Made by a program: the position numbers and the translations under genes. Below, in pieces: positions 1 through 30,130 of a stretch of DNA of 30,130 nt. The stretch's first letter is position 1; every line of letters begins with the position of its first letter. The stretch is taken from contig JBNGIO010006281.1 in the NCBI GenBank assembly GCA_049999805.1, positions 170,687 to 200,816 of the forward strand. Direction: 5' to 3'. The notes beneath the pieces were generated by a model that searched no databases, was not told the origin of the DNA, and saw only the letters and a program-made list of their open reading frames with translations. Origin of the DNA: Folioceros fuciformis. Taxonomy: Eukaryota.

Positions 1-1550
1 ACGCAGAGAGAGGTAATTCCCTGGCATGTTGCATGTGTGAGATTTGTCCGGAAAGAAGCCTCGAAGAACGTCTTCTTTGTGTTGTTTGCGGCAGATTGAT
101 GAGATGAAAAAGGCCCTGGTTGAATCTGGTGGCGCTACGCCCTCAACGGACGTTATAGCAAGCCTCCAACAGTCCTTCAAGTATGCCCTTATAATGCAGC
201 ACGTTGTAAGCTTTGGGCGGAGTTTTCTCTCATCTTAGAGTTAGCTCAGTTGGCTCTCACGTTAGATTAAGCTCACATTTGGCATTTCTCAGTTTTTCCG
301 ATGAGCGATTGGGGCATAAGGAGATCACGCACAAGCAGGTAACTTCTGTGTAGCACGAAAGGATGGGCTTCTGATCCTTTTTCCCGGGTGAATTCTTTTT
401 GTGGACAAGTATGTTCTCAGCTAAAATCTCACTTTTCCTGTAGGTGTGGAATTGGTTTCAAAACAGAAGGCAGCAACAGAAAAACAAAATCTCAAAGATG
501 TCCGAGAAATTGGGTCATGAACACACTCCTTCTCCAGGTCCTGGGAGACCACCAAAGAACCCTCATACCATCCCTGCAGGTAACTTCTTTTGTCATCCGG
601 GCATATTTGACCTGGTTACGAAACGTTTGCTCATTGCATTTTTCGCTTACCAAGCACTGGCCATTCTATGGGGCTTCAGTGAGAAAGCCAGATGGACAAC
701 CTATGGAGTTTGAAGCTAAATCTATCAGAGATGGTGCATGGTATGCTCACTTGGGGGGGAGCCGACTTTTGTGTTTCTGACGCTGAACAGTTCTTAATGT
801 TGCCCATTCGTCTCACCAAGCTTGTTACTGAATCCAGGTATGACGTTTCGGAGTTCATCTCGCACAAGCTTTTAGAAACTGGTGAGCCGGTATGTTGGCG
901 GCAATCCACTTGAATGAATCAGTTGGATCGAAGGTACAAGTTAAGCCAGAAAGCTTTGAGAAACTCCTTATCTCTGTCATCTGCAGGAGGTGAGAGTCAG
1001 GTACTCTGGATTTGAGGCCGAAGAAGATGAATGGGTTGATTTGAAAACATCGGTACGGCAGCGATCCCTACCTTGCGAAGCCACTGAGTGTGTAGCTGTC
1101 CTTCAAAACGACCTAGTCCTTTGTTTTCAGGTACGGGCTACCATGATGTTCACACAGGGAATCAGAGACAGTGAAAGGAGGCTGCAGGTGAAATCGTTCT
1201 CATCTGAACGTGCACATACCACTTTAAAATGTAGCAGGAGGGTCTAGACCAGGCTATGTACTTCGACGCTGATGTTTTGGAAGTCTCGAGAAGGAGGCAC
1301 GATGCTCGTGGCTGTCGGTGCAGGTTCTGGGTGCGTTATCGGCACGATCAGTCGGAGGTATGGAAATGTTGGATGCATCTGTCGAGATACTCTTGACAGA
1401 GTTGTATGATTTCGAGCTCATGGCCCTCCTCGCTGTTGACAGGAGATCGTCCCTCTGCGAAAGGTGTGCAGAAGACCGGAAACAGAACACAGGTTAAGTC
1501 AAGTGACGAGGAAAATTGTTCTACCTGATGGATCAGTCGCAGACAATTAA
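1..1550 (+). CDS. SHH2: SAWADEE homeodomain homolog (SHH1/SHH2 family chromatin reader), 5' end outside window
   Basis: Exons <1-12, 95-180, 293-338, 444-579, 680-740, 838-889, 987-1130, 1238-1357, 1443-1550 (TAA), all GT-AG and frame-consistent. Homeodomain helix 3 reads [18 protein letters not shown] domain reads [16 protein letters not shown]...[16 protein letters not shown]...[16 protein letters not shown]...[39 protein letters not shown]2 versus SHH1 assignment is tentative. Confidence 0.93.
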
Positions 1551-2776
1551 TCGAGCCTTTCCCAGAGGGCCAATTAAACGCCAGAGTCTTGTTATAGCGT
1601 CAGCTCAAGTCTGGTTTCAGGACTCCGACATTCATACTTAATATTTGTTTAATTGTTTAGTCTTCCTATGTAGATGTACAAGTCATGATGCGGCCGAACC
1701 CTTTTCTCTTGAGATGACGCGGTCCATATTCACCACTCGCGTCTGCACCATGTGGAGCGTGTCGCTGAGTGACAGGATTCTCTTCCGGATGCTGCTTAGC
1801 CTACTGGTAGGCTGTGGTAGCAAAGGCATGGGCGTCATTTCCAACAGCTTGTCCAATTCTTTTCACAGAAACGCGTTACTATTAGTAACGTCATGAAAAA
1901 GTGAGGGTCATGAAAAAGGGAGGGAGTGTAAGGGCTGAAACGCGCAGCTTAGATCAGCAGCAAGCTGCCCTTACCACCGGTGAGCCGGTCGATGCTCGCA
2001 GCCAGTGCAGCTTGGCTGTTGCAGGCGCCCTCGATGCTGCCCTCCAAATCCCGGATGGCAGGTCCTAATACGGACGCGATTCCTTGTGCCACAGCCTGCG
2101 CGTCGTTGGCGGATTCTCCCATCACCTTCCTTCAAGCTTGTTTCACCCTAGAAACGAAATGCAGCTGGCAAGGAGATAAGAGGTGTAAACTCGCGTTAAA
2201 GGCCGGGCAATGGATTTCTCCTCTCCAAAGACATTTCTACATATAACCAGCGTTTCCCTGCCCTATGCGACGATTGCTTTGCCAGCAGATAATTGACACA
2301 TGGGCCCATATCTATGTTGATGTGCGTGTGTGATCAGCTTGCCTGCTGTAATCAAACCAGAGCGGAGTTGGGGGCAGGCATCGTTCGGTGCAGGAGCTTC
2401 GCTTCCCTGGCGGATGAAAGTCTATCCTCAGTACAGCTGGGATACGCTTGCTATTCTGGAACTGAGAGTGCAACTGCAGTTTGGGTATGTACTTCTTGCG
2501 ATATAGTCCGGGCGGAATGAGCTTCAAGCTTCCTTTCCCGGTGGTAGTGACGTGTATATCAGAATGTCCCTTCTACACTCCAGTTACGTCGGGGCAAGGT
2601 TGGCTGATTCGAACTCGGTTGTTCTCCATTCCCTGTCAAAGATATCTGTCCACTGTGCTGGACAGTGGAGGCGAGATTGTCTGCGGTACGCGGAATCCTC
2701 TCGTAGGAGGGAGTGTCTGATGAGCCGTGTTGGATACCGTATTAACGCGCCCTCCCACGCTCCCTGGAAATAGGTG

Positions 2777-4536
2777 ATGGGCTGCCTGAACTCCAAGCCT
2801 GCCACGATCGTGCTGCCTCCCGGCTATGAGGACCCTGCAGTTCTCGCTGGGGAAACTGCTTGTGAGTTTGCGCGTTCTTGGAGGAACCAGGCGACGGTAG
2901 TTGGGCGTTTGTCGCCACCGTTCTGTTACTGGCTCACGCTTTCCTTCTCTTGCTGGTTGCAGTCAGTGTTAGCGAGGTTGAGGCCCTGTACGAGCTTTTC
3001 AAGAAAATCAGCAATTCTATGATTCACGACGGCCTCATTCACAAGGTCACTTGCTTGTCTGGGGTTTGTATGGGTTCTGCTAGGGCACAGAGACGTGCTC
3101 ATTTCGGGTGCCGGATGTTTAAGGCTATGCATTGCTTTTCACGCAGGAGGAATTTCAGCTTGCTCTGTTTAGGAACAGCAAGAGGGAGAATCTGTTTGCC
3201 GATCGGGTATGGTTGAGCTTATGGTTCTGCTGCAGAGTCTGTTTGTATTGAGCTGTTTCCGAATGTGAAGGTGCTTCCCTGGTGGGAATAAGGGCTGGAG
3301 TCTGGTATCTGACTTGTGTCCTGCCTTAGTAGGTATTTGATGTCTTTGACACCAAGCGGAATGGTGTGATTGAGTTTGGGGAGTTTGTGCGATCACTCAG
3401 TGTATTCCATCCCAACGCCCCTTTTGAAGACAAAATCAACTGTGAGTTGCGAGAGGGTTGCGCCAGAGTGGAAGGTAATCGTCCAGGTTGTTTTCGGAAA
3501 TGACTGAAACTGTCTCTGTCATTTTTGCAGTTGCCTTTGTACTCTATGACTTGAGACAAACTGGCTTCATCGAACGGGAAGAGGTGGGAAGTTTGTAACC
3601 TGACCTGCTTTCGTCGCCTCTGTTGTGTTTGCTGGCACTTTTAAGTTTCCGAGGTGTAGGTAGCGGGCATGATTGGATTCGCACGTCAAATCCTCCATGC
3701 ACAACATGATGCCGTCTAATGGGTCCGCAGTGACGTTGTTGTGCTCGGGTCACGACGCTTACTCTAGCGAATGACTTTTCCAGGTTCAACAGATGCTTGT
3801 GGCACTATTGTCGGAGTCTGATATGAAGTTTTCAGATGATGTCATCGAAGCTATTCTGGATAAGGTATGCACTTGTTGTTCCTTGCAGTAGCTATGCTTT
3901 GCTAAGGCACGTGAATGCGTACTTAGGTTGAGACTGTTAATGGCGAGGCGATTCTCTGTGAGCTGTGTGTTTGCTGGCGGCACTTAGTTGTGTGCCAGTC
4001 ACTTTCTGCACAGCGTTAGAGATCATGCACACCAGCTTCATCACGTGTTAGTGTAACAGAGATAACGAGGTACATCACTTGATTAGACATACGACGAAAT
4101 TTAAGAGGGAAGTGTGTTAAGAGCCTGCATACCTCTGTCGCGTGTGTGTTGACATGGTGGTTCTGAGGTGACCCCCTCATGGCGGGTGGGATACCAATCC
4201 ATATTGTTTTCCTCCCTGCAAACTCTGATTGCCAGAAGCTTGTTTCGTTGTTGCAGACATTTGCAGAAGCCAACACAAAGTGTGAAGGCAGGATAGACAA
4301 GGAAGAGTGGGTTAGCCTTGTGCAGAAAAATCCAGGGCTCATGAAAAACATGACCCTCCCTTACCTCAAGTAAGTCTTCTCACACACGTGGCCACTGGTG
4401 CTAAGTCTTGTGCCCAATAAAGCTTGATTGCCGGTGGAGAGGCATTTAGTTGCGCGTTGCAATGTGTGGATACAGGGACATCACAACCACTTTTCCCAGC
4501 TTTGTTTTTACCTCGGAAGTTGAAGAGATTGTTTGA
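2777..4536 (+). CDS. CBL: Calcineurin B-like calcium sensor (CBL-A), SOS3/CBL4-like, 214 aa
   Basis: Eight exons: 2777-2861, 2963-3045, 3147-3206, 3333-3441, 3531-3583, 3784-3864, 4257-4369, 4476-4536 (internal sizes 83/60/109/53/81/113 nt). N-terminus MGCLNSK fits the myristoylation plus S-acylation consensus. Contains PPGYEDP, a 14-residue EF1 loop [38 protein letters not shown] and C-terminal [18 protein letters not shown]. Confidence 0.96.
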
Positions 4537-6715
4537 AACTTAAAAATGCGAGCGCGTTTTCAAGTTCTGTATGCATCACGACGCTCAAAGAGTATCCACA
4601 GTTGCTTTCAAATGGTAGGTACTCCGGCCATGCGTCGTCTTCTCGTGACTTAAAGTGGCATGGCCTCTAGTTGCAGCTATCAGATTGGGAAGTGTGCCTC
4701 AGGTAACTAAGTCATTTGAACTGGTTAGATCTCGGCTGCTGTGGTTGTCAACTTAGAACTCCGTCCCGAATTCTGTCTATAGCCTGAGTAGCTGGCAACG
4801 CGTTATACCCAGCCTTGATAGGAAACCTCATAGTGGAGACATAAATGAATATGGTTCCTTTTCACCTCTTGTAGAGTGAAGTTGTGTAAGATCGATCATG
4901 CGTGCTGATCCAGAACGTTCTCGGGAATCCATTTGCAATCTTGGGTGCGGTGAAGGGAATCCGGGGGTAGGCCACTTCCTTTTTGTGATGTGCAACCGTA
5001 TGCCAGTGCCGGCCGCCGTCTGTGATGATCCAAAGTAGTGTGTTGTCCAACGGAAGCGTTCTTTATAGGTGACAACACTACACGTGGTTTTCAGTGGAGC
5101 AAGTGGGCAGGCATCGCCTTCACAGCTAATGCTCGAAACGGCTGAGTTGCGTGATTTTCTAAGAGTCATGTGCTCTCCAGAACCCGCCGCCGTTTTCTGT
5201 TGTGTCCTGCCCCTTGACTCTGCCTGCCCATTGTTTTTTGTATCATGTATTTGTCACCATATTGGGTGATGTGAATCACAGTCGCAGGTATTGCCTTGCT
5301 CTGTTGCTACAGGCAGAAGGGTGAAAACCTAGGATGAGGTTGACGAGAAGTAGGCCATGCTTGTGCCGAAGAGATAGCAACATCAAATAAGTTGCTGGAG
5401 AGGTGGAACGGGGAGGAGAATGGGTATGTGCTCTTCCGTAGATTTTGCTACTGGAGCCTGGATCTAAGAATGGATGGATTGACTATAGATGGTGTCAGAT
5501 TGCAATTTTACTGGTGCCTTTCGTTCATGTATTTGGAACATGGACCTTGTTTGGGTTGAATTGGCCACTCTTGCATAGACAGTGAGGTCTAGCTTGCGGT
5601 TCTGGTAATTTTGTCAGGTGAGGCGTGGTAAGTTGCAGTCCGTCAGCATTCCTGCAACTGTCATCCATGGATGTCTCTCGAGATCTGGACAGTGTGTATC
5701 CAGCATGACCGCAGGTGTTTTGTGCAGACTGTTTTCTGTTGCACATGGTTCGAGTTAGAGGTTGCAAAACGTCTAGACGACGGACGCAGCTTTATCTGGT
5801 ATCACCTTTACCAGGCGATAATTACGAGTTGCATGACTGGCCGCGTCTGGCAACTCACTCGTGGCTGAACCAACTCGTTCATCGGCTGTCATGCGAACAA
5901 AGTTTTGGTGTTCTGAGGAATGTGATTGGGTCTTGCTAGGATGAACACACCCAGTTGACCACTAAATTTCTTATAAACTAATAAAGCAGTGTATAATTGG
6001 TTTCTGGTTTCCGCGGATTAGCCAACTGACAATAGAGAAGTTACTTGTGCACTTCTCCGTCATTCCTCTAAAGGTGTCAGCCTGTTCGAAGCACTTCTCC
6101 GCATGGTTCCACCCGGCTGTCTGCAGAATGCAAGTGCCACATGCAATGCAAGGTGAATTATAGTAGGTTCTAGAACCCTCGCAACTCTCGCTGCAACTGA
6201 GATACAGTACATCCTACACCGTAGTTTCTCCTACTGTTTCTCCTACCGGTGGAACGGGAGCCTGTAATGGATCGTAGGAGCAAGAGAGTGGCTTCTTGGC
6301 TACGGAGGCGATGGGCTGAAACCTCGCTCTTTCAAGATCCAGGTAAAGGGAACTTTTCCAAACGTGGGAGGATTCAGTGTTGAGCGTGCAGAGGCCAAGT
6401 CCTGTGTTCCGGCGCAACGTCCAGGCAGCTGGCTCCCTTTCTTTTAGCAGCTTTATATTTACTGTACTTTGGAGCCCGTAGTGGTGTGTACCTGTTCACT
6501 TGGGCTACATGTACCCCCGTTTCAGATGCATGCATAGCTGGCTAATCGTTGCAATGGCGGACGCTGGTGGCACTCTCGCAAAATCCATCACCCATGCACG
6601 GCGTTGTGCGCACTTTGAGGGTGGCGGGCGTGGCAGTCAATGACAAACCGGCCTGTTGGCCAATCTTGTCTTTGATTGCGCATCCATCTCCCGCTGTGAG
6701 ATAGGGATTGCGGCA

Positions 6716-8569
6716 ATGGGAGCCTCTTGTAGCACCGCGCCTGGTGGAATGAGATGTAACTCCCCCGACGAGCATTCAAGCTATGAGAATGCAAAGCTTC
6801 TCGCTAAGAAAACTTGTTGTAAGTTTGTCGTCGGCACGTGGACGACAAGGACTCAAATTGATCAGATCTTCCGTGCCTTCTTCTTCTGCATTCAACTCAT
6901 TGCGCGCGCGCTGCCTGCAGTTAGTGTGAGTGAAGTTCAGGCCCTGTACGAGCTCTTCAAGAGAGTGTGCCCAACCCTCGACACCGACGGCCTCATCCAT
7001 AAGGTGAGTCGTGCAGGTTTTTTCATGGGTTTGCTTCGGACAGGGAACTGCTCTCGTAGACTAGATGGATGCGTGGCTCTCCGGAGAGAGGTATTCAGCG
7101 AGTGTGGATGCGCAGGATGCTTTCAGGTCGGCTCTGTTCGTTTCTCCACCCGCAAAGGATGGAAAGAGGCGCGCGCAAAAGCCGAACATACTTGTGGAAA
7201 GGGTATTGCTGGTCCCTTGTTGCAGGCTTGTATTGTAGACACATTCCAAGTGACTCGTTTTGTGAACGTTTTGCTTCGTAGCCTTCTGTTGATATCGGCT
7301 CGTTACTGGCAAAAGTCCCACAGAATTGACCTCTGTACAGATATTTGAAGCCTTTGACGGCAACCGACAAGGTGGGATTGGATTTCCGGAATTTGTGTGC
7401 TCCCTCAGTGTGTTTCATCCCGATGCTCCTTTCGCAGACAAAATTGCTTGTAAGTATCAACAGGCTCTGCTATAGTCGGATGACGTAGCTGTTTTTGTTT
7501 TCCAGCACATCTGATTTCAGTGAACGTCGTGCAGTTGCATTTGGACTATACGATCCCAAAGGACTTGGCTATATCGATCGCGCACAGGTTTAAGATCTGT
7601 TCCCGTGCTGTAGAGCTTTTCACCCTGATGGGCGACCAGGCTTTATGTGTTTTTTTGAAAATTCTCATGTAGCTCTAGGTCACTGATTGTGTCACTCTTT
7701 TGCAGGATGCATTTGTGTAGGCATGGACACCTTTCAGCCATTTCATACCGTGTTCTACCATGATTTTATGCCCGTGCCCTGGTGAGTGTTTCCTTTCAGG
7801 TCAGGGAAATGCTTCTGGCGGCATTGGGAGAAACTGGCATGAAGTTTTCCGATCAAGTTCTGGAATCCATTCTTGATTCGGTAGGGGATTGGCTGCTGCT
7901 TAAGAATGTGTTTGCACTTGCGATTTGTAATCAGCGCCATTCCTCATCGGCTCCTATCCTTGCGCACTTTCAGCATCTTTGCCGTGATCGCACACGTGTG
8001 CCCTGGCAGCGGTAAGTTACCTTCGGCAAAGTTTCTGCACAGCATTACAAACGATGCATGACAGCTTGGCCACCTGCGAATGTGCAAGGCAGGGGGAGAG
8101 GTACCGTTACTATTGCCATGGTTCTGCAAATCTGTTGAAGGCGGGGTGACCCAGATTTGAGCCTTGCGGCTTTGTCGTATCCCGTCAAATTGCTTGACTA
8201 TAGGTTGACAGAGTTTTCTGAGCTACTTTTCCAACCATGACATTTCCTGGCTGTTTTTGTTCCAGACTTTTGAGGAAGCCCAGCCAAAGCATAAAGGCAA
8301 GATAGATAAGGAAGAGTGGACTGCTCTTGTTACGAAGAACCCGGCCATCATAAAAAATATGACCATACCCCAACTCCGGTGAGCGTTCTGTTCCCCAAGG
8401 CCCACCATTGATGGGCCCCAAAGTTTTGCGCTTAGAACCCACGGCATAATCAAGTGATAATTCTTCAATGTGCAGAGAGGTGACGAAAAGGTATCCGGAC
8501 TTCGTATTCTACTCTCAGATTCCCGAATCTGAAACGTACTTACAAATAGAAAAGAGACCGAATACGTAA
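6716..8569 (+). CDS. CBL: Divergent calcineurin B-like protein (CBL-B), tandem paralogue, 240 aa
   Basis: Eight exons: 6716-6818, 6921-7003, 7116-7202, 7341-7449, 7535-7587, 7800-7880, 8266-8378, 8476-8569, all GT-AG, same phases as CBL-A, no stops or frameshifts. Protein: MGASCS...[15 protein letters not shown]...DGLIHK...[19 protein letters not shown]...[13 protein letters not shown]...GKIDKEEW...[20 protein letters not shown]. Confidence 0.92.
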
Positions 8570-8787
8570 ACCATTATTTACAGATTCCAGATTGTTCGTT
8601 GATATAATGTACATTGGAAGGATCGTCTTGGGATACAGCCTAGGCGTCTGGTCGTGATCACACATCTGTCACAGTATGTAAAGCATATATCGTGAATATC
8701 CAGCTGGAGTCATTGTAACTATCTATTCACTACGAGATAAACTGATATGGAATGCCCAACTGTCCAGGCAACTGCTAACCTACTTCA

Positions 8788-11700
8788 TCAACCCGAATAA
8801 AATGCTCGGGTACCCAGAAACTCCGAACCATTGCCAGCGAGCTCGATAAGAGGCGGCCGTGAACCCACCGGTGAGGACATAAGCGAATGCATGCGATGAT
8901 CTCCAGCGAAAGGGCTGATTGCCCTGGACGACCTGTCCTTTCCTGGATGTAGAGGACTCCTGCCGATCAGGTGCCTGCGAATGTCTTCCAAAAAGGAGCT
9001 TTCGCTCTTTTTCTCCTTCCAAGGTTTCCTCTCCATGTATTGAGTCGAACTCGGCCTTGCACTGTTTTCGTAACTTCTGTCAGGAGTCAGCTGGGGGGAA
9101 GGGACCTTCATGTGGCCAGGGGAATTGCGAACCAAAAACTGTTTCTGGATTCCGTTCAGAAACGAGACTCTGCTCTTTTGGACCGAGCTGTCCCTCTGTC
9201 CCTGCAGCTTCTGGGGGGCTCCGGAGTCGGCAATACCAGAAGGGAGGCCACGGGCGTCACCAGTAAGATCCTCCCCCATGGTTCGTCCTTTTTGGTCGGC
9301 ATTCTTCACAGCAGTTTTCCTGCGCAGCTTGCCAGGGAATAGAGACTGAAAAGTGGGTATCGCCGTCTTCACCTTCTCTGCCGACAGATGCCTTTTCACC
9401 TTCAGATCTTCCGGCCTAATCTCAGCAATTTTGGTCGCAGTGCCATCACTAATTTTCCTGCCGGGCAACTGATGCTTCCACTGTGTAGCGTCTGTGTTTT
9501 TACTGCCGGCTGAGGACACCCTTTGCTGCACCTGTTGCTCAGTGGGCAACTGATACTTTCTCCTGATATTGCTGAGCTCTTTGGTACCCGACTCTGGCCA
9601 GTCGTCCACCACATTCACTGTCCAGCTATTACAATCTTCTTCGGCGCTTTCGAACGCAGACTCTGAGTCACTGCTTGGTTCGACACTGGCAATGTCACTG
9701 CGGTCTTCGTCTACATCCCACGAACCTCCTCCAAACCGTCTGTCCTTCCGCTTGTTTCTCTCGGAGCGCTGGCTGTTGAGATGTCTCAATCGTTCGCGGG
9801 ACACTCGTCTCGACCTTGTCATCTGAGATCCTCTATCGTGAAACCTCTTGTAGGGTGAGTCGGCATCGGCAACACTCATCAGAGAAGGATCACCGCTCTG
9901 TCTCATAGGGCCGGAATAGCTCATGACTGCATCTGCCCTCTTGGCAGTCTTTGGAGAGATGGTGGGCCTAGGCGGACATCTCACCTTTCCCATGGCGCTG
10001 ACATTTCCGTCTATTTCCATTGCTCTGGCGCTTCCATATTTGCTTAGTGAATCTTTGCTGCTAGAAGTTTTAATACGGCCCACCAGATTGTCGGGGTGCT
10101 GTAGTTTTATTGGGCCTGAGTGGCTCGTGTCGGTGCTTCCGTCGAGCTTCTGCCATTCAGACGTCTCCAGCGTTTTGGCCCTGGATTCCGTGCCTGAAGC
10201 ACTACATTCCCCGCCCTCATGATCACCCGTTGCCTCAGACAAATATTGTGAAAGCTCCACTGTGTCCAAATCCTTGTATAAACCAGCGGTCCGTCGATGC
10301 CTTGAAAATCCCATGGGAGCAACCTTCCTGTCTGTTCCCGCGTCACACTTGTATCTGGAAGGGTCGACTGAAGGAGGACTGAGTCTGGACGTAATGTTAA
10401 TTGGCCGAGGACTCTGCAGCTCTTCCTTCGACGTAGGTGTCTTCCGAGACTTGGGTGAAACGTCATTCGACGCTTGTCGGAGCCCTCCCGTCTGGCGAAG
10501 CCGGGTGCCAGCCTCAAGCAGTCTACTTTGCTCGATGGCATGACGACCCTTGACCTGCTCCACCGTTGCTCTTAGATGCGACATGCCTGACTCCAAATCC
10601 CGCACCTTCTGCTCAGCAATCTCAGTTCTGGACTTCCACTCGTCCGCCCGATCAGCCGTGGCTCTCAAGTCAAGAAGGGTTGACTCCAGCTCAGAGACTC
10701 TCTGCTCGGCCAGTGTGGCTCGTGATTCCCAGACCGCATGTTGCGTCGCGGACGCTCTCATACTGTCAAGGCACGACTCCAATTCGCACACTCTCTGCTC
10801 AGCTGTCTGGGCTCTTGATTGGGACAAGGACACCTGGTGATTTCGAGAAGTTAGAGTGATTCAGACATCACGGTACAGGGGGACGACTCCAACGACGCCA
10901 GGAAAGGAGCCGAGCTCACCTTTGTTTGAAGCGTATTAGAAAGAGTCTCAGCACGTAATGCACGTTCTTCCCATTCTGCGCAGGATTCTGACAGGTTGCG
11001 CATGTCTTCGGAAACATGGTGCAAAATTTCCTGAACTTGAGACCACTGTTCGTTTTCTTGATGGAATTGCTTCAAAATGTTCCGGATAGCAGTCATAGCC
11101 CGTTCCTCAGCCCTTCTTTCTTGATCTGAAAGGCCACATTCAGCCTGTTGAATGGCATGTTGTCGAGGTTCTCGGGTTGATGGTTCCTGGGCACAGCGGC
11201 TGTCGGCATCAGAGAACGCTGGAGATTTCAACGAAGATACCACTGGCAAGAAGGTCAAGTTTTCGAGGGCCACGTACCTGGTCACTCGTGCAGAGTCTTG
11301 AAGAGTCTCGTTCTTCGTGCAGCTTAACATTGGGAGGATCAGATTGAGCACTGTTGTGACCATCGCGTCCTTCAACGCCAAGTGCATCCATCTGGCGAAC
11401 GTTTCCTATCCTCAGTACGTCTCGTCATGCTAGCGAACCATGTTTCAAAAACACGCGTTCAAGCCTCCCGACCGAAAACGAAGTTGCTCACCTCACAGCT
11501 GCTGCCACTCTCGCCAGCAAATCCTCTGCCACTGACCTCCATCAACTTGTCAATACTGCTAGCGACGTCCATCTTAAACGCAAATTTAACAGACCGCCTG
11601 GGCGCTTCACTTGCATTCTACGGCAACATCAGGAGATGAAAGGTCAGGACCTGCTATCAGGGTACTACTGCACAACCCACCTCCAAGAGACAGAAATCAC

Positions 11701-13282
11701 AGACCCTTCTCACTTACGGAAGGAAGTAATGTTGTTCACCAAAGACGGACTAAAAGATAAGAAAGCAACCTCCAGCTGGTTGTCTGACTCGAATTGTTGG
11801 GCCTCCTCAACTGCCAACCGGCAGGTAGGAGGGTCAGACGCTTTTGTCTTTCCTTTGCGATTCTTCGCAGGTCTACCCTCCAAAACGTCTGCCTGCCTAA
11901 TCAGACGAGGGAGGTCACCGCTCTTGCTTACACGAGGCTTACTTTGCCGCTCCCCGTTGACAGGCTGTGATGGCCTTCGCTTGGAGTTCCCCCTCAGCTT
12001 GTCCTGTGACAAAAAGTTTCAATCACGGTCAAGAGAGCCGGATAACAGTGCAACAAAGCCAAACCAGCTGACGTAACGCACGTGGAAAAACGTCCAGTCA
12101 GACAGCATTCAGAATCACGACCATTTTGCGCAAGTAACACAATCCAGCTGAGTGAAAGAATTGAAGCGACGTGAGGAGGAATGGAAACACGGGAAGGGGA
12201 AATTCAGTTCTCCGCGCTGAGATGTAGCAAAGACTCTCGACGATACCACGCGGGAACACACAGAAAAAAATGATACCGCGCAACACAGGGTAAGATTCGA
12301 TTGACAGAGAGTGAAGAGGGATGCTGACCCCCATGAGTGAGTCTACAGCCATACGAAGAGTATGAACCGTTTGAAGAGCTTGGTCCATCTCCTGGCATCC
12401 TTGCTTCCACCTGTTGACAGCAAGCTCTCTCTCCATCTGTAGCAAGTCACACTCTTCTCTCAGAGCCTCCGCCTGTCCCCTCCAATGCTGCACCGAGTCC
12501 TCCTGACCTGGAGCGGACGCGTTGACAGGCAATTTCAAGGCACACTTGTTTCTATTGTTGCGGAGGCCTGAGGCTCCCGGAAATTCTTGTCGGCTGCGAG
12601 CCTCAATAGGGGCTCCCTCGTGAGCAGTCTGAAGGTCGTAGTCGAAGAGGTCTCCCCGCGAATTTACCATAAAGCGGTGGAAAACAACCCCATCCAAGGG
12701 ATCCATCTGACAGCTCCTACTGCTCCGTGATCGACACTGAACCAAACACTCTTCTACGGAATCCCTGCATAACTGTGGTGCCGACACTCTGATGGAGCGG
12801 CGAAAACTGGCTGCAGAAGTACGATCCTCTATGTCCAAGGACAGAGACTCCAAGGACTCCTCAAAGGTTGCCATACAAGCACAAGACTCGAGAGCAGTCC
12901 GAAAGGAAGGAGAGTCCAGGTCCTCACCCCGCTCCGACACGGCGTCACCGAAATAATTCACCTGGTCCGAATGCCACAAAACCCTATCCCGCTTCAACAG
13001 CCAGTTGAACTTTCCCTTATGCCCGCCTGAGTCATCACTCAATTCGGCACTGCCGGACTCCAGCTGGGGCAACGACAAATCTGTTGCACCGCCTCCCGAT
13101 TGGACACAAGGCTCGGCCTCTCCGCAGGTCCGAGCAAACTCATCCTGGTCGGGCACAGATTCAACCTCCTCTGGCAAGACCGCGGCCTTGCACTTCCTGC
13201 TACCGAGAAGACGAGGTCTGGACACTTTGACAGTTTGCTTGTCTCTAACGGATCGAGTCCCATCCAATCTACACTGGCTCAT
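8788..13282 (-). CDS. Large uncharacterised coiled-coil protein (~1246 aa; 1268 aa if the ATG at 13348 is used)
   Basis: Minus-strand exons 13282-12329, 12003-11770, 11617-11492, 11391-11278, 11186-10920, 10833-8788 joined by phase-0 GT-AG introns. Helical blocks WRGQAEALREECDLLQMERELA and ENEQWSQVQEILHHVSEDMRNLSESCAEWEERAL recall a plant coiled-coil family (WRFQxEMLRxECNLLR / EQWSQMQEML motifs, from memory, unverified). The C-terminal region is long and S/R/K/P-rich. The start codon and the smaller internal exons are less certain, and the upstream region is cut by the N gap. Confidence 0.78.
10552..10818 (-). repeat. Three tandem 31-aa (93-nt) coding repeats in the coiled-coil gene
   Basis: AEQRVCELESCLDSMRASATQHAVWESRATL / AEQRVSELESTLLDLRATADRADEWKSRTEI / AEQKVRDLESGMSHLRATVEQ (third copy partial). 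Confidence 0.85.
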
Positions 13283-13453
13283 TTTGGGCTCAGAGTAGTT
13301 GGCAGAGAGCTTGAAAAGCGCTACAGCCAGGGAGAAGAGTTCATTCATGAGTTCCAGGACCGCACACTGCGATCGCTGGACGCACACAGGCACGCAAGCT
13401 GGAAGACGATACCTCAAAGCCGACAGAGAAAAACAATCAGACCCCCCCCGCTC

Positions 13454-13553
13454 NNNNNNNNNNNNNNNNNNNNNNNNNNNNNNNNNNNNNNNNNNNNNNN
13501 NNNNNNNNNNNNNNNNNNNNNNNNNNNNNNNNNNNNNNNNNNNNNNNNNNNNN
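13454..13553. other. Assembly gap (100 N)
   Basis: Run of exactly 100 N, a usual placeholder for a gap of unknown size. It is flanked by a poly-C run and GC-rich sequence. Confidence 0.99.
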
Positions 13554-14016
13554 AAGCCCGCCCGCGAGCGAGGCGGAGGGGATAGCCGGACCGGAATTCA
13601 GCTGGACGCAGGAACGAACTGGTGGCGCATCTATGAGGACACTGACCTCGGGCTCATCTGCAAGCTGAAGAAGTAGGCGGTGCGACCGTGTGGCAGCGGT
13701 AGGCTGTAGGTTGCAGCCTGCAGCGCCATTACTCCCTCGAGACCCAGGTGATCCGGTGTGGGCCACAGCGTCTCCTCCCCGCTGCGGGCTGCATTCAATG
13801 TGGACCCGTCCAAATCGAGGCTATCGCCAAAGCTCCGACCCTCTCTCTACCGAGGTCCCGGTGTGGAGTGCGACTCAATGCAATCCGTCTTCCGGCTCCA
13901 GGCTCCAGCCTGCGGCCCGACCAAGCAACAAAGGGGAAGCAAACGAGCGAAGAGCGGAGGCAGCGCCTGCAGCAGCTGTCCGCCAGGCCGGGCAGCGCAA
14001 TTTGAAAAAAGCCCCT

Positions 14017-14037
14017 GCCCGCTGCCCGCTGCCCGCT
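14017..14037 (+). repeat. Short tandem repeat (GCCCGCT)3
   Basis: gcccgctgcccgctgcccgct seen directly. Confidence 0.8.
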
Positions 14038-14585
14038 GCTGTGCTTGATTTTCGGGATGTTTCGACGTTGTTGCACAAGCATAAGTACAGAGGCGGACTT
14101 GATGTACAAAGGTACCAGCGGGCTATCGACGTGGGGTGGGGGGCCCAGCAGCTTTCACGGCAGGTCCAGGAGCATCATGGCGTCTCCACCAGGCCTCGTC
14201 ATGAGCCTGCGGGTTTTTGAACCAGCAAATGATGCACAAGGATTTCAAAACGGGATCCCTTCTTCCCACATTTCCACAACTCACGTTCCCATAATGCCCA
14301 CAAATTCTTCACACTCCACGCCCTGCCCACCGGGCAGGCCTGCCCTGCCCAAGCTACCCGTAGCCTTCCCCAGCCCCCGTGGCCGGGCAGCTTTCCCAGT
14401 CCCGACCGAATGGGGCCTGGCCTTCCTTCAGCCGCTTTGGCTCTAACCCCAAGGCGCGCCGGGACCCAAATATGCAAAGCCAATGGGACACGAAGCTTGA
14501 TATTCGTGGCCGTTTCCAATCATTCGAGGAAAGCGTCTGGGTCTCGAGGCGTCCACGGCCCACTCATCTCCTCGCCCTTGCTCTT

Positions 14586-14609
14586 CCACGCCACGCCACG
14601 CCACGCCAC
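14586..14609 (+). repeat. Microsatellite (CCACG)4+
   Basis: ccacgccacgccacgccacgccac seen directly. Confidence 0.85.
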
Positions 14610-17047
14610 CACTTCCTCGCACCTTTATCACCAGATCTTCATATCGTCCCCTATCAATTCCCTGACTGTAACACGCCAACATCGAACAGCCCGATCGGCG
14701 TGGCCCCAAATTTGACGCTTCGTTCCCCCCAACTGACACTTGGAAACACTCTCCACCTTCCATCCCAAGTTTGGCTGTGAGAAATTATCGGCACCAGGCA
14801 GGCAATCCCTTCTATCTACATTCCGTCGCAAAAGGCGCCGACGCTGTCTATTACCATGGCTGTCGCACCGCTAGGGTTCGCGGCACGTTGAGCACCTGTC
14901 TTACCCCATTGGCTCACGGACACGACAACATTCATTTCTTGCAGAGTCCGCTAATAGGGTTACTGTCGCACTTGTGTGTATGTTCCTTGCGGAGGAGTTG
15001 CTTAATGGAGGATTCCTTTGTTGCTGGCCATTAGGGCCTGTGCCTGTGTGGAGGTCTGCAGCAAGAAAAGTTGTGGCTTATTGGAGAGAGTCAAAGGCAG
15101 GTTAGGTTGCCTTGACGATTATGCGCGCCAAATTGGAAGACTGAACACGTACAAACTTCCTTGAATGCAGCCATTACCACTGTAAGCTTCTACTCTATCC
15201 TGCAAACCAATGCTTGGTAATTGAATACACAATCGTATGATTTGAGTTTAGTTGTTGTAAAGAGTAATTATGTCGCCGTCACCTCTCTCGGGCTACGGTT
15301 GCAAGGGGGGAAATTCCAGGCTTGGACCGTTTGGGCGGAATCCGCCCCGTTGGGGCCACATCCTGTTCGTGAAGTTGGTGCACGAGCACACGCTTCTGCT
15401 CAGTTCCTTTTTTTGGCTTGCAACTGACAGACAGTAAAGGACGCTTCCCAAGTCGTCACAAGGCTGTGCTTCCTGGGTGACCGTGCAAGGGGTGCAGCTT
15501 GGCAAACTTGAAACCATCGAGTAGGTTCAAGCTGGTGTGTTGGCTCATAGGGTTCAGCCCCATTTATTTGTTTTAAATATTGCTTGGAGGGACATGCTGG
15601 CAAAGCTTGGCTGCTCGGATGGCGCTCCAAAAGGTGTTCGACGTTCCTCGCAAAAAGGCGTGTTCACCTTAAATGCTATGGCAGGCAACTATACTCAGCA
15701 GGGCGTATGTGAGGCAGGCGGTGATCTTTACAGTTGTACGCAACCAAAAGCCATGGCTGAACATAGAACCTGATGCTGGGACAGTGGCTGCCTCGCTCAT
15801 ACATGTGGATGCGTGTGCCTATGCCAACTTTGGCGAGGAAAGCAGTTTCATGGACAGATTCCACCGGAACTGCTTCAGGCTAATCTGGCTGTAGCCAACA
15901 GTATAGGATAGACATCCATGCAAAGTCTGGGTGCCAAGAGGATTCCCAAGTCGTATATGCTGAAGCACTTGCTAAAAAGAATGTCGTGACCTCGCCAGAT
16001 CTTACTCCTACAGCATCCTGTTACTGTTGCAGGTGACTCACAGTTGTCTGCCCTCTGCGGGCATTGTCGTTGTGGACAGCTGCTCGTGGAACAGGGGAAG
16101 CACCTCATGCTCAAGGCGGACCAGCGTCTTCAACCTGACGTGTTGGTTCCAACCATTTGATTAAAATGTTTGCAAAGCAGTGCATCTGGGACGATACTCC
16201 AAGACTGTCCAACAGGCTTCCTCACGTGGACGGCGCTGTGCAAGGCTTTTCCTCTTGCCGTTCAGAGGAAGCCAGACCCTGTTACAGGCTTCCTTATGTG
16301 AACAGTGGTGTGTAAAGTCTTGCATTTGGCGTGCTATAGAAGCCAGTCTTTGGTACAGCCTTCCCCATATGAACCGTGCTGTGCAAGGTGTTTATCTTGG
16401 TCTTCAAGAGGGGCAAGAATTTGTTGCAAGTCAGAGCAGGTAAGCTTTCGGCGCGCACACCGATCGGGGCCCAAAAGCTTACCCTCACCGCGATACAGTT
16501 CCACCCTAAGACTAGACCATCAGTGCAGAGAAACAAACACGAGGGCGCGAGCGCGAGCTCAAGGCACCACTGCTCCTACTGTGTGGCATTTGACCGTGTG
16601 CCTCCTGCACAGCTCCAATCAAGTGCCTCCTTGGACTGTCTTTTCTGTGGACAATCCGGGGAGACGGAAGCACAATTGTGCTTGTGGGCATCTGGTGATA
16701 AGTTTCCACCCTAAATTTGGGAACATAATGGAACCTCAGAAACGTACCATCCTCCTGGACATGTTGCTTTTTTGTGCATTCATGAACTTACTCGCCATTT
16801 CTCAACCGATTAGTTGTGAAAAGGTAATTAGATAGTTATATGAATTCCTTTAAAATATTATTGATAAAAATACCAGTGGACTTTTCCAAAATCATTTTTA
16901 CAATGAGGCTTTCATTTATGTATATACCGGTCTTTCCTAGGTGTTAGTACAGACGGTCAAGTTGAAGCTTCTCGACTGGGCCGAGAGCTTCAAGGAACTT
17001 GCCGGTCACACGCTCGCCTATGGCCATGGTTGCCGCCCGCGCAGCTC

Positions 17048-17053
17048 TATATA
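17048..17053 (+). promoter_or_regulatory. Possible TATA box of the AN1 zinc-finger gene
   Basis: TATATA in otherwise GC-rich sequence ~170 nt upstream of the ATG at 17223. No transcription-start data are available. Confidence 0.3.
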
Positions 17054-17222
17054 TGGGTGTTGATGGACACAAAAAACCTATCGCTGGGATCTCTTCTGGT
17101 CAGCTGAGTCTAGCCTGGAACAGCAGATCGCTTCTGTGCATCCCGTACCGTCCTGGACAAGAGAGATTGGCACGGGTCTTGAGAGGTTGCTGAGATCACA
17201 GCCAGGTTGGTGTGACGACGAC

Positions 17223-18212
17223 ATGGGAACGCCGGCGTTTCCTAATCTCGGAGAGCACTGCGACTTTTCCGAGTGCAACCTCATCGATTTCCTTCCCTTC
17301 AGCTGTGACCGTTGCGAAAAGGCATGAATCTTTCCACCCTCGTCGTGTATGTTCTGGGGCAGGGGATGCTAGGGCTTTCCTACTGGTTGTGTGTGGATGC
17401 GGACTTCGAGTTGGTCTGTAGACGTGAAACCCTAATGTTTCTGTTTTGCTAACGGGAGTGCAGGGAGAGTTTGCCAGTGCGGATTGACTTGAAGTGTGCC
17501 TGCTCTTGTCGGCATCACCCGGTGGTCTAACAATTGGAGGTGTACGCAGGTTTTCTGCCTGGATCACCGAAGCTATGTCTCCCATGACTGTCCGAAGGGA
17601 AACGTGCACGATGTCACGGTTTTAGTGTGCCCGATGTGCGCCAAGTCGGTGAGACTGGTTCCTGGTGAAGACCCGAATATCACTTGGGACCGGCATGTCA
17701 AAACTAGTTGTGATCCGAGAAATTATGCAAAGGTCGAGAAGCCAAGGTGTCCCGTTCCGATGTGCAAGGAAATGCTCACTATCTCCAACAAGTTTCAGTG
17801 CAAGAGCTGTAGGCGGGAAGTGTGTATGAAGCACAGGTTTGGGCTGGATCATAATTGTGCAAGCTTCATAAATGCTGATAGGGCCAAGAGCTGGTACAAC
17901 TTCTCGTCGAGATCAAGCCAGGGAGCTCGTAGTTCGCAGCCTGCGACATCCAGTTGGTCCAGCGCGTTCTCATCTATCAAATCATCTGCAGAAGCTGGGC
18001 TTTCGAAGCTGAGTTTGTCGGCCGACGAGCTTGTCAAGTCAGTGAAGGGCAGTGCCAGCAAAGTGCAGAATCAATACCTATCGTCTAGTGGACGAAATGT
18101 GTCTTCTGCCGCAGAGATATGTCCTCAATGCAAGGCTCAATTTCGGACAGTGGGAGAGTTGATTGAACATGTGGAGACGTCCCATTCGCGCAGACCTGTC
18201 CAACCATGTTAG
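17223..18212 (+). CDS. AN1-AN1-C2H2 zinc-finger stress-associated protein (SAP11/SAP13-like), 253 aa
   Basis: Exon 1 17223-17321 encodes [33 protein letters not shown]. Exon 2 17550-18212 encodes [17 protein letters not shown]...[27 protein letters not shown]...[37 protein letters not shown] and a C2H2 finger [22 protein letters not shown]. Intron 17322-17549 has a GC donor. Confidence 0.93.
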
Positions 18213-19017
18213 TCTGTTTCTTCCTCTGTAGAGTCTGCGAACCGTCTGTCACCTTGATTCTTGTGCTGAGATTTCGCACCAGGGTAGATGTACATACAGT
18301 CTGCCTACCCCATGTATTTTGTTGTTACAGAACGACCCTGAGGAACGTCAAAAGCCAGTGATGTTGGGAGACACAGTCATTGTTTATTCATCATTTATGA
18401 TAAGTGTATGGGACAAGGAACTTAAAGCTCCAGGCACTTTGTACGTTTATCCACCTGGACTGCCAGGAAGTCTTCTGCGGTCGTTGTGACCATGTAACAC
18501 GTCACACTCCTGCACTTGTTTGCAAGATTAGTAGGGAAAATGACGGAAAAATGGAGGGTAATGTGGATCCCAGAGTATCATATGAACCAGAATCTCGCTT
18601 TCCCCTGGGTTCTCGAGCCAGAGCGAAGGCTGACCATGCTTCTTGCTGAACTTCTATTTTGAAGTGTCTCCTCTTTGGATCACCAAAGAGTATCTGATGA
18701 CAAACGAAACCATTCTCTGCACTACTTCTATTGTTGGATTCACGAGTTGTGAATGGATGAGAAGTATGTACATATCTTGGTTCACGAGTGGTGAACCGAA
18801 CACAGGTAGCTGCAGTACATCATTCGCATGCTGTGAATGCTACGAGGCACATACAAGCAGCGAAGTAAAAGTAACTCCGGGAGAGAGAGGCTTCAAGCGC
18901 AGCGAGCTGCTGCGAGGTGGCCTCCTCCTCTTCTCCGGCAAAAAAGACTTTCGAAGCCCTTTCGATCCCGACGAATGTTCTCCTATCTACAAGTATACAC
19001 ATCTGCTGCGCGGGTAT

Positions 19018-19664
19018 CTAACTCTCGTCCCTCCCTTCACAAAGCAGGTCTCCCCCCTGGAGCAGCTGACATTTCACCTCCGATGCGTCCAGGTAATGAA
19101 GCCAGGAACCTGTAGCGTTGAGAAGAAGTGCCCTGCTCGCCTCCCGCTGCTGGATGCAGCTCTGCCTGCAGAAAGTGAGCCGTGTTCGTGACAAGCGGAA
19201 GACGCTCACAGACTACACCATTCCATGAAATGAAGAAATACATCCCCACGGGCTCACCTTTGCTGAAGCGCCGAAGGGTGGAAATGCGGGCCTTCATCAT
19301 AGCCCTCACACATGATCTCGCCGCTTCCTGTCCGGTAGCATACTATCCCGTGGCTGCTGTCCTCAAACACCTGCACAGTCACCACCCGCGGCAGCGTAAG
19401 CGCAAACACAGCAGCAACAAGAATTCACCGGCGCATGCATATCAGAAGATTCTGCCAACTCCGTTGCGCTCTTGCCTTCTTGTTGCAGGGTGTGCTCACG
19501 CCTGGTGTTGCAGCTGCACTGGTGTTGAGGGAAGCGTTCGTCCTCACGATTGGGGGCAGGCGTGTCACAATTCTGGCAACCGGCGTCCGCTTCCCAAGCC
19601 CACGCCCTGCCGCACATCCGGGCGCTGTGCATCGAAGAACAGCGGGTGTGGCTGTCGTCGCCAT
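19018..19664 (-). CDS. Small uncharacterised, probably plastid-targeted protein (141 aa) with two C-x9-CEGxDE motifs
   Basis: Exons 19664-19500, 19370-19258, 19165-19018 with GTGAGC donors and TGCAG acceptors (phases 0 and 2). Start context cacATGGCG. Exon 1 is A/T/R/P-rich with no acidic residues, like a transit peptide. Exon 2 reads VFEDSSHGIVCYRTGSGEIMCEGYDEGPHF. Exon 3 ends EVKCQLLQGGDLLCEGRDES*. Confidence 0.8.
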
Positions 19665-20984
19665 GTGCCTAGCCTGGGCCGACGGAGGAGGGGAAGTGTC
19701 GCGATTTCTCCTGCTTGGCGGCAGATTGCAAAAGTGGTAAAGCGGCTGTGGCGTGTACCTTGCCTGCCTCCCCTCCTAGGCCTTGTTATAATCGTGCCCA
19801 CCGTCCCCGGTATTATCGCCAATCGGGAGAGCAGACTGGACGGAAAGGGGCAGATTTTCTTCCGGGCATAATAAATTGAAAGCATAGCGGCACTGGTGGC
19901 ATGACAACAGGGCCTGCTGACGTGAAAGTGTCTTGGGCTTTTAAGATAAGGTAGATTCTCTCCCCAAGAGGATTCGGGTCTGGCCTATAATGTCCCGGAG
20001 AAGCAATAGCGTCTTCCTTGCTGCTGTACCTAGCTTGCTCTGGCATCTTAGCTCAACGGATATTCGCCACTTGCACTGTGGATGGGCGATGAGAATTTGC
20101 TCTCAAACCGTGACGTGAATAAAAGCACTCATCGACTGGTCAGCCTTGGATATCACCTGGCGTGCAACAAGCGGTTGGCCACTAGAAAGGCAGAACCCAC
20201 TTGAAACCTCAACAACACTTGGAAGGAAAAGCATTTTCCGTCTCGATCATTGGAGAGAAATGTCCCACCTTCCTGGAGCATGACTCTACGGCATGCCGAC
20301 ATTGCAAGCTGGTGAGGGTGACATCAGCTCAAGTGCCGTCAGCTCAAGTGACATGAAGAGCTCAAGTGGCAGCTACTGACTCGCCAAGATGAGCGACCAT
20401 CGGCTGCAGTGAAAGAACGGCAAAGCCAGGTTATCGCTTACCACGACTTACAGGGACAAAGCACTGAGACCTGAGCCTGAGCAACAGGCCTGGCCTGACC
20501 TGATTATGAAGGGTTGCTGGGAATAAGTACGTTTGTACACAGGAAGGTAATCGAGACGTGGGCTGCCACCAGTAAGCTCATGGAGGCCGGAAGACGTCTG
20601 TCCTTCAGTTTATCCTCATCACATTCGGAAGGAATGCGGGCCCTGGACATCAAGGAGACAGCCCTCAGCCGCTCCCCTTCTGACCTTGCTCACGGAATGA
20701 GCGTAAGTCACAAGGAAGCCAGCATGGCATTGTTGCATGTTCTTGCACTATGTTCTGGCAGTGCCAGGGCATGGAACATGACAACGTCTCCGGGGACAGG
20801 ACATAAGCAGCAGCAATCCCAAATTTCCAGGCTCGGCGGCTGCAAAGGCATCCTGGCCATTGCCCGCACATTCTCAGCATGTGTGAAGGGCAGTACCACG
20901 GCTTGGTATTACTCTCCTCGTCCACATCCCGACAGCTGCCTCAATTGCCGGGAGATCGTGAAGAGCATAATATTTTATTGAAGG

Positions 20985-21005
20985 AAGAGAAGAGAAGAGA
21001 AGAGA
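20985..21005 (+). repeat. (AAGAG)n purine microsatellite
   Basis: aagagaagagaagagaagaga seen directly. Confidence 0.8.
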
Positions 21006-22063
21006 TGGAAACTCCATCTTTGTAGAGGGCTACCTACTCCACTACCCCAGCAACCCGCATTTGCCATAGCTCTTTGCAAAGGTATCCAGACTTGTTGTCA
21101 AAAAATAAGGGCACCAGTAAGGAAAGGGAGAGTTTCCCACTAAGCAAAAGGGGGGGGACTGTGTGATAGCCTTTCCAAAGATGAAGCCTGTGCACAATCC
21201 TTGAATAGTCTAAGAGTGCCTTCAACCGCCTGGTGAAGAAATGGCTGCGGATTTCAAGAGCGTAGGTTTGATTTTCAAGCAAGGATGTTCAAAAGGTTCT
21301 CAAAACCATAGAAAAGAAGCAAAAGATTTGGAGGTTCCTCCTACTTACAGTTTTGGTAATATCCTCATGTACTGTACGCACAGTATGCGCAGAGCCTGGG
21401 ACTGACAAAATACAACAATGGTCGATGGCTGATTCGTTGATGGCCAGGCCAACCTCCAGAAAGGAAGTTGCAAACCTAAACATGGAAACGGACAGCGTAT
21501 GACTAGATTGCTTGTCAGACAGCTTGCCGCGCCTGACAATTCTGACACAGCAATCGCGGAGAAGCGCGCAGAACAAGGTGGGAACTACGGCGCGTGAGCA
21601 AAGCAGCTGCTGAGGTCCCGCCCCGCTGGCCTATCTGCCAAAGCGAAGCCTCGGCCACTTACTCCCGAGTCTCGACTGTCTCGTTCCTACAGGGTCGGTC
21701 CTCGAGCTCGGGAATTTCCTTGTCCATGGTCTCCGGAGTTTGGACGGGGAGTTAGCATGATTTTAGAGCTGCCTTTTTATATTTAGTTCCAGCTCCGCAC
21801 TCGGAATTGTGTTCCAGAGCAGGCATGCACGTTCCTGCGAGGCCACGAGGTCGTTTCACGGGGCGGCTCCGGTCTCTGATTCCCGGCTGAATTTTAGGGG
21901 GCTCACCAATCTTACACCTGATGTGCACCTGTGGAGCGCTTGGAAACGTACCGGCGTTGGAACGCGCCACCGCTGAAGAAGATGAGTGAGAATCCTTGGT
22001 GGCGGTAGGATTGCCTGGTGTGGAGCGGGCTCACGCTACTGTCGAAGCTCTTGGCCTTGGACC

Positions 22064-24526
22064 ATGGTGCCTCGGGATGCTATCAATGTTGCTAGAGCAT
22101 GTGCAGTGCTGGTCCAGGTTCAGGGGCCTGATCCCAAGGGCCGGAAGATGAGTCGACACGCGTTTTTCCACTCCGAATCAGGGCAAACCACGCTCTCGGC
22201 TTCGGGTCTGCTGTTGCTGAACGACTCGGAGGTAGACCCTCCGAGGGCACTCACGGTGGTCACCTGCGCGTCTATTGTGGACCCGTTTTTGGTGCAGAAG
22301 CCCAGTGGGGAGTCGGTGGCCAGTACTACGGAGTCTGGTAAGCTCATTGCTGGTGCTAAAGTGGACATTCTTGTTGAGGTTCCCAACGCAGGTGAGCAGT
22401 CCTACTGCTGGGTGCCAGCACAACTGGTAGCTCTGCTTGATGTTCCAGAAGCTGGAAGGGCGTTGCAAGGTCTGCTGGATGTGCATGGAGGAAGTGTGGA
22501 TGGGATTTGGGATGTTGGCTGGTCCTTGGCTCCTGCTAATGAAGATGCCAGAGGACAAGGCCTTGGCCATCAGGCAATTGTAGCGAGGAATTCTTTTTTG
22601 GAGCGAGGAAGCGCGTACGGGGAGCCTGTTTCCAGTTCCACGAGGCACAGGGCCAGTCTAGGGATGACAGCAACCAGGGTGGCTGTTCTCAGTTTATTCA
22701 CAGATGGGAATCGGGAGTTTGTTTTGAGCTTAGGTCAGGTTGCAGGCCGGATACTTGAGATCCTGGAAATGTACAACTTGAAATGCGGGTTGCCTTTGGC
22801 CACGTCCAAGACCCGTGGAGATTTTTTGCTGGCAGTTGGCTCTCCTTTTGGAGCGCTGTCACCTCTCCACTTCCACAACAGCATGTCAGTGGGCTTCGTT
22901 GCTAACGAGTTGCCTAGAAGATCCTCTGCTGCGTCTCTGCTGATGGTGGATTTGAAATGCCTCCCTGGCATGGAAGGTGGTCCAGTGTTTGATGACATGG
23001 GTCGTCTAGTCGGTCTCGTCAGTAGACCTCTCCGCCAGCGCAGTGGTCATGCAGAAGTGCAGCTGGTGACAACCTCGGATGCTTTACTAGGTCCCCTCAA
23101 GCTTGCAGGTGTAAACCTGGGGTTTACCCACGTGCAGCAGGAAGATCCGGTGCCTCAGCGCACGATGGAGAATACTGTGGAGGCAGGCACATGCCTGGGT
23201 GTGCTTCCCAAGCCCGTTCATCATGTCTTCCCCCCGAATTCCATGTCGCCAGCGATTGGCAGTGCTGTATCATCTGTGGTTCTGATTACTATTGGGGATG
23301 CCGCATGGGCTTCAGGAGTTCTTCTGACTGAGAATGGGTTGATTCTGACCAATGCTCATCTCTTAGAACCTTGGCGATTTGTCAAAACACGTCCTTCACA
23401 GTCCAGCATAGTTCGAGGCCTCAGTTGGAACGGTGAAGGGATGCCCGGAGATGTTGGAAGAAACAAGTCTGAGGGAGTATCAATGAGGGAGGAACATGCC
23501 TCTTGTTCAGCCACTCATCCTTTGTGCGAGGTTAGTGGATCAGCCAGTTGTGACTGCCCTAGGGGCGCACATAAGTTACTTGAAGATGCTCCGGGAAGAA
23601 TCCTGTGCAACAAAGCCAATGCAGAGGGGAGTCCTGGCAGAACAGCTCATGCTTCTAATACTAGGCACACTGACACTGTTCACAAAGGGAATCAGCCCAT
23701 CAGGGTGCGTATTGATGACCTTAAGCTAGGATCATGTTCCTGGCATGGAGCGAAGCCAGTGTGCGTTTCTCAGGGACCCTTAGATGTCGCTTTACTGCAG
23801 CTCGACTCAGTTCCTCCTAACATTTGTCCTATCACTCCCGAGAAGGACTGTCCTACTGTAGGTTCAACAGCCGTGGTGATAGGGCATGGTCTCTTTGGAC
23901 CTCGGTCTGAGCTTTGTCCATCAGTCAGTGCTGGTGTGGTTTCCAGAGTTGTGAAGACAGGAGCAGCCACTCTGAACAGCTTTTCGCCGCAGGAGTCCCA
24001 TAGTGATGGTATTCCCAGCTGCGCAGCAATGCTTGAAACGACAGCAGCCGTGCATCCCGGTGGAAGTGGGGGCGCAGTGGTGAATGCTGAAGGGCGTATG
24101 ATTGGCTTGGTTACAAGTAATGCCAGACACAGTGGAGGGACTGTGATACCCAATCTCAACTTCAGTGTACCATGTGCTGCTCTTTCCATAATATTCCAAT
24201 TTGCTGCAGGGAATGGGGAGGATCCAAGTATTTTGCATAGATTAGATGAACCGAATGAACAGCTTTCTGCTGTCTGGGCACTGGTTCCCCCACCCTCGAA
24301 GAGGCCTTCTCCTTTGATACCTCTGCCTCCTCCATCTTCTGCTGGCAACCCTTCAGGTTCCCCTGTCCAAAAAGGCTCCCGGTTTGCAAGTTTTCTGGCT
24401 GACAAGGCTGCCAAGCTGTCCATCAATCCAGGCCCATCCCTGGAGAGTGAGAGAGGGCTCAGACCGCACTCCTCCAACAATGCAGATCACTGTAGTACTG
24501 ATGGCCGTTCTCGTAGTCGCCTGTAG
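22064..24526 (+). CDS. DEG15: Peroxisomal/glyoxysomal processing protease DEG15 (GPP), 820 aa, single exon
   Basis: Continuous ORF from accATGg at 22064. N-terminal VQVQGPDPKGRKMSRHAFFHSESGQTTLSASG and GSPFGALSPLHFHNSMSVG. Degenerate first trypsin-like domain (CLPGMEGGPV). Catalytic triad motifs LTNAHLL, LDVALL and HPGGSGG. C-terminal PTS1 SRL. Confidence 0.95.
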   Translation: MVPRDAINVARACAVLVQVQGPDPKGRKMSRHAFFHSESGQTTLSASGLLLLNDSEVDPPRALTVVTCASIVDPFLVQKPSGESVASTTESGKLIAGAKVDILVEVPNAGEQSYCWVPAQLVALLDVPEAGRALQGLLDVHGGSVDGIWDVGWSLAPANEDARGQGLGHQAIVARNSFLERGSAYGEPVSSSTRHRASLGMTATRVAVLSLFTDGNREFVLSLGQVAGRILEILEMYNLKCGLPLATSKTRGDFLLAVGSPFGALSPLHFHNSMSVGFVANELPRRSSAASLLMVDLKCLPGMEGGPVFDDMGRLVGLVSRPLRQRSGHAEVQLVTTSDALLGPLKLAGVNLGFTHVQQEDPVPQRTMENTVEAGTCLGVLPKPVHHVFPPNSMSPAIGSAVSSVVLITIGDAAWASGVLLTENGLILTNAHLLEPWRFVKTRPSQSSIVRGLSWNGEGMPGDVGRNKSEGVSMREEHASCSATHPLCEVSGSASCDCPRGAHKLLEDAPGRILCNKANAEGSPGRTAHASNTRHTDTVHKGNQPIRVRIDDLKLGSCSWHGAKPVCVSQGPLDVALLQLDSVPPNICPITPEKDCPTVGSTAVVIGHGLFGPRSELCPSVSAGVVSRVVKTGAATLNSFSPQESHSDGIPSCAAMLETTAAVHPGGSGGAVVNAEGRMIGLVTSNARHSGGTVIPNLNFSVPCAALSIIFQFAAGNGEDPSILHRLDEPNEQLSAVWALVPPPSKRPSPLIPLPPPSSAGNPSGSPVQKGSRFASFLADKAAKLSINPGPSLESERGLRPHSSNNADHCSTDGRSRSRL

Positions 24527-25091
24527 TCGGCTGTCTTTCGTATTCGATTCTACCCGTGTGATGTTGGGGTTACTCAAGTGGGCAGGATGGATACAAGGTA
24601 GGTGGTTCGCGGTGTAAATGACGATGACTAGGTAGATGTACAGAAGAGTTGTAGCTCCACATTTTGGGAAGTATGAACATAGACCAGGTAGCGATAAAAT
24701 CTCACCGCGCCGAGGTCTCACAAAGTCTAGGTCGTTTCCCCGGTTCCTTTCGGTTCGTTCCACATTAGGGTTTGAATCTCAACTCTCTTGCAAGTGCCAA
24801 ACAAACTACGGGTGGAGTTTCTCTCCTAAATGCAAGGGGTTGGGTGTTCGTGATCTAGCTCACTGCCCCTGTTTCCTTTTCTAAGGCACCCAGCAAATGC
24901 AGGACTTAGCAGGGCGCGAGGACATATGATGGCAGATCCGATGGTGTGCCCAAGTTCTCCACAGCCAAGCACCTCTCACCATTCTAATGGATGGGAGAAG
25001 GAGAAGAGGAAGGAAAAGGGAACTTGAAAGCAATCCTTCAACGTTCCAATACCTTCCAAAATCCTTCCTGCATGCATGACTTGGCACAAGC

Positions 25092-28000
25092 ATGGAGAAC
25101 GAGCATGAGTCCAAGATTGCCGAGGAAGAAGACAGCTTATACCAAGAAACAGCAGATCTTGAAAATATTCCTCTTGAGGAAGTGTTTGAAAAATTGAAGT
25201 GTACGAGACATGGTTTGAGTAGCACCGAAGCTGACATAAGGATCAAGTTAGTTGGTCCGAACAAACTAGAAGAGCAAAAAGAGAGTTTGATATTGAAATT
25301 TCTTACTTTCATGTGGAATCCTTTGTCATGGGTAATGGAATTGGCGGCACTCATGGCACTAGTTTTAGACAATGGTGAGCACAGACCCCCGGATTGGCAG
25401 GATTTTGTAGGGATTACATGTTTGCTAGTGTTGAACTCAACAGTAAGTTACATAGAAGAGCAAAATGCAGGGCAAGCAGCTGCCGCCTTAATGCAGGCTT
25501 TAGCTCCAAAAGCCAAGGTTCTGAGAGACAATGCGTACAAGGAGGAAGATGCCGCAATCCTTGTTCCTGGGGACATTATTTCCATAAAGTTAGGAGATAT
25601 AATCCCTGCCGATGCTAGATTACTTGAAGGGGATCCTCTACAAATTGATCAATCTGCTCTAACTGGAGAATCCGTAGCAGTCACAAAGAGGACAGGCGAT
25701 GAGGTTTTCTCTGGGTCAATTTGCAAGCAGGGTGAGATTGAAGCTGTGGTCATTGCTACTGGTGTTAGCACATTTTTTGGAAAAGCTGCACACTTGGTTG
25801 ACACAACACATAATGTAGGACACTTCCAACAAGTTCTAACAAACATAGGCAATTTTTGTATTTGCACAATTGCATTAGGAATCATCATAGAAATCATCGT
25901 CATGTATCCCATCCAAAAACGAAAATATCGAAATGGTATTGACAATATGTTGATTCTATTGATTGGAGGGATTCCAATTGCCATGCCAACTGTATTATCG
26001 GTTACAATGGCAGTGGGATCTCACGGGCTTGCAAAGCAAGGAGCAATTGTTAAACGCATGACTGCCATAGAAGAAATGGCTGGCATGGATATTCTATGCT
26101 CTGATAAAACTGGGACATTAACACTAAACAAATTGACTGTTGACAAACACATAATTGAAGTTTTATCAAAATCAGCAGACAAAGATTTGATTTTGCTGAC
26201 TGCTGCACGGGCATCGCGTATAGAAAATCAGGTTGCCAGGTTATGACAAGATGGAATTTCATTAGTACAAGTAGTTTGTTAATGTATGTTTTAGTTCATT
26301 GTCTTGGGTATGAAGTGTTTCATTAAATGAGGATGATGAATGGTGAATGCAGGATGCAATTGATCTTGCAATTGTGAACATGCTTGGAGACCCAAAAGAA
26401 GCACGCCAAGGTATTGAGGAGGTTCATTTCTTGCCTTTCAATCCCACTGATAAAAGAACTGCTATCACATACATCACTGAAGATGGAAAAATGCATCGAG
26501 CTAGTAAGGGTTCCCCTGAGCAAATACTGGAGTTAGCAGAGAACAAAAAGAAAATTGAAGCTAAGGTGTATTCTATAATAAACAGATTTGCAGAAAGAGG
26601 ATTGCGAAGTCTTGGAGTTGCTTATCAGGTACCTTGAAGATTCATGTACTTCTAAAATGCCCACAAAATTTCATATTGATTTGTGCAACAAGATTTGTTT
26701 AAGTTCTTAAAAGGGTCTTGGAGACACCGTCGAGTAAACTTGATGTCATTCACTGACAGGAAGTTCCTGAGTGTTCTAAAGATAGTCCAGGTGGACCATG
26801 GGAAATGCTAGGAGTCCTGCCCTTATTTGATCCTCCAAGACATGATACAGGAGACACAGTTAAGCGTGCGTTGCAGTTGGGTGTTAATGTCAAGATGATA
26901 ACTGGTGATCAATTGGCGATTGCAAAGGAAACTGGGCGTCGTCTTGGAATGGGTACTAATATGTACCCTTCATCAGCCATATTTGGTGCTCACCATGAAG
27001 CATCAACAGTAGGGGTGGATGATGGAGAACTTATTGAACATGCAGATGGGTTTGCTGGAGTCTTCCCAGAACATAAGTATAGTATAGTTAAAAGACTCCA
27101 AGAGAGAAAACATATATGTGGAATGACAGGTGATGGAGTGAATGACGCCCCAGCTCTGAAGAAAGCCGATATAGGTATTGCAGTAGCTGATGCTACAGAT
27201 GCAGCACGAAATGCTGCAGACATTGTGCTCACTCAACCAGGTTAGGTCGACTACTACTGCTACTACTTCCATCACAAAGACAACTTTCTTGCACAACTTG
27301 CTTACACTCTCCCTAAACTTCCTTCACTTCTAGACTAATAAAACTAAAAAGAGGAAACCATGTGCACAGGATTGAGTGTCATAATTAGTGCCATCCTCAC
27401 CAGTAGATGCATATTTCAACGCATGAAGAATTACACCATCTATGCCGTATCTATTACAATACGTATTGTGCTTGGATTCACTTTGATGTCTCTTGTATGG
27501 AAATTTGATTTTTCTCCATTTATGATTCTAGTCATTGCTATTCTAAATGATGGTACAATAATGACTATATCAAAGGTATTTATTTCTCAAACTATTTTCT
27601 CAAATGAATAGTTTGAAAAGCTTTGAATAATTCATCAAATTTGGGTTAACGAAAAAATGATTTATCACATAATGGTAGTGTGTTTGTGTGTTTTGTAGGA
27701 TAGAGTAAAACCCTCTCCGCATCCTGACACATGGAAGCTTGCTGAACTATTTGTTCAAGGTACTTGTCTCGGGGGCTACCTTGCTCTAATGACTGTGTTG
27801 TTCTATCATCTTTTACATGACACAAAATTCTTCGAAGAAAAGTTCAAAGTGCAAACTATTGCACATAATTCTGCTAAAGAAACTGCTGCCATATACTTGC
27901 AAGTTTCAATTGTAAGTCAGGCTCTTATATTTGTGACAAGATCACAAACTTGGTCCTTCATGGAAAGGCCAGGATTTCTTCTGGTGATTGCTTTTATCAT

Positions 28001-28742
28001 AGCACAATTGGTGGCAACATTGATAGCTGTGTATGCAAATTGGGGGTTTGCTAAAATTGAAGGGTGTGGGTGGAAATGGGCAGGGGTTATATGGTTGTAC
28101 AAGTAAGTCTTCTTCAAATCATCTTTCACTTCTCAAATGCCCATGTAGTGAGTTTCATTAAGGAAGGGAGTACTAATCAATCTTCAAGAACTAACTAGAT
28201 CAATGTTTGTGGAGACAGTGTAGTATGGTATCTTCCTTTGGATTTGATCAAGTTTGTTGTGAGATATGTGTTGAGCGGTGAAGCATGGGACTTGTTGATG
28301 GAAAGGAAGATTGCTTTTACTCGTCAAAGAAATTATGGACGAGAAGCTCGTCAAGCACAATGGGCTGCCATCACTAACACTAGGGCAATTGCTTCCATTA
28401 CTGGGACATCTTCTTCTACAAGTAACACTCTCTCCAAGGGAGCAACATCCATGGGTCGTGAAGTGGCTGATAAAGCCAGGAGAAGGGCTGAGATTGCAAG
28501 GTTTGCATCCCACCCATTTCTGTCTTTTAAGTGGAGAGATCTTTGTAATCCCATTGTAATCTTGGTTGTAGTTAGGTGTGATGTGTGATACTTAATCAGT
28601 ATTCTTAATCCTACATTAATTCTTATGCATGTGTGTGGATATTAGGTTGAAAGAACTTCACACTTTCAAGGGACATGTGGATGCTGTAACCAAATTGACC
28701 AAATTAAATGATTCTGGAATGCAACAATCATATACTGTTTAG
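25092..28742 (+). CDS. AHA: Plasma-membrane H+-ATPase (P3A, penultimate-Thr type), 961 aa
   Basis: Exons 25092-26231, 26353-26628, 26760-27240, 27370-27575, 27699-28102, 28219-28500, 28646-28742. Motifs [80 protein letters not shown] and C-terminal QQSYTV*. Confidence 0.97.
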
Positions 28743-29140
28743 AATACTGAATTATTTTGTAAAAGAAAGGTGTACTATTTATACAATGAGGCACTCTTGT
28801 TTAAGAGTTGTATTTTTAGTTGGGTGGCAAAAAAAGAATATGTCCAGTACTGAGGGGGGGAATATATTTTATCCTCACCGTGGGAAAAGGAAATCCATTT
28901 TATCTCATTTGTACAAGTTAAGCCACGGTGAGGACTAGTGCGCGGTGGCTAAGGCAAAGTGAATAGAGAGTCTCCAGCGAGAGGGAGGCATGGTCGTTGG
29001 TTAAAGAGCAGTTTGGTTGTTGGCAGCGCCTGCCGGCTCCTCTGCTCTCCCACTTGAGCGGTGTTACCAGAACACGCGCCTCCTGCCAGTGCCTCTCCCC
29101 TCGGGGCAATCGGTCGGCTCTGCGTTGATTTGCTGTGCTT

Positions 29141-29181
29141 TGCGTTGTGTTGCGTTGCGTTGCGTTGCCCTGCCCTGCCCT
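29141..29181 (+). repeat. Compound pentamer microsatellite (TTGCG)n-(CTGCC)n upstream of PAR1
   Basis: tgcgttgtgttgcgttgcgttgcgttgccctgccctgccct seen directly. Confidence 0.8.
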
Positions 29182-29236
29182 GTCTTGCGCGGAAAGAAAA
29201 GTTTGAGCGCCGGCGCACAGACGCTTTCAGATCTCG

Positions 29237-30130
29237 ATGGCTCATATGAGAGATCAAGTGGCCTCTCTCCTCCTTTCCTTGCTGCTAGTCCAAGGCATCC
29301 ACACCGCGCTCGGTAAGGGAATCGAGGCAAATGCATGCGCTGTAAGGTCGGAATTGGCGATGAACTTGTCCTGGTGTATGCATTGGCAAGAAGAGTAGTT
29401 GTTACCTCGCGAACTAACACCTATCCCTTGCAACCGCTTGCCTTTTCAGGCAATCTTCGATGCGAAGATCTGGCCGTGGAGGATTGTGCGTTTGCGGTAT
29501 CTTCCTCGGGGGCTCGATGCGTTCTTGAAAAGTATGTTGCGAAGGAGGGAGGCTCTCGTCTGGAATGCCAGGTGCGGTAGGCTAGGTGCTTGATTGGAGC
29601 AATTTGTGTAACGCAACGCAAGCAGGAAGGTTTGTAATCCCGGCCGGTAACATAAGTTGGCGATCACGCGTCCACGCATTGCAGACCTCCATCATCATGG
29701 CCGAGAAGCGGTACGAGTGGATAGAATCTGACGAATGTGTGAAGTCGTGCGGCCTTGAGCGGATGTCCTTTGGACTCTCCACCGATGCTCTTCTAGAGAA
29801 CGAATTCACACAGAAGCTATGCTCGTCCGCGTGCCAGCAGAGCTGTTCCAACATCGTTGATCTCTACACCAAACTCGCTGCTGGCGAAGGTGTGCATCTC
29901 AAACGCCTTGCTAATCTAATCAAGAACCTGCATAAATTCATAATCTCCTCACAATGAATCCAATATCATCCATACGCATTACATTTTCCTCTAGGTGTGT
30001 ATCTACCACACTTGTGCAAGGCGCAAACGGAGAAAGAGAAGAGCAAAGAGGAAGTAAGCCTCAAATCAATCTCCTCAATCAATGAAAAGTTAGTAGCTCA
30101 ACCTCCGACCTCCCCATCCTCCTCCTCCTC
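29237..30130 (+). CDS. PAR1: PAR1 (photoassimilate-responsive) family secreted Cys-rich protein, 3' end beyond window
   Basis: Exons 29237-29312 (signal-peptide-like MAHMRDQVASLLLSLLLVQGIHTALG), 29450-29571 (LRCEDLAVEDCAFAVSSSGARCVLE...CQ), 29685-29889 (WIESDECVKSCG...GLSTDALL...KLCSSACQQSCSNIVDLYTKLAAGEG) and 29995->30130 (VYLPHLC..., open to the window end). Confidence 0.9.

Follow-up and report, generated by a model that had tools for sequence, protein, structure and literature searches.

Canonical calcineurin B-like (CBL) proteins of land plants, such as AtCBL2 (PDB 1uhn/2zfd) and AtCBL4/SOS3 (PDB 2ehb), have four EF-hand-like units, typical exon sizes of 83/109/53/81/113 nt and a C-terminal P...[FY]P.F motif. 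Phosphorylation within this PFPF/FPSF motif is reported to be required for full CBL-CIPK activity (PMC4990929, PMC7461506). All three CBLs of Marchantia are reported to carry the FPSF site in PMC10953335, which also describes MGCxxS/T as the N-terminal dual lipid-modification motif of type I CBLs. Beckmann et al. (2016) reported that CBLs outside Viridiplantae are without the motif (PMC4990929), and Kleist (2014) does not mention it. Departures from the canonical state are also on record. With reference to Sanyal et al. (2020, Biochem J), a review (PMC7461506) states that Asp or Glu replaces the Ser of the PFPF motif in some algal CBLs. In the moss Physcomitrium, PpCBL5 and PpCBL6 are described in PMC10953335 as a likely pseudogene or as not expressed.

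The window, that is, the whole stretch of 30,130 nucleotides analysed here, is plant-like eukaryotic DNA with ~50% G+C and introns near 100 nt. It contains two CBL genes in tandem on the + strand, referred to as CBL-A and CBL-B, and their features are collected in Table 1. No CIPK gene was found among the 10 long ORFs scanned in the window, and Rfam gave no match over 2400-8900. The gene models were compared with run X3, which is RNA only by a guessed label ('RNA?') and consists of contigs, not reads, with 15 GT..AG joints listed. X3 is cDNA-derived, because its joints reproduce all seven CBL-A introns exactly (7/7, all GT..AG, in one contig). It contains 42% of the words sampled from the CBL-B region, and it backs five of the seven introns of the CBL-B model, namely introns 1-4 and 7.

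Table 1. Positions of the two CBL genes and of their notable features in the window.
Feature	Position	Strand	Remark
CBL-A gene	CDS 2777-4536	+	8 exons, 214 aa, N-terminus MGCLNSK
CBL-A exons	2777-2861, 2963-3045, 3147-3206, 3333-3441, 3531-3583, 3784-3864, 4257-4369, 4476-4536	+	X3 joints
Conserved intronic block, CBL-A counterpart	3967-4054	+	Skipped in the CBL-A contig (joint 3864->4257)
CBL-B gene	CDS 6716-8569	+	8 exons, 240 aa, homology-based model
CBL-B exons	6716-6818, 6921-7003, 7116-7202, 7341-7449, 7535-7587, 7800-7880, 8266-8378, 8476-8569	+	Homology model
CBL-B EF2 loop	7356-7394	+	Sole loop keeping ligand-type residues, at positions 1, 3, 5 and 12 (D, N, Q, E)
CBL-B EF3 loop	7552-7587, then V in exon 6	+	Leu at position 5, Gln at position 12
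CBL-B exon 6 5' extension, 94 nt	7706-7799	+	GAT GCA TTT GTG TAG, in-frame stop at 7718-7720
CBL-B cassette exon, 127 nt, within model intron 6	7974-8100	+	Joints 7879->7973 (cut +1) and 8098->8264 (cut +2)
Conserved intronic block, CBL-B	7996-8083	+	Inside cassette exon 7974-8100
CBL-B EF4 loop	8281-8319	+	Gln at position 1, Lys at position 5
CBL-B last coding exon	8476-8569	+	TAA stop at 8567-8569; joint 8378->8476 in X3 contig
CBL-B YPDF codons TAT CCG GAC TTC	8492-8503	+	Alignment to CBL-A FPSF

Like the canonical land-plant CBLs, CBL-B has the four EF-hand-like units, the typical run of exon sizes and the C-terminal motif. The intron phases are identical in CBL-A and CBL-B, so that the CBL exon-intron plan is kept, and the splice dinucleotides of the CBL-B model are intact (14/14, GT..AG). 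The exon sizes are 103/83/87/109/53/81/113/94 nt in CBL-B versus 85/83/60/109/53/81/113/61 nt in CBL-A. The difference in exon 3 (87 nt versus 60 nt) places nine extra residues between EF1 and EF2, an insertion that, together with the longer C-terminal tail, sets CBL-B apart from the canonical proteins. A fixed spacing between EF hands is a trait of the CBL family; it is broken in CBL-B at EF1-EF2, and the other spacings equal those of CBL-A.

Local blastp comparison showed 65-72% identity of CBL-A to seed-plant CBLs (nine best matches, near-full-length), versus 44-49% for CBL-B to CBL representatives (nine best, near-full-length; 41-52% over the 22 best). Exon 7 of CBL-B matches AtCBL2 (PDB 1uhn, E 1.3e-11) and AtCBL4 (E 6.5e-07); its last exon taken alone gave only a chance-level match against PDB (E 0.17). 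Searched as single exons, the EF hands all scored below the curated Pfam cut-off of 25.4, the EF2 exon reaching 15.1 bits in CBL-B and 22 in CBL-A. All four EF-hand units of CBL-B, of which the first has the long loop typical of CBLs, align column for column with a reference set of 99 full-length CBLs, which are mostly CBL2/3-type angiosperm proteins.

The earlier note had described the EF hands of CBL-B as degenerate, and this was correct, since EF1, EF3 and EF4 are without the conserved ligand residues of the 99 CBLs, in which they also differ from the canonical land-plant proteins. In EF1, CBL-B has Ala versus the loop-closing Glu of 87 of the 99 references and Thr versus an Asp found in 82 of them. 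At the two altered EF3 positions the references have Q (89/99, position 5) and E (96/99, position 12), and at those of EF4 they have D in 99/99 (position 1) and 98/99 (position 5). These replacements may cost CBL-B its Ca2+ binding. The EF4 loop of CBL-A is unusual too, its positions 1 and 5 being N and E. At the N-terminus, where CBL-A shows the residues given in Table 1, CBL-B begins with MGASCS and thus keeps Gly2 and Ser6, with Cys at position 5 instead of 3.

The last exon of CBL-B reads, on the + strand of 8476-8569, A GAG GTG ACG AAA AGG TAT CCG GAC TTC GTA TTC ... TAA, and the donor 8378/GT and acceptor AG/8476 restore a split codon CG+A for Arg. In the pairwise alignment the GAC codon at 8498-8500, residue 218, falls on the Ser of the CBL-A FPSF motif, and Tyr takes the place of its first Phe; across the window, the back-translated pattern matches only the FPSFVF codons of CBL-A, at 4492-4509. 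This confirmed the observation from which the present work started, that CBL-B has Asp where the phospho-acceptor Ser of FPSF lies. It differs in both residues from the canonical land-plant CBLs. In the same column, the three commonest residues of the 99 full-length CBLs are S (85), E (10) and N (1). Since the residue is Asp, the predicted CBL-B protein is not phosphorylatable at the CIPK phospho-acceptor position, and phosphorylation cannot regulate it there. Ser-to-Asp exchange is said to have served as a phosphomimic in the CBL studies of Du et al. in 2011 and Hashimoto et al. in 2012. By analogy, the fixed negative charge in the CBL-B tail may mimic the phosphorylated state. The PFPF region of CBL-B is altered throughout, with Y->Q, TT->KR and F->Y besides S->D, and because so much of it has changed, the Asp may be one among many relaxed changes.

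The earlier note had gone further and regarded such a protein as an undescribed variant of CBL-CIPK signalling. This was not supported, as the algal Asp/Glu proteins are already in print (PMC7461506), and a grass FPEF clade and a Carex FTDF sequence show acidic residues at the same site. The algal CBLs (Sanyal et al. 2020 via PMC7461506) resemble CBL-B in having a natural acidic residue for the phospho-Ser. The grass proteins came from the search with CBL-B exon 7, whose 132 matches include an Oryza punctata CBL with the C-terminus ...FPEFVFHSQVKD, the query of a further search. The 90% cluster of this protein includes, all with FPEF, O. sativa XP_015624428.1 and proteins of O. glaberrima and other Oryza. 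A motif census was taken over 114 proteins, comprising the O. punctata query and P0153-P0265, from the 120 listed of 1512 matches, with seven matches of earlier id left out. Among these listed matches, FPSF was read in 94/114 proteins and FPEF in 12/114, while FTDF (P0256, a CBL3 isoform of Carex littledalei), FPNF, FPGF and LPTF occurred once each (1/114) and the motif was unreadable in 4/114. The FPEF proteins derive from Oryza (for example O. sativa XP_015624428.1 and O. punctata A0A0E0JZU6), Leersia, Phragmites, Eragrostis, Eleusine, Urochloa, Miscanthus and Paspalum, and from one Logan sequence.

The five FPEF proteins included in the tree form one clade (support 100/100) with a stem of 0.65. 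This clade is nested in the CBL2/3-type group, and its origin is independent of CBL-B. It is similar to CBL-B in its fixed acidic residue at the phospho-site and its long branch, but its PFPF motif is otherwise normal, the residue is Glu and not Asp and is conserved across many genera, and the EF3 and EF4 loops are ordinary in the member P0065. The Carex littledalei protein P0256 shares with CBL-B an Asp at the same position, but in this single sequence the Pro is replaced as well. Since an acidic residue is fixed across a monophyletic grass clade, CBLs with an acidic phospho-site can persist. Taken together, these proteins indicate that acidic replacement of the CBL phospho-Ser is repeated in evolution and can be stably kept. 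In the open literature, no paper was found on FPDF, FPEF, YPDF or FPTF in CBLs, nor any linking FPSF, CBL and aspartate, and the rice FPEF locus was not named in any paper found; Fig. S1 of PMC10953335 and other supplementary alignments may show further variants. The grass FPEF clade may itself be undescribed.

A maximum-likelihood tree with 37 CBLs places CBL-A and CBL-B as sisters (support 98/87). The terminal branch of CBL-B is the longest in this tree, at 1.68 versus 0.10 for CBL-A, a ~17-fold difference. The sister relation and the long branch indicate that CBL-B arose by tandem duplication from a gene of CBL-A type and evolved far faster than its sister. The two proteins are identical at 114 of 208 aligned residues. 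Their comparison gave a dN of 0.35, a dS of 1.33 and a ratio of ~0.26, values in which both branches are mixed and dS is near saturation. When dN was divided by the tree branch lengths and dS was halved, a rough estimate of about 0.5 was obtained for the CBL-B branch. Of the 93 columns in which at least 90% of the 99 CBLs agree, CBL-B keeps 68 and deviates at 25, versus 82 kept and 11 deviating in CBL-A.

We also simulated neutral drift by substitutions only, starting from the CBL-A CDS, with 5000 runs per level. The frame was still open in 1818/5000 runs at 0.05 substitutions per site, in 139/5000 at 0.2 and in 31/5000 at 0.35. As frames are so seldom open at 0.2-0.35 neutral substitutions per site, most of the CBL-B divergence was accrued under selection on the frame. 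A recent lapse of constraint could nevertheless have occurred, given the 1818/5000 frames that stay open at 0.05. Searches for orthologues used fragment queries, which are weak evidence of absence: the exon-7 ORF gave no match among longer proteins, the ORF 6716-7348 (exon 1, intron 1 and exon 2 read through) gave four matches, all with E of at least 2, and exon 7 searched against 1.84 billion representatives gave the 132 matches mentioned above, with a best identity of 67% and no close relative.

The CBL-B transcript is represented by one X3 contig of 4098 nt. In this contig introns 1-4 are spliced as modelled, and so is the last one, 8378->8476 (listed as 8377->8475, cut +1). It joins exon 5 to position 7706 and not to the modelled acceptor 7800 (listed as 7584->7703, cut +3; AG at 7704-7705), by which exon 6 gains a 5' extension with an in-frame stop. 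It also includes the cassette exon, which is frame-shifting and has a TAA at 8013-8015 in the canonical frame. By translation, the assembled isoform would encode 149 residues, without the YPDF tail. Three exon junctions lie downstream of the TAG, and a transcript with a stop upstream of three exon junctions is a typical substrate of nonsense-mediated decay (NMD). The last exon read by the earlier note is thus used in RNA, its joint being seen directly, but the note's interpretation is weakened, since the sole assembled transcript has a stop after exon 5 and adds a frame-shifting exon.

The canonical joints 7587->7800 and 7880->8266 of CBL-B are in no contig of X3, a single run whose contigs drop rarer variants and of which three joints fall outside those listed; runs X5 and X6 contributed nothing. 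The one CBL-B contig wholly explains the depth bins over 7208-8277, which leaves no room for an assembled contig with the canonical joints. A minority productive isoform may still exist, because the data come from one run and from contigs, not reads, in which rarer variants are lost. Past 8900 the contig continues into a convergent gene on the minus strand, and its mean depth is therefore uninformative on the expression of CBL-B.

Inside the CBL-B cassette exon lies the one stretch of intron that is clearly conserved between the two genes. Within intron 6, CBL-A and CBL-B have an ungapped block of 88 nt in common, with a local alignment score of 24 versus a shuffle maximum of 15 (0/200 shuffles). 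Among the seven intron pairs only intron 6 is clearly above the shuffles; intron 2 is borderline (1/200) and the other five are not above them. The blastn core of the block aligns 4003-4038 with 8032-8067 at 78%, and GAG/GTAC donor-like sites stand nearly colinear in the two genes, at 4069/4070 in CBL-A and 8100/8101 in CBL-B. The block had no match in Rfam and hence is no catalogued RNA. Since the cassette exon overlaps a block conserved between the paralogues, its inclusion is suggested to be regulated and not accidental. The block suggests, from one run, an old alternative ('poison') exon common to both genes, which is skipped in the contig of CBL-A and included in that of CBL-B.

We consider that CBL-B is a fast-evolving but still constrained paralogue, which has lost phospho-regulation and much of its Ca2+ ligation and is held to a limited output by unproductive splicing; we hold this reading tentatively, at a probability of about 0.45. 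CBL-B would be a lineage-specific tandem duplicate of the neighbouring CBL gene that evolved faster and kept the CBL exon plan, an open frame of 240 codons and most of the family-wide conserved residues. If made at full length, it would be a CBL outside CIPK feedback phosphorylation, in which, as in the grass clade with FPEF, the fixed negative charge plausibly substitutes for the phospho-Ser; its calcium response would be blunted. Its output would be kept low by unproductive splicing, through the alternative acceptor and the cassette exon over the conserved block. The main competing view, to which we give appreciable weight even though we think it rather doubtful, is that CBL-B has begun to decay or is already a pseudogene that is still expressed. 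Constraint would then have lapsed, the Asp and the EF-hand changes would be neutral by-products and the nonsense-containing transcript would be degraded. The 17-fold longer terminal branch, the 25 of 93 highly conserved columns that deviate versus 11 in CBL-A, and the premature stop and frame-shifting exon of the only assembled transcript are all consistent with decay, as are the fragment-query searches, in which no orthologue was detected. The moss paralogues PpCBL5 and PpCBL6 offer a precedent, being described as unexpressed or likely pseudogenes in PMC10953335. They are, like CBL-B, extra CBL genes that are specific to a lineage outside the seed plants and whose function is doubtful, but CBL-B has an open frame and is transcribed. 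That the 240-codon frame and all 14 splice dinucleotides stayed intact despite the very high divergence argues against decay, as long neutral drift would seldom leave a frame open (139/5000 at 0.2 substitutions per site). Many of the changes in CBL-B are moreover conservative, with core residues kept, and its cassette exon overlaps a block conserved with a functional paralogue.

It appears unlikely to us that CBL-B is what the earlier note proposed, a hard-wired 'phosphorylated-state', Ca2+-independent activator of CIPKs or a decoy that titrates them. The Asp lies exactly at the phospho-acceptor position, three EF loops are without conserved ligand residues, the N-terminus still has Met-Gly with a Cys close by, and phosphorylation of the motif is reported in PMC4990929 and PMC7461506 to be needed for full CBL-CIPK activity, all of which would suit such a role. 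Against this, translation of the main assembled mRNA would stop short of the C-terminus, the motif has also changed in its hydrophobic flank, and loss of EF ligands could equally yield an inactive protein. The functional product might also be the 149-residue N-terminal fragment with EF1, EF2 and part of EF3, which would make the YPDF tail irrelevant. This is the only isoform assembled, and its frame ends at 7718-7720, yet we regard the idea as very improbable. Exons 6-8 are open and CBL-like, with the exon 7 match to AtCBL2 noted above (E 1.3e-11), and this speaks for a full-length frame under selection. A stop with three downstream junctions, moreover, generally marks an NMD substrate. A more elaborate picture combines several of these elements: under particular conditions, CBL-B would be made at full length and, anchored to the membrane, would hold a CIPK active without Ca2+ or CIPK feedback phosphorylation, with its dosage set by an ancient intron-6 poison exon shared with CBL-A and splicing as the switch. 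We think the chances of this are slim. Returning to the constrained paralogue with limited output, we read CBL-B as a relaxed, sub- or neo-functionalised copy of an already noted kind, and as no new mode of signalling.

The result is in part a corrective one, as the Asp is real, yet acidic residues recur at this site in CBL evolution and have already been put in print. Interest in CBL-B itself is lowered by the known kind of the variant, by an extremely long branch for which no orthologue was found and by the unproductive nature of the sole observed transcript. If the CBL-B protein is made, it would be a further natural experiment on the phosphorylation of the CBL tail, beside the grass FPEF clade, which is present in rice and easier to study than CBL-B. 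The intron-6 block and the cassette exon may matter more than the Asp, as they could reflect a splicing control that is conserved among CBL genes.

The introns of CBL-A and its divergent tandem paralogue CBL-B were found to share one conserved block of 88 nt, which lies in intron 6 of both genes (3967–4054 in CBL-A and 7996–8083 in CBL-B) and whose alignment score was reached by none of 200 shuffles. A search of Rfam gave no match for this block. In CBL-B, it is located inside a 127-nt cassette exon, and this exon is included in the CBL-B transcript. It suggests that the intron 6 block may be an old poison exon that is common to both CBL paralogues. Among the remaining six intron pairs, five did not score above the shuffles, and intron 2 was borderline, as the similarity between its 5′ parts (3065–3100 in CBL-A and 7020–7053 in CBL-B) was reached by 1 of 200 shuffles. 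The blastn match between the second exons of the two genes also runs on into intron 2.

CBL-A, the conserved paralogue, has an unusual EF4 loop as well. Its loop (4281–4319) carries Asn at position 1, where all of the 99 reference CBLs have Asp, and Glu at position 5, where 98 of the 99 have Asp. Therefore, the non-canonical EF4 may be older than the duplication that gave rise to CBL-A and CBL-B.

The RNA contig of CBL-B starts at 6568, the main ATG is at 6716, and the transcribed 5′ leader between them contains a short upstream ORF (see the table). On the 3′ side, a long open frame converges on CBL-B, and no match to this frame was found in Pfam. The contig with the CBL-B transcript, assembled from the presumed RNA run X3, extends about 2.7 kb past 8900, indicating that the 3′ ends of the transcripts of CBL-B and of the convergent gene probably overlap.

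Features around CBL-B and in the rest of the window
Feature	Position	Strand	Remark
11-codon upstream ORF	6640–6675	+	in transcribed CBL-B 5′ leader
690-residue open frame	8788–10860	−	convergent to CBL-B
Assembly gap, 100 N	13454–13553		within long minus-strand open frame
ZFAND2-type C2H2 + AN1 zinc-finger open frame	17493–18212	+	cf. stress-associated proteins
846-residue open frame, trypsin-like (Deg/HtrA-type) peptidase domain	21986–24526	+	Trypsin_2, E 6.3e-29
388-residue single open frame	25080–26246, going on downstream	+	PDB 5ksd (AHA2) match

The 388-residue frame matches AHA2, a plasma-membrane H+-ATPase of plants, over the N-terminal third of that protein (E 1.3e-186), and the G+C content falls from about 50% to 38–42% in the stretch that holds it. 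Plasma-membrane H+-ATPases are among the targets of CBL-CIPK.

Outside the window, FPEF, with Glu in place of the Ser phosphorylated by CIPK, replaces FPSF in a monophyletic clade of grass CBLs (our proteins P0065, P0137, P0141, P0154, P0155, P0157–P0163, P0165 and P0183), which includes rice XP_015624428.1 of the locus Os02g0480800. This locus was not found named in any paper of the open literature. For natural phospho-mimicry, the grass FPEF clade would offer a tractable test system.

Follow-up and report, generated by a model that had tools for sequence, protein, structure and literature searches.

Degenerate EF-hand loops in a tandem CBL duplicate, a possible Ca2+-insensitive CIPK binder

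Calcium and CIPK binding in described CBLs

Whether Ca2+ is required in vitro for the binding of CBL proteins to CIPKs, for CIPK activation or for both is described as unsettled (PMC3634423). According to that source, all four non-canonical loops are filled with Ca2+ in the SOS3 and CBL2 crystals, EF1 of SOS3 has been proposed as a structural site and EF4 as the sensing site, removal of Ca2+ destabilises SOS3, and the NAF motif is bound through hydrophobic contacts; the CBL2-CIPK14 complex forms without Ca2+, and SOS3-SOS2 is dissociated by chelators (PMC3634423). CBL2 and CBL4 have been reported to bind CIPKs without Ca2+ and to activate them with Ca2+, and the binding of CBL10 to TOC34 to be Ca2+-independent (PMC5156837). 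EF-hand damage abolished CIPK binding in SOS3-1 (PMC9806564), and the E166Q substitution in TvCBL did so in yeast; in EF4, a change of the Glu-to-Gln type reportedly makes Ca2+ binding weaker, and CIPKs are reported to phosphorylate the CBL FPSF motif for full activity of the complex (PMC4990929).

The gene considered here, CBL-B, resembles the type I CBLs (AtCBL1/9/4-like; SOS3 and CBL2 structures 1v1f, 2ehb, 1uhn and 2zfd) in its four EF hands, its 14-residue EF1 loop and, at 48-55% identity, an 8-exon structure that is also that of its neighbour CBL-A. Unlike them, it is without five of ten core Ca2+ ligands, its EF1-EF2 spacer has 32 residues, Cys3 has moved, the phosphosite Ser is Asp and the C-terminus carries about 12 extra residues. 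Three described cases come close in single respects. Physcomitrella CBL4 is predicted to have a Ca2+-dead EF4 with two ligand positions replaced, as in CBL-B; its description (PMC4030171) has only EF4 affected, whereas CBL-B also loses ligands in EF1 and EF3. Physcomitrella CBL5 is, like CBL-B, a CBL duplicate that is transcribed and spliced and whose transcripts carry premature termination cassettes; it is said to form a pair with PpCBL1/4-type loci that goes back to genome duplication (PMC4030171). CBL-B, in contrast, was copied in tandem, and its protein has changed far more while the frame stayed intact. An acidic residue replaces the tail Ser, as in CBL-B, in algal CBLs reported in PMC7461506 and in P0133 (FPEF), but P0133 keeps 10/10 core ligands and the acidic tail of CBL-B coincides with ligand loss in three loops. 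A dead EF4, PTC-bearing CBL duplicates and acidic tails are already known singly, and what is new is their combination; no natural CBL with three damaged loops and an acidic phosphosite was found in the literature searched (mostly main texts of open papers). CBL-B could serve as a direct test of whether Ca2+ serves CBL-CIPK binding or activation, in a network with only some three members of each family and with a near-normal sister, CBL-A, adjoining it; if it is merely a dying duplicate, it would be one more PpCBL5-like case.

The tandem pair and its origin

The window, the whole stretch of 30,130 nucleotides analysed, comes from an 87-Mb eukaryotic assembly and contains two tandem CBL genes on the + strand, on which all features of both genes lie. 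CBL-A (2777-4536) is a type I CBL of 214 aa with 8 coding exons. Among named proteins it comes closest, at 76-80% identity, to CBLs from moss, fern, liverwort and lycophyte, so that the DNA probably belongs to a non-seed land plant with a small genome. CBL-B follows at 6716-8569 and encodes 240 aa in 8 coding exons (6716-6818, 6921-7003, 7116-7202, 7341-7449, 7535-7587, 7800-7880, 8266-8378 and 8476-8569), so that the span of 6921..8378 given by the first-pass annotation was too short. All seven introns are GT-AG, with the phases of CBL-A and similar lengths, and the frame is open from MGASCS at 6716 onwards, in line with the earlier statement that the reading frame is retained. CBL-B is homologous to CBLs across the four EF hands, and its EF1 loop has 14 residues, a plant CBL feature (PMC4990929); the top four PDB matches of exon 4 are CBL2/CBL4, and exon-level Pfam scores lie under the cut-off for CBL-A and CBL-B alike and are thus uninformative. 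Its identity is 55% to CBL-A (114 of 208 aligned residues) and 48-51% to the best outside CBLs. A genome search with a full-length CBL, the counts of which are lower bounds, revealed a third CBL locus, CBL-C on contig C249, and at least three loci with a NAF motif (L025, L026 and L027). CBL-C (L003, G000:C249; 210 aa) has 10/10 core ligands intact and groups with CBL2/3-like proteins, yet has a short MGC-type N-terminus, a pairing reported for PpCBL2 (PMC4030171).

CBL-B is a tandem duplicate of CBL-A, as their tandem position, a shared Phe146 (0/55 references), homologous blocks in introns 2 and 6 (for each, 0/300 shuffles reached the score) and their identity indicate. In a tree of 40 selected rows, in which CBL-B forms a long branch (2.18 versus 0.2), the two group weakly together (73/87), with P0252. 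The divergence is strongly one-sided: the 178 core codons hold 76 differences, of which 58 fall on the CBL-B side and 13 on that of CBL-A, with 5 ties (p=6e-8). Pairwise dN and dS are 0.31 and 1.30, and omega_B is about 0.39 when dS is split equally (bootstrap 0.19-0.65), or 0.57 with the four-fold estimate. In a neutral simulation, the 30 changes of CBL-B in 96 conserved columns need a d of about 0.16-0.2, at which the probability is 0.04-0.14 for the absence of a stop (frameshifts left out of the model), 0.002-0.007 for intact splice dinucleotides and ATG, and 0.002-0.006 for changes as conservative as those observed. Because neutral decay of this kind is improbable, the degeneration must have built up in a translated gene; both length changes inside the frame are also multiples of three. 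These data show that purifying selection, though relaxed, kept the ORF of CBL-B intact while it diverged, a result that is silent on whether CBL-B is still translated. A long-dead pseudogene was considered and rejected, as there are no stops, frameshifts or broken splice sites and the substitution spectrum is not neutral.

Searches for an orthologue of CBL-B gave ordinary or chance matches. Comparison by phmmer with 1.84 billion representatives, inside whose 50% clusters an orthologue could hide, returned 61 matches with a best identity of 69%, and the ten inspected were ordinary CBLs. A word search with exon 4 gave four candidates, none of which scored; an exon-4 scan with 592 pattern matches led to one locus, L029, a chance match of 18 aa and no orthologue; and the intron-6 pattern had 0 matches in metagenomes.

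Loops, tail and transcripts of CBL-B

The loops were compared with 145 near-full-length single-domain CBLs out of 276 fetched proteins (the other 131 being fragments, fusions or gapped), chosen by likeness to canonical CBLs, so that degenerate CBLs are under-sampled and the counts biased. CBL-B departs from these references at 35 of the 108 columns conserved in at least 90%, compared with 4 for CBL-A, 15 for CBL-C, a reference median of 2 and 33 for the most deviant reference, a green algal CBL. With respect to ten core Ca2+ ligand positions, a set defined in this analysis, CBL-B is without five, namely X and -Z of EF1, -Z of EF3, and X and Z of EF4; none is missing in 142 references, one in 2 and two in 1. 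In EF1 (6968-7003 and 7116-7121; a 14-residue loop split by intron 2), the Ser at X, present in 144/145 references and used as a plant CBL criterion, is Cys (0/145) and the Glu at -Z is Ala (1/145), while Asp7 is kept. EF3 (7552-7587) has Thr5 to Leu and Glu12 to Gln, and EF4 (8281-8316) has Asp1 to Gln and Asp5 to Lys with D9 and E12 kept; each of these four changes occurs in 0/145 references. EF2 (7356-7391) keeps D1 and E12, with Lys3 to Asn and Asn5 to Gln, and is plausibly the one remaining Ca2+ site of CBL-B. The first-pass annotation had described the EF-hand loops as largely degenerate relative to CBL-A, and this holds, with all four quoted loop pairs present and half of the core ligands gone. 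It had, however, listed Gly at position 9 among the changes of EF2; AtCBL2 and CBL-C carry the same residue, which is therefore not a defect. Pro at position 11 is present in the second loop of calmodulin too. Its further proposal of a Ca2+-blind protein agrees with the ligand loss in EF1, EF3 and EF4, but "blind" overstates the case: with D1 and E12 still present in EF2 and Asn3 added, CBL-B need not be Ca2+-blind. The ligand columns changed more than the other conserved columns (8/13 versus 27/95; Fisher p=0.026), but whole loops did not differ significantly from the rest (13/30 versus 22/78; p=0.17), nor did they in radical changes (p=0.09).

The comparator CBL-A has an EF4 (4272-4307) that is itself non-canonical, with Asn1 (0/145 references) and Glu5 (1/145) where Asp stands in 143 and 142 references; CBL-C has the only normal EF4 among the CBLs found in this genome. 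The codons permit Asp to Glu to Lys at EF4 position 5 by single steps, and we infer that the weakening of EF4 may be older than the CBL-A/CBL-B duplication. Elsewhere in the fetched set, protein P0243 is likewise without both EF4 Asp residues, and P0244 shares with CBL-B the EF1 Glu-to-Ala change and a Cys after EF2 and is otherwise an ordinary CBL; as P0244 does not group with CBL-B, its likeness is probably convergence.

Outside the loops, 48 of the 52 hydrophobic columns of the helices are retained and four are lost, much as had been asserted for the flanking helix residues. The related proposal that the fold is maintained while Ca2+ binding is lost at EF1, EF3 and EF4 fits these columns and the selection result, but non-canonical loops of other CBLs do hold Ca2+ in crystals (PMC3634423). 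The N-terminus MGASCS (6716-6733), described earlier as lipidation-type, appears to be of the myristoylation type: Gly2 and Ser6 are kept, while position 3 holds Ala and the Cys stands at position 5. Cys3 is present in 106 of the 108 references starting with MG and is described as perfectly conserved within the motif MGCXXS/T (PMC4030171). The EF1-EF2 spacer, reported as an invariant 23 aa in land plants (PMC4990929), has 23 residues in 141 references, 22 in three and 24 in one, and reaches 32 aa in CBL-B through a basic, in-frame insertion of 9 aa at 7140-7166 (boundaries approximate; the ends of exon 3 are confirmed by RNA joints). At the C-terminus, the phosphorylatable Ser of FPSF is absent: the motif reads YPDF (8492-8503), with the Asp codon at 8498-8500 on the CIPK phosphorylation site. 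This Asp occurs in 0/145 aligned references, and the 180 tails recognised among the 276 proteins have S in 175, N in 4, E in 1 and D in none. The tail Asp may act as a phosphomimic, but algal CBLs are also reported to carry acidic residues in place of the tail Ser (PMC7461506) and drift could easily lead from Ser through Asn to Asp, so we treat mimicry only as a hypothesis; the literature searched contained no experiment in favour of Ser-to-Asp mimicry in CBLs. YPDF, the 9-aa insertion, the Cys3 shift and the non-canonical EF4 of CBL-A had all been overlooked earlier.

Expression data came from one public run (X1), taken as RNA by guess and available as assembled contigs only; its GT-AG joints indicate spliced molecules. 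All seven CBL-A junctions occur as predicted. CBL-B is transcribed and spliced, with introns 1-4 and 7 as predicted, but its contig uses an upstream acceptor instead of 7800, which extends exon 6 by 94 nt (7706-7799; RNA joint 7584-7703, cut +3), and contains a frameshifting cryptic exon of 127 nt in intron 6 (7974-8100). A stop falls four codons into the extension, at codon 150, so that the predicted protein has 149 aa and is without EF4 and the tail; either the 7706 acceptor or the cryptic exon alone also truncates the frame. This PTC form is the sole CBL-B contig (1/1 runs) and explains the depth in 9/9 bins, and the four remaining X1 joints are thus unlikely to be canonical CBL-B junctions. 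Since contigs lose rare variants and the CBL-B contig continues into a convergent neighbour, neither the absence of the canonical form nor the level of CBL-B can be read from these data. By weight matrices from small training sets, the acceptor at 7706 scores 10.7 and that at 7800 scores 3.6; such scores are a weak predictor, because CBL-A intron 5 is spliced canonically although an unused upstream AG outscores its acceptor (8.4 versus 7.4). The earlier picture of an intact gene with seven retained splice junctions is therefore accurate for the DNA, with its open ORF and canonical sites, but not for the RNA, in which the only transcript of the single run skips the exon-6 acceptor and adds the cryptic exon.

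The cryptic exon overlaps a block of intron 6 homologous between CBL-B (7996-8104) and CBL-A (3967-4073), which ends at a GTAC donor-like site, and CBL-B uses this site for the cryptic exon. A shared, conserved poison exon was considered but is not proposed: the block beats 300/300 shuffles, yet a homologous intron decaying neutrally can attain its score (P 0.01-0.57 at d 0.75-0.9). RNA contigs also reach about 1.5 kb beyond the CBL-A stop (4537-6002), to about 570 bases from the first covered base of CBL-B.

Readings of CBL-B and neighbouring genes

Our data suggest, with a probability that we put at roughly 0.45, a model whereby CBL-B is a Ca2+-insensitive, membrane-anchored CIPK binder. After tandem duplication of CBL-A, CBL-B evolved fast under relaxed purifying selection and lost side-chain ligands in three loops, EF1, EF3 and EF4, which would leave Ca2+ probably at most at EF2; with the damage on these three loops, Ca2+-driven switching was probably lost. 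The retained hydrophobic helices, the putative myristoylation-type N-terminus and the tail motif with its Asp would allow a membrane-anchored protein to grip the NAF motif of a CIPK regardless of Ca2+, and unproductive splicing, as seen in one contig, may hold full-length output low or conditional. This model is supported by the loss of five of ten ligands beside 48/52 kept hydrophobics, by an omega_B of about 0.39, the improbability of neutral decay and a spliced transcript, and by three NAF loci together with published Ca2+-independent CBL-CIPK binding. Counting against it are the PTC at codon 150 of the sole contig, an out-of-frame acceptor that outscores the canonical one, the loop-wide p=0.17, the lack of an orthologue in our searches, the binding lost on EF-hand damage in SOS3-1 and TvCBL E166Q, and the instability of SOS3 without Ca2+, its EF1 being the proposed structural site and that of CBL-B damaged. 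Within the model, CBL-B may, quite tentatively, hold or position a CIPK without activating it, as a decoy; a constitutive CIPK activator seems less probable, since CIPK activation by CBL2 and CBL4 depends on Ca2+ even though their binding does not.

The transcripts bear most directly on the alternative that CBL-B was long functional and is now silenced, the strong intron-5 acceptor and the cryptic exon producing a PTC and little or no protein. We consider this less likely than the CIPK binder, yet its main rival: the sole contig is the PTC form, the canonical junctions gain no depth from any other contig, the 7706 acceptor scores 10.7 against 3.6, PpCBL5 offers the precedent of an early pseudogene (PMC4030171), the branch of CBL-B is very long (2.18 versus 0.2), and the spacer, Cys3, phosphosite and C-terminal extension represent family-invariant features altered together. 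However, one run of contigs drops rare variants, the ORF and all canonical sites are intact, CBL-A splices canonically past an upstream AG of 8.4 versus 7.4, and long decay is excluded by the simulation. A surviving EF2 site bears instead on the view that CBL-B is still a Ca2+ sensor working in another Ca2+ range, with fewer or weaker sites (EF2 and perhaps EF4 via D9/E12). We judge this improbable, since EF1 and EF4, the proposed structural and sensing sites of SOS3, are the most damaged loops, EF4 has Lys at position 5, and the EF3 -Z change from Glu to Gln is of the type that, in EF4, reportedly makes Ca2+ binding weaker (PMC4990929), even though EF2 keeps D1/E12, gains Asn3 and has Gly9 as in AtCBL2, E12 of EF4 is kept, the non-canonical loops of SOS3 and CBL2 are all filled in crystals (PMC3634423), and CBL-A is normally spliced and well conserved despite its own non-canonical EF4.

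It is harder still to credit that CBL-B has left the CIPK network for another target, contacted through the basic 9-aa insertion and the extended tail; these two surfaces, the four lost hydrophobic columns and the Ca2+-independent binding of CBL10 to TOC34 (PMC5156837) are in keeping with it, but there is no positive evidence of a new partner, and most helix hydrophobics and the frame of the tail motif are kept. There also seems little chance that a Ca2+-independent, pre-phosphomimicked CBL-B activates a CIPK whenever it is made, under the control of unproductive splicing and not of calcium; its target in that case might be the divergent intronless CIPK at L027.

L027 (1234-2952, - strand; G000:C4178) is an intronless kinase ORF of 572 aa that could be a partner of CBL-B. 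Its NAF motif is divergent, and the other two NAF loci, unlike L027, contain introns. Within the window, a convergent multi-exon gene at 8570-13600 (- strand) has a long low-complexity exon, coiled-coil-like ends and no Pfam match, and one RNA contig spans CBL-B into this gene, so the 3' ends of the two may overlap. Further along are an AN1/ZFAND2-type zinc finger gene (17493-18212), a trypsin-like protease in a single open frame of 846 aa (21986-24526) and, in a stretch of lower GC, a P-type ATPase resembling plasma-membrane H+-ATPases (25080-28588).
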